Shown here piece by piece: positions 1 to 64,000 of a DNA stretch of 64,000 bases; the first letter of the stretch is position 1; the number at the start of each line of letters is the position of its first letter. The DNA lies in sequence record PP885733.1; one strand, written 5' to 3'. The position numbers were made by a program, and so were the translations under genes. The notes under the pieces are model-generated. The model had not been told where the DNA came from. It worked only from the letters and a program-made list of their open reading frames with translations, and made no database searches.

Positions 1-3000
1 AAGTTAGGGTGGTTAAGTAAAATAATGAACTTGATCGTGATGACGCCCGCTTCCTTAGGTGCGTTCATAACACGATACATGATGCCCTGGGCTGTCTGGG
101 TATATCTCTCAATGTACGTTTTGTCAGTACCTGCATCAGCAGCACCATTCAATACGGACACGCCACCAGACTGCACATCAAACGGCTGGTAATATGTTTT
201 CCATTGTTCCCAAACTGGAGGAACTTCAGGAAGAACGATGGTTAAGCCTGGAACAAAGTTAACCGACATGTTACCACGGTTATAGTTATCTTCATAAGCA
301 TCCTGGTTTGGAAGTTCCCACACAAACGTAGTTGCTGCAGTTCCTTCTTTAATTCCAGTGAAGTTAACTATTGTTTTAACGCCGTCTTTCTCGATACTGT
401 CAACAGTGAAGAGACCTTTGAAGTCACTCAACTCAGTATTAAGATTAACATTAGCCGTAGCTTCCCCACGGAAAGTCAAGTTAAACTCGATCTTACCTTT
501 GACACCCGGCATGACCTGCACAGGGGTAGGGGAATATGTCCCAGCAAACGGATTCCATGGGGCCGTTTGACCGGTGAAGAACCAGTTTACCCGATCTGTT
601 AGGATTACCGTACCATCCCTGTATGGAACCTCGTAACTATAAGTTACGTAAGTGTCTCCAGGGAATCCACCGTTCACCATTGGGTAAACGTATTGCAACC
701 AATATTGCGCATTAGGGTCAAATGGCTGTAAAATCTCCACGAGTGTCTTAGGTGAAGAACTGGTAAACGAAATCACTTGACCAGTAATATCTTTACCCGA
801 CGCCTGCACACGTTTGGTTGATGGTAATTTAAGCCATCTATTACCGCCTAACTGATTAGTAAAACCAGGACTCACTACCAATACTGGGTAATCGGCAGGG
901 TTACGATAAGTGAACGGAACAGTTTGTTCGCCAACGTGGGTCTTACCAGTGCTTGGGTTCTTGTACGAATACTTGAACACAGGGTTGAACTTCTCACCGA
1001 TGGTAGTATCCAGAGGAAGTTTCACACGGTAATTAACAGTGGTTGCATTACGAGCTTCAATCACCATAACTTCTGGGTTGACTGCCTCGATGGTTAAGTT
1101 AGGGTCGTTAATCGGAATGTTCAGAGTACGGAGTTTAACCGTAATCGTTCCAGAACCAATCAGGTCGTCATTACCACCTGTTAATGCAGTTGGAGCACTA
1201 ATGACCAGAGGAGCTTCCGTAAACTTAAAGTTGAACGGAACCAACGCGTAATCATAGTTCTCAACAGGAGGATTACCAATTGGGTAATTAGTAGTGTCAT
1301 TCTGACGATCAAACCACATAGGGATGGTAACTTCACCCGCGGACAACACAACACCTTCATATGTGTCGTAACCGTTCTGATGACCTTTGTACTCGAAATC
1401 AATCAGACCTTGGAGATCTGTTTTATCCGGGTTAAATGCGTTATATGAACGTTGATTAACCAGATTACGCCATTCAGCTAAAAGCTGGAACGTTACCTTG
1501 TCATCAATGTACGCACCGAAGGTGTAAACGCCATTAGAAGTTTTAACACGGTAAGTCTTCTGATCCCAAGCTCCAATCTCAAACGACAGATCCATGTCAC
1601 CAGACCACGGATAACCACGGTATGTGGATGCGAATGTCGTAGTGATCGTTTTAGTGCTCGCAGTAACATCAGCACTGATGATGTCATATTGACGACCAGT
1701 GTACTTAACGTATTTGCTTTGAACACCAGGCTGAGCCAGAGTACCAGTTGCTGTCCAGGTTGAAGCCAGGTCAACATCATCACACATTACCTTAATACCA
1801 GTCACTGCTTGCAGAGGCTGGAAGATAACGTTGTTCGGGTAAAGGTTCTTACCGGTGATGACCACATCACTCGTGGTATACTGAAGCGGAACTTCAACGT
1901 TCGCAGTGTAGGTTTGGCCGCCATACTTATAAGAAAGCTGGAGAATCTCTTTCGTGTCAGCAGTGTGACCCGGATAGAGAGGACCTGTCAATGCGTAGTT
2001 AAATGTATCGCTACCAGTGTCAGTAATGGAAAGAACACCTGCGTTCTTATCCGTCGCGTTGTAAGCCTTCGGAGTAATAGTCAACAGACCTTTACCAATC
2101 TCGCCGTGAATGTTCAGAGGAATACCGCCAAACAGCACTTCGAGTTTGTACGTACCGGTGTCTTTGTGTTTACCTACGATCAGGTTATCACGATCACCGA
2201 TTTCGATACCAGGTTCACCCATGATACGGCATTCGACGTTTGCAGTGAAGGCGTCTTCTGCGTCAGGGTTCGGTCCTACAGCTTCTGGAGACCACCACAC
2301 GAACTTCGCTTGTCCAACACCATCAGCAATGCCTTTCAGCGTTACAATGGTCCACTCACCGTTGTTAGGATCCTTCTTAACGTCAACGATCTCAACCTGA
2401 GCAGGAAGTGTAGACAGATCCTGACGGAACGTAGCAGTTGGTGCGTACTGATCTTTAAGCAGTGGACGGAAACGTACTTCGCGAGTTTCATCCAGAACAC
2501 CCTCTGAAACTTTAGGGGAGTATTCGCAGTAGAAACGCGGAGCAGTGTGACCTTTGATGTTTAAAGGAATGTTGAAGTCATGAGTGAGTTCACCTTCGAC
2601 ACCTTTCAGTGTGTAAGTGATCGTTACTGGGATCTGTACCGTCTGTGTAGTCGGAGGAGCGCCAATAACTTCATAACTGAACGACGTGTACATTTCAACG
2701 TACTGGTTAGGAACTGTTTGCGGAACAATCTTCAAACGAGTCGTCGGAGCAATCACACCACCAGTTGGGTCGGCGTTAAAGTTCAGAGACTGAGTAAAGA
2801 TACCGCGTGCCCAGATTTCAGTTGCAACGACATCGTTGTTAGTCACAGTCGGTAACGGCGTGCTAATACGAGTGTTGAAGCTGATGGTCTGTTTCTTAGG
2901 TTCTGTAGTCCCAACGTCGTAGCTCACTTCGATCAGATCGAGGTAAGACTTCTTGGTGCCTGGAATAGAAGCCAGTTCACCACGCAGGGTAATCCCTTCT

Positions 3001-6000
3001 TTGGTAGGAGTCAGAACAACAACGCCTTGGTCACCATCAGAACGGAGTGTGTACTTCAGACCTGGTGCGTTAGCTGCGAGTTCATAATCACCGTACTTAG
3101 GTACGACTTTCAGAACACCAGTTTTACGCCAATCCAACTCGATCTCATCATCGGAAGAAACGATGGTGAAAGGTTCATCGGACGATTCAGAAATAACTGG
3201 GAGCTTAATGACTGCGAAGTCTTTGCCTTCCACAGGGTTAGCCGGAGCATTAGCACGGACAAATCCGAACACAGCTTCATCACGGCCCTGACCTTTTAAG
3301 GTATAAGGAAGGATAGAGTTTGACAGTTCACCGATCAGGAGGTTAGGTGGAATGATGGAACTCACCTTAGCCAGAGTAACCGCATGGGTCACGTCACCTT
3401 TATAGGTAAACTCAAACTTCGCTTCACCTTGTTCACCCGCTTTACCATTCAGCTGAGTCTGGAGAGACTTAGCGGTAAAGTCAATGCCGTTAAAGGTATT
3501 GATCTGGAAGTTCACGGTTGCATCGAGGGTGTAGGACTGACCACCAATCTCATAACCGAGAGTCAGAGGGAACTCAGTAATCACGGACTGGGTAGTATCA
3601 CCCTTGGTAACGTAATACTGGTTAGGTGCGACAAACGCAATGTAGTTGTTAGTACCGTTGGGAGACCAGATCGTGATTGGAATGGTCTTACCACGAGAGT
3701 CAACCAGAGTAACGCGGAACTGACCACGGTTATAAACGTTCACAACCATGTTCGGGTTAGCGCCAACCTTAACGGTAGGAACCATGATCTTAACAGGGAT
3801 CTGGATTGGAGCATCCCACAGCTGCCCGTCTTCCGGGTTAGTGTAGTCTGCACGAATCTCTGCCTGGGCATCGTAAGTCGTACCCTGAGCACCGCCTTGA
3901 TCCAGAGAGATGCGGAGTTTGTCATCCAGCTGTTCTACCAGAGAAGTTGCAGTGTTAGGTTTAGAGATATACGTGATTACCAGATTTGGATCACTGTTCT
4001 TCAGACGAACGCCTGAGAAGTTATATACCAGCGGGAAGTCAATTACGTCGGTGTGATAACCGGTGATTGAGCTTTGGGTACTTTCCAGGTTCAGACCTTC
4101 TGGCCATTCAACGTCAACTGTGTAGTTGGTATCAACGGTTGTGCCGTTAATCGTTGGATGTTCAAACACTAACTTCATCGGGTATTTGTAACCACGAATC
4201 AGGTTGTACTTGATGATAGCCTTTTCACGAACCGGATCCCAAACTGGATCTTCGATCAGGATGTTATCTGGGATAACAGAACGACTACGGTTTAAACGAA
4301 TACCGTTAGTGACGTTATCGTATTTGTATACGAAGTCGCCAACGATCTCACCACCAGTTCCAGACTTACCAACGATCTCAGTTGGAGATACATCAGCACG
4401 GAAGGTGATTCCATCCCAACCATCGATATTGAAGATTACCGAAACGTAGAGATAGTTAACCGGATAGTCGGAGTTAATGTAATAAGTGTAACGAGGAGAA
4501 ACCGTTGTGGTGAAAGCTTCTTTCTCTGCGTTTACGATAGTCCAGTTGCGACCACCTAAACCAACGTACTTATTACTAGTACCTTGCTGATATGGAGAGC
4601 CCATCAAGCCGGTCAGGTCACGTTCGCCACACATTACTTTGAATGGCATTACACCTGTTTCCCACATGCGGGTATCAACAGTGTTAGATGGAACGTATTG
4701 CAGATCCAGAGGTGGGATCTTAATCGTCATCGGAACTGTGATGTCGAGTGTCTGCAACTCACCAGTAACTGGGTCGGTCAGAGACAGTTCGTACTCCATA
4801 GCTGCGCCGTAGGACGAGCCAGGATACTGCAGTGTGTTATAACCAAAGGTCATTGAACTTGCAGCAGTGTTAACCAGGGTCACCTGTTTGCGAGGTTGCT
4901 TAGGTGGCTTGTACTTAATGGTTAACAGTGGATCGGTCAGGGCAATCTCTTCACCAGCGAAACTAATGCGAACAGTCGCGTCAGCAGTCTTATCCATGAT
5001 AACTGGATCTGGAGCGGAGATCTCGATAACCTTCAGTACACGAGACTGTTTAACGTTCGCAGTGATATACATGCGACCTAAACGATCTGGACCTGGGTTA
5101 GCGTCTTTCGGATCCTTATAGAACAGTTTAGCCACGCCGTCAACGATTGGATCGACTTTATAGTAAGTCCATACCAACATACCGTCAGCTGGGTCATAGA
5201 CCACGCCTTCATCACGAAGACCAGCAGGCATAACTTTACGGCTGGTAACCTGTACAGCTTTCTCAGTGATTTCTTTGCCGTCAGAGTAAACACGGAAACG
5301 AACTTGTCCACGCTCACTAGACAGACCACCGATACCCCAGTACATCGGGAACACGACTACGGCGTTGTTTACTTCGCCATCTTCGTTGTTACCATTACCA
5401 CCGCCGTCGCCGTCACCACCGCCGCCGGTTTCACCGCCATCTCCGTCACCACCAGGGTTGGTGTTTGGATCCCACTTCTTAACCAGGAACTCACCTTCGA
5501 ATTCATGATCGTGGTTGGCGCCGTCATATGGTTGTTTCCAGGTGAACTTAGCTGGGACAACTTTATCTTCATCGCCGGAGAAGATGATGTTCCACTGACC
5601 ACCTTCAAACTTAACGAAGGTTTCATCAGAGACCATAGCAAGACCGATCATCTTGTTGGTTTCATCTTTACCGTTGACCATTACCTTCCACAGTGGTCCG
5701 CCTTTCTGGTAACGAGTTACCGGACGTGGCAGAGGAGGAGTAGGAATGATCTCGATTACAGACAGTTTCTGGATAATGATCTTGATGGTACGGATAACGG
5801 TTTGACGCACACCGAACGGATCAAGATAGGTGAAGGTCTGATCGAATTCGTCTTCCACTTCTTCACCAGGTTTCTGGGAGTCACGGATAACGGTATAGTT
5901 GACAGCTTCGTCTTCTACACTGTCAAAACGAATCAGTTCCTTGTCACCGCGAGAACCCAGACGAATACGGAGTTCAGTAGCAGAGACAGGTTCATCACCA

Positions 6001-7349
6001 TAGAACGCTTTGACTTCCATTTTCTTCACGTCATCGATATAACCACGAAGAGTCGTAGTCAGACCTTTGATAGTGAACTTAGGCATTACGTCAGCGCGTA
6101 CCAGTTCCAGGTTAATAAATGCAGGGGCTTCGTAAGGAGTAGAGCCGTCGATGTAATTAAACGTCGCAGCGTACAAATCCTTATCACTTTCCTGCCCACC
6201 AGGTGGTGTGCCAGTGATCTTACCGGAGTAGACCATCTTACCATCAGGCAGAGTTTCAACGTAAGTCAAATCACCGTACTTTTTCGGAGATTCGAACTTA
6301 GCAGGAGGTGAAGCGATTGTAACAGGCTGACCTTTAAAGAGAGCTTGTACGATGACTTGAATCTCATCACCACGGCTTGCTTTAATGGTATCCGGCGTGA
6401 CTTCGAAAGTCAGGTCGAAAGCAGTATCCTGTTCAATGCGAACTTCAATACGGAAAGTACGTTTGACTGGACGACCTTGGTACATGTGGGTAACACGCAC
6501 AATGATCACATCAGTGACTGGCTCTTTGGAGGAACCGTAAATGGTTTCACCATTGATGAAGAGTTTGTCATCAGAACGTACAGGGATGGTATAACCTTGT
6601 CCCGTAGTAATCTCAATCGTAGCCGTCTGGGTAATATCCAGAGTACCACCGAACCAGTAGGTGTTCGGGATGGTGAAGTTATTACCACGAGAAGTAGTAA
6701 TGAACTCCGGCAGGTTTGAGGTAATGATTGGCAGGTTGGCTTCGTTCAACACCAATTCTTGAATGAACAGTGGATAGATGCCTGCACCAATCGACGGATC
6801 GGTAACAGTGACAGTACCAGACTCGATTGTGTCGTAGTCGATATAGTCAAGTGTTTCACGCTCAGTGGTGTACTGATTGAAGAACAGGTTACCGAAAGCT
6901 TCCATCGGACCTTCGATAGTCTTAGCTGCTTCCTGAGTCAACAGAACACCATAAGTATTCTTATAGGTCAACCACAGCAATACAGCTGGTTTATCGTTAG
7001 TCTTACTGAAAGTCTTCAGAGCTTCGATGTCAGCGATTTCCACGAATGGAATACCGAAGTCATCTAAGATCTCCTGCATCTTAACCGTTTTGAACTCGAT
7101 GTCAGCACGAGCAAAGCCCGTCTTACGAGCAACGATACAAACGCGTTGAATCCCATCTTTAAACGTCTTGACGTCTTCAATCACGATGTCGCCAGCGATC
7201 AGACTCTCATATCGTTCTTTTGATATGGCGAGTTCTTCTGGTGAACCGTCGATCTCTAACTGAGCAATACGTTCCGTAAGGAACTTACGCACTGGGGTAT
7301 ACATCGGGTCATGAATGACCTTTTTGTTTACCTTAATCATTTCAGCCAT
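1..7349 (-). CDS. Giant (>2449 aa, runs off window start) modular virion/tail-fibre-like protein with repeated beta-rich modules
   Basis: Manual translation from ATG at 7349 (MAEMIKVNKKVIHDPMYTPVRKFLTERIAQ...) stays open to position 3. RBS-like GGAAAGGAG lies upstream. The ORF track missed it because there is no stop in the window. Rich in T/V/P/G/Y; N-terminus is paralogous to ORFs at 12041, 21758 and 33912. Confidence 0.85.
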   Translation of the reverse strand, partial: MAEMIKVNKKVIHDPMYTPVRKFLTERIAQLEIDGSPEELAISKERYESLIAGDIVIEDVKTFKDGIQRVCIVARKTGFARADIEFKTVKMQEILDDFGIPFVEIADIEALKTFSKTNDKPAVLLWLTYKNTYGVLLTQEAAKTIEGPMEAFGNLFFNQYTTERETLDYIDYDTIESGTVTVTDPSIGAGIYPLFIQELVLNEANLPIITSNLPEFITTSRGNNFTIPNTYWFGGTLDITQTATIEITTGQGYTIPVRSDDKLFINGETIYGSSKEPVTDVIIVRVTHMYQGRPVKRTFRIEVRIEQDTAFDLTFEVTPDTIKASRGDEIQVIVQALFKGQPVTIASPPAKFESPKKYGDLTYVETLPDGKMVYSGKITGTPPGGQESDKDLYAATFNYIDGSTPYEAPAFINLELVRADVMPKFTIKGLTTTLRGYIDDVKKMEVKAFYGDEPVSATELRIRLGSRGDKELIRFDSVEDEAVNYTVIRDSQKPGEEVEDEFDQTFTYLDPFGVRQTVIRTIKIIIQKLSVIEIIPTPPLPRPVTRYQKGGPLWKVMVNGKDETNKMIGLAMVSDETFVKFEGGQWNIIFSGDEDKVVPAKFTWKQPYDGANHDHEFEGEFLVKKWDPNTNPGGDGDGGETGGGGDGDGGGNGNNEDGEVNNAVVVFPMYWGIGGLSSERGQVRFRVYSDGKEITEKAVQVTSRKVMPAGLRDEGVVYDPADGMLVWTYYKVDPIVDGVAKLFYKDPKDANPGPDRLGRMYITANVKQSRVLKVIEISAPDPVIMDKTADATVRISFAGEEIALTDPLLTIKYKPPKQPRKQVTLVNTAASSMTFGYNTLQYPGSSYGAAMEYELSLTDPVTGELQTLDITVPMTIKIPPLDLQYVPSNTVDTRMWETGVMPFKVMCGERDLTGLMGSPYQQGTSNKYVGLGGRNWTIVNAEKEAFTTTVSPRYTYYINSDYPVNYLYVSVIFNIDGWDGITFRADVSPTEIVGKSGTGGEIVGDFVYKYDNVTNGIRLNRSRSVIPDNILIEDPVWDPVREKAIIKYNLIRGYKYPMKLVFEHPTINGTTVDTNYTVDVEWPEGLNLESTQSSITGYHTDVIDFPLVYNFSGVRLKNSDPNLVITYISKPNTATSLVEQLDDKLRISLDQGGAQGTTYDAQAEIRADYTNPEDGQLWDAPIQIPVKIMVPTVKVGANPNMVVNVYNRGQFRVTLVDSRGKTIPITIWSPNGTNNYIAFVAPNQYYVTKGDTTQSVITEFPLTLGYEIGGQSYTLDATVNFQINTFNGIDFTAKSLQTQLNGKAGEQGEAKFEFTYKGDVTHAVTLAKVSSIIPPNLLIGELSNSILPYTLKGQGRDEAVFGFVRANAPANPVEGKDFAVIKLPVISESSDEPFTIVSSDDEIELDWRKTGVLKVVPKYGDYELAANAPGLKYTLRSDGDQGVVVLTPTKEGITLRGELASIPGTKKSYLDLIEVSYDVGTTEPKKQTISFNTRISTPLPTVTNNDVVATEIWARGIFTQSLNFNADPTGGVIAPTTRLKIVPQTVPNQYVEMYTSFSYEVIGAPPTTQTVQIPVTITYTLKGVEGELTHDFNIPLNIKGHTAPRFYCEYSPKVSEGVLDETREVRFRPLLKDQYAPTATFRQDLSTLPAQVEIVDVKKDPNNGEWTIVTLKGIADGVGQAKFVWWSPEAVGPNPDAEDAFTANVECRIMGEPGIEIGDRDNLIVGKHKDTGTYKLEVLFGGIPLNIHGEIGKGLLTITPKAYNATDKNAGVLSITDTGSDTFNYALTGPLYPGHTADTKEILQLSYKYGGQTYTANVEVPLQYTTSDVVITGKNLYPNNVIFQPLQAVTGIKVMCDDVDLASTWTATGTLAQPGVQSKYVKYTGRQYDIISADVTASTKTITTTFASTYRGYPWSGDMDLSFEIGAWDQKTYRVKTSNGVYTFGAYIDDKVTFQLLAEWRNLVNQRSYNAFNPDKTDLQGLIDFEYKGHQNGYDTYEGVVLSAGEVTIPMWFDRQNDTTNYPIGNPPVENYDYALVPFNFKFTEAPLVISAPTALTGGNDDLIGSGTITVKLRTLNIPINDPNLTIEAVNPEVMVIEARNATTVNYRVKLPLDTTIGEKFNPVFKYSYKNPSTGKTHVGEQTVPFTYRNPADYPVLVVSPGFTNQLGGNRWLKLPSTKRVQASGKDITGQVISFTSSSPKTLVEILQPFDPNAQYWLQYVYPMVNGGFPGDTYVTYSYEVPYRDGTVILTDRVNWFFTGQTAPWNPFAGTYSPTPVQVMPGVKGKIEFNLTFRGEATANVNLNTELSDFKGLFTVDSIEKDGVKTIVNFTGIKEGTAATTFVWELPNQDAYEDNYNRGNMSVNFVPGLTIVLPEVPPVWEQWKTYYQPFDVQSGGVSVLNGAADAGTDKTYIERYTQTAQGIMYRVMNAPKEAGVITIKFIILLNHPN

Positions 7350-7445
7350 TTCAGGCTCCTTTCCATAATTAAAACGAATCATCTATGTAGTAAAACAAAC
7401 TGCTTGAAGCAAAGAATCAGAGCTACAGTGAAAACATAGGAGAAA

Positions 7446-7473
7446 GGACCTCCCACCCGAAGGCAGGAGATCC
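7446..7473 (-). terminator. Hairpin terminator between the 1494-aa gene and the giant gene
   Basis: GGACCTCCC-ACC-CGAA-GGC-AGGAGATCC imperfect stem-loop just past the stop at 7483. Confidence 0.55.
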
Positions 7474-7482
7474 AATCAATTA

Positions 7483-10400
7483 TTAAAACGCGATAGAGAA
7501 CACAACGCCGATATTGTCTTTACCGGTGGTGAGAACGGTACTACCAGTGAATACACGCGGAGCAACCAGACGTTGTGCTGGAGCAAACTCTGCGTAGTAG
7601 ATACCAGTGTTCGGATTATAACGCTCTTTGGTCGGAACTGGGAAGTTCAGGTTAGAGGTAGATTTCCATGGAGTTTTAGTGTCCAGGTTAATCTTCTCAG
7701 GATGATGCCCATCGCGATCGTAGACGATCCAGGACGCTTCGATACGACCTGTCTCTTTGTTATATCCACCAGACACCAGGTGAGTCATCCCATCAGGGAA
7801 TACAGGACCGGTATCCAGCTTAACCAATTCATCAGTACCATCGATATTGAACTTCATCTGACCGAGAACTGACTCTGGAGACTTCTTAGGTTTATCGCGA
7901 GGGATAGACACGCTAATCAGACCAGAAGCACGATCGTAGTCAATGAAAGAACCAGTAATATTACCGGTTACATCGGCAACAGTTTCCAGGTATTCAACAG
8001 TGACTGGTTTATCACCATTCTTACGGGCTACCAGAATAAAGGTCAACAGACCCTTCTCCCAAGTCCAGCCCAACTGGTTAATACCTTCAGGTCCATTACT
8101 GTCAACCAGCTCAACACGAGTCTGCACAGGCTTAGCCACACCAGTGATAGAGTTGTTAACCAGCTCATCTCCAACATAAGCCGCACCTTTAACACAAGAC
8201 GCGTAAGAAGAACGAATATCCCCAGGCACAGTCACAGTGGCAATGCCGGTGGTTTTGTCGTATTCTATAAACGCATCAGCTGCAGTGTGAGTAATAGAAG
8301 GATATGCCGGTGGATACAAGTAATCCGCATAAGCCAGGCGCAGTTTGTAAACAGACTTGCCTTCAAATGTCTGGGTGTCTTCACGAGTCACGTCCAGAGT
8401 ACGGCTTGCATTGTTGTCACGAATAACGTGATGAATGCGCAGCGGGATAGTTGTAGTCTTGCCTTTTGCATCAGCAACACCCAACACAGCTGAACCTGAA
8501 TAGAGTACGTCGCCTTGAGGGCGGGCATTCCCTTTAACGCGGAACTCCAGGATGCCTGTGTTCTTATCGTAGCTAACGGTATGAGGGACGGCATTGGAAT
8601 CAAATCCTTCTGCCATCTGGAACCCACTGAGGAAGCTAACCATTACCGGACGAGTCACAGTCTGATAACCATAACCTACACCAGCGCGTACAACGATCTC
8701 TCCCTTATTAGGGATAGTGCGGACACTGATAACCTCACAGGTGTTATCTTGGCCAGAGTAACCAGTGAGTGTGCCGTTATAATCGTTACCGACATTAGGA
8801 GAGGAGATGACGATCTTCAGTTCCACATTCGGATGGCGAACTACAGAACGATCATGGATATCGACTACATAAGAGCCCTTACCTGTAACCTGGTCGTAGG
8901 TGTAATCGATTCGGCCATCATGCTTGAAGGCACCATCCACAGCTACAACCTTGATACCGGTATTATCCGGCTGACCGATACCAGTGAGACCAAACGCCTC
9001 AATACTGAAGTTAACTTTCATCACGCCAGCTTTGTAGTCCACAACAGAACCACCTTGAGTCAGGATGAAGTTGTTGAACTTAGGCTTGATGGCTTTAACT
9101 TTAACGAAAGCGTCGTAACGTTCTTGGACGTCACCCAGATCGACAATCCCTTCAACGGAATAGCCACGACCGACGAATTCGTTATCCTTAACAGGATAGT
9201 CGATTTCAATCAGATCCATCTTCTCGTTGTAGCGAATGGTTACTGGATAGTTGGTCACGTCTTCAGATACACGTTTCACCAAATGACCCAGGCGATCTAC
9301 GCTAACATGCGGAGCACGGCCGTAAAAACGAACGAACCCACCGCGGTGATAAGCACCATCCAGAATGGTGAACTTGTCAACCTGAATTTCGTCAGCAATC
9401 ACAGCATCACAATAGCCACGTGCATTCGGACCTACTACATCAATGCGGAAGTCCGCAACGAAGTGTTCTGAGGTCTTAGCAGGGTTCAGTGCGACGGTAA
9501 CGTACAGTTGGGTATCCGTAAAGTGATAGGTCACAATGTCTGTAGCCATGTCACTGTTTGAACGGAAACCTTCTACCTTCAGATCAGCTACAGAAATCCC
9601 TTCTGGAATTTCAATGTCAAAGAAGACAGTACCCAGAATACCAGAAACGCTTCCGGTAGTTTGAGTCAGTTTGATCTCTTTCAGAGCGTCATCAGACTTC
9701 TTATGGTCGAAGGAGGAACGAACGTGATATACGTTAGCGTCAGGCGTCGGGAATTGGAACTTGACTTCTGCACTTACCAGTGCGTCAACGTTCCCTTCAA
9801 CAGCGACGAATGCCTGAGTCATCACACCAGTGGAACTATTGTAGCTAGCAGCCCCTACCGGGTTGCCCAGATTCGGAGTCATACCCCAGCTGTTTTTGTT
9901 GACAGTGATGTATTTAGGGATTTTACCCATCCCATCACGCATAGCCCAGCTCAGTTCAATTACACCATTAGTGTATCGAGAACCTACTGGAGTCCCGGCA
10001 GAACGAGGAGCGATGTTGATACGCTCAAGCTCACAGTTGGCTTGTTCCAGAGTGTAGATATTCTTCAGAATGATCACACCACCGAAAGCATAGAAGTTCT
10101 CGGTGATCTTCTTCTCTGGGTCAGCCTTACCAGTGATAACGACCTTCTCTTCTGCTGCGACGTAAGTAACAGTCGGGTTCAATACCCCAACAACAGCGTC
10201 GTTCAGAATGCGCAAGTTCTTGCCCTGGCCTTCTGGGATGTTCTTGACTTTGTGCTCAACCGTGATAACACCATCAAAGATGTTTGCACTTTCAAGTTCC
10301 AGAACCATTGCTTTCTGTTTCTGCTCAGGCAGATGGGAAAGGTGGACAGGAAGAGTAACTGTACCAGTCGGAGTATCAATCTCCAACATCATGGACACGG

Positions 10401-11967
10401 CATAGACCTCACCAGCCTTCATTGCGCCCAAGCGAGTAGCTGGGAGTTGGAAGCCTAACTGACGAGTGTGTTTATCGTAAGTGTAGCGACCCATCAAAGA
10501 ACTGGTGTCAACGTTGGTTCCTTTCAGAACCGAAGCGATGCGAACGTCGTTTGGAATTTCACCATTCGCCATAGTCAGCGGAATGAAGAAAGCGACGTCG
10601 GTGTCCATACCCGCATAGTTGATAACGTTGAACAGTGGTTCACCTTGGCTAATTGGGCGATATGGATCAGACTCGATAGTAACTGAGGAATGGAATTCAC
10701 CCTCAATCATCTCTTTGCTGAAATCGGCAATACCAATGGTACCACGAGTGGTCAGAATACCGCTCACAGTCGATGTAGGACGGATTACCGTCAATTCCCC
10801 TGTAGTTGGGTTATAGTCGACCTGGTTACGCGTAGAGAGGTCTGCTGGCGCTGCCAGCAGCAATCCATCGATGTTCGGCAGTGGTGTCTTAGCTTCGTTA
10901 TTAAGGAAGAACTTGAACACCGCTTTCTCAACACCGTTGGTATAAGAATGCGAAACAACTTCCGTCACAACTTCCGGATTCTCCGGCAAGTCAACCTTGA
11001 CATAATCAGTCAGAGCAAAGTCAAAGCCCAGTACACGGTTAACCCCGGATACGAGCTGCACTTCGCCAGTGATCGTGTAGTCGATCTTGTTAGTTGTCGG
11101 CACAGTGCGCACCAGACGGATTTCAACGGTCTTACCGATTACAACCGGAGCAGATGCAATGGCTTTAACCAGCTTACCGTTTTCTTTCAGTGCCAGGTTA
11201 CGGATATCAAACGGACCTTCGCAGTTATCACTCAGGGTCAGAGAGATGTTGATCTCTTTACCTTTCAGAGTCACAACGGAGTCTTCTACTTTAATAGCAG
11301 GGACAACCATAGCGAAAGAATAAGGTACGTTTTCAGTACCGACCGTCAATGCGCCGTTAACCAGGTACAGTTGGTCGACAGTGTTGTCGATGTTAGCATT
11401 CCAGGAGAGGAATACTTGATTGCCTTTCACAGATACTTCAGGTGCGTTGTTACCGCGGGCTGACAGGTTGGTCATGCAAGCAACACGCTGAGCTGCGACC
11501 ATGATATCAAATCCATGATTGGACGTGATTTCATAACCGATAGTCAGACGCTTAGCATCAAGGCGTGCGCCGATAGATTTCAGGGTGTACGGACTGTCAG
11601 CCATAGCTAAACCCATAACACGGGCTTGCTGGGTAACGCCGTCAACGGTGAATTCGAAATCGAAGCTATAACCCAGGTTTGCTGTCGTAGGGACAACGAC
11701 TGGGATTTCGAAATGGTAAGTACCTGTGTTCGGGTCGTAAATGCTAACAGTCGGCATTACGCGACCAGGTCTTACATTAGTACCTGATAAGAAAGGGGTA
11801 ACAACATCTAAAGTCTTAGGAGACCCTTTACCGTTCTTATAGACAACTAATGCGTCGACAATCAGGTTTTCGCCATCAAGTACAAAAGAGCGAGGCAGAA
11901 CTGTCACCAGTTCATTACTTGCTGGAGATGATGCAACGTCAGTAGTAGTGTTCATTAAAAACTCCAA
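7483..11967 (-). CDS. Large (1494 aa) repeat-containing putative virion structural/fibre protein
   Basis: Long ORF of beta-strand-like composition with about 10 recurrences of Y[DN]xxTG (YDPNTG, YNPTTG, YNSSTG, YDQVTG, YDKNTG, YDKTTG, YNKETG, YNPNTG). Sits between two other large structural-like genes. Confidence 0.75.
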   Translation of the reverse strand: MEFLMNTTTDVASSPASNELVTVLPRSFVLDGENLIVDALVVYKNGKGSPKTLDVVTPFLSGTNVRPGRVMPTVSIYDPNTGTYHFEIPVVVPTTANLGYSFDFEFTVDGVTQQARVMGLAMADSPYTLKSIGARLDAKRLTIGYEITSNHGFDIMVAAQRVACMTNLSARGNNAPEVSVKGNQVFLSWNANIDNTVDQLYLVNGALTVGTENVPYSFAMVVPAIKVEDSVVTLKGKEINISLTLSDNCEGPFDIRNLALKENGKLVKAIASAPVVIGKTVEIRLVRTVPTTNKIDYTITGEVQLVSGVNRVLGFDFALTDYVKVDLPENPEVVTEVVSHSYTNGVEKAVFKFFLNNEAKTPLPNIDGLLLAAPADLSTRNQVDYNPTTGELTVIRPTSTVSGILTTRGTIGIADFSKEMIEGEFHSSVTIESDPYRPISQGEPLFNVINYAGMDTDVAFFIPLTMANGEIPNDVRIASVLKGTNVDTSSLMGRYTYDKHTRQLGFQLPATRLGAMKAGEVYAVSMMLEIDTPTGTVTLPVHLSHLPEQKQKAMVLELESANIFDGVITVEHKVKNIPEGQGKNLRILNDAVVGVLNPTVTYVAAEEKVVITGKADPEKKITENFYAFGGVIILKNIYTLEQANCELERINIAPRSAGTPVGSRYTNGVIELSWAMRDGMGKIPKYITVNKNSWGMTPNLGNPVGAASYNSSTGVMTQAFVAVEGNVDALVSAEVKFQFPTPDANVYHVRSSFDHKKSDDALKEIKLTQTTGSVSGILGTVFFDIEIPEGISVADLKVEGFRSNSDMATDIVTYHFTDTQLYVTVALNPAKTSEHFVADFRIDVVGPNARGYCDAVIADEIQVDKFTILDGAYHRGGFVRFYGRAPHVSVDRLGHLVKRVSEDVTNYPVTIRYNEKMDLIEIDYPVKDNEFVGRGYSVEGIVDLGDVQERYDAFVKVKAIKPKFNNFILTQGGSVVDYKAGVMKVNFSIEAFGLTGIGQPDNTGIKVVAVDGAFKHDGRIDYTYDQVTGKGSYVVDIHDRSVVRHPNVELKIVISSPNVGNDYNGTLTGYSGQDNTCEVISVRTIPNKGEIVVRAGVGYGYQTVTRPVMVSFLSGFQMAEGFDSNAVPHTVSYDKNTGILEFRVKGNARPQGDVLYSGSAVLGVADAKGKTTTIPLRIHHVIRDNNASRTLDVTREDTQTFEGKSVYKLRLAYADYLYPPAYPSITHTAADAFIEYDKTTGIATVTVPGDIRSSYASCVKGAAYVGDELVNNSITGVAKPVQTRVELVDSNGPEGINQLGWTWEKGLLTFILVARKNGDKPVTVEYLETVADVTGNITGSFIDYDRASGLISVSIPRDKPKKSPESVLGQMKFNIDGTDELVKLDTGPVFPDGMTHLVSGGYNKETGRIEASWIVYDRDGHHPEKINLDTKTPWKSTSNLNFPVPTKERYNPNTGIYYAEFAPAQRLVAPRVFTGSTVLTTGKDNIGVVFSIAF

Positions 11968-12000
11968 ATATTTGGAAGGGGTTATTGCTTTATAAGCATA

Positions 12001-12030
12001 GAATCTGGGAGCTGTTAACCCCCCAGACTC
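12001..12030 (-). terminator. Hairpin terminator
   Basis: GAATCTGGGA...CCCCAGACTC inverted repeat immediately after the stop at 12041. Confidence 0.5.
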
Positions 12031-12040
12031 TTATCTTATT

Positions 12041-14176
12041 TTAACTGTGAGAAATAGTACCTGTCCAGAAGTAGACAGAGGTTAGATCATCAAGATTGCT
12101 GAAGTAGATGCGGTAATAAGTTTCATTTTCCCAACCAACGTTAGTGGTGAAGGTTGATGTTTTCTCATCCACATCAGTTTTATTACGAATCCAGCCAGTG
12201 GTTAAACTCGCATTACCATAACTGTAGTCACGCTCAACAATTAACTTGTCTGACGTTATCCCAGATTCAGGTAACTTGATCGTCCACTCCATTTGGTTGG
12301 TTTCAGCATTGTATTTACCTGTGACACTTTCCAGCTCAACAGGGTTATACTCAAACTGAACATCGATGTCTTGTTGTACTCCATCCAAGGAGAATGTCAA
12401 CCGCGTCAACCCAGCCTTAGGTCGGTTATAGTCAACAATGTGCATATCCAAATCACAATAGACACCAACGCCCCCAGAGACATTACGGAACTCACTCATT
12501 GTGCTCCAAATGCCATCCATCATGTTGATCTTCTTCCAAACTTTCTCAGTGTCAGTCACCCCATTGGCGTTGATGTATTTAAATACACCTCTCTTATTCG
12601 AGCGCTCCATGCGCTGCCAATCGACAACCACTCCTTCAGGTCCGGTGTACCCATAACGATGCTCGAAGTAAGTCTTGGGGAACCCCGAGTAACTGTACGC
12701 AGTTACCTTACAAAGAAGTTCGATGTCAGTAACATCAACTGATTCCAAACCAGTGTACTTAAGTTCATATCCATCTGGCGTCTGTTTGATATTAAAACGT
12801 TCGCCTGGTTTGCCGTTGGTGACTATTGTTGGGTCGTAGCTTATACTACCAGTGACCGGAGTGCGAGCTTCGTCATTAAACGTAACCTTCACTTTGGCAG
12901 TAAAGACGTATTCAACATCTGTTTTGATGATTTCTTCTGGGATAGCGATAATCCCAGTAGCACCATCGGGCATAGGAAGATAGCGAGAACCTGTACTTTC
13001 TACCCAGTTAGTGGAATCACCTTCCTGACTATCAACCATGAACCAGTAATCGAAATCCCCTTCCTCATTGAACCCAGGGAATGTGCCGAATACTTTCAGG
13101 TAACTTCCACTATTACTTCTGCGAGTGAAAGGTATGTTGAGAGAATGTTCTTGACCGGCTTCGGTATACTTAATATCCATGCCGTCAGAGATTATGAGAT
13201 CTTTAGCTTGAACGCCGCCCCAGAATCCTATCTCTGCTTCCATGGTTGTCCAAACATTATGGTTCCCGCCACTATAACTACCCATGACCGGTGGGTTATG
13301 CTGGAACCCAACATCGACCGGGAAGCCCGCACCATTGATGGTAGCAGTTCCTTTGATCTCCTGCTTTCCGCCGGTGTATCTGGCTTTCTTCAGTCTGAGT
13401 TCCATTGTAGCTGACTGCTTATCTGGGGCAATAACTAACTCACCTGCATCAAAGCTAGGATGAGTCAATTTAACATCCCAGGTGATATCAGGAAGTTTCT
13501 TACCCACAGTAAAGGTGATTGTGGTTAAACCCATAACCATTGCAGAGCGACGTACTGTGAAATCATCACCGTCAGGTTGTTCTGGTTTGTACTGATCCCG
13601 GATATAGAGTAAAACATCCTGAGATCCGATCGCTCTGTCAACTACAGTCATGAACCCGCTGGTCATAACGTCATTATCATAATCCTCGACGTTGGCAATA
13701 ATCTTATCAAAACGAATTCCGCCAAGTACGTCAGGTATGACGTTGATCTGAGCTTGGGTGGGGACGATAACTCCAAAAGTATCGTTCCATTTATTATAGC
13801 AAACTTCTGCCAGACCCAAACGAGATTCCGATGCTAACTCATTACGTAAATCAGCAGGTGACTCAAACTCAACAACTTCGAGTTCGTAACAGTCCAGAAC
13901 CTGACGTAATGTGATAGGGTGGATACGGAGATCGTAACGGGCAAAACCGCGATTACGAACAATGATACAGACTTTCAATCGACCATCACTCATCAGAGCG
14001 ATCTTTTCAATCTCAATGTCTTTATAGGTCAGACCGTCATATCGCTGAACACAACGTTCGTAACTTGCCATATCTCCAGCGGCAAGGAACTCGTTCTTAA
14101 TTCGCTCTAATTCGATCTTGACACAAGGCCACGCTGGGAAGCGTATACTAGCCGTACTGTCAAATACTCGTTGCAT
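12041..14176 (-). CDS. Putative virion/tail-fibre-like protein (711 aa) with shared family N-terminal domain
   Basis: Probable start is ATG at 14176 (MQRVFD) after GGAG; the ORF track uses TTG at 14206. N-terminus (RYDGLTYKDIEIE...RNRGFARYDL) is paralogous to the giant ORF. Confidence 0.75.
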   Translation of the reverse strand: MQRVFDSTASIRFPAWPCVKIELERIKNEFLAAGDMASYERCVQRYDGLTYKDIEIEKIALMSDGRLKVCIIVRNRGFARYDLRIHPITLRQVLDCYELEVVEFESPADLRNELASESRLGLAEVCYNKWNDTFGVIVPTQAQINVIPDVLGGIRFDKIIANVEDYDNDVMTSGFMTVVDRAIGSQDVLLYIRDQYKPEQPDGDDFTVRRSAMVMGLTTITFTVGKKLPDITWDVKLTHPSFDAGELVIAPDKQSATMELRLKKARYTGGKQEIKGTATINGAGFPVDVGFQHNPPVMGSYSGGNHNVWTTMEAEIGFWGGVQAKDLIISDGMDIKYTEAGQEHSLNIPFTRRSNSGSYLKVFGTFPGFNEEGDFDYWFMVDSQEGDSTNWVESTGSRYLPMPDGATGIIAIPEEIIKTDVEYVFTAKVKVTFNDEARTPVTGSISYDPTIVTNGKPGERFNIKQTPDGYELKYTGLESVDVTDIELLCKVTAYSYSGFPKTYFEHRYGYTGPEGVVVDWQRMERSNKRGVFKYINANGVTDTEKVWKKINMMDGIWSTMSEFRNVSGGVGVYCDLDMHIVDYNRPKAGLTRLTFSLDGVQQDIDVQFEYNPVELESVTGKYNAETNQMEWTIKLPESGITSDKLIVERDYSYGNASLTTGWIRNKTDVDEKTSTFTTNVGWENETYYRIYFSNLDDLTSVYFWTGTISHS

Positions 14177-14214
14177 AACTAACTCCACGTAATGAAGGGT
14201 ACCCAAAGGGCATA

Positions 14215-14248
14215 GAATCCTCCCACGCCCCGAAGGACGCAGGAGGAC
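14215..14248 (-). terminator. Hairpin terminator of the nrdB-ferredoxin unit
   Basis: TCCTCC...CGAA...GGAGGA stem-loop directly after the stop at 14251. Confidence 0.55.
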
Positions 14249-14250
14249 TT

Positions 14251-14502
14251 TTATAACTCGACTTCTATGTCACCTTTCGCCTTAACGCAGCAGGGTAGGA
14301 TTTCTCCTTTACCCATGAATGCTAATGGATCCTTAACCCACTCGACTTCACCTGAGATGAGTTTACAACGACAAGATCCACAGTACCCTTCACGGCATTG
14401 ATATTCAACCTGAATGTTGTTCTCTTCTAACACATCAAGTAAAGAAGTATTGATCTCCTTTATCTCGATAGTTAAATCAGAGCGAGTGAGATGAATCTTC
14501 AT
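14251..14502 (-). CDS. yfaE: 2Fe-2S ferredoxin, YfaE-like
   Basis: CREGYCGSCRCKL...ILPCC 2Fe-2S motif. Start overlaps the nrdB stop, matching the enterobacterial nrdB-yfaE order. Confidence 0.9.
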   Translation of the reverse strand: MKIHLTRSDLTIEIKEINTSLLDVLEENNIQVEYQCREGYCGSCRCKLISGEVEWVKDPLAFMGKGEILPCCVKAKGDIEVEL

Positions 14503-15635
14503 TACAGCTCGAAGTCGGCGAACGCGTCGGTTTTAACTTCCGCATCGATCTGACCTACCAGGTAGGAAGAGATCTCAACTTCCTGAGGCGCTACCTGAAC
14601 GTTGTCAGAAGTCAGCCAGGTGTTGATCCACGGGATCGGGTTAGAGGTGGTCTTGAACGGCAGATCCAGACCAACCGCCTGCATACGGATGTTGGTGATG
14701 TACTCAACATACCGACACAGGATCTCTTTGTTCAAGCCGATCATTGAACCGCCTTCGAACAGATAGTCAGCCCAGTCTTTCTCCTGGTTGGCTACCGCCA
14801 CGAACATGTCGTATGCTTCCTGACGACATTCTTCAGCGATCTCTTTCATCTCTGGATCATCTTTACCAGACGCCATCAGGTTCAGCATGTGCTGAGTGCC
14901 GGTCAGGTGCAGAGCTTCGTCACGAGCGATCAGTTTGATGATCTTCGCGTTACCTTCCATCAGCTTACGTTCAGCGAATGCGAAGGAGCAGGCGAACGAA
15001 ACGTAGAAGCGGATTGCTTCCAGGGCGTTAACTGAGTGCAGGCACAGATACAGTGCTTTCTTCAGTTCACGTTCAGAGACAACAACGGTCTCGCCGTTAA
15101 TGACGTGAGTACCGTAGCCGTGCTGATGATATTTCTGAGTCAGGTCGATGAGTTTGTCATAGTAGACCGAAACAGAAGTAGCACGGGCGATGATGTGTTC
15201 GTTACCCACCACGCTATCGAAGACGATAGATGGATCGTTAACAATGTTCCTGATGATGTGAGTATAGGAACGAGAGTGGATCGTTTCAGAGAACGACCAA
15301 GTTTCGATCCAGGTTTCCATTTCAGGAATAGACGCGATTGGTAGCAGGGCTACGTTCGGACCACGACCCTGAATGGAGTCCAGCAGGATTTGGTATTTCA
15401 GGTTGCTTATGAACAGATGTTTTTCATGTTCAGGCAGGGCTGCGTAGTCGATACGGTCCTGGTTAACGTCGATCTCTTCAGGACGCCAGAAGAAGGACAG
15501 CTGCTTTTCAATCAGCTTTTCGAAGATCTCAAACTTCTGTTGGTCGTAACGAGAAACGTTAACGTTCTGACCAAGGAACATGTGTTCCAGGAGTTGGTTG
15601 TTTGATGTAGTGTTAAACGTAGTGTAACCAGACAT
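14502..15635 (-). CDS. nrdB: Ribonucleotide reductase class Ia beta subunit
   Basis: [28 protein letters not shown] (radical Tyr), [22 protein letters not shown] and C-terminal [11 protein letters not shown] motifs. Confidence 0.97.
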
Positions 15636-15855
15636 GTAACTTTCCTGTAAAATGAGATTGAGTTTCTTAGCTAAAGATTGTTACAGAAATAAACTTTTAC
15701 TCTTGGAAGGTATTATTTAGAACTTAAACATGTTTACTCCGAAAGGAGGGAGTGGGGAAGGGGATTTGTTTATATACGATTTACGTAGTAAATATCCTCT
15801 TTAGTCTTTTGACTTTTAGAGAACAGCCCCCGCTCCTTATTCGGTATCTAAATTT

Positions 15856-15879
15856 CTACAAGCCGATATTATCTTATTG
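15856..15879 (+). promoter_or_regulatory. Early-type phage promoter (ATATTATC-N4-TG)
   Basis: One of seven aligned copies upstream of plus-strand units. Resembles the TATATTAC early motif of phiKZ. Confidence 0.65.
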
Positions 15880-15920
15880 TAAGAAACTAAATAATTTTAA
15901 CTCAACCAAAGGAAGTAGTA

Positions 15921-16223
15921 ATGAAAAAGATTATCCTGATTGCTCTGTTACTGGCAATGGGCTCTGCACAAGCTGAAGTGAATACTGAACCGACCAAAAT
16001 GTGTCGTGTTGAAGTGTGTAACAAGCTGGAGCGTGTAACGCTGAGCATCAGCAAGTGGGTCTCTGACAGTATGGGCGAAACCTGCTTTGATGTCACCATG
16101 CCTAAAAGCGAAGCTATCCCAGGTAGCGTACTCAGATCTGAGTCTCGCTGGCACCAGGGTAGTTTCAATCCGACCAAGAAATCGGTCACTCGTGTTAACC
16201 GTGTTCTGGAATGTCAGGAGTAA
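15921..16223 (+). CDS. Secreted/periplasmic hypothetical protein with 4 Cys
   Basis: Signal peptide MKKIILIALLLAMGSAQA; AAGGA RBS. Confidence 0.8.
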   Translation: MKKIILIALLLAMGSAQAEVNTEPTKMCRVEVCNKLERVTLSISKWVSDSMGETCFDVTMPKSEAIPGSVLRSESRWHQGSFNPTKKSVTRVNRVLECQE

Positions 16224-16225
16224 TC

Positions 16226-16477
16226 ATGAAAACTGTATTATCAATTATCGCCATCATTGCTCTGGTTGCGTTCATGTGGACTCCAGGCGCTGGTTATCAA
16301 CCACAGGTTGAACAAGCCGGCTACACCAACGTACAGATGGGAACGTACAGCTTCCTCCACTGTCCGAAAGAAGAAGTCGGTTATGACTTCGTAGCGACTA
16401 AAGACGGGAAGCAGGTAGAAGGTGTTATCTGTCGTTCTCATTTCTTCTGGGGATCTTACCAGGTCCGTACTCTGTAA
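16226..16477 (+). CDS. Small membrane-anchored phage protein
   Basis: ATG at 16226 after AGGAG. Hydrophobic N-terminus and Cys pair (HCPKEE...VEGVICRS). Confidence 0.8.
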   Translation: MKTVLSIIAIIALVAFMWTPGAGYQPQVEQAGYTNVQMGTYSFLHCPKEEVGYDFVATKDGKQVEGVICRSHFFWGSYQVRTL

Positions 16478-16510
16478 TTCAAACTCTCACTTATTAAACA
16501 GGTAAACAAA

Positions 16511-16987
16511 ATGAAAACTATTATCGCAGCAGTTCTGGTTCTGTTCTCTTCTTTCTCTTTCGGTGCAAGCTACGACATGAAAGATCCTACCGAACTAGTA
16601 GGTGATCGTTGTGCTCCTGGTGACATTCTGTTCTACGGTATGAACATGAAGGGCACCAAAGACGTTCTGATCTGTCAGTGGGGTCAGAAGGTGTTCTATT
16701 CTTACGGCTCCACTATGGTGGGCGGTAACGAGAAAGAGATGATGATCGATCTCGATGCCTCCAAAGTTCTCTTCCGTATTAGTGACAACGATGTCGTATC
16801 CGGTGAGACCATGGTTATCCGTAATGCAACTCACGCTTACGGTATCGAGCACAAGGTCGATCTGAAAACGGGCGATGAAACCAACACCCTGGTTGTTATC
16901 CAACTGAGCGATAAGAAAGTTCTGGCTACCATTAAACTGGATCCAGACTTCATCGTAAACAACTTCCGCAATAATTTCGTACAATAA
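16511..16987 (+). CDS. Secreted/periplasmic hypothetical protein
   Basis: Signal peptide MKTIIAAVLVLFSSFSFGA; Cys pair; strongly biased codon usage. Confidence 0.8.
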   Translation: MKTIIAAVLVLFSSFSFGASYDMKDPTELVGDRCAPGDILFYGMNMKGTKDVLICQWGQKVFYSYGSTMVGGNEKEMMIDLDASKVLFRISDNDVVSGETMVIRNATHAYGIEHKVDLKTGDETNTLVVIQLSDKKVLATIKLDPDFIVNNFRNNFVQ

Positions 16988-16999
16988 GGCGAACTAACC

Positions 17000-17392
17000 A
17001 TGATGCATGTAACTGTTAACCTGTCTGCTCCGATTCACCATGAACGTAGCGGAATGTCCAAAGCGTTGCACAATCTGTATTACGGTCGTGATACGCTGTT
17101 GTCAATGATTACCCACAACGGGTATCCTCATCACGGTGGGGAACATGCACTCACCATCTCTGGTGGGCGCGTTGATGTTGTTGCCTGGTTGGAGCTGTTT
17201 GGTGAGCAATACCCAGACTGTGCTCCAGAGGTTGCGATTCTGAAACATCGCATTCGCACTCACTTCGTTCAGAATCCAACTGACCCACGTTTCCGTCTGG
17301 AACTGCGCAAGATCGAACGCCAGTTACCACATAACGGCGAGTTGGTCATGAAGCCATGGTTCTGGACTCCTGCCTGGGAAGAGGAACAATGA
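17000..17392 (+). CDS. Hypothetical protein
   Basis: 130-aa ORF tightly packed in the operon. Confidence 0.75.
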   Translation: MMHVTVNLSAPIHHERSGMSKALHNLYYGRDTLLSMITHNGYPHHGGEHALTISGGRVDVVAWLELFGEQYPDCAPEVAILKHRIRTHFVQNPTDPRFRLELRKIERQLPHNGELVMKPWFWTPAWEEEQ

Positions 17393-17679
17393 TCGAAGAC
17401 TTCAAAGAGACACTCACCTTCAAAGGCGGTATCTTTATTGGGCTGATGATGTGGATTTGTGTACTGATGTTAGTTGCTTTGCTGGGAGCGTTGTGTTACG
17501 CCCCATTTGAAGCAGCTGAGACACATCGTGAGATGGAAGCACAGCACTGCGTTAAGACTGACGAAAGCAGGGTGACTCACGGTACGATACTAATGCCGGT
17601 TGGTAAGGTAATGGTTCCGATGCCGAATACGAGCACTGAATATAAATATGATTGCGATGATGGCATTCGCTGGAGATAA
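17389..17679 (+). CDS. Membrane-anchored small Cys-pair protein (paralogue A)
   Basis: ATGA overlap with the upstream stop after GAGGA. TM segment, then C-x-x-T-x-E ... YDCDDGIRWR. Confidence 0.75.
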   Translation: MIEDFKETLTFKGGIFIGLMMWICVLMLVALLGALCYAPFEAAETHREMEAQHCVKTDESRVTHGTILMPVGKVMVPMPNTSTEYKYDCDDGIRWR

Positions 17680-17681
17680 CC

Positions 17682-17948
17682 ATGAAGACGTTACCGGTGG
17701 TGTTATTGATACTCTCGGTATCTTTGTCATCAGCTGTATCTGTGGGAATATATAAAGCATTCCCCAAGTCCTACACTATTTCTTTCAGTACGGAGCACTA
17801 TAAAGTTCATGAGAAGTACCCTGAACTGTTAGCTTATAACTGTACGATGACAAATGAGAAATTGACATCAAAGAAATGGGAAGATGGTGAATATGTGGAG
17901 CGTGAGCGCACGCTCTATATTTGTAAAGACAGAACTCTCTGGAGATAA
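17682..17948 (+). CDS. Membrane-anchored small Cys-pair protein (paralogue B)
   Basis: N-terminal hydrophobic segment, then CTMTNE ... YICKDRTLWR; GGAG RBS. Confidence 0.75.
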   Translation: MKTLPVVLLILSVSLSSAVSVGIYKAFPKSYTISFSTEHYKVHEKYPELLAYNCTMTNEKLTSKKWEDGEYVERERTLYICKDRTLWR

Positions 17949-17950
17949 CA

Positions 17951-18304
17951 ATGGAATACATTAGTAAGTTTATTGTGGTTGACAACGGTACTGAGAAAAT
18001 GGATATCGATGTCACACAAGTTGAAAGTGTCACTGGCACTTATGACAAGGCTGTTATCCGTGGTATTGGCGGGACTGTAATGTCTCTGCGTATTGGTCGT
18101 GAACGTATCATCAAACTGATCGAAGAACGCCGTAAGCAGTTGTGGGAAGTTGAACAGAAAGCGGTTAGTGTACATAGCCAGTTGTTGCTGGAGATCGTTA
18201 AGAACACCACGCCACCTGTTCCCGATCCAGAGGCAACAATCGAAGCGGCTAAGAAAAGCCATCTCAGCGAATTTCCAGAAAGCTCACCGCAGCTGTCTGC
18301 CTGA
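17951..18304 (+). CDS. Hypothetical protein, FlbD/LytTR-like N-terminal domain
   Basis: IDVTQVESV...AVIRGIGG pattern shared with neighbouring ORFs. Confidence 0.7.
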   Translation: MEYISKFIVVDNGTEKMDIDVTQVESVTGTYDKAVIRGIGGTVMSLRIGRERIIKLIEERRKQLWEVEQKAVSVHSQLLLEIVKNTTPPVPDPEATIEAAKKSHLSEFPESSPQLSA

Positions 18305-18720
18305 TGTGTAAAGCACCGACATATCCACCGGCCGGTTGTCATCGCCCGCCGGTTCCACCTCGGGTACCTCAGCCGTATAAACATCCGGTACCTAAAACCC
18401 CAATCGTAACCAAAGGAGAATCCAACATGGATTTCCAAATCGAATTTACCGATTTTGAACTTGATAGTAAGTTCTCTATCGATCCTCGTACCATTACTAA
18501 GATTGCCCAAAACGGTAATCGTGGTGTGATCTTTGTTGGCAATGAAGAAACCATCGTTGCTGAAGGTTATCATACCTGCAAAGATAAACTGCATACAGCT
18601 CTGGTCGCTATTCGTGAATACGAAGCCACCGAAGCTACCAATGCAGAAATCTGCCGTGAGCACGCTGATGGTAAGTTTGCCCGCACTCCCATTCCTCAGT
18701 CATCACGCTGGAGCTTCTGA
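18304..18720 (+). CDS. Hypothetical protein, FlbD-like domain (alternative start 18427)
   Basis: ATG at 18304 overlaps the upstream TGA. A strong AAGGAG RBS precedes ATG 18427 (MDFQIEF). Contains IDPRTITKI...VIFVGNEETIVAE. Confidence 0.7.
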   Translation: MCKAPTYPPAGCHRPPVPPRVPQPYKHPVPKTPIVTKGESNMDFQIEFTDFELDSKFSIDPRTITKIAQNGNRGVIFVGNEETIVAEGYHTCKDKLHTALVAIREYEATEATNAEICREHADGKFARTPIPQSSRWSF

Positions 18721-19127
18721 TGGAAAAGTTTCTCGATGTTGTCGTGGTCGATGATTACAAAGAAGGGACTGTCGTAAAGTCCAGACCTATGTTGGTGAAT
18801 ATCAAGAATATCGCCAAGGTCAAAACTTCTCAGTACATCGGCTGTTGTGTTGTTGCGACTGATGATGAGAAGAGTTACGTAGTACAGGGCGACTATTCGT
18901 ATATCCGTCAGCGTATCGACGATCTGAAACATACGGATGTTCGCAACTGTTATGTATTCAAGAGTGGGCCGAGTACTCACTATGTTCCACTAGACTCGGT
19001 TTCTGATATCCGTGTCGGTGAGAACAATGTGGTATCTCTGGTTGTCAAAACTGGCGATGTACTTTACACCGGTATGACTTTCGTCGATCTGCGTAAAACT
19101 ATCATCGACATTAACTTCGGGGGTTAA
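18720..19127 (+). CDS. Hypothetical protein with two FlbD-like domains
   Basis: PMLVNIKNIAKV...TDDEKSYVVQGDYSYIRQRI and a second copy YVPLDSVSDI...LVVKTGDVLYTGMTFVDLRKTI. Confidence 0.75.
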   Translation: MEKFLDVVVVDDYKEGTVVKSRPMLVNIKNIAKVKTSQYIGCCVVATDDEKSYVVQGDYSYIRQRIDDLKHTDVRNCYVFKSGPSTHYVPLDSVSDIRVGENNVVSLVVKTGDVLYTGMTFVDLRKTIIDINFGG

Positions 19128-19498
19128 TGATGGCTCATTATCTTGAGATTCATTCCGTACCAAAAGCCCGTATCCAGGGTGTGAAAGTTCTGTCATTCGT
19201 TGATGTCGATTTCAAAGATGAGATGTCTCCTCACTTTGAAACTGAACGTACTTTCATGAACGATACCGTTCGTCAGTATTTCGGTGCTGATCATGAAGAC
19301 GACTGGGATGCAGATTACTTTGTACTCCGGGAAGATGATGCCCTCTATCTGATCAAAGATATTGAAGCGCTTTATAAAGAGCCAGATGTCGATCAGGAAG
19401 AGGTTGAGCTTATCGCTCGTTTAATCTCCGTGCTGGAATTCGTACAAAGCGATTTCGGTAACGCAACCCACGGCTACGTGATTAGCTGGAGTAAATAA
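19127..19498 (+). CDS. Hypothetical acidic protein
   Basis: Translationally coupled ORF, 123 aa. Confidence 0.75.
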   Translation: MMAHYLEIHSVPKARIQGVKVLSFVDVDFKDEMSPHFETERTFMNDTVRQYFGADHEDDWDADYFVLREDDALYLIKDIEALYKEPDVDQEEVELIARLISVLEFVQSDFGNATHGYVISWSK

Positions 19499-19500
19499 CC

Positions 19501-19722
19501 ATGCCAAAGATCACCATCAATCTAAACGGATCTGTCCATAAACAACCTAGCGTCGAAATTGACGTTAAGGATATCGTTTGGATCTCCGGTAAAACAAACC
19601 GTCCGGGCTGCACTGTAACTCTGACATTGGGCCGTGTGCTTAAGAGCACTGACGACTCTACTGAACTGCGTAAAGCAATGGACGCAGCCAAAGCTGCTGA
19701 CGACACTCCTCAACGAGGTTAA
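19501..19722 (+). CDS. Small FlbD-like protein
   Basis: VEIDVKDIVWI...CTVTLTLGRVL; GGAG RBS. Confidence 0.7.
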   Translation: MPKITINLNGSVHKQPSVEIDVKDIVWISGKTNRPGCTVTLTLGRVLKSTDDSTELRKAMDAAKAADDTPQRG

Positions 19723-19723
19723 C

Positions 19724-19891
19724 ATGAAAGGTGTGAGTAGACGCTCATTACTGCTGTTTGTGGTGGGCAAATCTTTCACACCTAAAGCAGTGGTTCAAGA
19801 TGTAATCATTTCAACTGTAACAAAGGCTGTAGTTGGGCCAGAGCTAGAATTCCTAGCATCACTTAGAAAGAGGTTTAATTATGCAAAGTAA
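19724..19891 (+). CDS. Small hypothetical protein (55 aa)
   Basis: ATG after GAGG fills the gap between 19722 and 19881. Confidence 0.45.
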   Translation: MKGVSRRSLLLFVVGKSFTPKAVVQDVIISTVTKAVVGPELEFLASLRKRFNYAK

Positions 19892-20651
19892 AAATAAAGA
19901 CTGGTTTAAGTTCGATACGTACTGGCGTCAATGGTATCGCGTAATTCTCCGTAGCGGTGGTGACTTCATTTACGAGGTGTCCATCCTACTCACTCCGTTA
20001 AATGGCGGCGACGGTGAGTGGTTCAATATCAAAGATGTTCTGATTCAGAAACGCAATATGAACTATTGCTCTGGGAACATCAAGAGTGTTTGGACCCATG
20101 AACTTCCTCAAGAGGTCTACGAGCAACTGGAGAAGCGTTTCTCCAAAGATCGACTCAATACCTTACTTCACGCCGATCTCTATCCACTGATCGATTGGCG
20201 TCGTTATGACGAGGTTGCTGAGAAGCAGGTTCCACTGGAAGATTGTATTCGCCAGTTCGATGCAACTTATCAGGACGTGACCATCCTGAAAGAAGGCAGT
20301 GGGGAGCAGTTCCTATCTTCCCCTCAGTTCAAGGAACGCTTCCAGCTGGATATCCGTGAAGGCTATCAGTTGCTGGGTGGCTATCATGAAGGTCGTGATA
20401 AAACAGATGTCCTGGTTTACCTGACTTATGACATGACATCTGGGAAGGTCATTCTGGATGCTCGTACTTCTTCTGAAAACCATGACAGCATCGTGCGTTT
20501 CCAATGTCACCGTGTTAAATCATGGCAGGAAGAATTCTACAGCGGCATCAAGAAGCTAACTGCTCTGGGCAATATCAATGAAGAATGTGTCCACGACCTG
20601 CACTTGATGATTGACCGCTCTGCAGTTTACATTTCCCAAATTAACCAGTAA
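19881..20651 (+). CDS. Hypothetical protein (256 aa)
   Basis: Long ORF in the operon with GAGG RBS; no recognised motif. Confidence 0.8.
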   Translation: MQSKNKDWFKFDTYWRQWYRVILRSGGDFIYEVSILLTPLNGGDGEWFNIKDVLIQKRNMNYCSGNIKSVWTHELPQEVYEQLEKRFSKDRLNTLLHADLYPLIDWRRYDEVAEKQVPLEDCIRQFDATYQDVTILKEGSGEQFLSSPQFKERFQLDIREGYQLLGGYHEGRDKTDVLVYLTYDMTSGKVILDARTSSENHDSIVRFQCHRVKSWQEEFYSGIKKLTALGNINEECVHDLHLMIDRSAVYISQINQ

Positions 20652-20660
20652 GGAAAAAGA

Positions 20661-21104
20661 ATGTCCCGTTACATTGGCATTAATGGCGTAGTAGTAAAGC
20701 AACCGCATCATAACAACATCATCCCTATCACTGCGGTACTGTTTACTGACCCTACCGATATTCACTTCCATCCGGGTTTCACCATCAACACCAATGGCGA
20801 TGCTCCGATTCCGGTTACTGGTGAATTCCAGTATCTTCAGGAGATCGTTGGTGATTATCAACCTCGTAAAGGTGGTGGCCAGGATGGCGAGGATATTAAG
20901 GACATTCTGAGTAAGCTTGACTGGACCGGTTATGCTTACATCTATAACGATGGGCAGATGTTGGAAACCCCTCGTTTACTTCTGGTTTCTAATCCATGCT
21001 GTATCGAAGAAGGTACTGGCTGGCGTGAAATCTCCACTGCTAAGCTGAAAGAAATGCTTAACGCTGACTTCGTAACTAAAGGTAAACCTGAACTATGGAA
21101 ATAA
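20661..21104 (+). CDS. Hypothetical protein
   Basis: AAGGA RBS; 147 aa. Confidence 0.8.
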   Translation: MSRYIGINGVVVKQPHHNNIIPITAVLFTDPTDIHFHPGFTINTNGDAPIPVTGEFQYLQEIVGDYQPRKGGGQDGEDIKDILSKLDWTGYAYIYNDGQMLETPRLLLVSNPCCIEEGTGWREISTAKLKEMLNADFVTKGKPELWK

Positions 21105-21562
21105 AATATCTGTACGGCCACATGTGGGCTGTTGAAGAAGGTAAGGAAGACGAGAAGCCGAACTGGAGCCTCGAGGACGCCGTCTTCTTAACCAGGAAGA
21201 CCGATGTGTTCCAACACGCTGACATGCGCTCTAAAGTCGGCATAGGCGTTCTGTGGGGTGGTTTCGCTAAGCGTTTCCGTAAGCCTGACGATATTCACTT
21301 CTATGGTGAATCGGTATCCTGCGGCGTGGAAACTCCTGAAGAAGGTGAAGGGCTGGAGCGTCTGAAGAAAGCCTACTTCGAAGGCGAGTTCTGGAAAACA
21401 GAAATCAAAGGACATGGTAGTTCTGTCCATACTGTTTTCGCTCTGGTACCGAAGGGTTATTACCCAACCGGTAAATGGATGGAAATCAACTGGGAGAAAT
21501 CTTCTCATGCCGAAATGCGCGAAATCATCGAAGCAGAAGCCAAAGCCGCGTGCGGTTGGTAA
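21095..21562 (+). CDS. Hypothetical protein
   Basis: 155 aa, overlaps the upstream stop; phage-typical codon usage. Confidence 0.8.
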   Translation: MEIKYLYGHMWAVEEGKEDEKPNWSLEDAVFLTRKTDVFQHADMRSKVGIGVLWGGFAKRFRKPDDIHFYGESVSCGVETPEEGEGLERLKKAYFEGEFWKTEIKGHGSSVHTVFALVPKGYYPTGKWMEINWEKSSHAEMREIIEAEAKAACGW

Positions 21563-21590
21563 TCATCCTCAGAAAGGTAAGTTAGGTGAC

Positions 21591-21695
21591 ATGGGTGATG
21601 ATCCACGTTACTATAACAAACCTGTTATGAACCGTAGCTCTGTGAACATTGCGGTTGCTATGGCGTTAGTTGGTAATGCCATGCTGGCGAAATAA
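21591..21695 (+). CDS. Possible 34-aa peptide
   Basis: ATG after AGGTG (MGDDPRYYNKPVMNRSSVNIAVAMALVGNAMLAK); ends just before the hairpin. Confidence 0.35.
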   Translation: MGDDPRYYNKPVMNRSSVNIAVAMALVGNAMLAK

Positions 21696-21700
21696 ACAAA

Positions 21701-21742
21701 CATATTCCCCTACCCCTCCGTTTGGAGTGGGTAGGGGTTATG
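21701..21742. repeat. CATA-CCCCTACCCCTCC hairpin-TATG element, copy 1 (bidirectional terminator-like)
   Basis: CATATTCCCCTACCCCTCC-GTTT-GGAGTGGGTAGGGGTTATG between convergent genes; near-identical copies at 41291, 45673 and 53163. Confidence 0.8.
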
Positions 21743-21757
21743 CTTTATCTTTTCTTT

Positions 21758-22381
21758 TTAGACAATAGCTTTCAGATCTTCAATGAAATACATATCGCCA
21801 GTTACAGGATCGATGTTGATAGACTCAACACGGAAAGTCCCGGAGGCTTTGGTGGTTGGATCCATCTGTCCTGCTGCATCGCTTGCTACTTTATCCCAGT
21901 AGATATCTTCCATGACATTCATGACTTCATCTGGGTTTGCATTTGCTGCGTTGATAACGACACCGTAGCGTTCAGAGTCATGCAGGTAAACTAACCCACG
22001 ACCCTGACTACCGTCTTTAACTGCAGCCACTAATGTTGCAACATCAATGTACTCAGTTGGGACGACAGTGAACTCTTCGAAGATATCGGCAATGCTGACT
22101 TTATCTACAGAGATATCAGCACGCAGGAAACCGGTTTTGCGGGAAACGAAACAAGCACGGACAATGCCATTACTCATTCCGACTGGAGGTTCGATGATAA
22201 CATCCTGCCAGGTCAGACCTTCATACCGACGTTTGGCCAACGCCAGTTCATTTGCAGCTGACTCACCCTGGGCTTCCAGCTGAGCAATGCGCTCGGTCAT
22301 AAACTTTTTGGCGGACAAGAACACAGGGTCTTTAACCCTTTTGCTGTTTGTACCAGTTACTGTGATCATATTTATACCCAT
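21758..22381 (-). CDS. Stand-alone member of the virion-protein N-terminal-domain family
   Basis: KKFMTERIAQLE...RYEGL...RKTGFLRADI closely matches the giant ORF N-terminus (RKFLTERIAQLE...RYESL...RKTGFARADI). Alternative start at 22369. Confidence 0.8.
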   Translation of the reverse strand: MGINMITVTGTNSKRVKDPVFLSAKKFMTERIAQLEAQGESAANELALAKRRYEGLTWQDVIIEPPVGMSNGIVRACFVSRKTGFLRADISVDKVSIADIFEEFTVVPTEYIDVATLVAAVKDGSQGRGLVYLHDSERYGVVINAANANPDEVMNVMEDIYWDKVASDAAGQMDPTTKASGTFRVESINIDPVTGDMYFIEDLKAIV

Positions 22382-22443
22382 GGAGGAACTTGCTAAGGAA
22401 ACTCAATCTCAAACGATTCTTTAGTTCAAGAAGCTCGAATAAT

Positions 22444-22467
22444 TTATAGGCAGATATTATCCTATTG
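22444..22467 (+). promoter_or_regulatory. Early-type promoter
   Basis: TTATAGGCAG-ATATTATC-CTAT-TG upstream of 22502. Confidence 0.7.
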
Positions 22468-22501
22468 ACATACCATACACGTATTTTAAAGAGGCACTAT
22501 A

Positions 22502-22939
22502 ATGGAACATCCAGTAGACAATCAAAAAGCAATTGACACCGTTGATCAGAACCCAAGCCTTGCAGCTCGTATGATCTTCCGTGATCGTGCTGGGTTAGAA
22601 GCCAGTCCTGGGTATCAGAAATGTTTGGCGAAGTTAAAGCAATACGAAGAAGATATCGTTGCTTTCAAATTCGGTCTGGAAGTCGATAAATTCAGTACCA
22701 GAGGTTTGGGTATCTGGAAATATCCGATGTGGCGTTTCAATAAACTGATCATTGACAGGTTCGTTATTCCTGAACATCTGAACTGGATCACTAAACTGAA
22801 AGAAGTCATGGTATTACCGGTCGGTTTCCGCGTCGGTTTCCTGATGGATGAATTGGCGGCATACGAGAAGAAGAACGAAAAGCTTTTCACAGTGTGTACT
22901 AGACAGTACAAAAACCGCCAGGTAGTAATGGGGGCATAA
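22502..22939 (+). CDS. Hypothetical protein
   Basis: GAGG RBS. Shares a RGxG...WRFN motif with 23327. Confidence 0.8.
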   Translation: MEHPVDNQKAIDTVDQNPSLAARMIFRDRAGLEASPGYQKCLAKLKQYEEDIVAFKFGLEVDKFSTRGLGIWKYPMWRFNKLIIDRFVIPEHLNWITKLKEVMVLPVGFRVGFLMDELAAYEKKNEKLFTVCTRQYKNRQVVMGA

Positions 22940-22941
22940 CC

Positions 22942-23325
22942 ATGAACAAACCAACAATGCCTATAGATATAGATATTCGCAGTCAGATGGCACAAACTGC
23001 CCGCATTCGTATTTGTCAATCCAGAATAGAAAGACTTGAACATTACGTTCGTCTGGTGAAGCATGGGCTGATGTTACGCAAGCGGGAAATACGTTGGTGG
23101 AACATTGCTGGCAGGTTGGGGAATATCCTCTATACCCAAAGCTGCAATAAGGTCATGGTTCCAGAAGTAGCAAAAATCGTTAAACAATATCGCCTCGCTA
23201 TGAGCGCGCCTTTCGATCAGCCATTCAAGCAAGCAGAGTTAATGTACGATAACTTCTGCAAAGATCACAAGAGATCAATGGCTGTCTTTAACCAAAAACA
23301 AGATGTGGATACAATGGAGATGTAA
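22942..23325 (+). CDS. Hypothetical basic protein
   Basis: Packed in the operon, 127 aa. Confidence 0.7.
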   Translation: MNKPTMPIDIDIRSQMAQTARIRICQSRIERLEHYVRLVKHGLMLRKREIRWWNIAGRLGNILYTQSCNKVMVPEVAKIVKQYRLAMSAPFDQPFKQAELMYDNFCKDHKRSMAVFNQKQDVDTMEM

Positions 23326-23326
23326 A

Positions 23327-23692
23327 ATGGATTCCAGAGTTGCATTGTGCATGACCGTTCATGAAGATATGTTGAAGACACTGGTTCGGGCTAAACACGA
23401 CTTCAAATCAGTTCGTGGGTTTGGTGTGTTTATATTCCCCAACATGTTTAAACTCTGGCGCTTCAACCAAGTTATTCGTGGATGGAAGAAAGCCTGGACC
23501 TTCGACGATAAGTATCTGCAAGAGCTTATCAAGGATGGTAAAGATATTCCAGAGATGGCGGAAGTGATTAACGAGATGAATGATTTACTTGTTAACTACA
23601 AAAACGATATAGTAGGTGTTCTCTCTTACGCATATGGTAAAGAGACCGCTATCGACTTTTACAATATCTTCTCTTATGGGGGACGTGTATGA
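23327..23692 (+). CDS. Hypothetical protein
   Basis: ATG at 23327 after GGAG (MDSRVALC). Confidence 0.75.
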   Translation: MDSRVALCMTVHEDMLKTLVRAKHDFKSVRGFGVFIFPNMFKLWRFNQVIRGWKKAWTFDDKYLQELIKDGKDIPEMAEVINEMNDLLVNYKNDIVGVLSYAYGKETAIDFYNIFSYGGRV

Positions 23693-24207
23693 ATCACGTT
23701 TTATGGGCTGATCTGCACATCGATCATTTATCGAGTGCAAAGCACCGGGGCTTTGAGACTCTTAAGGATTATCAAGAGTGTGTGGCCGAAGCCTGGTGTA
23801 AGAATGTTACTCCACGTACCGACATCACGATCGTAGGTGATGCAGCGTTGTATAATGATGGACTCCTGTTCATCAAGAAACTTCCTGCTCGTCGCAAGAT
23901 CCTGGTATTGGGTAATCACGATAAAGAACGCGGGAATGACATTCGTGACATTCTCGAAGTGTTCGACGATGTTCATGGTCTGCAGAAAGTAGACAAGCAT
24001 CGTATCTGGATCCAGCACTGTCCGATGCACATCTCGCAATTGCGTGGTGGTCGGAACATCCATGGACACAGTCATCGCGACATCATCAAAGATGAGCGCT
24101 ACATCAACGTTTGCTGGGATCTTCTTCAGAACGGTCCAGTGGACTTTGAAGCCATCCTCACTGGGGAGTATAAATCCTATCGTGCGCCGGAAACCAATGT
24201 CGCGTAA
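23689..24207 (+). CDS. Calcineurin-like metallophosphoesterase
   Basis: DLHIDH, VGD, LGNHD, HCP and IHGHSH motifs. Confidence 0.9.
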   Translation: MNHVLWADLHIDHLSSAKHRGFETLKDYQECVAEAWCKNVTPRTDITIVGDAALYNDGLLFIKKLPARRKILVLGNHDKERGNDIRDILEVFDDVHGLQKVDKHRIWIQHCPMHISQLRGGRNIHGHSHRDIIKDERYINVCWDLLQNGPVDFEAILTGEYKSYRAPETNVA

Positions 24208-24448
24208 GGAAATAGGGGTCATGTTCTGGGATTCACTCATGACCCTGCTAGAGTCAGCCATCGCCAGGATGTTTCTCTTGGCGGTGTTCTGTACACTGAT
24301 CAATCTATTCGGACCGGCTATATTAAAGTCGGATAAAGCTGTGAGTGTATTCTGGAAAATTGAGATTTATTTATCGCTGACCTGGATAGTCTTATTGGTT
24401 GGTAAAGTAGCTGTTTGTCATTATTTAGAAAAAGGAAAGAAGCAATGA
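24197..24448 (+). CDS. Membrane protein (two TM segments)
   Basis: MSRKEIGVMFW... with hydrophobic segments. Confidence 0.6.
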   Translation: MSRKEIGVMFWDSLMTLLESAIARMFLLAVFCTLINLFGPAILKSDKAVSVFWKIEIYLSLTWIVLLVGKVAVCHYLEKGKKQ

Positions 24449-24732
24449 AAGCGATTCACTATCTGGTTCAAACTGTACGTGTGCTGATCTGTCTGTTATT
24501 CATTCTGTATGTAACAGTTGATCTGTACTTCGACTATCTGCCGTGGTTGGTCGATACCATCGAAGGTTATCGTCAGCCGATCTGGATGTTGGTCTTCCTG
24601 GAAGCGGGTTTCTCATTCGGTAAAGGTTATCAAAGCTGGCGTTGTCGCAAGCTGTGTCGTCACTTCTGTCCGAAGTGCGATCCGAAGCGTACCAACTTTG
24701 ACAAGATCCAATCGGGAGCTCGTAATAAATGA
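24445..24732 (+). CDS. Membrane protein with Cys-rich C-terminus
   Basis: Two hydrophobic segments followed by CRKLCRHFCPKCDPK; AAGGA RBS. Confidence 0.7.
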   Translation: MKAIHYLVQTVRVLICLLFILYVTVDLYFDYLPWLVDTIEGYRQPIWMLVFLEAGFSFGKGYQSWRCRKLCRHFCPKCDPKRTNFDKIQSGARNK

Positions 24733-25919
24733 ATGTGCAGAATCGTTACGAGAAGTGGTACATTGAACAGATGAACCGCATTATCAAAGAAGGGCAGTTC
24801 CGTGGTGATCGCACTGGGACAGGCGTATATTCGTTACCGTTCCTGAACTACACTCATGACTTGCGGGAATCTTATCCGCTGATGTCGAGCCGTGAGTTCA
24901 TCTTTGATCAACCTATCACCGAAATAATCTGGATGATGTCGGGTAGTTCCAATATCCAATATCTGAAAGACAACGGCTGTCCGTTCTGGAACTTCTTTGC
25001 TACCGATGGTGAAACCAAAGTTCCTCGTCAACTGACTCGCGCGCAGCGTATTCAGATCTATGCCGATATGAAAGGCGTTCCTTACATGCAAGCATTGGTT
25101 GCTTTCAGTCAGGAAACCTTTGAAGCGGCGGACGCAATTCTGGACAAACACAAAGTTCCTAACATGCAGGATGAAATTGTTCCTGCTGGTGAGCTTGGTC
25201 CGGTGTATGGTGTACAGTGGCGTAACTGGCCGAATGCGGATGGTACAACGTTCGATCAGCTGACTTACGCATTGAACACTTTGCGTGAAGATCCGAACAA
25301 CCGTCGCATCGTGGTGGATTGCTGGAACCCAAGCTTCCTGCCTAATCCGAAGAAGGCGCCTAAGCAGAATGCTGCTGAAGGTAAGATGGCACTCACTCCG
25401 TGTCATTTTGCTTTCGGTTTCTATACTGCTGAGATTCCTTTGTACAAACGTATCGAGGGTATTCTGGGTAAAGTGGAAACTGATGAACTCAGAGAACTGT
25501 ATCCGATCCGCATAACTCCGGAACGTGAAGCAAAGTTCGAACAGGTTCTCGCTGAGCACAATGCTCCAAAATACTACCTGGACATCAACTTCGTTATGCG
25601 CAGTAATGACTGGGTTCTCGGTCAACCTGCCAACATGAACATGTATTCAGCCATGCTGATGATGTTCGCTAACGAGCTGAACATGGTACCACGTTTCGTC
25701 AACTACACTGGTTGGGACTGTCATGTGTACAGTAACCATCTGGATGGCGTTGCTGAAATCAATCGTCGCTGGGAAACCGGTGAACATAAACACGCAACTC
25801 ACAAAGTTGAGCTGGTTAATGCCGGCGCACCAAAAGGGTTGTTCAACTATCATAAGTCTGATTTCCGCATTTCTAACTACATGCCGGAAGGAAAGATTAA
25901 ATTCCCAATTGCGGTTTAA
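24729..25919 (+). CDS. thyA: Thymidylate synthase (with two insertions)
   Basis: DRTGTG, ELGPVYGVQWRNW, NRRIVV, LTPCH, RSNDWVLGQPAN and HVYSNH motifs. Confidence 0.95.
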   Translation: MNVQNRYEKWYIEQMNRIIKEGQFRGDRTGTGVYSLPFLNYTHDLRESYPLMSSREFIFDQPITEIIWMMSGSSNIQYLKDNGCPFWNFFATDGETKVPRQLTRAQRIQIYADMKGVPYMQALVAFSQETFEAADAILDKHKVPNMQDEIVPAGELGPVYGVQWRNWPNADGTTFDQLTYALNTLREDPNNRRIVVDCWNPSFLPNPKKAPKQNAAEGKMALTPCHFAFGFYTAEIPLYKRIEGILGKVETDELRELYPIRITPEREAKFEQVLAEHNAPKYYLDINFVMRSNDWVLGQPANMNMYSAMLMMFANELNMVPRFVNYTGWDCHVYSNHLDGVAEINRRWETGEHKHATHKVELVNAGAPKGLFNYHKSDFRISNYMPEGKIKFPIAV

Positions 25920-25934
25920 CCGCAGAGGTTTAAC

Positions 25935-26303
25935 ATGGATAATGCAAAGTTCTTTGAATGCGGCGTAAGTGTACTGGATATGGTTTACGACGCACTGACC
26001 GGTAACAAGGTTCCACAAACTCTGTACCGGACTTCAATCAACGGCGCACCTACTGCCATCCTGGTCAGCGAGTTATTGGACTCAACCGTCGCAGTGGGTA
26101 AACGCAATAATCTTTCTTTCATGGCGACACTCGTCGAAGGTAAGACTCGCATCTATTATAATCATGAATGTGATCTCATTACCAAGGACTTTGACAGCAA
26201 AACTGTCTCGGCGTTCCTGTCGCATAGCGGTACTGTGAAGATGGTATCGGATACCAGTAAGGATAGCTTTATCGACCAACTCGTTGGCACTGTGCTGGCA
26301 TAA
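25935..26303 (+). CDS. Hypothetical protein
   Basis: GAGG RBS, 122 aa. Confidence 0.75.
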   Translation: MDNAKFFECGVSVLDMVYDALTGNKVPQTLYRTSINGAPTAILVSELLDSTVAVGKRNNLSFMATLVEGKTRIYYNHECDLITKDFDSKTVSAFLSHSGTVKMVSDTSKDSFIDQLVGTVLA

Positions 26304-26308
26304 TAAAA

Positions 26309-26338
26309 TAGCTGGGGATCCGAAAGGGTCCCTGGCTA
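26309..26338 (+). terminator. Stem-loop with GAAA loop
   Basis: TAGCTGGGGATCC-GAAA-GGGTCCCTGGCTA. No clear U-tract, so it could be a processing or stability hairpin. Confidence 0.45.
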
Positions 26339-26351
26339 GGAGATAATAACT

Positions 26352-26537
26352 ATGAACATCGCTTTGATTGTACCCTCTGTAGCTGTATTCCTCGGAATTA
26401 TCTTTACCCTTCAGGACTGGACTCCTAAACACGGCGTACTCGCTTTAGTGAAACGCTCTGTTAAAACGTCTGCCATTATCTTTGTCATCAGTGTTGTGCT
26501 GCTGGCAATTCTTCTTAACCAAACCAAAGGGTTCTAA
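26352..26537 (+). CDS. Small membrane protein (two TM segments)
   Basis: AGGAG RBS; hydrophobic 61 aa. Confidence 0.75.
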   Translation: MNIALIVPSVAVFLGIIFTLQDWTPKHGVLALVKRSVKTSAIIFVISVVLLAILLNQTKGF

Positions 26538-26539
26538 CC

Positions 26540-27529
26540 ATGTCTTTAGACAAATTCGAAATCAAACGTATTGCCGGTATCGCTTATCTGCAAACTCGCA
26601 TCCGTCAGCTGGACACCATGTACAACTACGTCACTATTGACGGCATGGTTGGCAATGACACCAAAACTGCATGGCGCGAAATTCTGGAAATTGCTCTGGG
26701 ACTTAACCGTCCATTTGCAATGCCGGTATTCGATAGCAACTCCATCACGTACATTCAGTCTACTATCCGGGATGCATTTAAACTGAAGCCCAACTATGTG
26801 AAACCAACTTTCATTGTGGATGGTCAGTGGGGTGATGATACCAAAGCAGCTATCGATGCAGTAATCGATATGTATGCTGAACGTGTCATCGTTCGTAGTT
26901 GCACTCGTGTATCTCAGCCAACTGGTCGTTTATCCGATCGTACATTGTCTGGGATGCGCACTAAGTTGAAACCTTATAACGGTCAACGTCCTCGTCCAAC
27001 TCAGTACGCTGATGATCAGGGAAAACATATCGAGGGATTTCATTGGTTTGAGAATCTCCCTCATGAACAAAATCAGGACGTCTGGAATCTGTTAGCCAAA
27101 GCAATGAACTTTGATAACCCTGTCGTATCTCCGGCTCATATGGCTGCTGCCGGTTATGTAATTGGTATTCACTGGTTCCAAGGAATGCCTGTTGGGATCA
27201 TTGTTTGGCGTACTGCACACACTCTGGAACTCAGGGCACGTGGTGAGAATTGTTCTGAGTTTGGGGATTCCAGAGTAGCATACCTGGCTGGGATTTATGT
27301 CAACAGAAGTATCCAAGGTCAAGGTATCGGCACTGGTATGTTGGTCAAATCCCGTAACCATATGGCAGACTTGGGTTACGCTGAGCTTCGATTCACTAAA
27401 GAAGGACGTAACGAAGAGATTGAAAACAGACTCTTCAGAACGTTGACTTGCGGACTCAGATATGTACCGTATGACCCGATGAATAATCTCGGTAATGAGT
27501 CAGAAACCCATTGTCGACATAAACTGTAA
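26540..27529 (+). CDS. Peptidoglycan-binding-domain-like repeats fused to a GNAT acetyltransferase
   Basis: YLQ...IDGMVGNDTKTAW and YIQ...VDGQWGDDTKAAI resemble PG_binding_1. YLAGIYVNRSIQGQGIGTGML is GNAT acetyl-CoA motif A. Confidence 0.7.
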   Translation: MSLDKFEIKRIAGIAYLQTRIRQLDTMYNYVTIDGMVGNDTKTAWREILEIALGLNRPFAMPVFDSNSITYIQSTIRDAFKLKPNYVKPTFIVDGQWGDDTKAAIDAVIDMYAERVIVRSCTRVSQPTGRLSDRTLSGMRTKLKPYNGQRPRPTQYADDQGKHIEGFHWFENLPHEQNQDVWNLLAKAMNFDNPVVSPAHMAAAGYVIGIHWFQGMPVGIIVWRTAHTLELRARGENCSEFGDSRVAYLAGIYVNRSIQGQGIGTGMLVKSRNHMADLGYAELRFTKEGRNEEIENRLFRTLTCGLRYVPYDPMNNLGNESETHCRHKL

Positions 27530-27535
27530 TACATT

Positions 27536-27565
27536 CCCTCTTACTCCTTAACGGGAGTAAGAGGG
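27536..27565 (+). terminator. Rho-independent terminator
   Basis: CCCTCTTACTCC-TTAACG-GGAGTAAGAGGG followed by TTT. Confidence 0.75.
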
Positions 27566-27598
27566 TTTATAATTGCTTCTGTTTTTAGTTGAATCCAA

Positions 27599-27622
27599 TC
27601 TCAGACCTATATTACCTAAGTG
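27599..27622 (+). promoter_or_regulatory. Early-type promoter containing exact TATATTAC
   Basis: TCTCAGACCT-ATATTACC-TAAG-TG. Confidence 0.75.
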
Positions 27623-27678
27623 TAAATACAACAAGTATTAATTCACCTGCATCCTAACCTAGTAAAAGGAAAACTATT

Positions 27679-28008
27679 ATGAACAACTTCGCATATGTAG
27701 ACCACATCGCTGACCGTAACGTTGAAGGCGTAGAATACATGATCAACACTCTGTCTGAAAAAGACGCATCTGTAGCTAAAGAAGCTGCAGTTAACGGTGT
27801 TGTAATCGGTGCTCTGAAAACTATCGCTCGTAACGTATTCGGCAACATTCCTTTCTTCCGTCCAGTTATCACTGACAACTCTGTTGAAACTTTCCAGATC
27901 TGGTTCAACGAGTTCGCAGAAGCTAACAACCTGACCAAACGTATCCACGTTACTGGTGTATGGTCTGAAGAAACTAAAGAAGCTTACGACATGATCGTAA
28001 ACGCTTAA
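27679..28008 (+). CDS. Stand-alone PGBD-like protein, likely highly expressed
   Basis: FQIWFN...IHVTGVWSEETKEAY resembles the PGBD motif. Strongly optimised codons; AAAGGA RBS. Confidence 0.7.
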   Translation: MNNFAYVDHIADRNVEGVEYMINTLSEKDASVAKEAAVNGVVIGALKTIARNVFGNIPFFRPVITDNSVETFQIWFNEFAEANNLTKRIHVTGVWSEETKEAYDMIVNA

Positions 28009-28042
28009 TAACTAAATCCATAACTCACTCAAGGAAATTCAA

Positions 28043-28210
28043 ATGACACGTTTAACTGCTATCATCATCGCTATCTGCTTCTTTGGTTTCCTGGGTCTGT
28101 GTGTGGCATTCGGTTCCACCTTCATGGCTAAGCTGCTGATCTGTACAGTAATCGGTACAGCAGTAGCAGCCGGGATCGCGGTAACAGCTCGTAATGCAAT
28201 CAAACGTTAA
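28043..28210 (+). CDS. Small membrane protein (55 aa; not in ORF track)
   Basis: AAGGA RBS; MTRLTAIIIAICFFGFLGLCVAFGSTFMAKLLICTVIGTAVAAGIAVTARNAIKR. Confidence 0.7.
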   Translation: MTRLTAIIIAICFFGFLGLCVAFGSTFMAKLLICTVIGTAVAAGIAVTARNAIKR

Positions 28211-28217
28211 TCCATAG

Positions 28218-28251
28218 GTCGTCCTTCTAGTTTAATACTGGGAGGACGATC
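28218..28251 (+). terminator. Terminator hairpin
   Basis: GTCGTCCTTCTAG...CTGGGAGGACGAT inverted repeat after the stop. Confidence 0.6.
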
Positions 28252-28286
28252 AACTGTTTAGCTTATTAATTTTTGTTTGGAGATGT

Positions 28287-28931
28287 ATGAAAAAGAAACG
28301 TATCCTGTTAGCTCTCGATGCTGACGGCACAATGACACTGACTGCTAAGTACCTTCGTCTGTGGGCTATCGAAGAGTTCAAACGTTTAGATATGCATGAT
28401 GCGTTAGAGTACGCGTTAGCTCATCCTGAACAATCCACTTTACTGTGGCCGAAGTACATGCGTGATATCACTGACCAATGCGTACTGCAAGGTGACTTCA
28501 TGATCCACGTAGAGCCGTCTGAACTGGTCACCAAAGGACTGTTCGATCAACTGGATAAACTACAGCGTCGTCGTACTCACGTCGCGTTAGATGTCGTTGT
28601 GTGTACTCACCGTGGGTTCCATGAGAAAGGTGAAAGCAACACAGAGTCCTGGTTGAAAGATCATGACAAGTGGGGTGTGGTAGAAAAGGTACACGCTATC
28701 GATCCTGCTGAACATCCTAACAAGTTGTTGTTCCTGGAACAACATTATCCGGATCACGACATCCACTTGCTGGATGATAACCCGCTGTTCCGTTCTAACG
28801 AAGTTCATCCTCGTGATGATCGTCTCTGTATCTATAGCGAAGAAGGTAATCTTCCTTGCTATGATAACCAGATCCAATTCCCTGGGCTGCACGCCTACAT
28901 CAATTTCCTCGAACTGAAAATGGTAGCATAA
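28287..28931 (+). CDS. HAD-superfamily phosphatase (nucleotidase-like)
   Basis: LALDADGT (DxDGT), VCTHRG and LLDDNP motifs. Confidence 0.75.
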   Translation: MKKKRILLALDADGTMTLTAKYLRLWAIEEFKRLDMHDALEYALAHPEQSTLLWPKYMRDITDQCVLQGDFMIHVEPSELVTKGLFDQLDKLQRRRTHVALDVVVCTHRGFHEKGESNTESWLKDHDKWGVVEKVHAIDPAEHPNKLLFLEQHYPDHDIHLLDDNPLFRSNEVHPRDDRLCIYSEEGNLPCYDNQIQFPGLHAYINFLELKMVA

Positions 28932-29629
28932 TGAACATCGATAAAACTATGAAGTACATTACCCCGATCTCCTACTCCATGATCGTAGCTCGTGACAAAC
29001 GTGCTGGTATCGGTCTGGGTAATGGTTTACCGTGGCCGAAGTGTAAGGTTGACTTTGACTGGTTCAAACGTCACACCATGGGCAAACTGATGGTTATGGG
29101 TTTCAAGACCTGGGAAACTATGGGTTCTCGTCCTCTGCCTGGTCGCATCAGCTGTGTACTCACCACTAAACAGGAATACCTGCAAGGTAAAGAGTACAAC
29201 AAAGTTGACACTGGACCTTTCTCCGGTTTCGTAATCTTCTTCCAGAGCATCAGCGCGTTCAAGCGTTGGCTGACTGTTAACGTCGGTACTGAGTTTGAAG
29301 TACCGGCTCCGAAGAAACAGGGTGAAACCGAATTCAAATCCATGACTGTGACCGTAATGGGCGAGATCATGGTAATCGGTGGCGCTACCGTATATCAGGA
29401 ATTCCAGAACGATATTAACAGTATCTACCTGACTACCTTCGAAGGCCACTGGGAAGCGGACACATTCCTGGATATCGACCTGTACGGTTGGGAGATGCGT
29501 TATCACGACAGCACTTCCAAGCTGAATCCGGTATTCCAGATCTACACACGTCAACCAATCATGGTTGCTAATCACGGCTGGATGCCAGGACATAACACTA
29601 AAGGTGATGACAATGTTCAAGATTCCTGA
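28931..29629 (+). CDS. folA: Dihydrofolate reductase
   Basis: IGLGNGLPWP, DFDWFK, MGFKTWETMGSRPLPGR, VIGGATVY and EADTF motifs. Confidence 0.93.
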   Translation: MNIDKTMKYITPISYSMIVARDKRAGIGLGNGLPWPKCKVDFDWFKRHTMGKLMVMGFKTWETMGSRPLPGRISCVLTTKQEYLQGKEYNKVDTGPFSGFVIFFQSISAFKRWLTVNVGTEFEVPAPKKQGETEFKSMTVTVMGEIMVIGGATVYQEFQNDINSIYLTTFEGHWEADTFLDIDLYGWEMRYHDSTSKLNPVFQIYTRQPIMVANHGWMPGHNTKGDDNVQDS

Positions 29630-29873
29630 TGAGTTGGTAACACAGGTCAAGGCTGGCGAGCGTTTCTGGGTAAGCAGTGCTGGTCCGGAGATTGCTAAAT
29701 TATGTGGTGACAAGATCTGTATCGATGTTCCTTCCAACAAAGTAAAGTTGGGTGAATGTTTCTATGCGACAGCCACCAATAAGCTGGTTCGCCGTTTAGG
29801 TCTGACGGACAACATTGTCCCTATGCCCAACAAGCTGACTCAAATTAACTATAACGGTAAACGGGTAGCATAA
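29613..29873 (+). CDS. Hypothetical protein
   Basis: ATG at 29613 after AAGGTG. Confidence 0.65.
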   Translation: MFKIPDELVTQVKAGERFWVSSAGPEIAKLCGDKICIDVPSNKVKLGECFYATATNKLVRRLGLTDNIVPMPNKLTQINYNGKRVA

Positions 29874-29889
29874 CCCGACTGGAGGTAAT

Positions 29890-30015
29890 GTGAGCGATTT
29901 ATTATTAGACTTACTCAAGCTGTTTCTTGCTTGCGTTGCTGTTGGTCTCACTCTGGCTACGGCGTGGCAGTTAGGTAAGAAGTACTTCGGTAAGAAAACT
30001 ACTCTACGTGATTAA
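29890..30015 (+). CDS. Small membrane peptide (41 aa; not in ORF track)
   Basis: GGAGG RBS, GTG start; TM segment followed by a basic tail (GKKYFGKK). Confidence 0.6.
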   Translation: MSDLLLDLLKLFLACVAVGLTLATAWQLGKKYFGKKTTLRD

Positions 30016-30020
30016 TACAT

Positions 30021-30050
30021 CTGAACTGGAACCTCCGGGTTCCAGTTCAG
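30021..30050 (+). terminator. Rho-independent terminator
   Basis: CTGAACTGGAACC-TCCG-GGTTCCAGTTCAG perfect stem followed by a T-rich tail. Confidence 0.8.
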
Positions 30051-30078
30051 TTTATGTTATTTTCGTTTCTTTAATAAA

Positions 30079-30102
30079 TTACAGATAGATATTATCTTTA
30101 TG
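30079..30102 (+). promoter_or_regulatory. Early-type promoter
   Basis: TTACAGATAG-ATATTATC-TTTA-TG. Confidence 0.7.
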
Positions 30103-30132
30103 TAAAGCTAACCATAATTAATCTGGAGCATC

Positions 30133-30705
30133 ATGGAAACGTTAAACGCTTTGAATGAATTCATCAGAAGCCCTGCTGGTTTCTGGACAATGACCGGAGC
30201 AGTAATCTGGATCATCATCGGCATCGTCCTGTTCTGTAAGTACTTCGTAATGGGGCTGATTGGATGCACTCGCAAAGAGGATAATGCATTCGCGATTATC
30301 TACACACTCGGCTGCGTGTTCCTCTGGCCACTGTATCTGTTATGGATGGGTAACTTCATCCTGTCCGGAATCGATCTCCGTAAACTACTACACCTTCCAC
30401 CTAAGCCTGTCTATTTGACATGTAAAGGAAAGGGTGGGAAGTACAAGTATATCGGTAAGAGTTTCCATCTGAACTCAATCGATAAGACCAACTTCAAAAT
30501 CGCTGGTTATGACACAACAATAGGGGCTGGTACATCCAGAGGTGAAACGTTCAGAGTTTACAATATCCTTGAGCCTGATCTTCCATTATTCCACAGTGGG
30601 TTCTCTGAAACATCAGAACCTATTCGCATCTATCAAGATGTCAACACTAAGCAATACTTCCATCGTAAAGAGAAAGACTTCTCTGAACGTATGACCAATT
30701 ACTAA
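30133..30705 (+). CDS. Membrane protein (two N-terminal TM segments)
   Basis: GGAG RBS; hydrophobic helices, then a soluble domain. Confidence 0.75.
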   Translation: METLNALNEFIRSPAGFWTMTGAVIWIIIGIVLFCKYFVMGLIGCTRKEDNAFAIIYTLGCVFLWPLYLLWMGNFILSGIDLRKLLHLPPKPVYLTCKGKGGKYKYIGKSFHLNSIDKTNFKIAGYDTTIGAGTSRGETFRVYNILEPDLPLFHSGFSETSEPIRIYQDVNTKQYFHRKEKDFSERMTNY

Positions 30706-30740
30706 TTAACCAATTCACATAGATAAAGAAGGAAACAAGA

Positions 30741-32318
30741 ATGTCCATGTTAACCGAAATCTCTTTCACCAATTCCATCGGCACTCGTGAAATCATCGAC
30801 GCGGTAATGCGTGATGCGTACGAATCAGTTTGTAGCACCATGGGGCCAAACGGTCGTTACGTTGTTATCAACCAGCTGAACAATCCTCGTGTAACCAAAG
30901 ATGGCGTGAGCGTTGCGAAAGCGCTGGACTTCAACGAAGCGCGTAAGAACCTGATCGCTAAGATCATCACTGAGCCTTCAATCAAAACCGATAACGAAGT
31001 CGGCGATGGTACAACTACAACTGTCTTCATGACTTACAAGTTGTATGAAGCGTTCAAAGATCTGATGACGTTCCGTAACCTGCGTTGGCTGGATGCGAAG
31101 ATGAAAGAGGTTGAGGAAGCAGTAAGTTCCTTGATCACTATCTGTGATGTGAACGATGAACGTTTCCGCAAGATGTTGATGACCTCTTCGAACTATGAAG
31201 AAGAGATCGTTGACAAAGTTCTGGAAGTGTATCGTGAGCACAAGAATCCGAATATCCGTCTGCAACGTGCGCCTAACCTACCAGGTGATGAAGTGAAGTT
31301 CACTCGCGAAGTTCATTTCGATGGTCAGTTTGCTCATGACCTGTATGTACCACAATCTGGTCGTCTGCAGATTGGTGCAAACAAAGTTGTGGGGATTATT
31401 ATCGATGGCAACGTTCAGGGCTTCAGCAATGAAGAGTTCAGTGCTCTGGGTAACGCACATCCAGATAAGCCAGTTCTGATCATGGCTCGTAACTTCGATC
31501 CATTTGCAATCGCGCAGATCAACGCTGAAAACCAGAAACTCAAACAGTCCAATCCAGAAGCACCAGTCAAGTTCGTTCCGTATAAACTGAACGCTGCTGG
31601 TTCTTTGGGTAGTCAGTCTGTAGCCGATCTGGGTAAACTGCTGGATATCGATCCACTGTTCAGTCTGGAAGCGATGCAGTCCGATCTATTGAAAGTGATT
31701 GATGTGGATGTAATGTTGGCGACTGCTGGCATCTTCCTGACCAAAGACAACGATCTGGTTAAGCATCGTGCTGAACCAATTCTGGAACGTCTGGATGAGC
31801 GTTATGAATCGTTCTCCATTACTGATCGCCAGCAACCAGTTGGTCGTGACGTAGCTCGTCGTATTGCTCGTCTTCGTGCAAACAACGTAACCATCAACGT
31901 ATCGGGTGTAACTCAGTCTGATGCGGAAGAACGTTACTATCGTTATGAAGACGTAATGAAAGCGGCGCGTACAGGTCTGGAGTTCGGCGTGATTCCTGGT
32001 ATCGGCTATGGCTATCTCATGGCACGTCAGATGCTGGAAGGCGCTAAGCCTGCACAATCTGATGAGGGACTCAATCAACTGCATGAACTGCTGATGCAAG
32101 TTTTAACCTCACAATACGAACACCTGACCAGCAATGTATATGAAGGTCCAGGTTCTGTATGTTTCGTCGATTTGGTAACGGGTGAAGAAAGCCCAGTACC
32201 GGCAAACGTATATGACAATGCTGCAGCAACGTTGACTGCACTGAAGGGCGCGTGGGCAACTGCGAAGACCTTAGGCAAAGTCAGTAATGTGATGGGTAAA
32301 TCTAACTCGGCTTACTAA
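30741..32318 (+). CDS. groEL: GroEL-like chaperonin
   Basis: STMGPNGR, TKDGVSVAKAL, VGDGTTTT, RYEDVMKAAR and GVIPGIG motifs. No C-terminal GGM tail. Confidence 0.92.
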   Translation: MSMLTEISFTNSIGTREIIDAVMRDAYESVCSTMGPNGRYVVINQLNNPRVTKDGVSVAKALDFNEARKNLIAKIITEPSIKTDNEVGDGTTTTVFMTYKLYEAFKDLMTFRNLRWLDAKMKEVEEAVSSLITICDVNDERFRKMLMTSSNYEEEIVDKVLEVYREHKNPNIRLQRAPNLPGDEVKFTREVHFDGQFAHDLYVPQSGRLQIGANKVVGIIIDGNVQGFSNEEFSALGNAHPDKPVLIMARNFDPFAIAQINAENQKLKQSNPEAPVKFVPYKLNAAGSLGSQSVADLGKLLDIDPLFSLEAMQSDLLKVIDVDVMLATAGIFLTKDNDLVKHRAEPILERLDERYESFSITDRQQPVGRDVARRIARLRANNVTINVSGVTQSDAEERYYRYEDVMKAARTGLEFGVIPGIGYGYLMARQMLEGAKPAQSDEGLNQLHELLMQVLTSQYEHLTSNVYEGPGSVCFVDLVTGEESPVPANVYDNAAATLTALKGAWATAKTLGKVSNVMGKSNSAY

Positions 32319-32325
32319 TGCGATT

Positions 32326-32380
32326 AAGTTGACTCTGGCTTCGGCTGGAGTCAACTTTCTTATCTCTCTTTTTCTTTTCG
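32326..32380 (+). terminator. Rho-independent terminator
   Basis: AAGTTGACTCTGGC-TTCG-GCTGGAGTCAACTT followed by T-rich sequence. Confidence 0.8.
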
Positions 32381-32477
32381 TTGTTTTACTTAATTACTGA
32401 AGGAGTAATATGCAGAATTTCACCTGTCTGCAAGTTCGCGTGAGCGCTCCAATTCAGCTAAGGGTTATGGTATTCCT

Positions 32478-32753
32478 GTGATCCTCAAAAGGTTAGCCAC
32501 GGCTAAGAGTGCGGGACGTAAGCAGTTCTTTCACGAGGACAACTTACTGGCACTCATCTTCATTATTATCGCGCTTACCTTCTCCTTGGCAAACGGACAG
32601 TATATGTTCGCATACTTCTGTATGGGGTTGGTTGTAGTACGCGTTGGAGAGATTATCTTCGAGACTAAAAGGAATATGCTCGACAAACCTTTCTTGCATT
32701 ATTTACTTGGTATTGGAATTCCACTACAAGTCGCATGGAATGTGTTTAAATAA
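32478..32753 (+). CDS. Membrane protein
   Basis: GTG start; hydrophobic segments. Confidence 0.55.
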   Translation: MILKRLATAKSAGRKQFFHEDNLLALIFIIIALTFSLANGQYMFAYFCMGLVVVRVGEIIFETKRNMLDKPFLHYLLGIGIPLQVAWNVFK

Positions 32754-32771
32754 TCTCTTCGGGGTCTAGCG

Positions 32772-33362
32772 ATGGCTTCTTTACACTTTTACTTCAGTAC
32801 GATGAATGCGGGCAAGTCACTAGATTTGCTCCGTTCCAACTATAACTATATTGAACGAGGAATGAAGACTTATATCCTCAAGCCACAGATCGATACACGT
32901 GAGGCGAAACAAGTGATTCGTTCGCGTACCGGTATGGAGGCTGAGTGCGAGTTATTCAAACCAGATCAAAACCTCTTTGCAATGGTCTCAGAGTACACGT
33001 TACTTAACGGGGATATCCATTGCGTCTTTATAGACGAAGCTCAGTTCATGACAGAAGACCAAGTTAAGCAACTGGTCAATGTGGTTAATAAACTTCACAT
33101 CCCTGTTGTGGTCTACGGGCTTCGTTCTGATTTCCAGGGTAAGTTATTCCCAGGTAGCGCTGCACTGATGGTGTGGGCTAATAAGATGACCGAACTGAAA
33201 ACGATTTGTTGGTGTGGTGCAAAAGCCACAATGGTTCTTCGTCTGGATACAGCCGGTAAGGTTGTACGTGAAGGAGCGCAAATACAGATCGGCGGAAACG
33301 ACAGTTATGTATCTGTCTGTAGCACGCACTTCGTAGAGGGTCAAACAGAGTCCAAGATTTAG
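32772..33362 (+). CDS. tdk: Thymidine kinase
   Basis: YFSTMNAGKS, IDEAQF, VYGLRSDFQGKLFPGS, CWCG and GGNDSYVSVC motifs. Confidence 0.96.
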   Translation: MASLHFYFSTMNAGKSLDLLRSNYNYIERGMKTYILKPQIDTREAKQVIRSRTGMEAECELFKPDQNLFAMVSEYTLLNGDIHCVFIDEAQFMTEDQVKQLVNVVNKLHIPVVVYGLRSDFQGKLFPGSAALMVWANKMTELKTICWCGAKATMVLRLDTAGKVVREGAQIQIGGNDSYVSVCSTHFVEGQTESKI

Positions 33363-33372
33363 TTACATTCCT

Positions 33373-33396
33373 TTTCAGATCTATATTATTTAAGTG
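33373..33396 (+). promoter_or_regulatory. Early-type promoter
   Basis: TTTCAGATCT-ATATTATT-TAAG-TG. Confidence 0.7.
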
Positions 33397-33443
33397 ATAA
33401 ACATACACAGTTTAAACTTAACTCTATATAGAAGGAATACATC

Positions 33444-33767
33444 ATGGATATGTCTTTTGATAAAATCGCAGCAGCATCTCTCCTGGGCGCAATGACCTCT
33501 GAGAAAGAAATCAGCGAGAACAACCACAACGTAGCTGGCGCGGTATGTGGCGTAGGCTTCGGTGTTGCTCTGGAACTTCTGTCTCCAACTGGCTCACTGA
33601 CTTCCGCAGTAGCTGCGGGCGTAGTTGGCGGTCTGGCGGTAGCGCTGGTGAAGCCAGCACTGGAACACGGTCCAGATGGTCAGATCGCAACTGCAGTCAG
33701 CTTCGTAGGTGGTGCAACCATCTCTATGAAAGCTGGTCGTATCGCTGCAAGCTATTTCCCAGGTTAA
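33444..33767 (+). CDS. Gly/Ala-rich hydrophobic (glycine-zipper-like) protein
   Basis: GAVCGVGFG, AGVVGGLA and VGGA segments; has its own promoter and terminator. Confidence 0.75.
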   Translation: MDMSFDKIAAASLLGAMTSEKEISENNHNVAGAVCGVGFGVALELLSPTGSLTSAVAAGVVGGLAVALVKPALEHGPDGQIATAVSFVGGATISMKAGRIAASYFPG

Positions 33768-33773
33768 TCATGT

Positions 33774-33798
33774 AACCCTCTCCCTAGCGGAGAGGGTT
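33774..33798 (+). terminator. Terminator hairpin
   Basis: AACCCTCTCC-CTAGC-GGAGAGGGTT. Confidence 0.7.
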
Positions 33799-33911
33799 CA
33801 TTAATTCTTTAATTTTTTTGTTTATCCTATGAAGGTACCTCATGAACTGACTCTTCTCAATGATTGAGAGAGTTAGGTTTATCCTTTTGTTCAATCCATG
33901 GAAATACTAAA

Positions 33912-34748
33912 ATGCGTAAATATCCAACTCCTTGGCAATACCTGGTTGACCTGATTGCTACTGGTCGTCTGAAAGCGGCTTATGCATCCGGTGACCGTAA
34001 GGCTATCGCCAACGCTGAGGCGGCGTATAAAGGTCTGTCCGAAGATGAAGTGGTGTTCTCTGCACCCGTGACTCGTAAAGACGGCAAGCTGGTTGTTAAC
34101 ATGACCTGCAAGCGCGGCTTCAAACTGAACGACATCGTTTTCAATACCGGCACCCTGGCCAAGATGGTTGCGCAGAACGCCAACCTGATGGCTGCTCACG
34201 AAGATCTGAACACCAGTCAAATCACTGGTTTCTACTTCTGTGAAGATGCCGATCAACTGCACCTGCTGATCAACCCGAACAGCAACCTGCACGAAGCGCT
34301 GAAGATGACTGGTTACGAGTTCCCACCTGAGAACTACAAAACCACCATCTATCCACAGCGTGACGACGTGCTGCTGGCTGAAGGCGAAATCGCTATCACT
34401 CACCCAGTTGTGGCCGGTACTGTATACGTTAGCTACGTTCAGCAGCCCCAGTCTCACGAAGAAATCGCTCAGCGTGTAGCTGATGAGAACAATGTCATTC
34501 GTTCCCAGCTGATCCCTGAAACTCCAGCTGAGCTGCTGGAATCTGGCGCTCCTCTGACTGACCTGACTCAGGGCGGCTCACCTGGCCCGATCGTTGAACA
34601 TGAGTTCAGCAAAGACGCCACTGAACTGGCTGAAGGCGCTGCAGATAAAACTGTAGCGATCCAGGAAGCCGCTAAGGCTGAAGCTCCGGCTGAAGAACCT
34701 GCTCAGGAAGAAGCTCCTGCTCAGACTCAGCAGAAGAAAAAGAAATAA
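33912..34748 (+). CDS. Divergent member of the N-terminal-domain family with acidic A/P/E tail
   Basis: ATG at 33912 (MRKYPTPW). AYKGLSEDEVVFSAP...DGKL...KRGFKLNDI aligns with the family motif. C-terminus EAPAEEPAQEEAPAQTQQKKKK. Confidence 0.75.
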   Translation: MRKYPTPWQYLVDLIATGRLKAAYASGDRKAIANAEAAYKGLSEDEVVFSAPVTRKDGKLVVNMTCKRGFKLNDIVFNTGTLAKMVAQNANLMAAHEDLNTSQITGFYFCEDADQLHLLINPNSNLHEALKMTGYEFPPENYKTTIYPQRDDVLLAEGEIAITHPVVAGTVYVSYVQQPQSHEEIAQRVADENNVIRSQLIPETPAELLESGAPLTDLTQGGSPGPIVEHEFSKDATELAEGAADKTVAIQEAAKAEAPAEEPAQEEAPAQTQQKKKK

Positions 34749-34755
34749 TCTAATT

Positions 34756-34781
34756 GCTAAGGTGGGTAATTCCACCTTAGC
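34756..34781 (+). terminator. Rho-independent terminator
   Basis: GCTAAGGTGG-GTAATT-CCACCTTAGC followed by TTTT. Confidence 0.8.
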
Positions 34782-34800
34782 TTTTATGTTGTTCATTCGT

Positions 34801-34824
34801 TTATAGACAGATATTATCTACTTG
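34801..34824 (+). promoter_or_regulatory. Early-type promoter
   Basis: TTATAGACAG-ATATTATC-TACT-TG. Confidence 0.7.
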
Positions 34825-34854
34825 ATACCAATCACATATTTATAAGGAACTATC

Positions 34855-35331
34855 ATGTCTAATGAATTAGTCGCTAAAGATCTCAAGAAGATCGGAGCTA
34901 ATCTTTGGGATGTCCAAAGAGCGGTTCGTCAGGAAGCAGTTAACGGCGACCCTAATAAGGAAGCCACAGTTAAACTGGTTCACGAGTACGATGTTGCTTC
35001 TGGTGAATCCACAGCACATCTTCGTTGCAACACCACAACTTCTCGTCGTAATGAAACTCCACACTGTGAATCAACCACTGTTCCTGTTGAAGGAAATATG
35101 GATTATGATCCAAGCGTGGTTGACGATATCATTCTTGAACTCATCGCTGCTGTAAACGAGCGTGTTGATCTCACCATGATGGGTGAAGCCGATCTCTCAG
35201 CTGATGACATCTCCGGTTTGTTCAAACAGTACTGGAATATGGCAATGGAAGAAATGCAAGTCGAAGGCTTTGCTTCTTCTGTGGTCGTAGTTCACGGTTC
35301 CATTCTGAAAGTCACTGTAACGGTAAGCTAA
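34855..35331 (+). CDS. Hypothetical protein
   Basis: AAGGA RBS; acidic, 158 aa. Confidence 0.8.
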   Translation: MSNELVAKDLKKIGANLWDVQRAVRQEAVNGDPNKEATVKLVHEYDVASGESTAHLRCNTTTSRRNETPHCESTTVPVEGNMDYDPSVVDDIILELIAAVNERVDLTMMGEADLSADDISGLFKQYWNMAMEEMQVEGFASSVVVVHGSILKVTVTVS

Positions 35332-35846
35332 TGTTAATCCCTGAAACTGTATACCTGACCAGACAAGGTCAGCTGCACTTCGATGCGGCAAGTGCGTCTA
35401 AGCACGAGTATGTTGAATTGAATAACCCTAACCAAGAACCAGTATCAGTAAGAAGTATCGGAACCCTGGTTTACGTAGTTCGCTTTGGTGATGAACGTAA
35501 AATCACTCTGGTGGTATTCCGTTTGAATGCCAACTTCAAAGCACGCGCTGTTGTAATCCATGACGTCAAAGACGAGCAGGATAACTCAGCATTAGCGGTT
35601 GGTGTCTTCAGTCGCATACTCTCTTTCGATAACAACCGAATGGGTAATCGCGACCGCAACACTCTACTGCCAATCATTCGTCAGAGTTGCCCTCAGACTT
35701 TCCATGGCAAGTTCTGTTCACCAACCAAGACCTTACGGTTCGTTGTTAATGAAAATATCCTGAAGGTCTATGAAGCTTCTTCTAATGAAGTAGTCCTCCG
35801 CACTAACTACGTTAAAATGTCTCGTTCTATTAAGGATAAGTTGTAA
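35331..35846 (+). CDS. Hypothetical protein
   Basis: Translationally coupled (TAATG). Confidence 0.75.
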   Translation: MLIPETVYLTRQGQLHFDAASASKHEYVELNNPNQEPVSVRSIGTLVYVVRFGDERKITLVVFRLNANFKARAVVIHDVKDEQDNSALAVGVFSRILSFDNNRMGNRDRNTLLPIIRQSCPQTFHGKFCSPTKTLRFVVNENILKVYEASSNEVVLRTNYVKMSRSIKDKL

Positions 35847-36703
35847 TGATCACCCAAATTTTAAAAGCGCTAAAAGGTTCTCTGGCTCAATGTAAGAAAC
35901 ACGAAGATCCCGCTCAATACATCTATGCATTGAACTCAACATTGAACCGTTACAAATCGAATCTGTTCAACATGATTCCTAATAAGGAACTGTTGGCTTA
36001 CGATCCGAAAGAACTGTTCAACTTCCGTATTCACAGTACCTGGCGTTTACGTCCTGATTACAAGCGTGAAAGTACGATAGCTGATCGTGGTCCGATAATG
36101 TTGAGCATTAGTGGGTTTATCCCTCTGGTCGGCGAACGTCGTAATCTGGAGAAAACTCATAACCAGTCTATCCGTATTGATGACGTTATCGATCTGGATC
36201 GCATCGCTAACCTGAAGACTGACTACTATAAAGGTTTGTCTGTCGGGACCAACTCTGATTTCAAAGATGAAGAAAAACATCTTGAAGAAATCCTGGGTTG
36301 GGAAAAGCTGGATGAGTGTTCTGTGTATTACAGCATCGAGCGCGCTGTGGATGACGTTATAAACGTTGCTTTCCAGTTAAACAGTAAAGTGTATAGCGAA
36401 GTTCTGGATAAGCATCACGAAGCGTCTGCTGCACGTATGGCTGACAGCCCACTGACTAAGCGTGAGATCAAACGTGCTGAAGCTCGAGCTCGTTTGCTGG
36501 TATCTCAACCTGAACTGCAAGCTAAGTACGATGAAGTTCGTCAAGATCAACAGAACAAACATCTGTCGCTGATTGACAACTACTTCGGCAGTGCAGCTAT
36601 TAATGATAAGCCTCTTTCAGCAGCAACTCTGAAGAAGGGCGAAGTACAACGTGTTCGTAAACCTAATGCGGGATTAACGAAGAACAAACGCGGTCTCTGG
36701 TAA
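35846..36703 (+). CDS. Hypothetical protein
   Basis: Translationally coupled (TAATG), 285 aa. Confidence 0.8.
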   Translation: MITQILKALKGSLAQCKKHEDPAQYIYALNSTLNRYKSNLFNMIPNKELLAYDPKELFNFRIHSTWRLRPDYKRESTIADRGPIMLSISGFIPLVGERRNLEKTHNQSIRIDDVIDLDRIANLKTDYYKGLSVGTNSDFKDEEKHLEEILGWEKLDECSVYYSIERAVDDVINVAFQLNSKVYSEVLDKHHEASAARMADSPLTKREIKRAEARARLLVSQPELQAKYDEVRQDQQNKHLSLIDNYFGSAAINDKPLSAATLKKGEVQRVRKPNAGLTKNKRGLW

Positions 36704-36742
36704 TCAATACAACGGTATCGATATAGTCGATAAGGAAACATC

Positions 36743-37324
36743 ATGAAGAATCTGAACTCTCGCGAGTTTATGGAAATAGAATCCGGCGTTGGCTTTTATA
36801 ACATCGGAGTTCACCCACACATGGATAACGTTTTAACTGTGACGTTAACACCAGAACTCGGTCGAGTAGGCATTCCTGCTGAACGTTGGGCTGGTCATAT
36901 TTATACTGATAAACTATCAGTCATTTTAACGAGTGCTGATAAACACGGTGTGTACTTTTCTTATTACTCCGTCCGTCGTTTGATGGAAGGTGGAGAGGGA
37001 AGCTATTCACTGCACGCAACGTGGGAAGACCTCGGCATACACCCGTATGGTGTTACAAAAGCCGTGCTTGACGATTATCTCGTATTGCTCCAAAACTACA
37101 TCTATACGAAGTTCTTTACTCACATCCTGTCATTGGGTAGTCGTGCGCGTAGAGTTGCTCTACGGTGGTTACATGACGTACAGAGCGGTGATAAGATGTG
37201 GCGTATCAATAGTCGTTACAGTCTCATTCGTGAAGGTAATCTTTACAACATCTATCTGTGTAATAAACATCGCATGGTGACTCGTTTAGAACCTGAACGT
37301 CTCACAGCAAACATGTTCAAATAA
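36743..37324 (+). CDS. Hypothetical protein
   Basis: AAGGA RBS, 193 aa. Confidence 0.75.
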   Translation: MKNLNSREFMEIESGVGFYNIGVHPHMDNVLTVTLTPELGRVGIPAERWAGHIYTDKLSVILTSADKHGVYFSYYSVRRLMEGGEGSYSLHATWEDLGIHPYGVTKAVLDDYLVLLQNYIYTKFFTHILSLGSRARRVALRWLHDVQSGDKMWRINSRYSLIREGNLYNIYLCNKHRMVTRLEPERLTANMFK

Positions 37325-37336
37325 ACAAACATAAAC

Positions 37337-37366
37337 TCCTACTCTACCCGCAAAGGTAGAGTAGGA
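37337..37366. terminator. Bidirectional terminator between convergent genes
   Basis: TCCTACTCTACC-CGCAAA-GGTAGAGTAGGA. Confidence 0.75.
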
Positions 37367-37372
37367 TATTTA

Positions 37373-38005
37373 TCATTTCTTTTTGATCTCGCCTTCGAGG
37401 AAAGCAATGTACGCTTTTAACTCAGCGATTTCAACTGTGGCTTTTTCTAACCGTAACAAGTCAGAAGGTTCTTCCGTGATGGCAGCTTGTCGAGTTTTCT
37501 CCCACGCCTGTGACTGTTCCAGAGAAACATATCCACGAGTAGGAATAGTTCCAATGGTAGTCTTAGCGTTAGCAATTCCCAGAGAGTTTTTGACGTAGTT
37601 GTTAATATGATCAACGGCTGCGTTAACGCGATCTTTCAGTGCAGGAGGAACAGCACCTAAGTCAGCGATAATACAGAAGCGTTCATATACAACACCGTCT
37701 ACCAATGGGAACGACTTGAAGTAGCTCGAGATCACATATACCGGAGGACTATTGCGGGATGTCAGCGTTACAACTACAGCGCCTTCATCAATAGCCCTTT
37801 GCAATACAGTCTGATAGTCATTAGCGTCCACACCAACTGGCTGAAATACCAACTTGAACAAGTCAAGCTTCATAGCCTGCATTTCAGGGATGGTACGTAC
37901 TGCTTCCACCGTGTAGAACGTTTCCTGTTTTACAACATTGTCAAACGGTGGGTTGGCTGTGAACGATCCCGACGCATAGACTGCTGGGATAATGTTCTCA
38001 CTCAT
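37373..38005 (-). CDS. Putative virion structural protein
   Basis: 210 aa, coupled to the 445-aa gene; lies in the phiKZ-like core block. Confidence 0.65.
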   Translation of the reverse strand: MSENIIPAVYASGSFTANPPFDNVVKQETFYTVEAVRTIPEMQAMKLDLFKLVFQPVGVDANDYQTVLQRAIDEGAVVVTLTSRNSPPVYVISSYFKSFPLVDGVVYERFCIIADLGAVPPALKDRVNAAVDHINNYVKNSLGIANAKTTIGTIPTRGYVSLEQSQAWEKTRQAAITEEPSDLLRLEKATVEIAELKAYIAFLEGEIKKK

Positions 38006-39339
38006 TCAACGATAACTCCGTCTTTAACGAATTGATAGCGGGTGATCATAGTGATCTTCACTTTGCTTGAACGACGCGTAATATAGAGCTTGCCGTCACG
38101 CATCACACGCTGGATACCTTTAGGAGGCATCCCGTTAGGAGTTACCACTTCACCAGCTGCCAGCATCTCTTCCAGATCGAAGATAAACTTCGCAGTGTCT
38201 TTCGACATCATACCGGCTTGAGAGTCGGTAGAAGGAATCAACTGATAATCAGGGAAAACCTGATTGATGTGGTGGAGTGCGTTGTGGTTCTTAGGCTTTC
38301 CAACGAAGCCCATCTTCGCAGACTTATAAAGGTGCGGTACGATTTGCAGGGATTCTATGACTGCGTCATTACCCCACAGAGCGCAATATTTCAGTGGTAA
38401 CACTGTTCCGTCTTTATAGGTGAAGATCGGGGTGTAAGTAGAACCTGCCACAGTTTCGTTGACGAGACCCAGTTCGTTCCAATAAGGAACTACTGCGAAT
38501 TCCAACGGGTTGAACAAATCGGGAATAACATCGGCCCATTTGTCTTCTGGGTATTTGGAGTGATCAAGAATACATTTCTTAATCGCTTCATAGGTTTCTT
38601 CTTCAGCGTCGTTAGGGTTACCGTAATAAATGATAGTCCAGAACCCCATGTTCTTTTGAGGAACGTTAATGAGGTCATAGATATCGAAGCCCATAACGAT
38701 TCGCTCAGTAGGGGGCTGGTAAGTACCTTTTCCACCCAGTACTTTGTCGACACGATCCTGAATCTTGTCAGTAGTCTCAGCATTTAAGCGATCACGCACT
38801 TGCTTGTAGTTACTGTCAGCCAGGAAGTCAATGTCGTCAATTGGAATTGGATGTACGACGTAAATTTCACGATATGGGAATTCGACAGCGAAGAAATCGT
38901 TGGCAAACCAGATCTTGAATTCGTGAACAACACCGCCAGCAGCGTAAGTGAAGTTAATGCTGGAAGGCATCCAGATGTCGTTATTCGTGACCATCTGGTT
39001 AACAGCTTTCCACTCCCACCCTGTGGTGTAGTTAGCTTTCAGCAACTGCAGACAGCCTTGTGGGGAGTCAGTAGTTTTCTTCGCCTTAGCTTGTTCAAAT
39101 AACCAGGCCATCATTTCGATGATTGGTTCGTAGTGAGTTTTCGGAATCTGCTCGTACATCGAGGTATCGGAGACTCCACGGAAGCCAACTAACCCGACTG
39201 GCTTACCATCTTTGAAATAGAAGTCTGGCTCCTTGGAATAGGAGATGGATTTGTTCGTCAACTCTCCGATCGGAGAAGTAGAACCATTGATGACCAAATC
39301 CTTATTAACACAAAAGCAACTGTAGAGGTTCGTTGACAT
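38002..39339 (-). CDS. Putative virion structural protein
   Basis: 445-aa ORF with AAAGG RBS; function inferred from context only. Confidence 0.65.
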   Translation of the reverse strand: MSTNLYSCFCVNKDLVINGSTSPIGELTNKSISYSKEPDFYFKDGKPVGLVGFRGVSDTSMYEQIPKTHYEPIIEMMAWLFEQAKAKKTTDSPQGCLQLLKANYTTGWEWKAVNQMVTNNDIWMPSSINFTYAAGGVVHEFKIWFANDFFAVEFPYREIYVVHPIPIDDIDFLADSNYKQVRDRLNAETTDKIQDRVDKVLGGKGTYQPPTERIVMGFDIYDLINVPQKNMGFWTIIYYGNPNDAEEETYEAIKKCILDHSKYPEDKWADVIPDLFNPLEFAVVPYWNELGLVNETVAGSTYTPIFTYKDGTVLPLKYCALWGNDAVIESLQIVPHLYKSAKMGFVGKPKNHNALHHINQVFPDYQLIPSTDSQAGMMSKDTAKFIFDLEEMLAAGEVVTPNGMPPKGIQRVMRDGKLYITRRSSKVKITMITRYQFVKDGVIVE

Positions 39340-39375
39340 AAGACAACCTTTAGGTTATAATGAACTATTACTGGA

Positions 39376-39816
39376 ATGCGGTGGGCACAGAAGATGAACT
39401 TATTTATTCAGGAGCTGATTAACAGGTTAATTAACTACCTGGTTAAGATCTCCAAAGGTGACACATACGAAGAGAAGATCGAACAGCTTCTGAGAAAAAC
39501 CTTTGTTGTCGTTTTCTTCACTTTGCTCTTAACAACTACAATGACTTTCAAGTACCTCGTTTCATCTTGGTATCTGAAAGACCTTGAGAAGGGAATCACA
39601 AAGATTGATCAGTTCATGAGTATTCAGCAAACTCAGATCAACCAGTTGTTCAAAGTGAATGCTGATCAGTTAGCACGTATCCAGTCCCTCAAAGAAGGGG
39701 CACGAGAAATGTTAACTGATATTCATACCTTAGCCAAGGATAACCAAAAGCTCATGAAAGAGAACGAAGAACTCAAGGAAAAGGCTAAGAAGAAAACTAA
39801 GGACAAAAGTAATTAA
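39376..39816 (+). CDS. Membrane-anchored coiled-coil protein
   Basis: TM segment TFVVVFFTLLLTTTMTF followed by a heptad-like helix. Start may be 39394. Confidence 0.7.
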   Translation: MRWAQKMNLFIQELINRLINYLVKISKGDTYEEKIEQLLRKTFVVVFFTLLLTTTMTFKYLVSSWYLKDLEKGITKIDQFMSIQQTQINQLFKVNADQLARIQSLKEGAREMLTDIHTLAKDNQKLMKENEELKEKAKKKTKDKSN

Positions 39817-39863
39817 AGACATGGATGTCCATAGGTTGTTACATAACAAAACGTCAGGAACAA

Positions 39864-41288
39864 ATGATGAACATTGTTTATTACATAGTCAGTTCTGCAC
39901 TCAAAGATAAAGGTGTCGGTGTATCTGGAGGGCATGGATACAGCTATGATCCAACCAATGAGAGCAAACGCAAACTGAGTAAAGATGTACCTTCTGTGTA
40001 TGGTTACTTTGTAAATGGGAACTATCAAAGTATCGCAGTGGATATGATCGATATTTACAACGGTCGTGTCATTCGCAGACCAAATGAGACAGAAGCATTC
40101 CTTCTTAATCTGGAACTCATTATTAAAGAGTGGGTGAAAGATAAGCAGGAAGGTAATAAGCTACTGGTTATCACCAACTGTATCAAGGGACAAAAGATGT
40201 TGGCCAATAACCGACATCCTGACAGTCTGGACGCTGAAGTATTTAAGCGTGTTTACGACCTTTGGAAAGAGCACGAGAAAAGCATCATCATTGATGTTGA
40301 GTATTATGCCAAAGGTGGTGAAGGTCCTAAAGTAGCTCATAAACAGATGGAAATGGCAATAGCACTTTGTGATCTCCCATCAGCTGAAGAACTCACTCTC
40401 GACAAAATGGATTTGAAGGCATACAAGGATCCCGAGATTGATTTCAACAAACTGGTCACGGCTTCTCGTTGGTATTTCAATACCGGAGATAAATCTGACT
40501 TCTTTGATATTGACGCTGACGGGTATCGCAAGTACACGTTCGGTCGGGTTGACCCTGACAAGAACTACTACGGCAAAGCAACTCCCGATGTTTATTACTC
40601 TGCCCTTTACACTAAAACTCCCATTACTGTATTGGACAAACTGTTCACGTTCTGTCAAAAGAACAAACCCAACCCTTACAACATTATGAGTGCTGGCAAC
40701 CTCAACCACATTAAGTCAAAAGAAGTGGCTCGTATTATCGATGTCCTTCCTGGTACCATTACCAAGACCGAACTGGTTGCACCGATGTCAATCGGCAGTA
40801 CTGAAAATGCGGCATTGGTTGAGTTCATCGATCCACCTGGTTTGTCGTACCGTATCCGTGACTTCCACGATCGTCTCAATCTGATTCATACCTTCTTCCG
40901 TAAACGCGATGAGAAAGGTGAGTATCAGAAGAACAAGTTCGTCGACATCACTGATCTGTTCTTCGCCAAAGATCCAAAAGGTAAACTCAAGATTCATCCT
41001 GACTTTACCAACAACACGTTGAAGATGCAAGTTCCTATTGAAGCACCGAACTGCGTGAAGCCGGTTGTCATCAACTTGTCTATCAAGTACGACACTCCTG
41101 AGCGTAATGCATTGAACAGTCTGATTGCTAACAAGGTCGAAGAAGTGAAAGTCTATCTGGCCTTGGACTTCAATGATGACTCCGGTGTGAGTTACTGTAC
41201 CATTGTCAGTACTCCTGACTTTGACTACATTCACTCCAACAGCATTGCTAACCTTCGTGTCTACAGTTTGAAAGAGCTGGGCAAATAA
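39864..41288 (+). CDS. RNase H-like protein (catalytic residues appear degenerate)
   Basis: GVSGGHGYSY, PNETEAF, LVITNC and GEGPKVAHKQMEMA follow the RNase HI motif order. Located near uvsX and the RNAP beta fragment. Confidence 0.55.
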   Translation: MMNIVYYIVSSALKDKGVGVSGGHGYSYDPTNESKRKLSKDVPSVYGYFVNGNYQSIAVDMIDIYNGRVIRRPNETEAFLLNLELIIKEWVKDKQEGNKLLVITNCIKGQKMLANNRHPDSLDAEVFKRVYDLWKEHEKSIIIDVEYYAKGGEGPKVAHKQMEMAIALCDLPSAEELTLDKMDLKAYKDPEIDFNKLVTASRWYFNTGDKSDFFDIDADGYRKYTFGRVDPDKNYYGKATPDVYYSALYTKTPITVLDKLFTFCQKNKPNPYNIMSAGNLNHIKSKEVARIIDVLPGTITKTELVAPMSIGSTENAALVEFIDPPGLSYRIRDFHDRLNLIHTFFRKRDEKGEYQKNKFVDITDLFFAKDPKGKLKIHPDFTNNTLKMQVPIEAPNCVKPVVINLSIKYDTPERNALNSLIANKVEEVKVYLALDFNDDSGVSYCTIVSTPDFDYIHSNSIANLRVYSLKELGK

Positions 41289-41290
41289 AA

Positions 41291-41332
41291 CATAATCCCC
41301 TTACCCCTCCGCAAGGAAGGGTAAGGGTTATG
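41291..41332. repeat. CATA-hairpin-TATG element, copy 2
   Basis: CATAATCCCCTTACCCCTCC-GCAA-GGAAGGGTAAGGGTTATG at a convergent junction. Confidence 0.8.
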
Positions 41333-41336
41333 TCTG

Positions 41337-42383
41337 TTACATAGCTTCCATCAGCTGACGGATGTATTCTTCAGTAGCACCATCAGTGTTTGCAATAGCA
41401 GCGCGCAGTGCATCTTTAATAATACCTTCCTCAACACCCTTAATCGCTTTCTGAGACAGGGAGTTAATGCTGACGATGGTATCACGGTAGATGGCCGCAA
41501 TCTCTGTGAGAAGCTTCACAATGGCCACACAACGACTTAACTGACGACCTTCATCAGTATGTTCGTGACCTTTGTATTTCTCGTTCAGATGATCAAGAGC
41601 GACAACAGCCTTGGCGAGTTCTTTCTGAGCTTCTTCGGAACGTTCAACCATTGCTTTAGCACGTTTAGGGAATGCCGTCTGGTTTTCCCTTGTCCAGTGA
41701 GCTTCTGCATTGCGAGCAGAGTCAACAATGAAACTCCACTCATGATCGATACCGAGTAAGTCTCGAGCACTCCCATCTGGGTCGATACGTTTAACTTCGG
41801 CAGCTCGCGTGTTCAAGCTACGAATCATCCCAGCTACTTTGGAAGCGATATCGTTAACCACGGTACCGGTGATTTTCTCTTCCAGTTGTTCTGGAGTAGT
41901 CACATCTGGAATATCAACCTTTTTGATTTCTTCGTTGACAGCCTTCTTAACTTCAGGAGGCATACGCTTGATGATGCGCATTACGCCTTCATCTTTGTCA
42001 TACTTAATATGAGCATCGATGCCCTGGTCGCGCAGTTCTTTAACACGCTTAACCAGAACGAGATCTTCAACGATCATCTTCTTGGCTTCGTCGTATTCTT
42101 TCTTAGAAGAACCGGTGAACCAACCACGAATGGTTTTGATCAGCTCTTTGATCCACTCATAAACCTTACGAGCACCTTTCTTAATAGAGTCAAGGAAACC
42201 TTCTTGACCGTCGAAAGAGATACCATTCAGAGTGAACACCGTTGATGCGTAGGTGGATTCAAAACCATCTACACTGCCGGACGGACCGGCAGCTACGATA
42301 GATTCGAAACCAGCAGCGAGGTTGTAGGCATTATCGAATTCTTGTTGAATTGATTCCATACCTGCGATTGCTACAAGTTCCAT
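41337..42383 (-). CDS. Internal-head-type virion protein
   Basis: N-terminal AGME/AGFE/GFE/GQE motifs resemble phiKZ-like prohead protease sites, followed by EGFLDSIKKGARKVYEWIKELIKTIRGWF. Confidence 0.7.
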   Translation of the reverse strand: MELVAIAGMESIQQEFDNAYNLAAGFESIVAAGPSGSVDGFESTYASTVFTLNGISFDGQEGFLDSIKKGARKVYEWIKELIKTIRGWFTGSSKKEYDEAKKMIVEDLVLVKRVKELRDQGIDAHIKYDKDEGVMRIIKRMPPEVKKAVNEEIKKVDIPDVTTPEQLEEKITGTVVNDIASKVAGMIRSLNTRAAEVKRIDPDGSARDLLGIDHEWSFIVDSARNAEAHWTRENQTAFPKRAKAMVERSEEAQKELAKAVVALDHLNEKYKGHEHTDEGRQLSRCVAIVKLLTEIAAIYRDTIVSINSLSQKAIKGVEEGIIKDALRAAIANTDGATEEYIRQLMEAM

Positions 42384-42392
42384 TGTGTTTCC

Positions 42393-44537
42393 TTAGAAGA
42401 GGTCAGCCATTGTGACACGTTTGATTGTTGGACGATGTGTAAATTCTTCAGTGAGCAATTCTTGCGTGGCCATGATGGTGTGTTCGTTAACAGCACCACG
42501 AGTTTCAAAGCCAATGAGCTGACGCCAACTCCAAGCTTCGGAACCAACCATCTTCATAGAGGAACCTGCAACCTGAGTAGGAAGCTTACCACCACCAAGA
42601 AGAATCTCAACCTGCTCTTTAGACCATTCCATGATATCGATAGAGCGAGACGTGATGTTCTCTTCTTTACCGGTATCCAGGTCGATCATATTAACAAAGC
42701 ATTCCTCATCCTGACCTTTACGGTAGATACGAGCAATGGTCTGTTTCAGTTCATAAGAACGGAATGGAGCATTCATCAGAATTAACTGGTTAGCCATAAT
42801 TAACGGGTAACCTTCACGTAAGGTGTTGTAGGTGGTAATCAGTACCGGGATAGTTGGATCATCACCGAACTTGTTAACGACCTTATCAATGTCCTTACTG
42901 TTCTCACCGCTTACGGAAAGAGACTTAATCCCTTCACGTTCGAAGTAACGTTCCAGCTCTTTGATAACTTCGATATAGGAAGTAAAGATAACTGTCTTCT
43001 TCTTAACCGAAGCGATCATTGCTGGGATACCTGCATGTTCAATAATGTCACGCACAGCTTGCATACGAGCTTGTGACAGAACACGACCTAAAGCTTCACC
43101 ACGGATCTTCAAGCCAACGTACTTAACGGCAGACTTGATATGACGGAAGTATTTGAGATCCTCACCACGGAGTTCGTGTTCGATCTTATCTTCCACCTTG
43201 TGGCAGAACTTAGACTTGTCGGCATCAGTGAAGTTATTGTAACCGTGCTTCTGGAAGTAGTTAACAATCTCAATGTATTTATCGAGTTCAGCTTCTTCAA
43301 CCATATCACCAGAGATCCACTGACGATAACCATCCACATACTTCTTCCAGTCGGAAGTGTACTGAGGCATCATTTTGTGGTAGAACGCAACGCGCTCTGT
43401 GATGAAGTCCATCATCTCTGCACGGATACTTGCCAGGGTATAACGATCGGCCCCTTCAAACGCAACAGGAACCATAACAGGTTCTGGAGGTGAATCCATC
43501 CCTTCGATCTTGGTAATCGTATATTTGATACGACCCAGACGGTGCGCCAACATTTCGTTAAGGAATGCGTTATCACGACCGTACATCTTAAGGAAGTCTT
43601 GTTGCACAGCTTTATCAAAGAACTTGTCAATGATAGTAAACAGTGCGAAGGTTTCACGACCTTGTGCTTTGATAGGAGTACCGGACATAAACAGAACGTC
43701 AGATACAAACTTGTGAGAACATAACTCGATCAAACCTTGAGTCTGTTGAGACTTGTGTTCGTTGTAGTTATGAGACTCATCGACGATAACTTTAACTGGC
43801 TCTTTACCACCCTTGGTAACTTTAGTCAGGAAGTCGTCGTAATCCCCTGCACGGAGGTTTTCTTTATAGATAATGAAATACTGCTTATCCAGGTGATCGA
43901 TCATCCTGGTGCCGTCTAGAGACGTCCAGATATCTGGCTTCTCACGGAAGTACTCATTCGTCATTTCATTAACCCATGGTTTGTTGACCAGGTGTTTAGG
44001 AACGACGATAACAGTTTTATAAGGTGAGATCATTTCTGACCAGACTAAACTGGTGAATGTCTTACCTGAACCTGGCTCTGCATCAAGCAGACAACCACGG
44101 AGTTGATAACCATGCTTGATTCGGGAATAGTCTTCCAGGAACTCACGCTGGTTAACGAAAGGAGTGTAGCGGAACTTCTTCAGCGCCTTATCAACATCAT
44201 AAGGGGCGTACTGCTGGAAGGTTGTTTCGATCCACGTCTTTCTTTTGATTTCATCGAAGAGTTGCTTGTACTTATACATACCAACACGATAGCGATCTAC
44301 CTGACGCTTATTCTTGTTGGTTGTAAAGTGATCCAGAATCCAAGCTAACTCTACCGTAAAGAACTTATGAATACGAAAGCGTCTTGCGTTAACTTTGATG
44401 ATCATTCGGTTGAAGATAACCGATGTTCCAAAGTTGGCCCTTAAGTCGATTTCAAAGTGGTTTAAATTTATACCACTTATGTCATAGTAAGAGCCGACAC
44501 TTTCCACACTAGGTGTAAAGCTAAAAAATTCCAACAT
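42393..44537 (-). CDS. SNF2/SF2-family helicase
   Basis: DAEPGSGKT (Walker A), IVDESHN, MSGTP, TLREG and IARIYRKGQ motifs. Confidence 0.9.
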   Translation of the reverse strand: MLEFFSFTPSVESVGSYYDISGINLNHFEIDLRANFGTSVIFNRMIIKVNARRFRIHKFFTVELAWILDHFTTNKNKRQVDRYRVGMYKYKQLFDEIKRKTWIETTFQQYAPYDVDKALKKFRYTPFVNQREFLEDYSRIKHGYQLRGCLLDAEPGSGKTFTSLVWSEMISPYKTVIVVPKHLVNKPWVNEMTNEYFREKPDIWTSLDGTRMIDHLDKQYFIIYKENLRAGDYDDFLTKVTKGGKEPVKVIVDESHNYNEHKSQQTQGLIELCSHKFVSDVLFMSGTPIKAQGRETFALFTIIDKFFDKAVQQDFLKMYGRDNAFLNEMLAHRLGRIKYTITKIEGMDSPPEPVMVPVAFEGADRYTLASIRAEMMDFITERVAFYHKMMPQYTSDWKKYVDGYRQWISGDMVEEAELDKYIEIVNYFQKHGYNNFTDADKSKFCHKVEDKIEHELRGEDLKYFRHIKSAVKYVGLKIRGEALGRVLSQARMQAVRDIIEHAGIPAMIASVKKKTVIFTSYIEVIKELERYFEREGIKSLSVSGENSKDIDKVVNKFGDDPTIPVLITTYNTLREGYPLIMANQLILMNAPFRSYELKQTIARIYRKGQDEECFVNMIDLDTGKEENITSRSIDIMEWSKEQVEILLGGGKLPTQVAGSSMKMVGSEAWSWRQLIGFETRGAVNEHTIMATQELLTEEFTHRPTIKRVTMADLF

Positions 44538-44552
44538 TATTAAGGACCTTAA

Positions 44553-45668
44553 ATGAGCGATTTAGTTGAGAAGTTTCTGACCGATGCGAATATCAACAAC
44601 CTGATTCAGTACGTGCTTCACGACTGTCAGGACGCTGGCGATATCTCGAATGTGGATATCGAATTCCAGGAGTGGCGCAATCGTTACAAAGTATCCCTGG
44701 GTCTGTTGAACTGGCACATCTCTGTCGACTTCATGCCTCGTTTCTGGTTATTGCTGGATAAAGGTGTCGAAGGTTGGGAAGAAATCTGCCAGGTAATTGA
44801 AGCAGAAGATGGGTCCATCAAAGAGTTCGTCTCTGTACGTCTGGACGATCTTCCGACCGTGTACGAATCTACCGATCCGTTCTATGAACTGATGGGTGAA
44901 GACTTCACTAACGTTGACCGTAAACTGGAAGGGCTGGTTACTGCATCTGCTGCGACCATTCGTGAGTTGGCTAAAATCATCAACGCTCAAATGGAGCTGG
45001 TTACTCGTAACCGTGATATCGTCAAAGACTTTGATGGTATTCTGACGTTTGATACCGCAACCGGTAAAGACTTCAAACTGTCCCTGTGCTTCGACAAAGT
45101 TCCACCAATCGCTGAAAACAACACGGCGATGATCATGCGTACCCCTATTACTCAGGAAGACGCGGAACTGTATCTGGGCGACATTCATCCGAAGATCGTA
45201 TCTCGTCTGGATCACATCAACAAACTGGTTGAAACCCTGCTGGCCGGTAAAGCTGTTACCAAACATCCTGAGCTGCTGGACTATGCGGCAATGGGTATTG
45301 ATGTAACACTGACCAAAGCGTTCCTGAACCAGATCGTGACCTACATCAGCTTCGGCGGTATCGATGACTGGCGTATGAACGGGGATGATTCTCCGAACAA
45401 CATCGCTTGCTTCAAGATCCTGGATGAAGAAGTAGAGCACATCATCAAAGAGCTGGAAGCTCTGCCGAAACAAGAAGGTGTTGATCTCTACTCTCTGGAT
45501 ATCGATACTCTCACCGCTTTCGGTCGTAACAACGATAACCGTGTTGTGACTCCGGCTGTCCAGGGTTTCACCGAACCTAAACTGCTGTCTCGTTACAGCA
45601 AAGGTTTCGAACGTCTCCTGGGTATCCGTCTGGGAATGAGTGACAACGCTCACTTCTTCCGCGCATAA
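44553..45668 (+). CDS. Hypothetical acidic protein (371 aa)
   Basis: Long ORF with biased codons; no recognised motif. Confidence 0.85.
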   Translation: MSDLVEKFLTDANINNLIQYVLHDCQDAGDISNVDIEFQEWRNRYKVSLGLLNWHISVDFMPRFWLLLDKGVEGWEEICQVIEAEDGSIKEFVSVRLDDLPTVYESTDPFYELMGEDFTNVDRKLEGLVTASAATIRELAKIINAQMELVTRNRDIVKDFDGILTFDTATGKDFKLSLCFDKVPPIAENNTAMIMRTPITQEDAELYLGDIHPKIVSRLDHINKLVETLLAGKAVTKHPELLDYAAMGIDVTLTKAFLNQIVTYISFGGIDDWRMNGDDSPNNIACFKILDEEVEHIIKELEALPKQEGVDLYSLDIDTLTAFGRNNDNRVVTPAVQGFTEPKLLSRYSKGFERLLGIRLGMSDNAHFFRA

Positions 45669-45672
45669 CAGT

Positions 45673-45715
45673 CATAACCCCTACCCCTCCTTTTTGGAGT
45701 GGGTAGGGGAATATG
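45673..45715. repeat. CATA-hairpin-TATG element, copy 3
   Basis: CATAACCCCTACCCCTCC-TTTTT-GGAGTGGGTAGGGGAATATG. Confidence 0.8.
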
Positions 45716-45717
45716 TC

Positions 45718-46497
45718 TTAAAGTTTTTTGCTTTCCTGGACCTGTAACTGCAGTACGCGAGTTAAGTCAGACAGCAGGGCTAACATCTTACCTACGAAGG
45801 TAACGTTGCCCACAAGGCCACTGATTGCGTCATTCAGCAATGTACCGGAGGTCTTGTCGAAGATGATCTCGTTGGCATCCACTTTATCTTTCAGCAGCTT
45901 GACAATATAGAGAACCTGGTCAACTTGTTTAGCCAATAACTCAGCATCACGAGCGCCGATGGTTTTAACCACGGTGTTGAAGTTGGTGCAGATATTGTAG
46001 GCTTCGCCGAAGCTCGGATACATATCCTGAACTGCACGAGTGTAAACACCAGTGTCAGAGATCACAGCAGCATACTGTTCTTTGGTCTCATCGATCATAA
46101 CGTCGTTGTCAGAGTTACGAATAGAGTGAGGAACTTTACCCGAAGTTGCGGCGAGCTTTACAGCACGATAAACAACGTCAGCCTGAGAAGAAACCAACTT
46201 CATAATTGGTATCGTTCTCAGTACCAATGCTACGTAATCTTTAAAGGAGATTTTTGCACCGTTAAAGAAAACTGGAGCCGGGATATGTTTGGATGCTACA
46301 GAAAAATAATCATTCTGGTTCGCCATCTTGTTCCACACATCAATTCCCTGAACTGTGTGGATAGAACTGTTAAAGTTCTTGGCATTGAAGGCGTCAATAC
46401 CCAGACTGACTTCCTTAAAGAAGGATACTAAAGTTTCGCCAAAGGTGAGGGCTTCACTTCCCTGCAATTGGTCGATGGTTTGATCTTGAATAGACAT
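45718..46497 (-). CDS. Putative virion structural protein
   Basis: 259-aa helical ORF with an N-terminal GSE motif; GGAG RBS; divergent from uvsX. Confidence 0.6.
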   Translation of the reverse strand: MSIQDQTIDQLQGSEALTFGETLVSFFKEVSLGIDAFNAKNFNSSIHTVQGIDVWNKMANQNDYFSVASKHIPAPVFFNGAKISFKDYVALVLRTIPIMKLVSSQADVVYRAVKLAATSGKVPHSIRNSDNDVMIDETKEQYAAVISDTGVYTRAVQDMYPSFGEAYNICTNFNTVVKTIGARDAELLAKQVDQVLYIVKLLKDKVDANEIIFDKTSGTLLNDAISGLVGNVTFVGKMLALLSDLTRVLQLQVQESKKL

Positions 46498-46560
46498 GCT
46501 ATGGCAAACTCCATTAGTGTGAATCTGAAACGTTTCATAACATTTACAAAAGGTGATTAG

Positions 46561-48030
46561 ATGTTGACCGCTTTGAACTTCCTGCAGTCTTATGGATCGG
46601 AATCCAACCTCCAGATCGGGCTGAACGTGAACTCCATCTTTGACCTGCTGACAACCAGCATGATCAAAGGTAAAGACGGCGTTTGGTACCAGAACGGCGG
46701 CCTGATGCCAATCAACGCATTAGCCGGTGGTAACAACACCCAAAAGACAGGTCGTACCGTAACAGACGTTGCAGCACTTCTGCATCGCTTCCACAAATCA
46801 ATCATTCTGTACGGCGATACTGAATCCACTCTGGACGTATCTCGTCTGGCAGAGAAAGTGGATGAGCTGTATGGCATCCCTGGTTACTTCGAAGAACACA
46901 TCGAAGACAAACGCTTCATCTACATGCCTAACTCTGCGGGCATGGATGGTACTTACTACCACAACAAAGTCAAAGAGATCTATGTGACTCTGACTGCTCT
47001 GGCTGAGTCGAAAGACAAAGACGAGATCGCTGCGTACAAAGACTTGTTCTTTGATACTCCGTTCTGGTCCAAGAAGCTGGAGAAGTACATCGAAGAACGT
47101 CACCCTATCCTCTTCATCTGTGACTCGGTTTCCGAAGTTAACTTCGACGATCTGATGTTCAAACAGTTCGAAGACGGCGATATCGATGCCGGCGGTAAGA
47201 AGCGTACTCGTGACATGGAAATCGGCAACCTGCGTCGTATCCTGATGTCTGACGTCTGTACTCTGGGACCTCGCGTTGGCGTTCGTTCATACTGGATCGC
47301 TCAGTCTGCTGATGTTATCAACATGGACGGTAAACCAAAAGAGAAAGACTCTACGTTCATCCGTCACAACAAAAAGCTTCAGGCTCCGAAAGCAATCCTG
47401 AAACTTCCTCACATCGGTGTTGAGATCATTAAAGGTTCTGTACTGAAACAGACCGACCACTCTGTTACCTATCCACGCGGTAAAGAGTCAAGCATCTCTA
47501 CTAACGCCAAGTCCAACCCGGAACTGGTTCAATACCTGACTACCGTCTTCCGTAACAAGTCTGGTTCTTCCGGTGGTGACCTGAGTTTCATCGCATCTCA
47601 GGAACTGGGTATTCTGCCTTACCTGTCCATGTATGACATTCTGAAAGAGAACAAGTACTTCGGCCTGGACGGTTCTGCAGTTCGTCACACCTGTTCACTG
47701 ATGCCTGAGCAGACCATCATGCGCACTACGGTGCGTGACCTGCTGGAAGGCGAGGACGCCAATCCTAAATTGCAGCGTGCAATTGAGTTGTGTTTCCATT
47801 ACTGGTATCAGACCACCTTCTGGGATAACTTCCCTGAAAACTGGAAGATGACCCCTGGTGAGTTGTACCAGAAAGGTATCGATGTCGGTCTGGACTGGAA
47901 CGACGTTCTGGAAAATACCGTTTACTTCTGGTGTACCAACCCAGAGATCAAAAAGACCAAACATACACTGACCATTTTCGAGTTGATGGAAATCCTCGTT
48001 AATGGCAAGAAACCTTACTGGAAAAAATAA
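46561..48030 (+). CDS. uvsX: UvsX/RecA-like recombinase
   Basis: Walker A-like GGNNTQKT, YGDTES and Walker B FICDS; position next to the RNAP beta fragment as in phiKZ-like phages. Confidence 0.75.
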   Translation: MLTALNFLQSYGSESNLQIGLNVNSIFDLLTTSMIKGKDGVWYQNGGLMPINALAGGNNTQKTGRTVTDVAALLHRFHKSIILYGDTESTLDVSRLAEKVDELYGIPGYFEEHIEDKRFIYMPNSAGMDGTYYHNKVKEIYVTLTALAESKDKDEIAAYKDLFFDTPFWSKKLEKYIEERHPILFICDSVSEVNFDDLMFKQFEDGDIDAGGKKRTRDMEIGNLRRILMSDVCTLGPRVGVRSYWIAQSADVINMDGKPKEKDSTFIRHNKKLQAPKAILKLPHIGVEIIKGSVLKQTDHSVTYPRGKESSISTNAKSNPELVQYLTTVFRNKSGSSGGDLSFIASQELGILPYLSMYDILKENKYFGLDGSAVRHTCSLMPEQTIMRTTVRDLLEGEDANPKLQRAIELCFHYWYQTTFWDNFPENWKMTPGELYQKGIDVGLDWNDVLENTVYFWCTNPEIKKTKHTLTIFELMEILVNGKKPYWKK

Positions 48031-48031
48031 A

Positions 48032-48397
48032 ATGACAGACTTTAGTTATGATTACTCGGTACTGGTTGTAGTCGAACCAGAATTCCTGGCAAAGAGCAAG
48101 GATGCTGATGCGTATGTTGAGAAACTGAACAAGTTCCTCACCACTCGTGCTGGTGATTCTCGTTTCCGTAATGTGTCGGTAACCGGTAACTATGGTATCC
48201 CAGGTTGTGAGCATCTGGAAGTTGATGATCGTAACAAAACTTCCTTTATCAAGTCTCTCGATGATCATTTGACTCAGTTCGATGAAATTGTGGTCATCAC
48301 CAACTTCGAGAAGGAACCGTACATCGATGCACTGAGCAATCGTGTTAGCGAACTCTCGAAGTCACTTACCATCTACGGGTATGAGACACGTGTATGA
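48032..48397 (+). CDS. Hypothetical protein
   Basis: ATG at 48032 (MTDFSYDY). Confidence 0.7.
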   Translation: MTDFSYDYSVLVVVEPEFLAKSKDADAYVEKLNKFLTTRAGDSRFRNVSVTGNYGIPGCEHLEVDDRNKTSFIKSLDDHLTQFDEIVVITNFEKEPYIDALSNRVSELSKSLTIYGYETRV

Positions 48398-49071
48398 AAA
48401 ACAGAAAAGAGATCGAAGCCGATATCCTGTTCTTAGCCGAAAGGTTTACTCAGGGTAAAGGCAACGTCGAACTCTATACTGAACTGTTTGGGCGTTTAGA
48501 AGACGCCCAGTTTAAAGAGTTCTGGAACAAGATCTGTGACTCTGGGTTCATTCCAATGTTCGTTGATAACTTCAATATGAAAGAAGCGATCAACTACGAC
48601 CACATGGTTAAAGTGGCCAAAGAACTGGATATCCCTCTGGAACAGCAACTGATCATTACTGACCCTGATACTGGTCTTGAGCACACCACTCCAGAAACTT
48701 GTCTGGTGGGTATTGCTGAGATTCGTAAACAGCGTCAGTTACAGACCAAGAAGTTTGGTGCTGCCAAACATGACCATGAAACTGAAGACCTTACTGGTCA
48801 GCCTACTGGTGCTTCTAAAGCCGGTGGTATCTCTAACCCAGAGATTCAGGTTCTGTTATCACTTGGTCTACCGACATTGGCAAAAGAGCTTGCTGACGTT
48901 CGTGGTGGTGATGCTGGCGCATATCGTGCCTATAAGAGTGACATCCTGACTTCTGGCCAGGCTACAACTCAGTCTGCGTTACAACGTGGTACTGGTGTTA
49001 AGTCGCTCCAAACAGCTCACTACCTGCTGCGCGGTCAGCACCTCGATAACGATCTGAATTCGCGGGTATAA
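48394..49071 (+). CDS. Virion RNA polymerase beta subunit, C-terminal fragment (phiKZ gp149-like)
   Basis: LTGQPTGASKAGGISNPEIQVLLSLGLPTLAKELADVRGGD parallels the bacterial beta C-terminus (QQP.GG....GGQRFGEMEVWAL...EML..KSDD). Confidence 0.8.
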   Translation: MKNRKEIEADILFLAERFTQGKGNVELYTELFGRLEDAQFKEFWNKICDSGFIPMFVDNFNMKEAINYDHMVKVAKELDIPLEQQLIITDPDTGLEHTTPETCLVGIAEIRKQRQLQTKKFGAAKHDHETEDLTGQPTGASKAGGISNPEIQVLLSLGLPTLAKELADVRGGDAGAYRAYKSDILTSGQATTQSALQRGTGVKSLQTAHYLLRGQHLDNDLNSRV

Positions 49072-49526
49072 TGGAACAAGATCTGAACGCAAGTCTCATC
49101 GGGTTGATTACAGCAGAGATGGAAACTGAGATCCTCATTAACGAGGACTCTTCCAACTTCTGGGCTAATACTCGTGAGATTATCTTCGAGACGGCACTGA
49201 CTTCATTCCGTGAGTCTCTGGGTAGCATGTCTGAGATTATCGGTAAGGATAAAGAGGCGTACAACTATTTCAGTTCAATGGTTGCACGTGTCATGTCCTT
49301 CCCGTTCGCCAGACCAGCTTTGAAAGCTTTCGTTGAAGGCTTCGACTTGACCATCACTGATCCTGTTATGGGTGACGGTTATAACTACAAAGCGAGTGAG
49401 CTGTCCCCTGTTGGTCAGCTGATGCTATTCATCAGTGTCAACCGTAACCTCATCACTTTAGCAATGTTCGCTAAAGAGCAAGCTGATGCAAAAGCTGCTG
49501 CCGAAGCAAAAGGTAAGAAGAAATGA
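49071..49526 (+). CDS. Hypothetical protein
   Basis: Translationally coupled ORF. Confidence 0.75.
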   Translation: MEQDLNASLIGLITAEMETEILINEDSSNFWANTREIIFETALTSFRESLGSMSEIIGKDKEAYNYFSSMVARVMSFPFARPALKAFVEGFDLTITDPVMGDGYNYKASELSPVGQLMLFISVNRNLITLAMFAKEQADAKAAAEAKGKKK

Positions 49527-50248
49527 TTGAAATCTATACAGAGATGGGATCTCTGTTTGATGAACGTCGTGGGATCATTACCAAGGTAGCACGTGAAGCG
49601 GGTAATACCCGATTTGAGTGGGGAAGGAACTTCGCTCAAATCTATCAGCGTCGTCGAATGGATATCTTTAACCAACCTGAGCTGGGTATCACTCAGGAAG
49701 CTTACGAAGCCCGTTATGAGAAAAGGAGTTTGGCGGATTTCGAAGATGAGAAGGAAGTGTATTTCCTACCGACCAACTTGATTTACAACATGTTCCGTCT
49801 CGTTCGTGAGCTGGAGTTCGGTGTAGGTCAGATGATCTCGGCTGCTAGTTTCAATGTCACGGTTAACCTGTGGCCTTATCAACTGACTCAGTCTCAAGCT
49901 GATGAGTTAGCTTCGGTAATGAAAGGAGCGGTGAAATTTAACTATACACTATCCTTTGTATTTATTGAACCTGAAGAGTTAACTCCTAAGGTCCTTCACA
50001 AATTTGGCTACGTGTTTAAGTATGACATGTTGCTATCCCCACGGATGAAGAACTACTGGGAAAACTATATCAAAGCGCCTGACTCAGGTACTAAGTTTAT
50101 AGTCCCCAGCATTCTGACATCGCGGGAACTACCTGAAGAGATGAGACGCGAAGAGCCGATCGATCTTATCACAAAGATGAACTTTACCCAGGGCGGTAAA
50201 ATTACCTTGGTACCCGTAAACAAAACCATATTCGATTATAAAGAATAA
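49523..50248 (+). CDS. Hypothetical protein (core block)
   Basis: 241 aa, ATGA overlap. Confidence 0.75.
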   Translation: MIEIYTEMGSLFDERRGIITKVAREAGNTRFEWGRNFAQIYQRRRMDIFNQPELGITQEAYEARYEKRSLADFEDEKEVYFLPTNLIYNMFRLVRELEFGVGQMISAASFNVTVNLWPYQLTQSQADELASVMKGAVKFNYTLSFVFIEPEELTPKVLHKFGYVFKYDMLLSPRMKNYWENYIKAPDSGTKFIVPSILTSRELPEEMRREEPIDLITKMNFTQGGKITLVPVNKTIFDYKE

Positions 50249-50254
50249 GGTCAC

Positions 50255-50283
50255 CCCTAGAGACCCCGCAAGGGTCTCTAGGG
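50255..50283. terminator. Bidirectional terminator
   Basis: CCCTAGAGACCC-CGCAA-GGGTCTCTAGGG between convergent genes. Confidence 0.75.
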
Positions 50284-50300
50284 ATGTTTTACCTTATGTG

Positions 50301-50921
50301 TTACATGTCTGGATCAAATTCTTCATCACGACCTTCATCATCCACACGGATAACTGGTTCGTCATCAATCTCAAACGTTTGCTCGATTTCTTTCGCATCG
50401 AGAATCTGGTGACCTTGGTAAAGTTCTTCGCCTTTGATCTCCATTGAGTAATCACCGTTAGGTTGAATAATCGGAGCCAGTGGATCGAGAACGATAGCCA
50501 TGCTACCATAGTTAGGGATCTCCAGACGACCAGAAGCGACTTCGTTCAGAGCGTTAACAAACGTTGCAAAGTTCGCACGGTTGTCTTCCAATTCTCTGTC
50601 CTTAGCACGTTCTTTACGATCATCACGAGCAGACTTCTCAGTCTGAGCCAGGATGGTGTTAATGGAGTCCAGAAGTTTTGAGTTACCCGGTTTGGCGATA
50701 TATGCTTGGGTTGCGATATCCAGTACAAGAGTACGGTGCAACTGAACCAGGGAGAAGAGTTTATCTTCATTCTCTTTGTTACGTTCGCCATGAAGGACTG
50801 CGCGGATATTTTTAATCAGCTCGTCTTTGTCCTTCTCGGTCTGCAGTTTCCCTTCAGCTTCGAAGTGGACTGGTCCTGCATCATCGTCATTGTAATCTGC
50901 GTATGACATATACTGCTCCAA
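50301..50921 (-). CDS. Hypothetical acidic/coiled-coil protein
   Basis: 206-aa ORF. Confidence 0.75.
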   Translation of the reverse strand: MEQYMSYADYNDDDAGPVHFEAEGKLQTEKDKDELIKNIRAVLHGERNKENEDKLFSLVQLHRTLVLDIATQAYIAKPGNSKLLDSINTILAQTEKSARDDRKERAKDRELEDNRANFATFVNALNEVASGRLEIPNYGSMAIVLDPLAPIIQPNGDYSMEIKGEELYQGHQILDAKEIEQTFEIDDEPVIRVDDEGRDEEFDPDM

Positions 50922-50940
50922 TAATTAGTTAACTAAACTA

Positions 50941-50964
50941 TTTCAGACAAATATTATCAAAGTA
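50941..50964 (+). promoter_or_regulatory. Early-type promoter
   Basis: TTTCAGACAA-ATATTATC-AAAG-TA. Confidence 0.6.
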
Positions 50965-51022
50965 GATATCTATAGAAATCTGTTTTAATAATCTTTATTA
51001 TGAAACAGTTAAGGGTGATATA

Positions 51023-51577
51023 ATGTTCTTCGACAAACTTTTGAATAAGATCCCATTCTTCCGTAAACGGAAAATCAACAAGATTCGCAAAGAGCTTGTC
51101 GAGATCAGAAATGATTTCGCAGACGGGTTCTTCAATGATAAATATATCATTAGTCTTCACAATATCCTAAATAGTGCGCTGGTGAGCTTCTCAGGCGATT
51201 TAGTCAACGACTCACTAAACAGGATAACGATGTATACAAAGACCTCTATGAACGCTCTGAAGCTCATAGAAAAGGGTGATTTCAAGAAGAGTGTGCTGGA
51301 GCGAAGTAAGCTGCTGAACATGAAAGCGGAAGAAGGTTACTTCTCAGAATGGTACTCTCATGAAGAATCAGTAATCGAATTAATATCAGTAATGGAGCGT
51401 GTACTACAGATCAACGTTTGCCAAATAAAGAACCTTGATGTCCACGGCCATGAGTTAATAGGCCAATACGTCAGCGAGAAAGATCTTGAATTGATCGAAT
51501 CGCTATTGTATAGATTACTCCTCGAAGATGTAGTCAATCTAACCATATTCTATTTAGAGAGCAAATATGACCGATAA
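51023..51577 (+). CDS. Hypothetical protein
   Basis: 184 aa, AT-richer than its flanks. Confidence 0.75.
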   Translation: MFFDKLLNKIPFFRKRKINKIRKELVEIRNDFADGFFNDKYIISLHNILNSALVSFSGDLVNDSLNRITMYTKTSMNALKLIEKGDFKKSVLERSKLLNMKAEEGYFSEWYSHEESVIELISVMERVLQINVCQIKNLDVHGHELIGQYVSEKDLELIESLLYRLLLEDVVNLTIFYLESKYDR

Positions 51578-51980
51578 AAATAAACAGCAGTTAACGTTCG
51601 GGAAGAACAAGAACTTTGTTCCCTATGAACAGTTAACTGATGTACCCAGTCGTCTTTTCAGGAAGATCACTGAGGTACTGGGCATAAATCAAGCAAAGTG
51701 GAAAACGTTTCTGGATGACTATCTTCGTTGGCAACATCCTGACGATAGCGCTCCAGCGGCAGAAGTTAAGAGAGCAAGAAGTACTGCGTTAGGCAACATC
51801 CAATCCACGCTCTTTTGTAGTAAGAGTCTGAGTTGGAACAAACTCCTTATGGGCATGAAGATCGCTCGAATCACTAGTGTCAAGCTCACCTTAGAGTTTG
51901 AAACAGAATCTGGTGAGAAGCATGTCATTGAGGAAAGAACGTTGCTGAGGAAAGTCCAGCGCGAATCTGAACAAGACTGA
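51567..51980 (+). CDS. Hypothetical protein
   Basis: 137 aa, overlaps the upstream stop. Confidence 0.75.
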   Translation: MTDKNKQQLTFGKNKNFVPYEQLTDVPSRLFRKITEVLGINQAKWKTFLDDYLRWQHPDDSAPAAEVKRARSTALGNIQSTLFCSKSLSWNKLLMGMKIARITSVKLTLEFETESGEKHVIEERTLLRKVQRESEQD

Positions 51981-51984
51981 CAGT

Positions 51985-52010
51985 GTTACTCTACCTTCGG
52001 GTAGAGTAAC
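51985..52010 (+). terminator. Terminator (UUCG loop)
   Basis: GTTACTCTACC-TTCG-GGTAGAGTAAC. Confidence 0.8.
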
Positions 52011-52045
52011 CTTTCCTATTCCATTTATTTTTTTTTAGGATTCAC

Positions 52046-53161
52046 ATGACCTTACTTCAGAAGTCAAGTATCTTCGAAGGTGTGGACTTAGGTAACACCT
52101 TGCAGAAAGCTAGCCAGGCTATGGGTGAAACCGTATCTGGATTAACCACACAACTTGTCAACCCGTTCAAAGCCATTACTGAATCTATCAAAGGTGGTGT
52201 CGCTACCATCAGTGAAGGACAGTCGGTATTGATGAACAACCTGAACACCTATAAGTCAGCAGCCATCGAAGGTATCGATGTGGGACTGAAGAACTTAACA
52301 GGCGGGTTGTTTAACATCGGTGACATTGGTTCCGTTCTGACGTATCAGGATGGATTCAAAGTTGACACTGATGAGCTACTCCGTATCGGCAGTAAAGGGT
52401 TGGGCTTTAACGTCTACTCGATGTCTAACCTGAAAGATCAGATTGGTCAGGGATTCCTTGATGAACTGGATGCCATGACGGGTGGGCTGTCCAGTGGTCT
52501 GTTCTATGCCGACGGTACTCGCTTGCGTATCAACGACGATTGGAAGTTCCAGATGGGTACTTCTATTATCGACTTCATCGGTAAAGATGATGAACGCTTC
52601 GGTAGTATCGTTAACATCGCTGGCATGAACTCTATCTTGAATACCATGCTGAACGAAACAGTTCGCTACGGCATGTATGACGGGTATAAGACTTATGGTG
52701 ATCAGTACATCTTCCAGTCCGACTATCATGACGCTTTAATCAACTCCATGTCTATCGCTATCTCTAATGGTGATGCTGAGTCAGTTAAAGTGATCTTGGA
52801 TATCATCAATAAAGAAGGTGCTCACAAAGTCAACTCTAAATACCCGGAACTGATTGAGCAACTGCTGGGTAACTTCCGTCTCTCTGATAAAGAAGACGCG
52901 AGTGACTACCTTCGTATCCAACAAGCTATCCTGGCTGTCTGTACGACGCTGAAAGGACCTGACTGGTACAAGACCCCCACTCATATGGGTTACTGCACCA
53001 ACATGGCTCTGGTTAGCCAGATTAGCGATGATGCTAAGACCGTACTGTACGGCGTGGAGGAACTGATTCCTTTACTGTGTGCTTCTGGTATCTTTGCAGA
53101 CCAACCTGCTGTTGATACGTTCCAATTGGATTTCCCTAAATCCATTCGCTTCGAGAACTAA
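52046..53161 (+). CDS. Putative virion structural protein
   Basis: 371 aa adjacent to the tail module; AGGA RBS. Confidence 0.65.
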   Translation: MTLLQKSSIFEGVDLGNTLQKASQAMGETVSGLTTQLVNPFKAITESIKGGVATISEGQSVLMNNLNTYKSAAIEGIDVGLKNLTGGLFNIGDIGSVLTYQDGFKVDTDELLRIGSKGLGFNVYSMSNLKDQIGQGFLDELDAMTGGLSSGLFYADGTRLRINDDWKFQMGTSIIDFIGKDDERFGSIVNIAGMNSILNTMLNETVRYGMYDGYKTYGDQYIFQSDYHDALINSMSIAISNGDAESVKVILDIINKEGAHKVNSKYPELIEQLLGNFRLSDKEDASDYLRIQQAILAVCTTLKGPDWYKTPTHMGYCTNMALVSQISDDAKTVLYGVEELIPLLCASGIFADQPAVDTFQLDFPKSIRFEN

Positions 53162-53162
53162 A

Positions 53163-53203
53163 CATAACCCCTACCCCTCCGCAAGGAAGGGTAGGGGAAT
53201 ATG
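53163..53203. repeat. CATA-hairpin-TATG element, copy 4
   Basis: CATAACCCCTACCCCTCC-GCAA-GGAAGGGTAGGGGAATATG. Confidence 0.8.
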
Positions 53204-53216
53204 CTGTTTATTTCTT

Positions 53217-55421
53217 TTATCGGTTTAACGGACGTCCAGTAAAGATACGAGCCACGTCACCTACAATCGAGTCGTTGACTGTGGCCGCAATGTTACTTGG
53301 CTGGAACATCTGTTTAACGTCAGTTCTGAAGCGAGTCAAGCGACGGTTCAAGTCGTTATAACGCAACATGGTATCCAGATAGTCAACACCCGCAACACGG
53401 TTAACCCAGTCGTTATACTTACCGATATCGCCCAGGTAACGAGAAGACTGCTTAGCAATGTTCACCAAGTCAAGTGGGTTCGTCACACGGTTGATTGGAA
53501 CAGAGAGAACTTTGTCCAAATCTGCGATAGTTAAGTTGACACGACAGTTACGAGGTTTCATGTCCGTAGTCCAACCTAATGGACCGATACCGAATTCAAT
53601 CGATGCGTTCTGAACAATACCAGTACGGATAATAGACTTACCACGAGAAAAGCACTTGATAAGGAATGGTGCTGTGTAGGTCGCACCACCAGTACTGAAT
53701 GGTGTCACGAATGGCATGATCAGAGACAACGGTAAGAACACGTTAGTCGCAATTGAGTATGGGTGTGCGTAAGGAGCTTCAAAGTAGAAACTGAAACTCT
53801 CACTGTGCAAGTTAGTAGAGGAGTCGGACCAGTGCTCAGCAATCTCTACACGAGAGTTACCCATAAGAGCAAGTGGTACGTTACCAATAACAGAACCTGC
53901 GGCCATACCTGCTACAGCTTCAGTGATCGTACTGACGAATCCATCGATAACACCGATACCTGTTACACCACCACCTGCGTTGAACTTAAAGTCCTGTACC
54001 GCAGTAACCGTGGAGTTAAAGGTATCAGCAAGGGCAGAGCTTGCTGTCTGGTTGGCAAAGGAGTCACTGACCGAGCTAGTTCCTTCATAACGGAACGTAA
54101 CACCATCAAGACCGCCATAGAAGCCGTCCATTAACAATTGGTATATCTGAGCAGACCAACCGCTCTCATCGAGATCTGGAGCCTGTGTCATTCCACCTGG
54201 AACTGTCCCGTCTAAAGAAGGAGATGGTTCCGCTGCTGCGTTAGACGTTGTGAGTTTAGCTTCGCCGTTATTATTAACCGCGTACTTAGTCGCAATGTCA
54301 CGAGCATAGGTAGAGTTAGAGGTACTTGTCTGAGAGAAGCTATCTGTAGGGTTGACGTTCATCCCCACATCGGCTGACAGATAAGAAGACGCAACTTCAG
54401 GGTATGACAGTTCTTCGTTATCCCCACCACGAATCGCACCAACTGTTTTCATTTCCTGCATGAGGTAGTCTTTAGAGCTAGTCCCCGCAGTGAAACCAGT
54501 GTTAGCATTCACGAAGCCTGAATCACGAATGAGCTTATTCAGTACACCCTGAATAGCTTTGTCTTTGTCATTGACGTTACGAATACCAGTAGTGTCGTCG
54601 AGCTCTTTGATCTTCTTCATGAAGTAACGGAACTTACGAACACCACGAGTACAGACTTTCAGAATGTCGACAGTACCATCCTCGTTAATAGCATCTGGAT
54701 ACAAACTGTGCATATAAGAGAGGTTGTTCTTAACAATCTGACTGTCTTTAAGATAACCTTTCTGCCCACCTTCCTGGTGGTCACGGTCACCCTTCTTCGT
54801 GTTACCCTGATCCTGACGGTCATTAGGCAGAACAGTTAACGAGTAACCGGCTGCGATCATCAGGTCGTTAAAGATACCCTGAGCCGCAATGAAGTACTGA
54901 CCCATAGCAGGCTTAGCGTAATACCACTTGTTCTTCGGTGTACCTGTCATGAACTCCAAGAAGTTGTATGACGTGGCAACAAGCTGCGCAGGCCAGAATG
55001 CAATTGCACCTGCTGCTTGACCGATGTAGTAAGCGGTAGAAGGAGCACGACCTTTGTTGGCAATGATCGATGCTGAGTAATCGAACATATTCATAATGAA
55101 CCCGAGGATACCTGTGAACTCAGGAACGCCTGCGGTTAACGTCACAGATTGTGCGTTGTCATTATGGATACGTTTGTAGTAACGTCCCATGTTACCCAGT
55201 TGGTTTTCCATTAATGGTTTCGGATGGGGATCCGTGTTCTTACCAAAACCAGGCAATGGGTTTACAAATTTGTTATCACCAATAGCTGTGGAGAAGAAAC
55301 TGGTATACAGATCGTAGTCCGACCTTACCAGAACAGCTTCGGGATCTTTCAGCCCTTCACTCATCAATCGGAATGAGCGACTGACAATGTTGGAATCCTT
55401 GAAAGGTAAATTTACGCTCAT
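53217..55421 (-). CDS. Tail/baseplate structural protein (phiKZ gp182-like by synteny)
   Basis: 734 aa directly downstream of the giant tail lysin; GAGG RBS. Confidence 0.7.
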   Translation of the reverse strand: MSVNLPFKDSNIVSRSFRLMSEGLKDPEAVLVRSDYDLYTSFFSTAIGDNKFVNPLPGFGKNTDPHPKPLMENQLGNMGRYYKRIHNDNAQSVTLTAGVPEFTGILGFIMNMFDYSASIIANKGRAPSTAYYIGQAAGAIAFWPAQLVATSYNFLEFMTGTPKNKWYYAKPAMGQYFIAAQGIFNDLMIAAGYSLTVLPNDRQDQGNTKKGDRDHQEGGQKGYLKDSQIVKNNLSYMHSLYPDAINEDGTVDILKVCTRGVRKFRYFMKKIKELDDTTGIRNVNDKDKAIQGVLNKLIRDSGFVNANTGFTAGTSSKDYLMQEMKTVGAIRGGDNEELSYPEVASSYLSADVGMNVNPTDSFSQTSTSNSTYARDIATKYAVNNNGEAKLTTSNAAAEPSPSLDGTVPGGMTQAPDLDESGWSAQIYQLLMDGFYGGLDGVTFRYEGTSSVSDSFANQTASSALADTFNSTVTAVQDFKFNAGGGVTGIGVIDGFVSTITEAVAGMAAGSVIGNVPLALMGNSRVEIAEHWSDSSTNLHSESFSFYFEAPYAHPYSIATNVFLPLSLIMPFVTPFSTGGATYTAPFLIKCFSRGKSIIRTGIVQNASIEFGIGPLGWTTDMKPRNCRVNLTIADLDKVLSVPINRVTNPLDLVNIAKQSSRYLGDIGKYNDWVNRVAGVDYLDTMLRYNDLNRRLTRFRTDVKQMFQPSNIAATVNDSIVGDVARIFTGRPLNR

Positions 55422-55439
55422 CGTAACCTCTATAAAGTA

Positions 55440-55459
55440 GAAGGGGCCGAAGCCCCCTC
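55440..55459 (-). terminator. Hairpin after the tail lysin gene
   Basis: GGGGC-TTCG-GCCCC on the minus strand. Confidence 0.55.
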
Positions 55460-55462
55460 ATC

Positions 55463-58400
55463 TTAACGCATATCCACTATTGAGTTACCGTCGCCTCTGT
55501 TCTGACCTTTAACCAACTGAGTCAGCAATGCGTTAGTCTGGCCGAGAGCGGCCGCAACTGTAGCATCGGTGGTCTGGAGGTTATCAGGGATGTTAACCTG
55601 AGGTACTGGGGCAGGTCCTTTATCAACAGGAGCAGCAGGAGCCGCTTGCGCTGAGGATACAGAAGGACTACCAGTGGTATTGGAGCCACCACTTGGTTCT
55701 GCCGCAGGGGTCGCTGGTTTGGCATTCGCCGCAAGAGCATCAGCAGCTGGAGTGCCAGGAGCAGATGGATCAAGAGACGATGCAGATCCAGAAGACGAGG
55801 ACCCTACATTAGATGGTTGCTTAGACTGATCAGCTTCTGCAAGCAGTTCTGACACAGTCTTACCTGGCTTACCGACAGTTTGTTCGTCAGCTTTCTGCTC
55901 TGGCGGAACGTTCTTATCGGAAGCTGCTGGAGGTTGACTCTGTTGAGCTAACATTGGATCAGCTGCGTCTGGATCGGCGTTCGCTGCATTAGCCGCATCA
56001 TCACCCAAGTCAATGTCACCACTACGGAGTTTATTGAGGTAATCGTTATAATACTTACGACGCTCATCAGTAGCAGGTACAGCGTTACCGCCGTTAATCC
56101 CACGTACCGCTGTGTCGAAGTCACCTGTCTTAGCAATAGACTTCATTGCTGCGTTGTTCTTCAGATACCAAACAGCAGATTCTGCCATAACGTTCGGATC
56201 TTCGGAAACCAGACGAGGATTACTTACAACGTCGATGCCTGTATCTTTCTTGAACTTCTCGTAGTTAGCTTTACCAGTTAACTGGAAGAAACCACGACCA
56301 CGATAATCCCATCCATCTTCAGGTTTCGAGTTACCCAGCTGAGGACCTTTCGGTGCTCGACCGTAAACCCACATTGCACGTTCAGCCGGAGACATTGCCG
56401 CGACCTTCTGTGCAGTGGCTGCATCAGGAACGTTTTTGAAGTACTTCAGAAGCGTAGGTGCTGACCAGTTGGTATTTTCAACCGTACTCTGGTAACCACC
56501 GGTTTCTTTACGAGCCATTGCGAGAGCAAGTGCCAGGACTTTGTTGTCCTTGAAACCAGCTTTGACAAGATGGTTAAGCATGAGTTTCTCACCCTGCTCC
56601 AACGACATCTTGACACCTTTATCTTCACCGGCTTTCTTGATGAACTCTGGGTTAAAGTTTTCGTTTGCCTTACCCATAAACTCACCAGCTGAACCTGGAG
56701 CACCACCCGGAGCTGACATAGTCGCATTCGGATAGTAACCACCTTGGCTCATTGCCGTACCAGCAGGACCATTGAAGCCCGGCATTGGTGAAGCACCACC
56801 AGTTGGATTCGAAGAAGCGTTAGCCGTCTTAAGCTTGATATCCAGATCTTTACGCTTAGCTTCGTCGGCTTCTTTATCTCTCTGGAATTTCTGAGGATCC
56901 TTCTCTTCCATAGTCCGAGAGTTCATGTCTTCCAGTTCAGGATCACGTAAGCGAGCTTGTTGTGCTTTAGCATCCAAGATAGCCAGATACTTAGTTGCAC
57001 GGTCAGACCACTTACCAGATTTCGAGTTAGGGAATGGTGAAGCTTCAACTTCCCAGATAGAAACCTGTTGATCATTCACGTTGATAAGTTGTTCTGTCAG
57101 AGAGTGGGCAATCAGAGCACGGTTAGTTGCGCTCAGTGATTTCCAGCCAACTGCTGGTAAAGTGCCTTTATACTTCTTGACACCTTTAACGTAGGTCATG
57201 AGGATCGGAAGGAAACGATCACGGAACCACGCCATCCAGTTGTTGCTTGCAATATCGTTGTCGATACGGAAGCTTGCTTTAAACAACTCAAGGACTTGAC
57301 CAGACTTACCAGTGAAACGAGCATCATCACCCATCACCATGATGAAGTTTTCCATGTAACGCTCTAACCGCAGAACAGCAGCAACACGCCAAGGCATGTT
57401 ATCGATGTTACCATATGCGGCAAGACGAGTCATTACGAATGGATCCATCGCAGTGTCACCACCTGGCATCAAGTCACTGATATCAATCTCAGTAACCTTA
57501 GCAGATTGTTGGAACTTAGCCCCAATGGCTTGTTGGGATGCGAGTGCAGCTTGGGCACCGAGTTTATCCTGAGCGGCCATTTCGTGAGTAGGGGCGGACT
57601 GTACAGTCGTACCTTTCACTTCAGCTGCTTTGGTACCGGTAGCATCAGTAGCGATCTTTTCCACATCTTCGGAAGGAGCAGGGAAGTCCTTCTTCAGGTT
57701 CTCAAACATATTACCGATAGCGTGACGAGTAAGTTCCTCGTTCATTAAACCGACATCACTGTCGATGCGCATATCGATGTTGTATGGATAAGGATCCATA
57801 GTGGCGATTGCTTGCTGTACTCGTTCGATGACCTGAACGACATCAAACTTCTTAGCCATATCAAACTCATCCAGATCGCCCATCTTCGCAACAGACACTG
57901 CTGCGTTGAACATTAGGAAGATCGGTTTGAAACGAGATTGATACCAACCAGCTACTGCGTTCTTATCGTTGAATGGTGTAGCTTCTGCTTGCATGAACTG
58001 AGCAAGGATTTTCTCGATTGGAGTATCCGGTTTCAGACTTGCGCGATCACCACGGATTTGTACCCATGGATACAGAAGTTTCTCAAGAAGAAGAATACGA
58101 CGACCCAGAGAAGAACGAATGTTGTTGACACCATACATCGCAAGACGGATGCTACGTTGACGGGATGGCTTATTCAGATTACTGATTTGACCGAACCCTT
58201 CTTTGTCACCACCAATACCACGAACATCATCTTCGTGTTGTTCCATCTCATCACGCTTCAGGAAGAACTTACCATCCGAGGACCAGAACAAACCGTAGTT
58301 GTTCCATTTGTCCATCGTGTCGGATCCTACCAATGCGTTAGCGCCAGCGTTAGCCAACTGACCTTGTGGGAGCCATTGTGTCATTGCATCAAACACAACG

Positions 58401-61400
58401 TCACCACCAGTACGGTAATGGCCCGTAGCTGGGTCACGTTCACCCATGGAGATGTCGGCTTCACCGGTAGGGGATGATTCCCCTTCACCTAAAGCTTGAG
58501 CACCTAAGTAACTCAGACCGGTACCGATTGCCATTGACATTGGGTTACCGATTCTGAATCTTCCACGAGGTTTACCACCACGAGCTGGCTTACCGCCTTT
58601 GGTCTTGGAACCTTTCTTCTTCTTACCTGATTGGCCGTGTTGATCAACACCATCGCCACCGAGATCTCCAAGAGCGTCCATACCCGCTTTAGCAGCACGA
58701 CCACCGATGAAGGCTTTCGCCAAACCAGTGAAGCCCCACTTGAGCAGCTTATAGATAGGAGATGCGGCGCCTAAGACGCCAGAGAACATCATCCCACCAA
58801 TCTTAGCCAAACGAGAAGCAGACTTCGTCAGTGATCCGAAGACCAGACTACCGATAGTCCCGATTGGGTTCTTGATGAGGTTCATGCCAAATGTAGCGAT
58901 TCCACCGAGCATACCTTTCAACTTGCCGAAGAAACCACCTTTCTCTTCTTCCTTGCCTTCGCCAGATCCGAGACCTTCGGTATTTTCAGCGATCTTGATG
59001 ATTGCTTCATTTACCTTGTGTTTCTCATCCTGTTCTTTCTGACGAGCTTTAAAGGAGAGAGAGTTTAAACGGAACGGGTTACCAGAAGAAGCTCCACCAG
59101 TACTACCACCAGAAGCAGCAGCTGCTCCAGAGGCAGACGCCATCGCAGCATCGAGTCCTTCATCAGGAATACTGATACCGAACTGTTGCTCCAGAAGTTT
59201 GTAGATACGATCTAAACGACGCTCTACTCCTGAAGATGACGCGAAACTTGCTCCACCAGGCTTTCCAGCATCGGCCGGACCTTTTGCATAGCCGAATCTA
59301 CCCAGGAGGGAATCGAATCCGGTTTTAGCCAGTCCGGCTGCAGTACCAGCCAAATTAGCAGCCATGCCGCCCACATTACGTACAGCAGCACCTGTAGCGG
59401 TGATAAGTCCGGCTTCAAACTCTTGATCAGTAACCAGTTGATTACCTTTCTCATCATAGACCGCACCATTGATTTCGTTCCACCCGGAGATAGACTTAAA
59501 TTCGTTATTCTCATTACGAATGTAGTACTCGCCGGATTTAAACTTGATAGCCAGCAGACGAGGTTCAGAATCACCCCTGACATAAACGTCTTGCTGATAG
59601 ATGAGGGATTTACCCATCGCTACCATGCCCTTAATACGCCCGATTGGATCGGTAGCATTCCAAGCGCCGATTGCAGCATCCTTAGCACGTTTCAAACCGC
59701 TCAGCACAACAGCACGACCATCAGGGCCAAAGATCTTAGCACCTAAGTCACGCACACCGATTACGGTCTTAGAGATGACGTCATAGATGGGACCTTTGAT
59801 ATCGCGCCATGTCTTAATAACACGACGGGTTACCGCGTCAACGTAATCCCCTGCTTTAAGCTTGGAGGAACGCAGAAGAGGTTCACCTTTCTCATCAAGG
59901 ATATCTTCTTCGTCTGAAGGCTCGGCACCCGCGCCCATGGATTTAGCAGCAGCGTCCACTCGACCCCAATACTGAACAACACCACCTGCCAGTAAACCGG
60001 CACCCGCTACAGAAGCAGCAAGAAGTGGATTGCTAATAAAGGAAGATGAAATACCACCCAACATACCGCCAAGAATCAGAGGACTGTTATTGGTTAAGAA
60101 CTCCATGCCTTTGGTCATCATTCCTGGCGGGAATTTAGACTTCACAGCTTCCCAAATAGAAAGCTTGGCTTGTTCTTCCTCACGTTCTTCTTTGAGGGTG
60201 AGTTTACCAACCAACAGTTTACCTGCGGCAGCCATCTCATAGAAGTCGCCCATAAGCTGCGCCAGTTTAGTAGTGTTGGCAAGAATGCCTTCATTACTAT
60301 CTTTAATCGCGCTCAGTTCACCTGTAGCGGTATCAAAGTTAACCAGCTGACCTTTTGCTTGCTGTTGAGCATCGATGCTTGTAGCGAGCGCGGAGAGACG
60401 TTCATTGAGACTTGCTAATGCGTTGTTGAGTTCTGGATCTCCACCTTGAGTAATAATCGGAGGTGAACCAGAAGCACCTGGGATAGAACCACGAGTAGGG
60501 GCAGATGTCCCACGAGTTCCACCAGTTACTGCACCACGCAGGGTTGGGTTGTTTGGGTCATCCATATACTGGCCGATGCGATCATGGAAGACCTGGACGT
60601 TAATTTTGTCAACACCGTTCTCGTTATAAATAACGCCGATGTCACGCAGCATTTGTTCGTTACCCGTTTGACGAAGTAGGTTAATACGTTCGGCAATGTT
60701 CGGATAGTTCTTCATCAAGTTCTCTGCTGCTGAAGCAGATTTCGCTAAACGCTCACGACCTTTACGGGTCGGCATACGAGAAGCAATTTTAACCTGACCG
60801 AAGGAGTCTGCGTTGTTAAAGGCTTCGACATCTTCATCCTTGATACCGAAGTGAATCTTCATGATGTCATGAACTTCTTTCTGATGCGCGGCAGACATTC
60901 CCGGAATGTTACCTAAGTAATAGAACGGGTTGAATGCCTTCTCGGCATCCACGTCTTTAGCGATCTGAAGTGCTAATGCTTTCTTTGCGCCAGATGACAG
61001 ATAACCTTTAGGATCAAGGTCCTCAACCATAGCCATTGCAGCAGAAGCAAAGTTCTTGAAATCAGAATGTGGCATGAGGTCAGCTTGTACAGTCGTCTTA
61101 CGGTCAGAGTCCTTCATGAACTGACCACGCATGTAGTTATAGCTTACCTTCTCAACATCATCGCGGCCTGTACGAATCTGTTCGAGGATCTGAACCTGTT
61201 GTGACAGGAGACCAGGAATAACTTCGTTCAGGGTAATGTTGTTCATCTCTTTCCAGATACCTGGTTGAGAGAGATCACGAACATCACGTTGTTTGATGGT
61301 ATACTGAGTACCACGAGCTTTACCAACATCCACCATAATGGAGTTGATCTTACTCTTAAGAATGTTACCAGCAGAGTTGGTGACTTTCCAGACGTTCTTA

Positions 61401-62716
61401 GGGATTGGTTTCTCATCTGGACCGAGAGAACTCAAGTAGTCCTCGTAGTCGTAGAACTTCATCTCATCCATAGGCTGATAGTTATCCGCCATACGGTTGA
61501 TCATTCCAGGACCAGCCATTGATACGTAAGAAACCACGTTACCCATATCAGTTAACTGTTTAACCTGACCGCGAATCCATTTCGCTTGCTTCGGGTTATT
61601 CTTCATTAACTTATCGATCATCTTCTTACCGCCACCATGGGTGAAGTAATAAGGAAGCTGTTCGATTGCAACGCCTGCGACCATTTGGCCCAGCATGTCA
61701 CCGATAGTGCCGCGACTCATTTCGCCCGCACCCATATCGAGACCCATTGCTGCACCGCCTACCAGGTCACCCACTGAACCGTAGAGATCTTTACGAGCTG
61801 ACGAACCAAAGCGAGTACGGACATATTCGCCCAAACCGCCCATACGACGACCTACTGCGCTGAAGAGTCCATCTCGAGCTGCAGCTTTAGTCGCACTATA
61901 CATCGACGTCTTTTCGAAGTCACTCATCGCGGTATTTTCAACGATAAGTTTAAGCTGTTTCACTTCAGCATGAATACCTGCTTCCATGAACTTATAGAAC
62001 TTAGACGATTGAACATACTGGCGGGCTGTTAAGTTAAGCATCGCTTGATCCATGCGAGCTTGAACGTTACGTTGGTATGACAGCATATCACGAATACCAC
62101 CTTCGATATTCACGAGCTGTCGGTTACCACCCATAATAGTAGACTGGAGGCTAGCTGTTGCAGCCGCAGTCATTTGGTTGAGGGAATCACCGAGTGCAGA
62201 GAACATTGAACTCTGAGCGCCGAGTGCTCGTTCTTGAGCATACTCAACTTCATCGTCTTGAGCATCATCCATGCCTTCGAGACGTTCTTGTCCAAGTTCG
62301 ATTTTTTCCCAGTCAGAGAAATCCTTTTCACTGAATTTGTTAATACCATCATTAAGGAAATTAGGCATCTTATCGGACATTTTTTCCGATATGTGACCTG
62401 CAATGCTTTGTAATGATTTAACGGTCTGGGCATTCTCGTTCTGGAATTCTGTCTTGAGTTCCTGGTAGCGATCGTTAATGAACGCTGCCTTATCAAGAGC
62501 ATTTGAGAATGTACTCGGTAATATAGTACGAAGCGATCTAATCTTAGCATCGGTCGTACCAACAGTTCCGTCTGTGAGTCCGGTCAAGAACCCCGATGTG
62601 AACCCACCAAGAAAACTCTTCTTGGCATTTGGATCCATGTCGAAGTCCATATCGAAACCGTAGTCCCCGTCGAACATGTCGTCCGAGTCCCAATCGATCT
62701 CAAAATCATCTTTCAT
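55463..62716 (-). CDS. Tape-measure-like tail protein with GH19 lysozyme domain (phiKZ gp181-like)
   Basis: 2417 aa, helical and Gly-rich. Near the C-terminus: KETGG, YRGRGFFQLTGKANY, SAVWY and INGG (GH19). Divergent from the RNAP beta' gene. Confidence 0.85.
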   Translation of the reverse strand: MKDDFEIDWDSDDMFDGDYGFDMDFDMDPNAKKSFLGGFTSGFLTGLTDGTVGTTDAKIRSLRTILPSTFSNALDKAAFINDRYQELKTEFQNENAQTVKSLQSIAGHISEKMSDKMPNFLNDGINKFSEKDFSDWEKIELGQERLEGMDDAQDDEVEYAQERALGAQSSMFSALGDSLNQMTAAATASLQSTIMGGNRQLVNIEGGIRDMLSYQRNVQARMDQAMLNLTARQYVQSSKFYKFMEAGIHAEVKQLKLIVENTAMSDFEKTSMYSATKAAARDGLFSAVGRRMGGLGEYVRTRFGSSARKDLYGSVGDLVGGAAMGLDMGAGEMSRGTIGDMLGQMVAGVAIEQLPYYFTHGGGKKMIDKLMKNNPKQAKWIRGQVKQLTDMGNVVSYVSMAGPGMINRMADNYQPMDEMKFYDYEDYLSSLGPDEKPIPKNVWKVTNSAGNILKSKINSIMVDVGKARGTQYTIKQRDVRDLSQPGIWKEMNNITLNEVIPGLLSQQVQILEQIRTGRDDVEKVSYNYMRGQFMKDSDRKTTVQADLMPHSDFKNFASAAMAMVEDLDPKGYLSSGAKKALALQIAKDVDAEKAFNPFYYLGNIPGMSAAHQKEVHDIMKIHFGIKDEDVEAFNNADSFGQVKIASRMPTRKGRERLAKSASAAENLMKNYPNIAERINLLRQTGNEQMLRDIGVIYNENGVDKINVQVFHDRIGQYMDDPNNPTLRGAVTGGTRGTSAPTRGSIPGASGSPPIITQGGDPELNNALASLNERLSALATSIDAQQQAKGQLVNFDTATGELSAIKDSNEGILANTTKLAQLMGDFYEMAAAGKLLVGKLTLKEEREEEQAKLSIWEAVKSKFPPGMMTKGMEFLTNNSPLILGGMLGGISSSFISNPLLAASVAGAGLLAGGVVQYWGRVDAAAKSMGAGAEPSDEEDILDEKGEPLLRSSKLKAGDYVDAVTRRVIKTWRDIKGPIYDVISKTVIGVRDLGAKIFGPDGRAVVLSGLKRAKDAAIGAWNATDPIGRIKGMVAMGKSLIYQQDVYVRGDSEPRLLAIKFKSGEYYIRNENNEFKSISGWNEINGAVYDEKGNQLVTDQEFEAGLITATGAAVRNVGGMAANLAGTAAGLAKTGFDSLLGRFGYAKGPADAGKPGGASFASSSGVERRLDRIYKLLEQQFGISIPDEGLDAAMASASGAAAASGGSTGGASSGNPFRLNSLSFKARQKEQDEKHKVNEAIIKIAENTEGLGSGEGKEEEKGGFFGKLKGMLGGIATFGMNLIKNPIGTIGSLVFGSLTKSASRLAKIGGMMFSGVLGAASPIYKLLKWGFTGLAKAFIGGRAAKAGMDALGDLGGDGVDQHGQSGKKKKGSKTKGGKPARGGKPRGRFRIGNPMSMAIGTGLSYLGAQALGEGESSPTGEADISMGERDPATGHYRTGGDVVFDAMTQWLPQGQLANAGANALVGSDTMDKWNNYGLFWSSDGKFFLKRDEMEQHEDDVRGIGGDKEGFGQISNLNKPSRQRSIRLAMYGVNNIRSSLGRRILLLEKLLYPWVQIRGDRASLKPDTPIEKILAQFMQAEATPFNDKNAVAGWYQSRFKPIFLMFNAAVSVAKMGDLDEFDMAKKFDVVQVIERVQQAIATMDPYPYNIDMRIDSDVGLMNEELTRHAIGNMFENLKKDFPAPSEDVEKIATDATGTKAAEVKGTTVQSAPTHEMAAQDKLGAQAALASQQAIGAKFQQSAKVTEIDISDLMPGGDTAMDPFVMTRLAAYGNIDNMPWRVAAVLRLERYMENFIMVMGDDARFTGKSGQVLELFKASFRIDNDIASNNWMAWFRDRFLPILMTYVKGVKKYKGTLPAVGWKSLSATNRALIAHSLTEQLINVNDQQVSIWEVEASPFPNSKSGKWSDRATKYLAILDAKAQQARLRDPELEDMNSRTMEEKDPQKFQRDKEADEAKRKDLDIKLKTANASSNPTGGASPMPGFNGPAGTAMSQGGYYPNATMSAPGGAPGSAGEFMGKANENFNPEFIKKAGEDKGVKMSLEQGEKLMLNHLVKAGFKDNKVLALALAMARKETGGYQSTVENTNWSAPTLLKYFKNVPDAATAQKVAAMSPAERAMWVYGRAPKGPQLGNSKPEDGWDYRGRGFFQLTGKANYEKFKKDTGIDVVSNPRLVSEDPNVMAESAVWYLKNNAAMKSIAKTGDFDTAVRGINGGNAVPATDERRKYYNDYLNKLRSGDIDLGDDAANAANADPDAADPMLAQQSQPPAASDKNVPPEQKADEQTVGKPGKTVSELLAEADQSKQPSNVGSSSSGSASSLDPSAPGTPAADALAANAKPATPAAEPSGGSNTTGSPSVSSAQAAPAAPVDKGPAPVPQVNIPDNLQTTDATVAAALGQTNALLTQLVKGQNRGDGNSIVDMR

Positions 62717-62740
62717 ATAAACCTCGTTAGGAAATCACTA

Positions 62741-64000
62741 ATGGCCAGAAAACCTACTAACTTTACCTTGCTTGATCCCAGCAAGGTACCGTGGCAATTA
62801 ATGCGGCCTGTCACAGTGGCAGACACATTTGAAGGTCAAACGAGTAACCTCAACGATGATGGTCTTTATTCAACAGCAATCTTCGGACGCGTTGGTACCG
62901 ACGAGCGTGATAAAACTGAATCATACATTGATGTAACTCTCCCAATATTCAACCCGACGTATTTTAAAGCGCTCATCCAACTTAAGAGCTTATACGGCGA
63001 AATCATCCGTGGGCGGGCATATGCCATTTGGGATGACACCGAGAAGGATTTCATAAAATCCAACATCATCGATGGCGATACTGGATTCGCTTTCTTTATG
63101 TCTCACTTTAACCAGTTGGATCCTAAACAAAACGAATCCTTTAAACGTAAACAGAAGATCGACCTGGTTAACGGTTTCAAAGACCGTGCTCTGTCGAGTA
63201 AGATTCTGGTTATGCCAGCGGGTATTCGTGATGTGGAGATTGCCCCTGGTACGGCGATGGTTACTGAGAATGAAATCAACGACCTTTACCGTAAACTGAT
63301 CTTCCGTAGTAAATCCCTGAACGTGAAGAACGTTGACTTTGAGGACCCGGTATATGACAACATCCGCTGGGGTCTTCAGGAAAGCTTCAACAACATCGGC
63401 GACTTCCTGTTTAAGATGCAGGAAGGTAAGCGTGGCTTTATGCAACGCCGCATGTCCCGTCGTTCCATCTTCGGCGCAACTCGTAACGTAATCACATCCC
63501 GTAAAGTTTCTGTTGAGGATTGTGACAACAACGTAACTGGGGATCCGAACTCCACCATCATCGGTTTGTATCAAGCCCTGCTCGGATTCAACTTAGTTGC
63601 TATCTACGAGCTCACCAATGGCTTCCTGAGCGACGTGTTCACTCCAGGTATGGCAATGGCACGCTTGGTCGATCCGAAGACTCTCAAGAGCACCTACGTA
63701 GAAGTAGATCCTCTTGCTGTTGACAAGTGGACTTCCTCCGATGGCCTGACTTCTCTGTTCAACGGATATGGTTCTCCAAACCTTCGTAACCGTGACATCA
63801 AAATCGCTGGACATTATCTCGGTCTGGTGTATGATGATGGTAAGAAAGTTATGCTCCTGCATGACATCGATGACTTACCAGAAGGCTGGGACCGTAAACA
63901 CGTTCGTCCAGTAACTTACACGCAGTTCTTCTACATGCAGACCGTTAAGGCCATTGAGAAGAAAATGTTGCAAGTTACTCGATACCCAATTACTGGGATA
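62741..64000 (+). CDS. Virion RNA polymerase beta' subunit, N-terminal fragment (phiKZ gp180-like; runs off window end)
   Basis: Manual translation MARKPTNFTLLDP...DGLYSTAIFGRVG...KILVMPAGIRD...EGKRGFMQRRMSRRSIFGATRNVIT...VTRYPITG is open to the end. Missed by the ORF track. Confidence 0.85.
   Translation, partial: MARKPTNFTLLDPSKVPWQLMRPVTVADTFEGQTSNLNDDGLYSTAIFGRVGTDERDKTESYIDVTLPIFNPTYFKALIQLKSLYGEIIRGRAYAIWDDTEKDFIKSNIIDGDTGFAFFMSHFNQLDPKQNESFKRKQKIDLVNGFKDRALSSKILVMPAGIRDVEIAPGTAMVTENEINDLYRKLIFRSKSLNVKNVDFEDPVYDNIRWGLQESFNNIGDFLFKMQEGKRGFMQRRMSRRSIFGATRNVITSRKVSVEDCDNNVTGDPNSTIIGLYQALLGFNLVAIYELTNGFLSDVFTPGMAMARLVDPKTLKSTYVEVDPLAVDKWTSSDGLTSLFNGYGSPNLRNRDIKIAGHYLGLVYDDGKKVMLLHDIDDLPEGWDRKHVRPVTYTQFFYMQTVKAIEKKMLQVTRYPITGI

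Follow-up and report, generated by a model that had tools for sequence, protein, structure and literature searches.

Two questions are raised by a cluster of small genes in the genome of Pantoea phage Survivor: whether these genes form one family, and what their products do. The window analysed is a stretch of 64,000 nucleotides (positions 186001–250000 of record PP885733.1) from this jumbo phage, which has a genome of 271.6 kb; coordinates below are those of the window. A preliminary description had proposed an array of five FlbD/SwrD-like or LytTR-like small domains in four genes between 17951 and 19722. The positions that it gave for the open reading frames are correct and coincide with coding sequences in the GenBank entry, where genes A–E are each annotated as 'hypothetical protein'. 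The array consists of four small genes (A, B, C and E) with five units, two of them in C, and a further gene, D, is interleaved between C and E. The features are as follows.

15862–15879, + strand: promoter-like motif GCNGATATTATCYTATTG; the ATG at 15921, first in the + strand block to which the array belongs, lies 42 nt downstream.
17951–18304, + strand: gene A, 117 aa; one unit at residues 1–62 (17951–18136).
18304–18720, + strand: gene B, 138 aa; unit and long helix at residues 42–121.
18720–18935, + strand: unit C1 of gene C, residues 1–72; hub of the family, with the best hhalign links to A, E and B.
18936–19127, + strand: unit C2 of gene C, residues 73–135; the most divergent unit, with a conserved THYVP...V..I hairpin.
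19130–19498, + strand: gene D, 122 aa; interleaved non-member, strongly acidic (net charge −16, pI 4.4).
19501–19722, + strand: gene E, 73 aa; one unit and a conserved ...PxRG tail.

The array is part of a single + strand block of small genes within a nucleotide-metabolism region. Its neighbours are nrdB, genes for small membrane or secreted proteins, thymidylate synthase and DHFR; no flagellar or motility operon surrounds it and no flagellar genes lie nearby. The gene junctions are either ATGA overlaps, as between the stop of A and the start of B, or gaps of 2–3 nt with GGAG, and on this basis the tightly packed array genes appear to be translationally coupled. Gene B also contains an internal ATG at 18427 that is preceded by a strong AAAGGAG Shine–Dalgarno sequence; the long form of B, including its N-terminal motif, is retained in P0019-22 and P0025. 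The motif GCNGATATTATCYTATTG occurs three times on the + strand of the window (15862, 22450 and 34807; 0.22 expected), every one of them 30–42 nt upstream of the first gene in a + strand block; we only infer that it acts as a promoter-like element. A scan for sigma-70 promoters and terminators gave counts no higher than chance, and Rfam and tRNA scans across the window found nothing. A long antisense open reading frame (18040–18663) is taken as spurious; its length is not kept in the relatives.

Pairwise Smith–Waterman comparison among the five units gives scores no different from those of shuffled sequences (z ≤ 2.7), so that the shared pattern is unproven from the window alone. Profile–profile comparison with hhalign, using orthologue alignments drawn from about 15 related phages and contigs, links A to C1 (95.5%, E = 1.5 × 10−8), C1 to E (89%, E = 2.2 × 10−6), B to C1 (64%, E = 6.6 × 10−5) and A to B (53%), and a merged A, C1 and E profile finds B at 91% (E = 1.1 × 10−6). 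The weakest link is C2, at 38% with C1 and 45% with the merged profile. Before profile enrichment, B as well as C2 was marginal in these comparisons. Unrelated neighbouring families used as controls reach at most 4%, except that the N-terminus of E and that of the protein encoded at 17000–17392 align at 37–43% across 30 columns. Gene D does not belong to the family, scoring at most 0.7% against every unit profile. A hidden Markov model trained without B ranks B as the top open reading frame outside the training set, both within the window (E = 0.013) and genome-wide (E = 0.054, first among 2,644), and recovers C2 as a second domain. BLASTP additionally gives reciprocal cross-hits between E orthologues and C orthologues. 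No further copies of the unit are found elsewhere in the 271.6 kb genome. Across 29 units, conservation falls on hydrophobic positions 26, 28, 31, 34, 45 and 55, on Gly50 and on 62 and 66 in the helix, and the conserved columns are almost all hydrophobic; the motif put forward in the preliminary description agrees with them.

The AlphaFold2 models predict the same topology for C1, C2 and the unit of B, namely five β-strands and a C-terminal helix. In the model of C (pLDDT 92.8), C1 comprises strands 4–14, 17–27, 31–36, 42–47 and 52–56 and helix 59–70, while C2 comprises strands 74–82, 85–90, 94–99, 104–109 and 114–120, a short helix (121–125) and a strand (129–132); the pTM of 0.59 leaves the relative orientation of C1 and C2 uncertain. 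The model of B has strands 46–50, 56–59, 66–70, 73–78 and 81–85 and helix 89–121, with a pLDDT of 78–92 over the block 41–110 that drops in the last third of the helix and is low over residues 1–41. The N-terminus of B (18304–18426) is Pro-rich and disordered, and its conserved C-terminal tail ends in ...GKFARTPxPxxSxWSF. Beyond its unit, A continues into a helical, Pro-rich acidic tail.

The pattern might instead reflect nothing more than the generic look of small β-hairpin proteins, with no real family behind it. The shuffle-level pairwise scores, the marginal standing of C2 (and of B before enrichment) and the 37–43% reached by the control pair of E and the 17000 protein would all fit such a reading. 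It is nevertheless already largely refuted, and its probability is judged to be close to negligible, given the hhalign E-values of 10−8 to 10−6 for A, C1, E and B where the other controls stay at or below 4%, the first rank of B in the leave-one-out search, the identical predicted topology and the reciprocal cross-hits of E and C orthologues. A, B, C and E are paralogues that share one unit of about 60 residues and form a real, unannotated family; the membership of C2 rests mainly on its predicted fold. The mutual homology asserted in the preliminary description is thus borne out, more weakly for C2. The combination that it had named as counter-evidence, no profile or structural match to FlbD or LytTR together with no mutual homology, is not what is observed.

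Comparison of the models with known structures places the unit among several small folds. In the PDB, the single unit of B finds its best matches in PTB and talin-F3 domains, which bind peptides (probability 0.9–0.99, r.m.s.d. about 4 Å over about 70 columns), and it shares with them a core of strands and a C-terminal helix; tandem PH modules (Rtt106 and Pob3) match C. The PTB, F3 and PH domains are seven-stranded sandwiches, whereas the unit is much smaller and five-stranded, and the E-values (0.05–0.4) reflect shape only, with no sequence signal. Sac7d and Sso7d resemble the unit in length (about 63 aa), in their five-stranded sheet and in their C-terminal helix (target-normalized TM score 0.45–0.51), but Sac7d is a very basic binder of the DNA minor groove without sequence similarity to the array proteins, and A, B and C range from acidic to neutral. 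Most of the proteins are acidic (pI 5.7 for A, 5.7 for B and 6.1 for C; family median 6.5), E being the only mildly basic member of the window set (pI 8.9).

FlbD (PF06289) is the sole Pfam family matched by more than two relatives (five of 38, all below threshold), the best match having an E-value of 0.0023 and a score of 17.9 bits against a gathering cut-off of 24.7. The four FlbD matches with coordinates share one register, in which the β4–β5–helix portion of the unit corresponds to FlbD 27–56, or to FlbD 2–56, and the sub-threshold matches of relatives map to unit C1. With Foldseek, the unit matches phage proteins of 60–70 aa named 'Flagellar and swarming motility protein' (probability 1.0, TM score 0.73–0.79), these being phage proteins that carry the PF06289 description as a name and not cellular FlbD. 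Like FlbD/SwrD, the array unit is a single, β-rich unit of about 60–70 aa with a C-terminal helix and the motif hydrophobic-N/D-x3-I-x2-I ... V-x-L-x2-G ... V ... helix. Unlike FlbD/SwrD, the array is multi-gene, with a tandem-unit member and paralogue-specific tails, in a context that is not flagellar; all of its FlbD matches lie below the gathering score and none comes from the window proteins, A–E giving no FlbD or LytTR Pfam match even at E ≤ 10. Small FlbD-like proteins occur in many phages and are remotely related to the unit, and the 'FlbD/LytTR-like' label of the preliminary description therefore stands as a statement of fold and remote homology, given the Foldseek likeness and the recurrent sub-threshold matches, but not of family membership. 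Two further attempts at a bridge to FlbD were discarded: N4 gp27, a Foldseek neighbour, has no Pfam match, and a degenerate DNA pattern for the FlbD motif E..PDT.I.L gave ten random matches and no FlbD in IMG/VR.

The preliminary description went further and suggested that the proteins mimic FlbD/SwrD at the flagellar motor or stators of the host, altering or stopping motility, or act as decoys against a host complex. The recurrence of the sub-threshold FlbD matches, the Foldseek likeness to proteins named after PF06289 and the match of one unit to phrog_8458 'flagellar protein' (E = 0.0063) are in keeping with this proposal, as is the listing of SwrD as a torque enhancer (PMC13277936); an annotated c-di-GMP phosphodiesterase is also encoded elsewhere in the Survivor genome. 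The window proteins themselves, however, fail to reach FlbD even at E ≤ 10, the surrounding genes serve nucleotide metabolism or encode small membrane proteins, with none for flagella nearby, and the single unit resembles PTB, PH and Sac7d folds as well. The Foldseek fold relatives include proteins of Mycobacterium phage Muddy and Gordonia phage Chelms, the hosts of which are non-flagellated, and we know of no FlbD in the flagellar regulons of enterobacterial, Pseudomonas or Shewanella hosts. The motility and decoy functions consequently find no support here and are considered very unlikely.

A role in binding nucleic acids through a LytTR-type (PF04397) domain deserves more weight. In this alternative C, alone or completed by the single-unit paralogues, would bind DNA and regulate phage or host transcription. 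The top PDB matches of the two-unit C model are LytTR domains (ComE 4cbv, 3d6w and AgrA 4g4k/4xqn/3bs1; Foldseek probability 0.98–1.0, E = 0.009–0.07), which are similar in size and strand order, and stand-alone LytTR proteins of phages are among the BFVD matches. A LytTR profile was built from BtsR, PyrR and Enterococcus and Staphylococcus regulators, and is thin because a search with BtsR returned near-identical BtsR only; against this profile, C2 aligns with the second half (HRSxxVN...I..I...L.L.nG) at 50.7% (E = 1.6 × 10−4, 44 columns; controls ≤ 0.6%) and the whole of C at 14%. One relative, the A-like protein of L014, gives a match to Pfam LytTR (E = 0.12, 13 bits against a gathering threshold of 22.6), and the Kc263 orthologue is independently labelled 'AgrA' on the basis of HHpred, where the genes are 'hypothetical' in all other deposited relatives. 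The presence of Sac7d/Sso7d among the single-unit matches and the basic character of E and one further paralogue would also suit nucleic-acid binding. Against this, the TM scores of C with the LytTR chains are only 0.31–0.48 (r.m.s.d. about 16 Å over about 123 columns), no window protein matches Pfam LytTR and a profile search of PDB sequences returned no LytTR chain. Neither a basic DNA-binding surface nor conserved DNA-contact positions are seen in C (pI 6.1 against a family median of 6.5), A and B being acidic; the LytTR 'HRS' and 'vSR' positions, of which 'HR' and 'SR' presumably carry the DNA contacts in AgrA, correspond in a low-confidence alignment to variable residues or Thr-Gly in C. 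In contrast to LytTR proteins such as AgrA, ComE, BtsR and PyrR, the two halves of C are separated by a 12-residue helix, and the protein stands alone without a receiver or membrane domain. The modelled tandem-unit C as a whole resembles a degenerate LytTR domain, while a LytTR-type DNA-binding function is possible but rather unlikely.

Only OBP/pEt-SU-like jumbo phages carry the family. In an exhaustive HMMER search of 1.84 billion representatives, the true relatives of C numbered only 13. When IMG/VR was scanned with C and its alignment, pEt-SU and OBP themselves were recovered and nothing else, and a word-indexed protein search with C and the unit alignment found close family members only. 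Neither the profiles of C, the unit and B nor the sequence of D found matches among PDB sequences, Pfam and PHROGs searches of the window proteins gave nothing usable and NCBIfam gave nothing for the unit alignment. In the PDB sequence search the C2 hairpin resembled the PhtD histidine-triad repeats, but not significantly. P0016, a 372 aa 'relative' with five stretches, was rejected as a tandem-repeat translation artefact.

Within these phages every relative examined has C, the conserved core, and duplication, shuffling and loss between genomes have affected A, B and E together with an additional basic paralogue. The array reads A-B-C-D-E in Survivor, A-C-E in OBP and C only in Yubaba and L039; L040 has six units in five genes and N1M2 retains just the C2 half of C as a coding sequence. 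Orthologues of A are found in OBP, pEt-SU, Kc263, SXP01, L012, L017 and L040, and those from OBP and pEt-SU match the C model as single units (Foldseek r.m.s.d. 2.1 and 1.1, about 70 columns), as does, in the case of E, OBP gp221 (TMt 0.63). Orthologues of D adjoin C or E in Kc263, pEt-SU, SXP01, L012, L015/16, L040 and L041. Relative to pEt-SU, C is 31% and A about 30% identical, compared with 48–82% for neighbouring genes. The literature search found no paper linking FlbD with LytTR or describing phage FlbD-like families, and the N1M2 paper contains no data on the array genes.

The array most likely serves as a set of diversifying, non-enzymatic binding modules, and the explanation as a whole, a one-unit paralogue family in coupled genes that encodes such modules, is assigned a probability of roughly 0.55. 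Binding is preferred over catalysis or DNA binding because of the hydrophobic nature of the conserved columns, the acidic-to-neutral character of A, B and C and the matches to PTB and talin-F3 domains. A, B, C and E would be cytoplasmic, and their common scaffold would keep only its hydrophobic core while the surface and tail are specific to each paralogue (the coiled helix of A, the Pro-rich N-terminus and conserved C-tail of B and PxRG in E), so that each probably holds a different host or phage partner. This partner would more likely be a protein or peptide than DNA, possibly bound through strand addition, the mode of PTB domains and the one assumed for FlbD, and the modules would have an accessory role in host take-over or regulation. 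In a quite different scenario, considered distinctly improbable, the LytTR fold would have the FlbD-like unit as its ancestral half, with single-unit and tandem-unit forms both retained in this clade; A, B and E would team up with C or among themselves as LytTR-like modules that bind DNA or imitate host BtsR/PyrR and rewire host signalling, with the repertoire tuned to each host.

The wider comparison points to small FlbD-like proteins as a scaffold that is widespread in phages and has no connection with flagella, so that automatic 'flagellar and swarming motility protein' names may mislead, and it raises the idea of a LytTR domain made by duplication of an FlbD-like unit. For the array itself, genes that were annotated only as hypothetical now have a fold, a family and an evolutionary pattern, and constitute a well-defined candidate set. 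The pattern, a conserved tandem-unit core accompanied by fast-changing single-unit paralogues, is typical for jumbo-phage host-interaction genes.

The window is identical (100%) to the record of Pantoea phage Survivor (PP885733.1; 271,576 bp), window position 1 being record position 186001. The array occupies part of a block of some 15 small genes on the + strand (15921-21562), which is limited upstream by the divergently transcribed nrdB and followed on its 3' side by genes for thymidylate synthase, deoxyribonucleotidase, DHFR, a GroEL-like chaperonin, RNase H, a helicase, RecA and RNA polymerase subunits. Synteny of the block extends to Pseudomonas phage OBP (one of the phiKZ-related jumbo phages), Edwardsiella phage pEt-SU, Serratia phages Yubaba and Sureiya, Klebsiella phage N1M2, Kosakonia phage Kc263, Shewanella phage SXP01 and metagenomic contigs. 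Genes A, B, C and E are annotated GenBank CDSs, each labelled 'hypothetical protein'.

Genes of the array
17951-18304, + strand: gene A, 117 aa
18304-18720, + strand: gene B, 138 aa
18720-19127, + strand: gene C, 135 aa, two units (C1, residues 1-72, 18720-18935; C2, residues 73-135, 18936-19127)
19130-19498, + strand: gene D, 122 aa
19501-19722, + strand: gene E, 73 aa

The preliminary description proposed five mutually homologous units in A, B, C and E. Local alignments among the five are no better than those of shuffled sequences (z <= 2.7), and thus the pattern is not provable from the window alone. Orthologues were gathered from the genomes and contigs of about 15 relatives, and hhalign comparison of their alignments links the units as listed below, with five unrelated neighbouring families as controls scoring <= 4% in all cases except one, E against the 17000-17392 protein.

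Profile comparisons between units (hhalign probability and E-value)
A N-terminal unit and C1: 95.5%, E 1.5e-8
C1 and E: 89%, E 2.2e-6
B and C1: 64%, E 6.6e-5
A and B: 53%, E 1.4e-4
Merged A+C1+E and B: 91% (61 columns), E 1.1e-6
C1 and C2: 38%, E 3.4e-4
Merged A+C1+E and C2: 45%, E 2.2e-4

The scoring control pair aligns at the N-termini (37-43% over 30 columns), where KITINLNxxVH of E resembles MxVTVxLSAPxHH of a conserved protein of 130 aa (17000-17392, +), with a Smith-Waterman z of 3.8. With an HMM built from A, C1 and E only, B is the top-ranked ORF outside the training set, both among the 643 of the window and among the 2,644 of the whole genome, and C2 emerges as a second domain within C; no additional copy appears among those 2,644 ORFs. 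In a 29-sequence alignment of the unit, the conserved positions are hydrophobic positions, one glycine and helix positions, matching the originally proposed pattern. D is unrelated (hhalign <= 0.7%).

The AlphaFold2 model of C (15-sequence alignment; mean pLDDT 92.8) contains two consecutive units, each of five strands followed by a helix, with a pTM of 0.59 that leaves their relative orientation uncertain. In the model of B (nine sequences), residues 1-41 are disordered and proline-rich and residues 46-121 form a confident unit of five strands and a long helix. A BFVD search with the C model retrieved as single units the A and E orthologues of OBP and the A and B orthologues of pEt-SU (probability 1.0, rmsd 1.1-4.7 Å over about 70 columns). 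Together with the profile comparisons, the HMM and the conserved columns, these predicted folds confirm the proposal of one fold in five copies in four genes, and we regard this family-and-fold assignment as highly probable. C2 is the most divergent unit, its membership resting mainly on the predicted fold. A conserved hairpin of C2, YVxxxGxxTHYVPxDxVS, shows a weak likeness, in five stretches, to the histidine-triad hairpins repeated in pneumococcal PhtD (9p1v), a match that is not significant (E 0.57).

The C profile, searched exhaustively with HMMER against 1.84 billion representative proteins, gave only 13 true relatives. All related genomes and contigs examined carry C, and the content around it varies (A'' and C' being extra paralogues, and L016, L039, L040 and L041 related genomes or contigs).

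Array content in Survivor and its relatives
Survivor: A-B-C-D-E
L040: A-B-C-A''-D-E (six units)
pEt-SU: A-B-C-D
L041: B-C-D-E
OBP: A-C-E
L016: C-D-E-C'
Kc263: C-A-C'-D
SXP01: same genes, differently ordered
Yubaba and L039: C only
N1M2: C2 half only

Identity between Survivor and pEt-SU is 31% for C and about 30% for A, the latter alignable over part of its length only; the genes neighbouring the array are 48-82% identical. A stable core around which genes are rapidly gained, lost, duplicated and altered in sequence would be usual for accessory host-interaction genes. In N1M2 (L006, 4046-4258) the C2 half is a 70 aa CDS, and the tblastn match continues about 15 codons upstream of its annotated start; for SXP01 (L009, PV593634, 3400-8100) the deposited record leaves the majority of the block's small genes without annotation, the A-E orthologues among them.

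The array genes follow one another closely in head-to-tail order: A overlaps B, and B overlaps C, as ATGA, and the remaining junctions have gaps of 2-3 nt preceded by GGAG, an arrangement that indicates co-transcription and translational coupling. B could start at the coupled ATG 18304, the proline-rich N-terminus being kept in five other phages, or at the internal ATG 18427, which has a strong Shine-Dalgarno sequence. The motif GCNGATATTATCYTATTG has three matches (0.22 expected):

15862-15879, + strand: GCNGATATTATCYTATTG, 42 nt 5' of the first ATG of the array block
22450-22467, + strand: GCNGATATTATCYTATTG
34807-34824, + strand: GCNGATATTATCYTATTG

All three sites lie 30-42 nt 5' of the first ATG of a + strand block, and the motif may be a phage promoter. 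Scans for sigma-70 promoters and terminators gave chance-level results. Two of the intergenic regions holding the motif also share a 14-nt perfect inverted match (15653-15666 and 22398-22411).

Several neighbouring features were recorded. D, interleaved in the array, is a highly acidic protein (pI 4.4, net charge -16) that has no match among families or in the PDB; in many relatives it is conserved beside C or E. A conserved 54-58 aa protein (19724-19891, +; start MKGVSRRSLLLF) with a twin-arginine-like SRRxLL motif comes after the array in nearly all relatives and is 81% identical to that of pEt-SU; GenBank begins the CDS at the upstream GTG 19634, overlapping E, and the orthologues begin at ATG 19724. 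Upstream of A, two small membrane proteins (17389-17679 and 17682-17948, +) have similar ends (YDCDDGIRWR and YICKDRTLWR) and an identical TGGAGATAAC-ATG junction, which suggests a local duplication. A 207 aa antisense ORF across A and B (18040-18663, -) is probably spurious, the stop-free antisense stretches of relatives ranging from 87 to 186 codons. Outside the window, a CDS annotated 'cyclic di-GMP phosphodiesterase' (record 269946-270674; 20047-20775 of record piece L028) could influence host motility independently of the array.

The units had been likened to both FlbD and LytTR, and each likeness stands in part. The window proteins have no meaningful Pfam match to any family, even at E <= 10. 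When 38 relatives were scanned singly, FlbD (PF06289) was the only Pfam family matched by more than two (five of 38), the best match (E 0.0023, 17.9 bits) falling below the cut-off of 24.7. The four matches with printed coordinates share one register, with β4-β5-helix of the unit on FlbD 27-56 or the whole unit on 2-56, and one unit matched phrog_8458, 'flagellar protein' (E 0.0063). Foldseek places the unit close to phage proteins of 60-70 aa whose names repeat the PF06289 description (target-normalised TM 0.73-0.79), and to unnamed small proteins from many phages, including N4 gp27, Mycobacterium phage Muddy and Gordonia phage Chelms. Automatic names already assign some phage proteins to PF06289; the array family scores below those thresholds. 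The further proposal was that the FlbD-like units act on host motility. The array has no flagellar gene context, and the unit fold also recurs widely in phages whose hosts are non-flagellated. To our knowledge, the flagellar systems of the hosts of these phages lack FlbD. A role in motility is therefore very improbable.

LytTR-like DNA binding, at least by C and E, is the main alternative. The top PDB matches of the whole C model are LytTR domains (ComE 4cbv, E 0.009; 3d6w; AgrA 4g4k, 4xqn and 3bs1), ranking above tandem and single PH domains, and the depositors of Kc263, using HHpred, gave the name 'accessory gene regulator protein A' to the orthologue of C. Against a LytTR profile assembled from relatives of E. 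coli BtsR, from PyrR and from two regulators of Gram-positive bacteria, C2 aligns with the second, conserved half of LytTR (50.7%, E 1.6e-4; controls <= 0.6%), and one A-like relative matches Pfam LytTR (E 0.12). However, the probabilities of 0.98-1.0 against LytTR chains accompany TM scores of 0.31-0.48 and an rmsd of about 16 Å over about 123 columns, so that the halves of C match LytTR in order and not as a rigid superposition. C is plausibly a degenerate LytTR-like two-unit domain, which the testable comparisons either did not place within LytTR or left undecided. The best structural matches of the single unit of B are PTB and talin-F3 domains and Sac7d/Sso7d (E 0.05-0.4), and shape alone therefore fits peptide binding or DNA binding. 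DNA binding of the LytTR kind appears unlikely, though clearly less so than a motility function.

The units have no common catalytic motif and no invariant polar residue, conservation being limited to the hydrophobic core, and the array proteins lack signal peptides and membrane segments. The array includes neither a toxin nor an effector gene. Median pI values are acidic to neutral for A (5.7), B (5.7) and C (6.5) and mildly basic for E (8.9), a further paralogue, seen in relatives, is strongly basic (10.2), and each paralogue has its own appendage. These properties favour small binding modules, in which a common scaffold would hold different partners, most likely proteins or peptides, and which would act in take-over or regulation. 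This mechanism taken by itself is tentative; for the whole explanation, the shared family and fold together with binding modules, we estimate a probability of roughly 0.55. Our literature search found no paper linking FlbD with LytTR and none on FlbD-like families of phages or on an array of this type. The fold class is already known; what is distinctive in this family is the combination of a LytTR-like-looking tandem-unit member with a variable multi-gene array.

Follow-up and report, generated by a model that had tools for sequence, protein, structure and literature searches.

We consider it very probable that Pantoea phage Survivor encodes a soluble cytoplasmic two-domain protein in which a paralogue of the endolysin wall-binding module is joined, through a flexible basic linker, to a complete, divergent GNAT domain that is under purifying selection and keeps an intact acetyl-CoA loop. 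Its gene would close a transcription unit with a phosphoesterase and a thymidylate synthase, away from the endolysin. The window, i.e. the whole stretch of 64,000 nucleotides analysed here, is part of record PP885733.1 (271,576 bp, an OBP-like jumbo phage), and adding 186000 to a window coordinate gives the record coordinate. The fusion gene (26540..27529, on the + strand like all features located below, with an ATG start) was delimited from the ORF list, GenBank and Pfam; it is 100% identical to CDS XCN28327.1 of Survivor and specifies 329 amino acids, arranged as a tandem-PBD module, a basic linker and a GNAT domain. No signal peptide or transmembrane segment was found in the protein, whose maximal Kyte-Doolittle mean over 19 residues is 1.32, in line with the absence of a signal peptide already remarked in the preliminary description. 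The architecture given there, a peptidoglycan-binding-like N-terminus followed by a GNAT, is now backed by profile and pairwise comparisons and by the fold.

Both domains are well known separately, and the family members are deposited as hypothetical proteins; our literature searches brought up no account of a PGBD-GNAT protein. A comparison of the whole model with AlphaFold DB clusters (1,000 candidates aligned) returned matches to the GNAT domain only, with the two-domain layout in none of them. TM by query was at most 0.34 in these matches, and the N-terminal wall-binding module had no counterpart there.

The N-terminal module (residues 1-120, 26540..26899) is assigned to the four-helix OBPgp279 type of peptidoglycan-binding module by AF2, hhalign, BLASTP and ESM Atlas results. 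It carries two loops of the kind for which the consensus D-G-(Pho)2-G-K/N-G/N-T has been given (PMC3352856), namely DGMVGNDT (residues 34-41, 26639..26662) and DGQWGDDT (residues 94-101, 26819..26842). Pfam matches to the fusion protein are sub-threshold for PG_binding_3 (17.1 bits for a cut-off of 24.6) and missing for PG_binding_1, and similar sub-threshold PG_binding_3 matches recur in 10 of 11 close homologues. Searched against 1.8 billion proteins, the family profile reaches bona fide multi-repeat PG_binding_1/3 proteins via positions 15-50 (E 1e-8 to 1e-4), and the language-model and shape neighbours of residues 1-125 in the ESM Atlas are all PG_binding_1/3 clusters. Closer to home, the module shares 29% identity over 104 residues with the N-terminus of Survivor's own endolysin (BLASTP, E 5e-7). 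Moreover, an hhalign comparison of the module family with its counterparts in the endolysins of five phages (OBPgp279 among them) reaches 97.7% probability and E 2.3e-12 over 101 columns.

The AF2 model of the module is confident (pLDDT 93.3, pTM 0.86) and shows helices at residues 5-24, 39-53, 68-81 and 99-119 packed as a single compact unit. The two PG_binding_1 motifs previously proposed thus stand as loops, both of which are present, but not as two independent domains. As an EGFP fusion, residues 1-117 of OBPgp279 have been shown to attach to the wall of permeabilised cells, whereas neither half alone does so (Walmagh et al., PMC3352856); the predicted one-unit fold agrees with this binding of PBD1 and PBD2 only as a whole. 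Homology of the N-terminus to PGBDs is seen in the sequence, while its fold matches theirs only in part. A Foldseek search of the PDB with the module model gave nothing below E 2, and VIA comparisons with the PGBD structures 4xxt, 4lpq, 5nm7, 9h68, 5anz and 5tv7 gave Z values of 3.6-4.2 over 58-71 residues, which is under the noise level for helical folds. In the ESM Atlas, the TM of the module against canonical three-helix PGBDs is 0.35-0.47. The CH and COMMD helical domains that head the VIA alignments (Z up to 6.2) were regarded as generic helical matches. In BFVD, the fold is common only to family members and to stand-alone paralogues (TM 0.72-0.80).

One of these paralogues is encoded by the next gene after the fusion (27679..28008, 109 aa; BLASTP E 5e-7 over the full length), with orthologues in pEt-SU, Yubaba, N1M2 and OBP (gp237). 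Survivor and OBP therefore each hold three copies of the module: one belongs to the endolysin, one to the GNAT fusion, and one makes up the stand-alone protein of 109-116 aa. A phylogenetic tree separates a clade of endolysin copies (100/100) from one of stand-alone copies (100/99), the latter grouping with the fusion copies. Phage EL has only the endolysin copy among those found, and phiKZ gave zero matches. In the stand-alone copies, the first loop motif is gone and the second has become T-G-V-W-S/D/N-x-x-T (TGVWSEET in Survivor). The pEt-SU stand-alone orthologue in BFVD nevertheless superimposes on our N-terminal model with a TM of 0.72/0.80; the fold is retained without the loops, which are therefore unnecessary for folding. 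None of the 33 members of the fusion family has lost either D-G-(Pho)2-G-x-x-T loop. Our main argument that the module of the fusion probably still binds a peptidoglycan-like ligand is precisely that both loops have been preserved throughout the family even though folding does not require them. Those conserved residues could instead serve a new ligand. The demonstration of peptidoglycan binding concerns only the endolysin paralogue of another phage, on sacculi and not on soluble precursors.

The linker (residues 121-162, 26900..27025; around 45 residues between the module and the GNAT domain) is basic, with a pI of 10.9 for residues 116-162, and is modelled with low confidence (pLDDT 40-49). 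The GNAT domain that follows (residues 163-329, 27026..27526) is supported by fold and profile matches and by the codon comparison described below. Acetyltransf_1 (PF00583) scores 24.3 bits over residues 211-283, above the Pfam cut-off of 20.7, and is matched in 11 of 11 close homologues (best E 9.4e-10). Profile matches of the family among PDB sequences are almost only GNATs, Naa30, Hpa2 and AAC(6') among them. The GNAT fold foreseen in the preliminary description was borne out by the AF2 model, which shows the canonical order of elements (b1-a1-a2-b2-b3-b4-a3-b5-a4-b6) at a pLDDT of 69; all 34 Foldseek matches in the PDB at E<1e-3 are GNATs. In the ESM Atlas, residues 163-329 match GNAT clusters with a TM by target of 0.70-0.79 over 137-154 residues. 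The domain fits no specific subfamily, identity in the best 50 Foldseek PDB matches being 7-18%, and the nearest structures are generic (Naa60, Naa30, AAC(6') and Hpa2). NCBIfam matches of the fusion to AAC(6') lie far below the cut-off and PADLOC gave nothing informative. The pyrophosphate loop of motif A (Q259-G-Q-G262-I-G264, 27314..27331) is located in the b4-a3 loop of the model, within YVNRSIQGQGIG (27296-27331). This loop and the two peptidoglycan-binding-like motifs (26639-26662 and 26819-26842) lie where the preliminary description had put them. In our reading of the family alignment, the usual a4 tyrosine position is occupied by F, H or Y.

Comparison with a metagenomic relative (L028, 97% identical) revealed 0 nonsynonymous and 11 synonymous codon differences in the 167 codons of the GNAT domain, and 11 nonsynonymous and 15 synonymous differences in the 120 codons of the N-terminal module. 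The former ratio argues for strong purifying selection on the GNAT domain in the Survivor lineage, where this half of the protein apparently is a working acetyl-CoA-dependent acetyltransferase. In the genomes of Survivor, pEt-SU and Yubaba, the fusion is the only GNAT detectable with Pfam.

Searches by tblastn recovered relatives in Edwardsiella phage pEt-SU, Serratia phages Yubaba and Sureiya and Klebsiella phage N1M2 (25-31% identity), and a profile search added gp236 of Pseudomonas phage OBP. All six phages, Survivor included, are OBP-like, phiKZ-related jumbo phages, and OBP is among the chimallin-encoding phages listed in PMC10299810. The fusion family is restricted to OBP-like phages, where thymidylate synthase and DHFR always flank its slot. 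Metagenomic contigs and phages from Survivor to OBP share one gene order: thymidylate synthase (392-396 aa) is followed by small genes, then by the fusion and the stand-alone module, and finally by the HAD phosphatase and DHFR. The annotated 'hypothetical proteins' OBP gp236, pEt-SU gp159 and N1M2 gp186 are true family members in this same syntenic slot; all three are uncharacterised, and gp236 and gp186 differ from the Survivor protein in being without motif A.

The catalytic half indeed varies across the family. Motif A is kept in 17 of the 32 full-length members and is absent from OBP gp236, N1M2 gp186 and the Sureiya protein; catalysis is therefore not a universally conserved feature of the family. 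The a1-a2 segment (LLAKAM..NPVV) is more widely conserved than motif A. OBP, with its degenerate gp236, encodes a further GNAT on its own, gp240, within the fusion locus and four genes downstream, and the N1M2 genome has no GNAT detectable with Pfam. We considered gp240 as a donor or replacement of the fused GNAT and rejected it (BLASTP E 0.16, no specific relationship). Between Yubaba and Sureiya, protein residues 1-128 are 100% identical and the DNA flanking the swapped segment is 95-100% identical, whereas the linker and GNAT half share only 36-48% identity as protein and 56-71% as DNA. We read this difference as a clean exchange of modules where the two domains meet. Since only the GNAT half has been sharply replaced between these near-identical Serratia phages, the comparison suggests a conflict-type turnover of the catalytic half.

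Transcription signals around the fusion can be read from the sequence. A 13-bp terminator-like stem-loop lies directly after its stop codon (27536..27565, dG -22.7 kcal/mol, z -6.4) and is conserved in five phages (Survivor, pEt-SU, Yubaba, N1M2 and OBP), with four pairs changed on both sides. The phiKZ octamer TATATTAC, which we take to be of the early-promoter class, is not enriched on its own in the window, whereas the longer OBP/N1M2 consensus is. The latter consensus was predicted for N1M2 and OBP, and its core resembles the phiKZ promoter octamer (PMC7058600, Table 2). It occurs at seven sites in the window, for 0.89 expected, all of them on the + strand, each lying 42-77 nt before an ORF of this strand. 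The nearest such promoter-like motif upstream of the fusion, at 22450..22467, is the probable start of its unit, and another precedes the stand-alone paralogue (27599..27624, with a copy at 27605; consensus from PMC7058600, Table 2). Considering the motif at 22450 together with the hairpin at 27536, the fusion would therefore be the last gene of a unit of approximately 22450-27565, predicted to hold the phosphoesterase and thymidylate synthase as well; the next predicted unit is opened by the stand-alone paralogue and includes the HAD phosphatase and DHFR. Pfam assigned no wall-related function to the other genes of these two units. Judged from these motifs, expression would probably precede lysis. 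The absence of an export signal, the distant endolysin, the predicted unit with thymidylate synthase and the conserved synteny speak for an action of the fusion in the cytoplasm that is independent of lysis. Among the public RNA and DNA runs, none contained more than 24% of the sampled words.

In GenBank, XCN28327.1 is named 'lytic transglycolylase', and a weak PHROG endolysin match could be taken to favour an endolysin or lytic transglycosylase, but this match is limited to residues 14-49, within the binding module. Pfam, PHROGs and NCBIfam revealed no muralytic domain in the fusion, and its C-terminus is a GNAT by both sequence and fold. Moreover, the real endolysin of Survivor, a 288-aa protein with the same N-terminal module, is encoded elsewhere (record 254691-255557), outside the window and about 42 kb from the fusion. 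As judged from these domain assignments, the transglycosylase label is wrong; this reading is refuted at the domain level and we give it practically no credence.

Two small membrane proteins are encoded near the fusion. As indicated in the preliminary description, a two-TM gene is coupled upstream: it encodes 61 aa (26352..26537), and its stop codon lies 2 nt before the ATG of the fusion, which has AAAGGG upstream. It has an orthologue in pEt-SU and analogous ORFs in N1M2 and OBP, and is absent in Yubaba and Sureiya. Its only PHROG match is to a group of unknown function (E 0.012), with no PHROG holin match. The other, a two-TM protein of 55 aa (28043..28210), is encoded downstream of the stand-alone paralogue and kept in pEt-SU and OBP (gp238). 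With the 2-TM gene adjoining a non-muralytic partner, this pairing missing in Yubaba and Sureiya, and the endolysin located elsewhere, the fusion gene does not belong to a lysis cassette.

What could such a protein do? The reading that we favour, tentatively, is that of a targeting domain and an enzyme acting together in the infected cell to acetylate a cytoplasmic peptidoglycan precursor or a recycled muropeptide. The wall-binding module would capture a peptidoglycan-type ligand that is accessible on the cytoplasmic side; this might be UDP-MurNAc-peptide, lipid I/II on the inner leaflet, or an anhydro-muropeptide or stem peptide from recycling. The GNAT domain would then move an acetyl group from acetyl-CoA to a free amine of this ligand, the epsilon-amine of meso-DAP and the free N-terminus of the stem peptide being obvious acceptors, and wall precursors would thereby be diverted or capped during infection. 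One may speculate that the fusion is modulated or localised by the degenerate paralogue next to it and by the two small 2-TM proteins. A fuller version of this scenario, which we think unlikely as a whole, is that the endolysin-derived module captures cytoplasmic precursors or muropeptides, that the GNAT N-acetylates a free amine (for instance that of meso-DAP), capping cross-linking or recycling from inside, and that the paralogue and the relatives without motif A are non-catalytic binders of the same ligand.

Fem and MurM proteins offer a parallel for the modification of wall precursors in the cytoplasm, as they are GNAT-fold enzymes that act on UDP-MurNAc-pentapeptide or lipid II, at the amine of the stem peptide. 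They have two GNAT-like domains and no PGBD, and use aminoacyl-tRNA instead of acetyl-CoA. The resemblance to the proposed precursor acetylation is one of functional analogy, with no homology detected. Another possible model is Rac, which has no wall-binding module and acts on the alpha subunit of RNA polymerase. Like Rac of phiKMV-like phages and the phage GNATs predicted to modify host proteins (PMC7824862), the fusion is a phage GNAT that is probably expressed before lysis; it is likened to Rac by role, no sequence relationship having been shown. A Rac-like protein acetyltransferase involved in host takeover, with the helical module repurposed to dock on a host or phage protein, would fit the N-terminal and lysine acetyltransferases found among the best PDB matches (Naa30, Naa60, Hpa2, Ard1 and HP0935) and the published prediction that host proteins are the targets of jumbo-phage GNATs (PMC7824862). 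The departure of the N-terminal module from the canonical PGBD fold points in the same direction, as does the swap of the linker and GNAT alone between Yubaba and Sureiya, a mosaic pattern typical of conflict genes. However, the likeness to N-terminal acetyltransferases is generic (TM 0.44-0.66), the genomic context suggests no target, and the universal conservation of both peptidoglycan-binding loops, dispensable for the fold, speaks against a mere docking role. We regard this Rac-like reading as somewhat less likely than precursor acetylation.

The loss of motif A in around 15 of the 32 full-length members, set beside the universal PBD loops, also brings to mind a mainly non-catalytic binder, a pseudoenzyme in which the N-terminal module and the acceptor face of the GNAT bind the ligand and acetyl transfer is dispensable. 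The wider conservation of the a1-a2 segment would agree with such a role, as would the situation in OBP, with its degenerate gp236 and separate gp240, and in N1M2, in which no GNAT was detected. Yet the Survivor lineage retains a canonical motif A, a Pfam score above the cut-off and the complete lack of nonsynonymous changes among the 11 differences mentioned above, and we find this explanation quite unlikely. Still less probable, in our opinion, is an accessory role in lysis, in which the protein would accumulate like an endolysin, exit via the holin lesion (perhaps with the 2-TM proteins), bind the sacculus, and modify peptidoglycan or compete with or regulate the endolysin. It shares its N-terminal module with the endolysin, is without signal peptide as are OBPgp279-type endolysins, and is accompanied by 2-TM genes on both sides in Survivor, pEt-SU and OBP and by one upstream in N1M2. 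Against this, acetyl-CoA would be present outside the cytoplasm only transiently at lysis, the predicted unit of the fusion contains nucleotide-metabolism genes and lies about 42 kb from the endolysin, neither Yubaba nor Sureiya has the 2-TM genes, and PHROGs gave no holin match.

Precursor acetylation, our preferred reading, would place a familiar binding module in a new setting. To our knowledge, the wall-binding modules of endolysins from phages of Gram-negative bacteria are known in one role only, that of carrying muralytic domains, and those of OBPgp279 and KZ144 are being engineered for it. With the OBPgp279, EL188 and KZ144 type of endolysins from phiKZ-related phages, the fusion has in common the N-terminal module with two D-G-(Pho)2-G-x-x-T loops and the lack of a signal peptide, its module being homologous to the OBPgp279-type module over about 100 residues. 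It differs from them in having a GNAT where the endolysins have a GH19, lysozyme or transglycosylase domain, and in the location of its gene in a nucleotide-metabolism unit and not at the endolysin locus. With the GNATs of PF00583 (Naa60, AAC(6') and Hpa2), it shares the order of the fold, the QxxGxG motif A between b4 and a3 and a Pfam score above the cut-off, but it is very divergent and carries an N-terminal wall-binding module.

In this phage genome, the endolysin module has thus been duplicated twice, and one copy has been joined to an acetyl-CoA-dependent transferase that is apparently maintained by selection. The resulting protein is without a route to the periplasm and is predicted to be co-expressed with nucleotide-metabolism genes. 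If the module still recognises peptidoglycan chemistry, the phage would be targeting wall precursors from within the cytoplasm; otherwise, the fusion would be an example of PGBD repurposing. Either way, our analysis provides a testable annotation for OBP gp236 and its relatives, and corrects the GenBank product name. Should the N-acetylation of cytoplasmic precursors prove to be true, it would represent a previously unknown viral way to sabotage or re-tune the synthesis of the host wall.

The GenBank name of the fusion protein XCN28327.1 (window 26540-27529), 'lytic transglycolylase', finds no support in domain evidence, and probably originates from the binding module that it has in common with the endolysin. 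The real endolysin of Survivor is encoded outside the window (PP885733.1 254691-255557, positions 1297-2163 of locus L009) and its GenBank product name is lytic transglycosylase. Its N-terminal binding module is common with that of OBPgp279, the endolysin of Pseudomonas phage OBP, in which a GH19-type domain has been described (PMC3352856), whereas the C-terminal halves of the two enzymes differ; no Pfam family was recognised in that of Survivor. Within this lineage, therefore, one and the same module has been joined to three or more different C-terminal partners.

The partner half of the fusion gene is itself variable. Between the Serratia phages Yubaba and Sureiya, sharp divergence is confined to the linker and GNAT half (fusion-gene locus 5375-5880, L003 versus L005), where amino acid identity falls to 36-48%, whereas the N-terminal half is 100% identical and the remainder of the comparison 95-100% identical. 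The acetyl-CoA loop, motif A, is intact in Yubaba (RGKGIG); its Sureiya counterpart reads RGNHIG. In OBP, the fused GNAT is without motif A, and the sole Pfam-detectable GNAT of the genome is gp240, a separate canonical protein of 160 aa encoded between the HAD gene and DHFR (L018:5190-5672). A divergence hot spot lies in the thymidylate synthase gene (window 24729-25919), whose DNA is 67-75% identical to that of the 97%-identical metagenomic relative in one 300-nt segment (25351-25650) and 91-98% identical elsewhere. The 396-aa product exceeds bacterial models of 264-266 positions by about 130 residues, and its Pfam match is split into two stretches.

Immediately 3' of the fusion gene, a predicted regulatory element comprising a hairpin and a promoter-like motif (window 27530-27678) is far better conserved than the flanking genes. 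In the alignment of five phages, including OBP, per-column DNA identity is about 69%, as against just 20-35% for the proteins encoded on either side. A family of G+C-rich intergenic hairpins, of the pattern CCCCTACCCCTCC ... GGGTAGGGG, recurs at window 21707-21757, 41298-41348, 45679-45729 and 53168-53218, and window 30021-30050 holds an additional hairpin of 13 bp. All of these probably serve the phage as terminators. Allowing up to three mismatches to the N1M2/OBP-type promoter consensus RYAKATATTATYWAAGTG, we counted seven copies in the window (0.89 expected), all on the + strand, at 15862, 22450, 27605, 30085, 33379, 34807 and 50947. Each lies 42-77 nt from a downstream + strand ORF (7/7). 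These promoter-like copies give a predicted transcription-unit map of the nucleotide-metabolism block.
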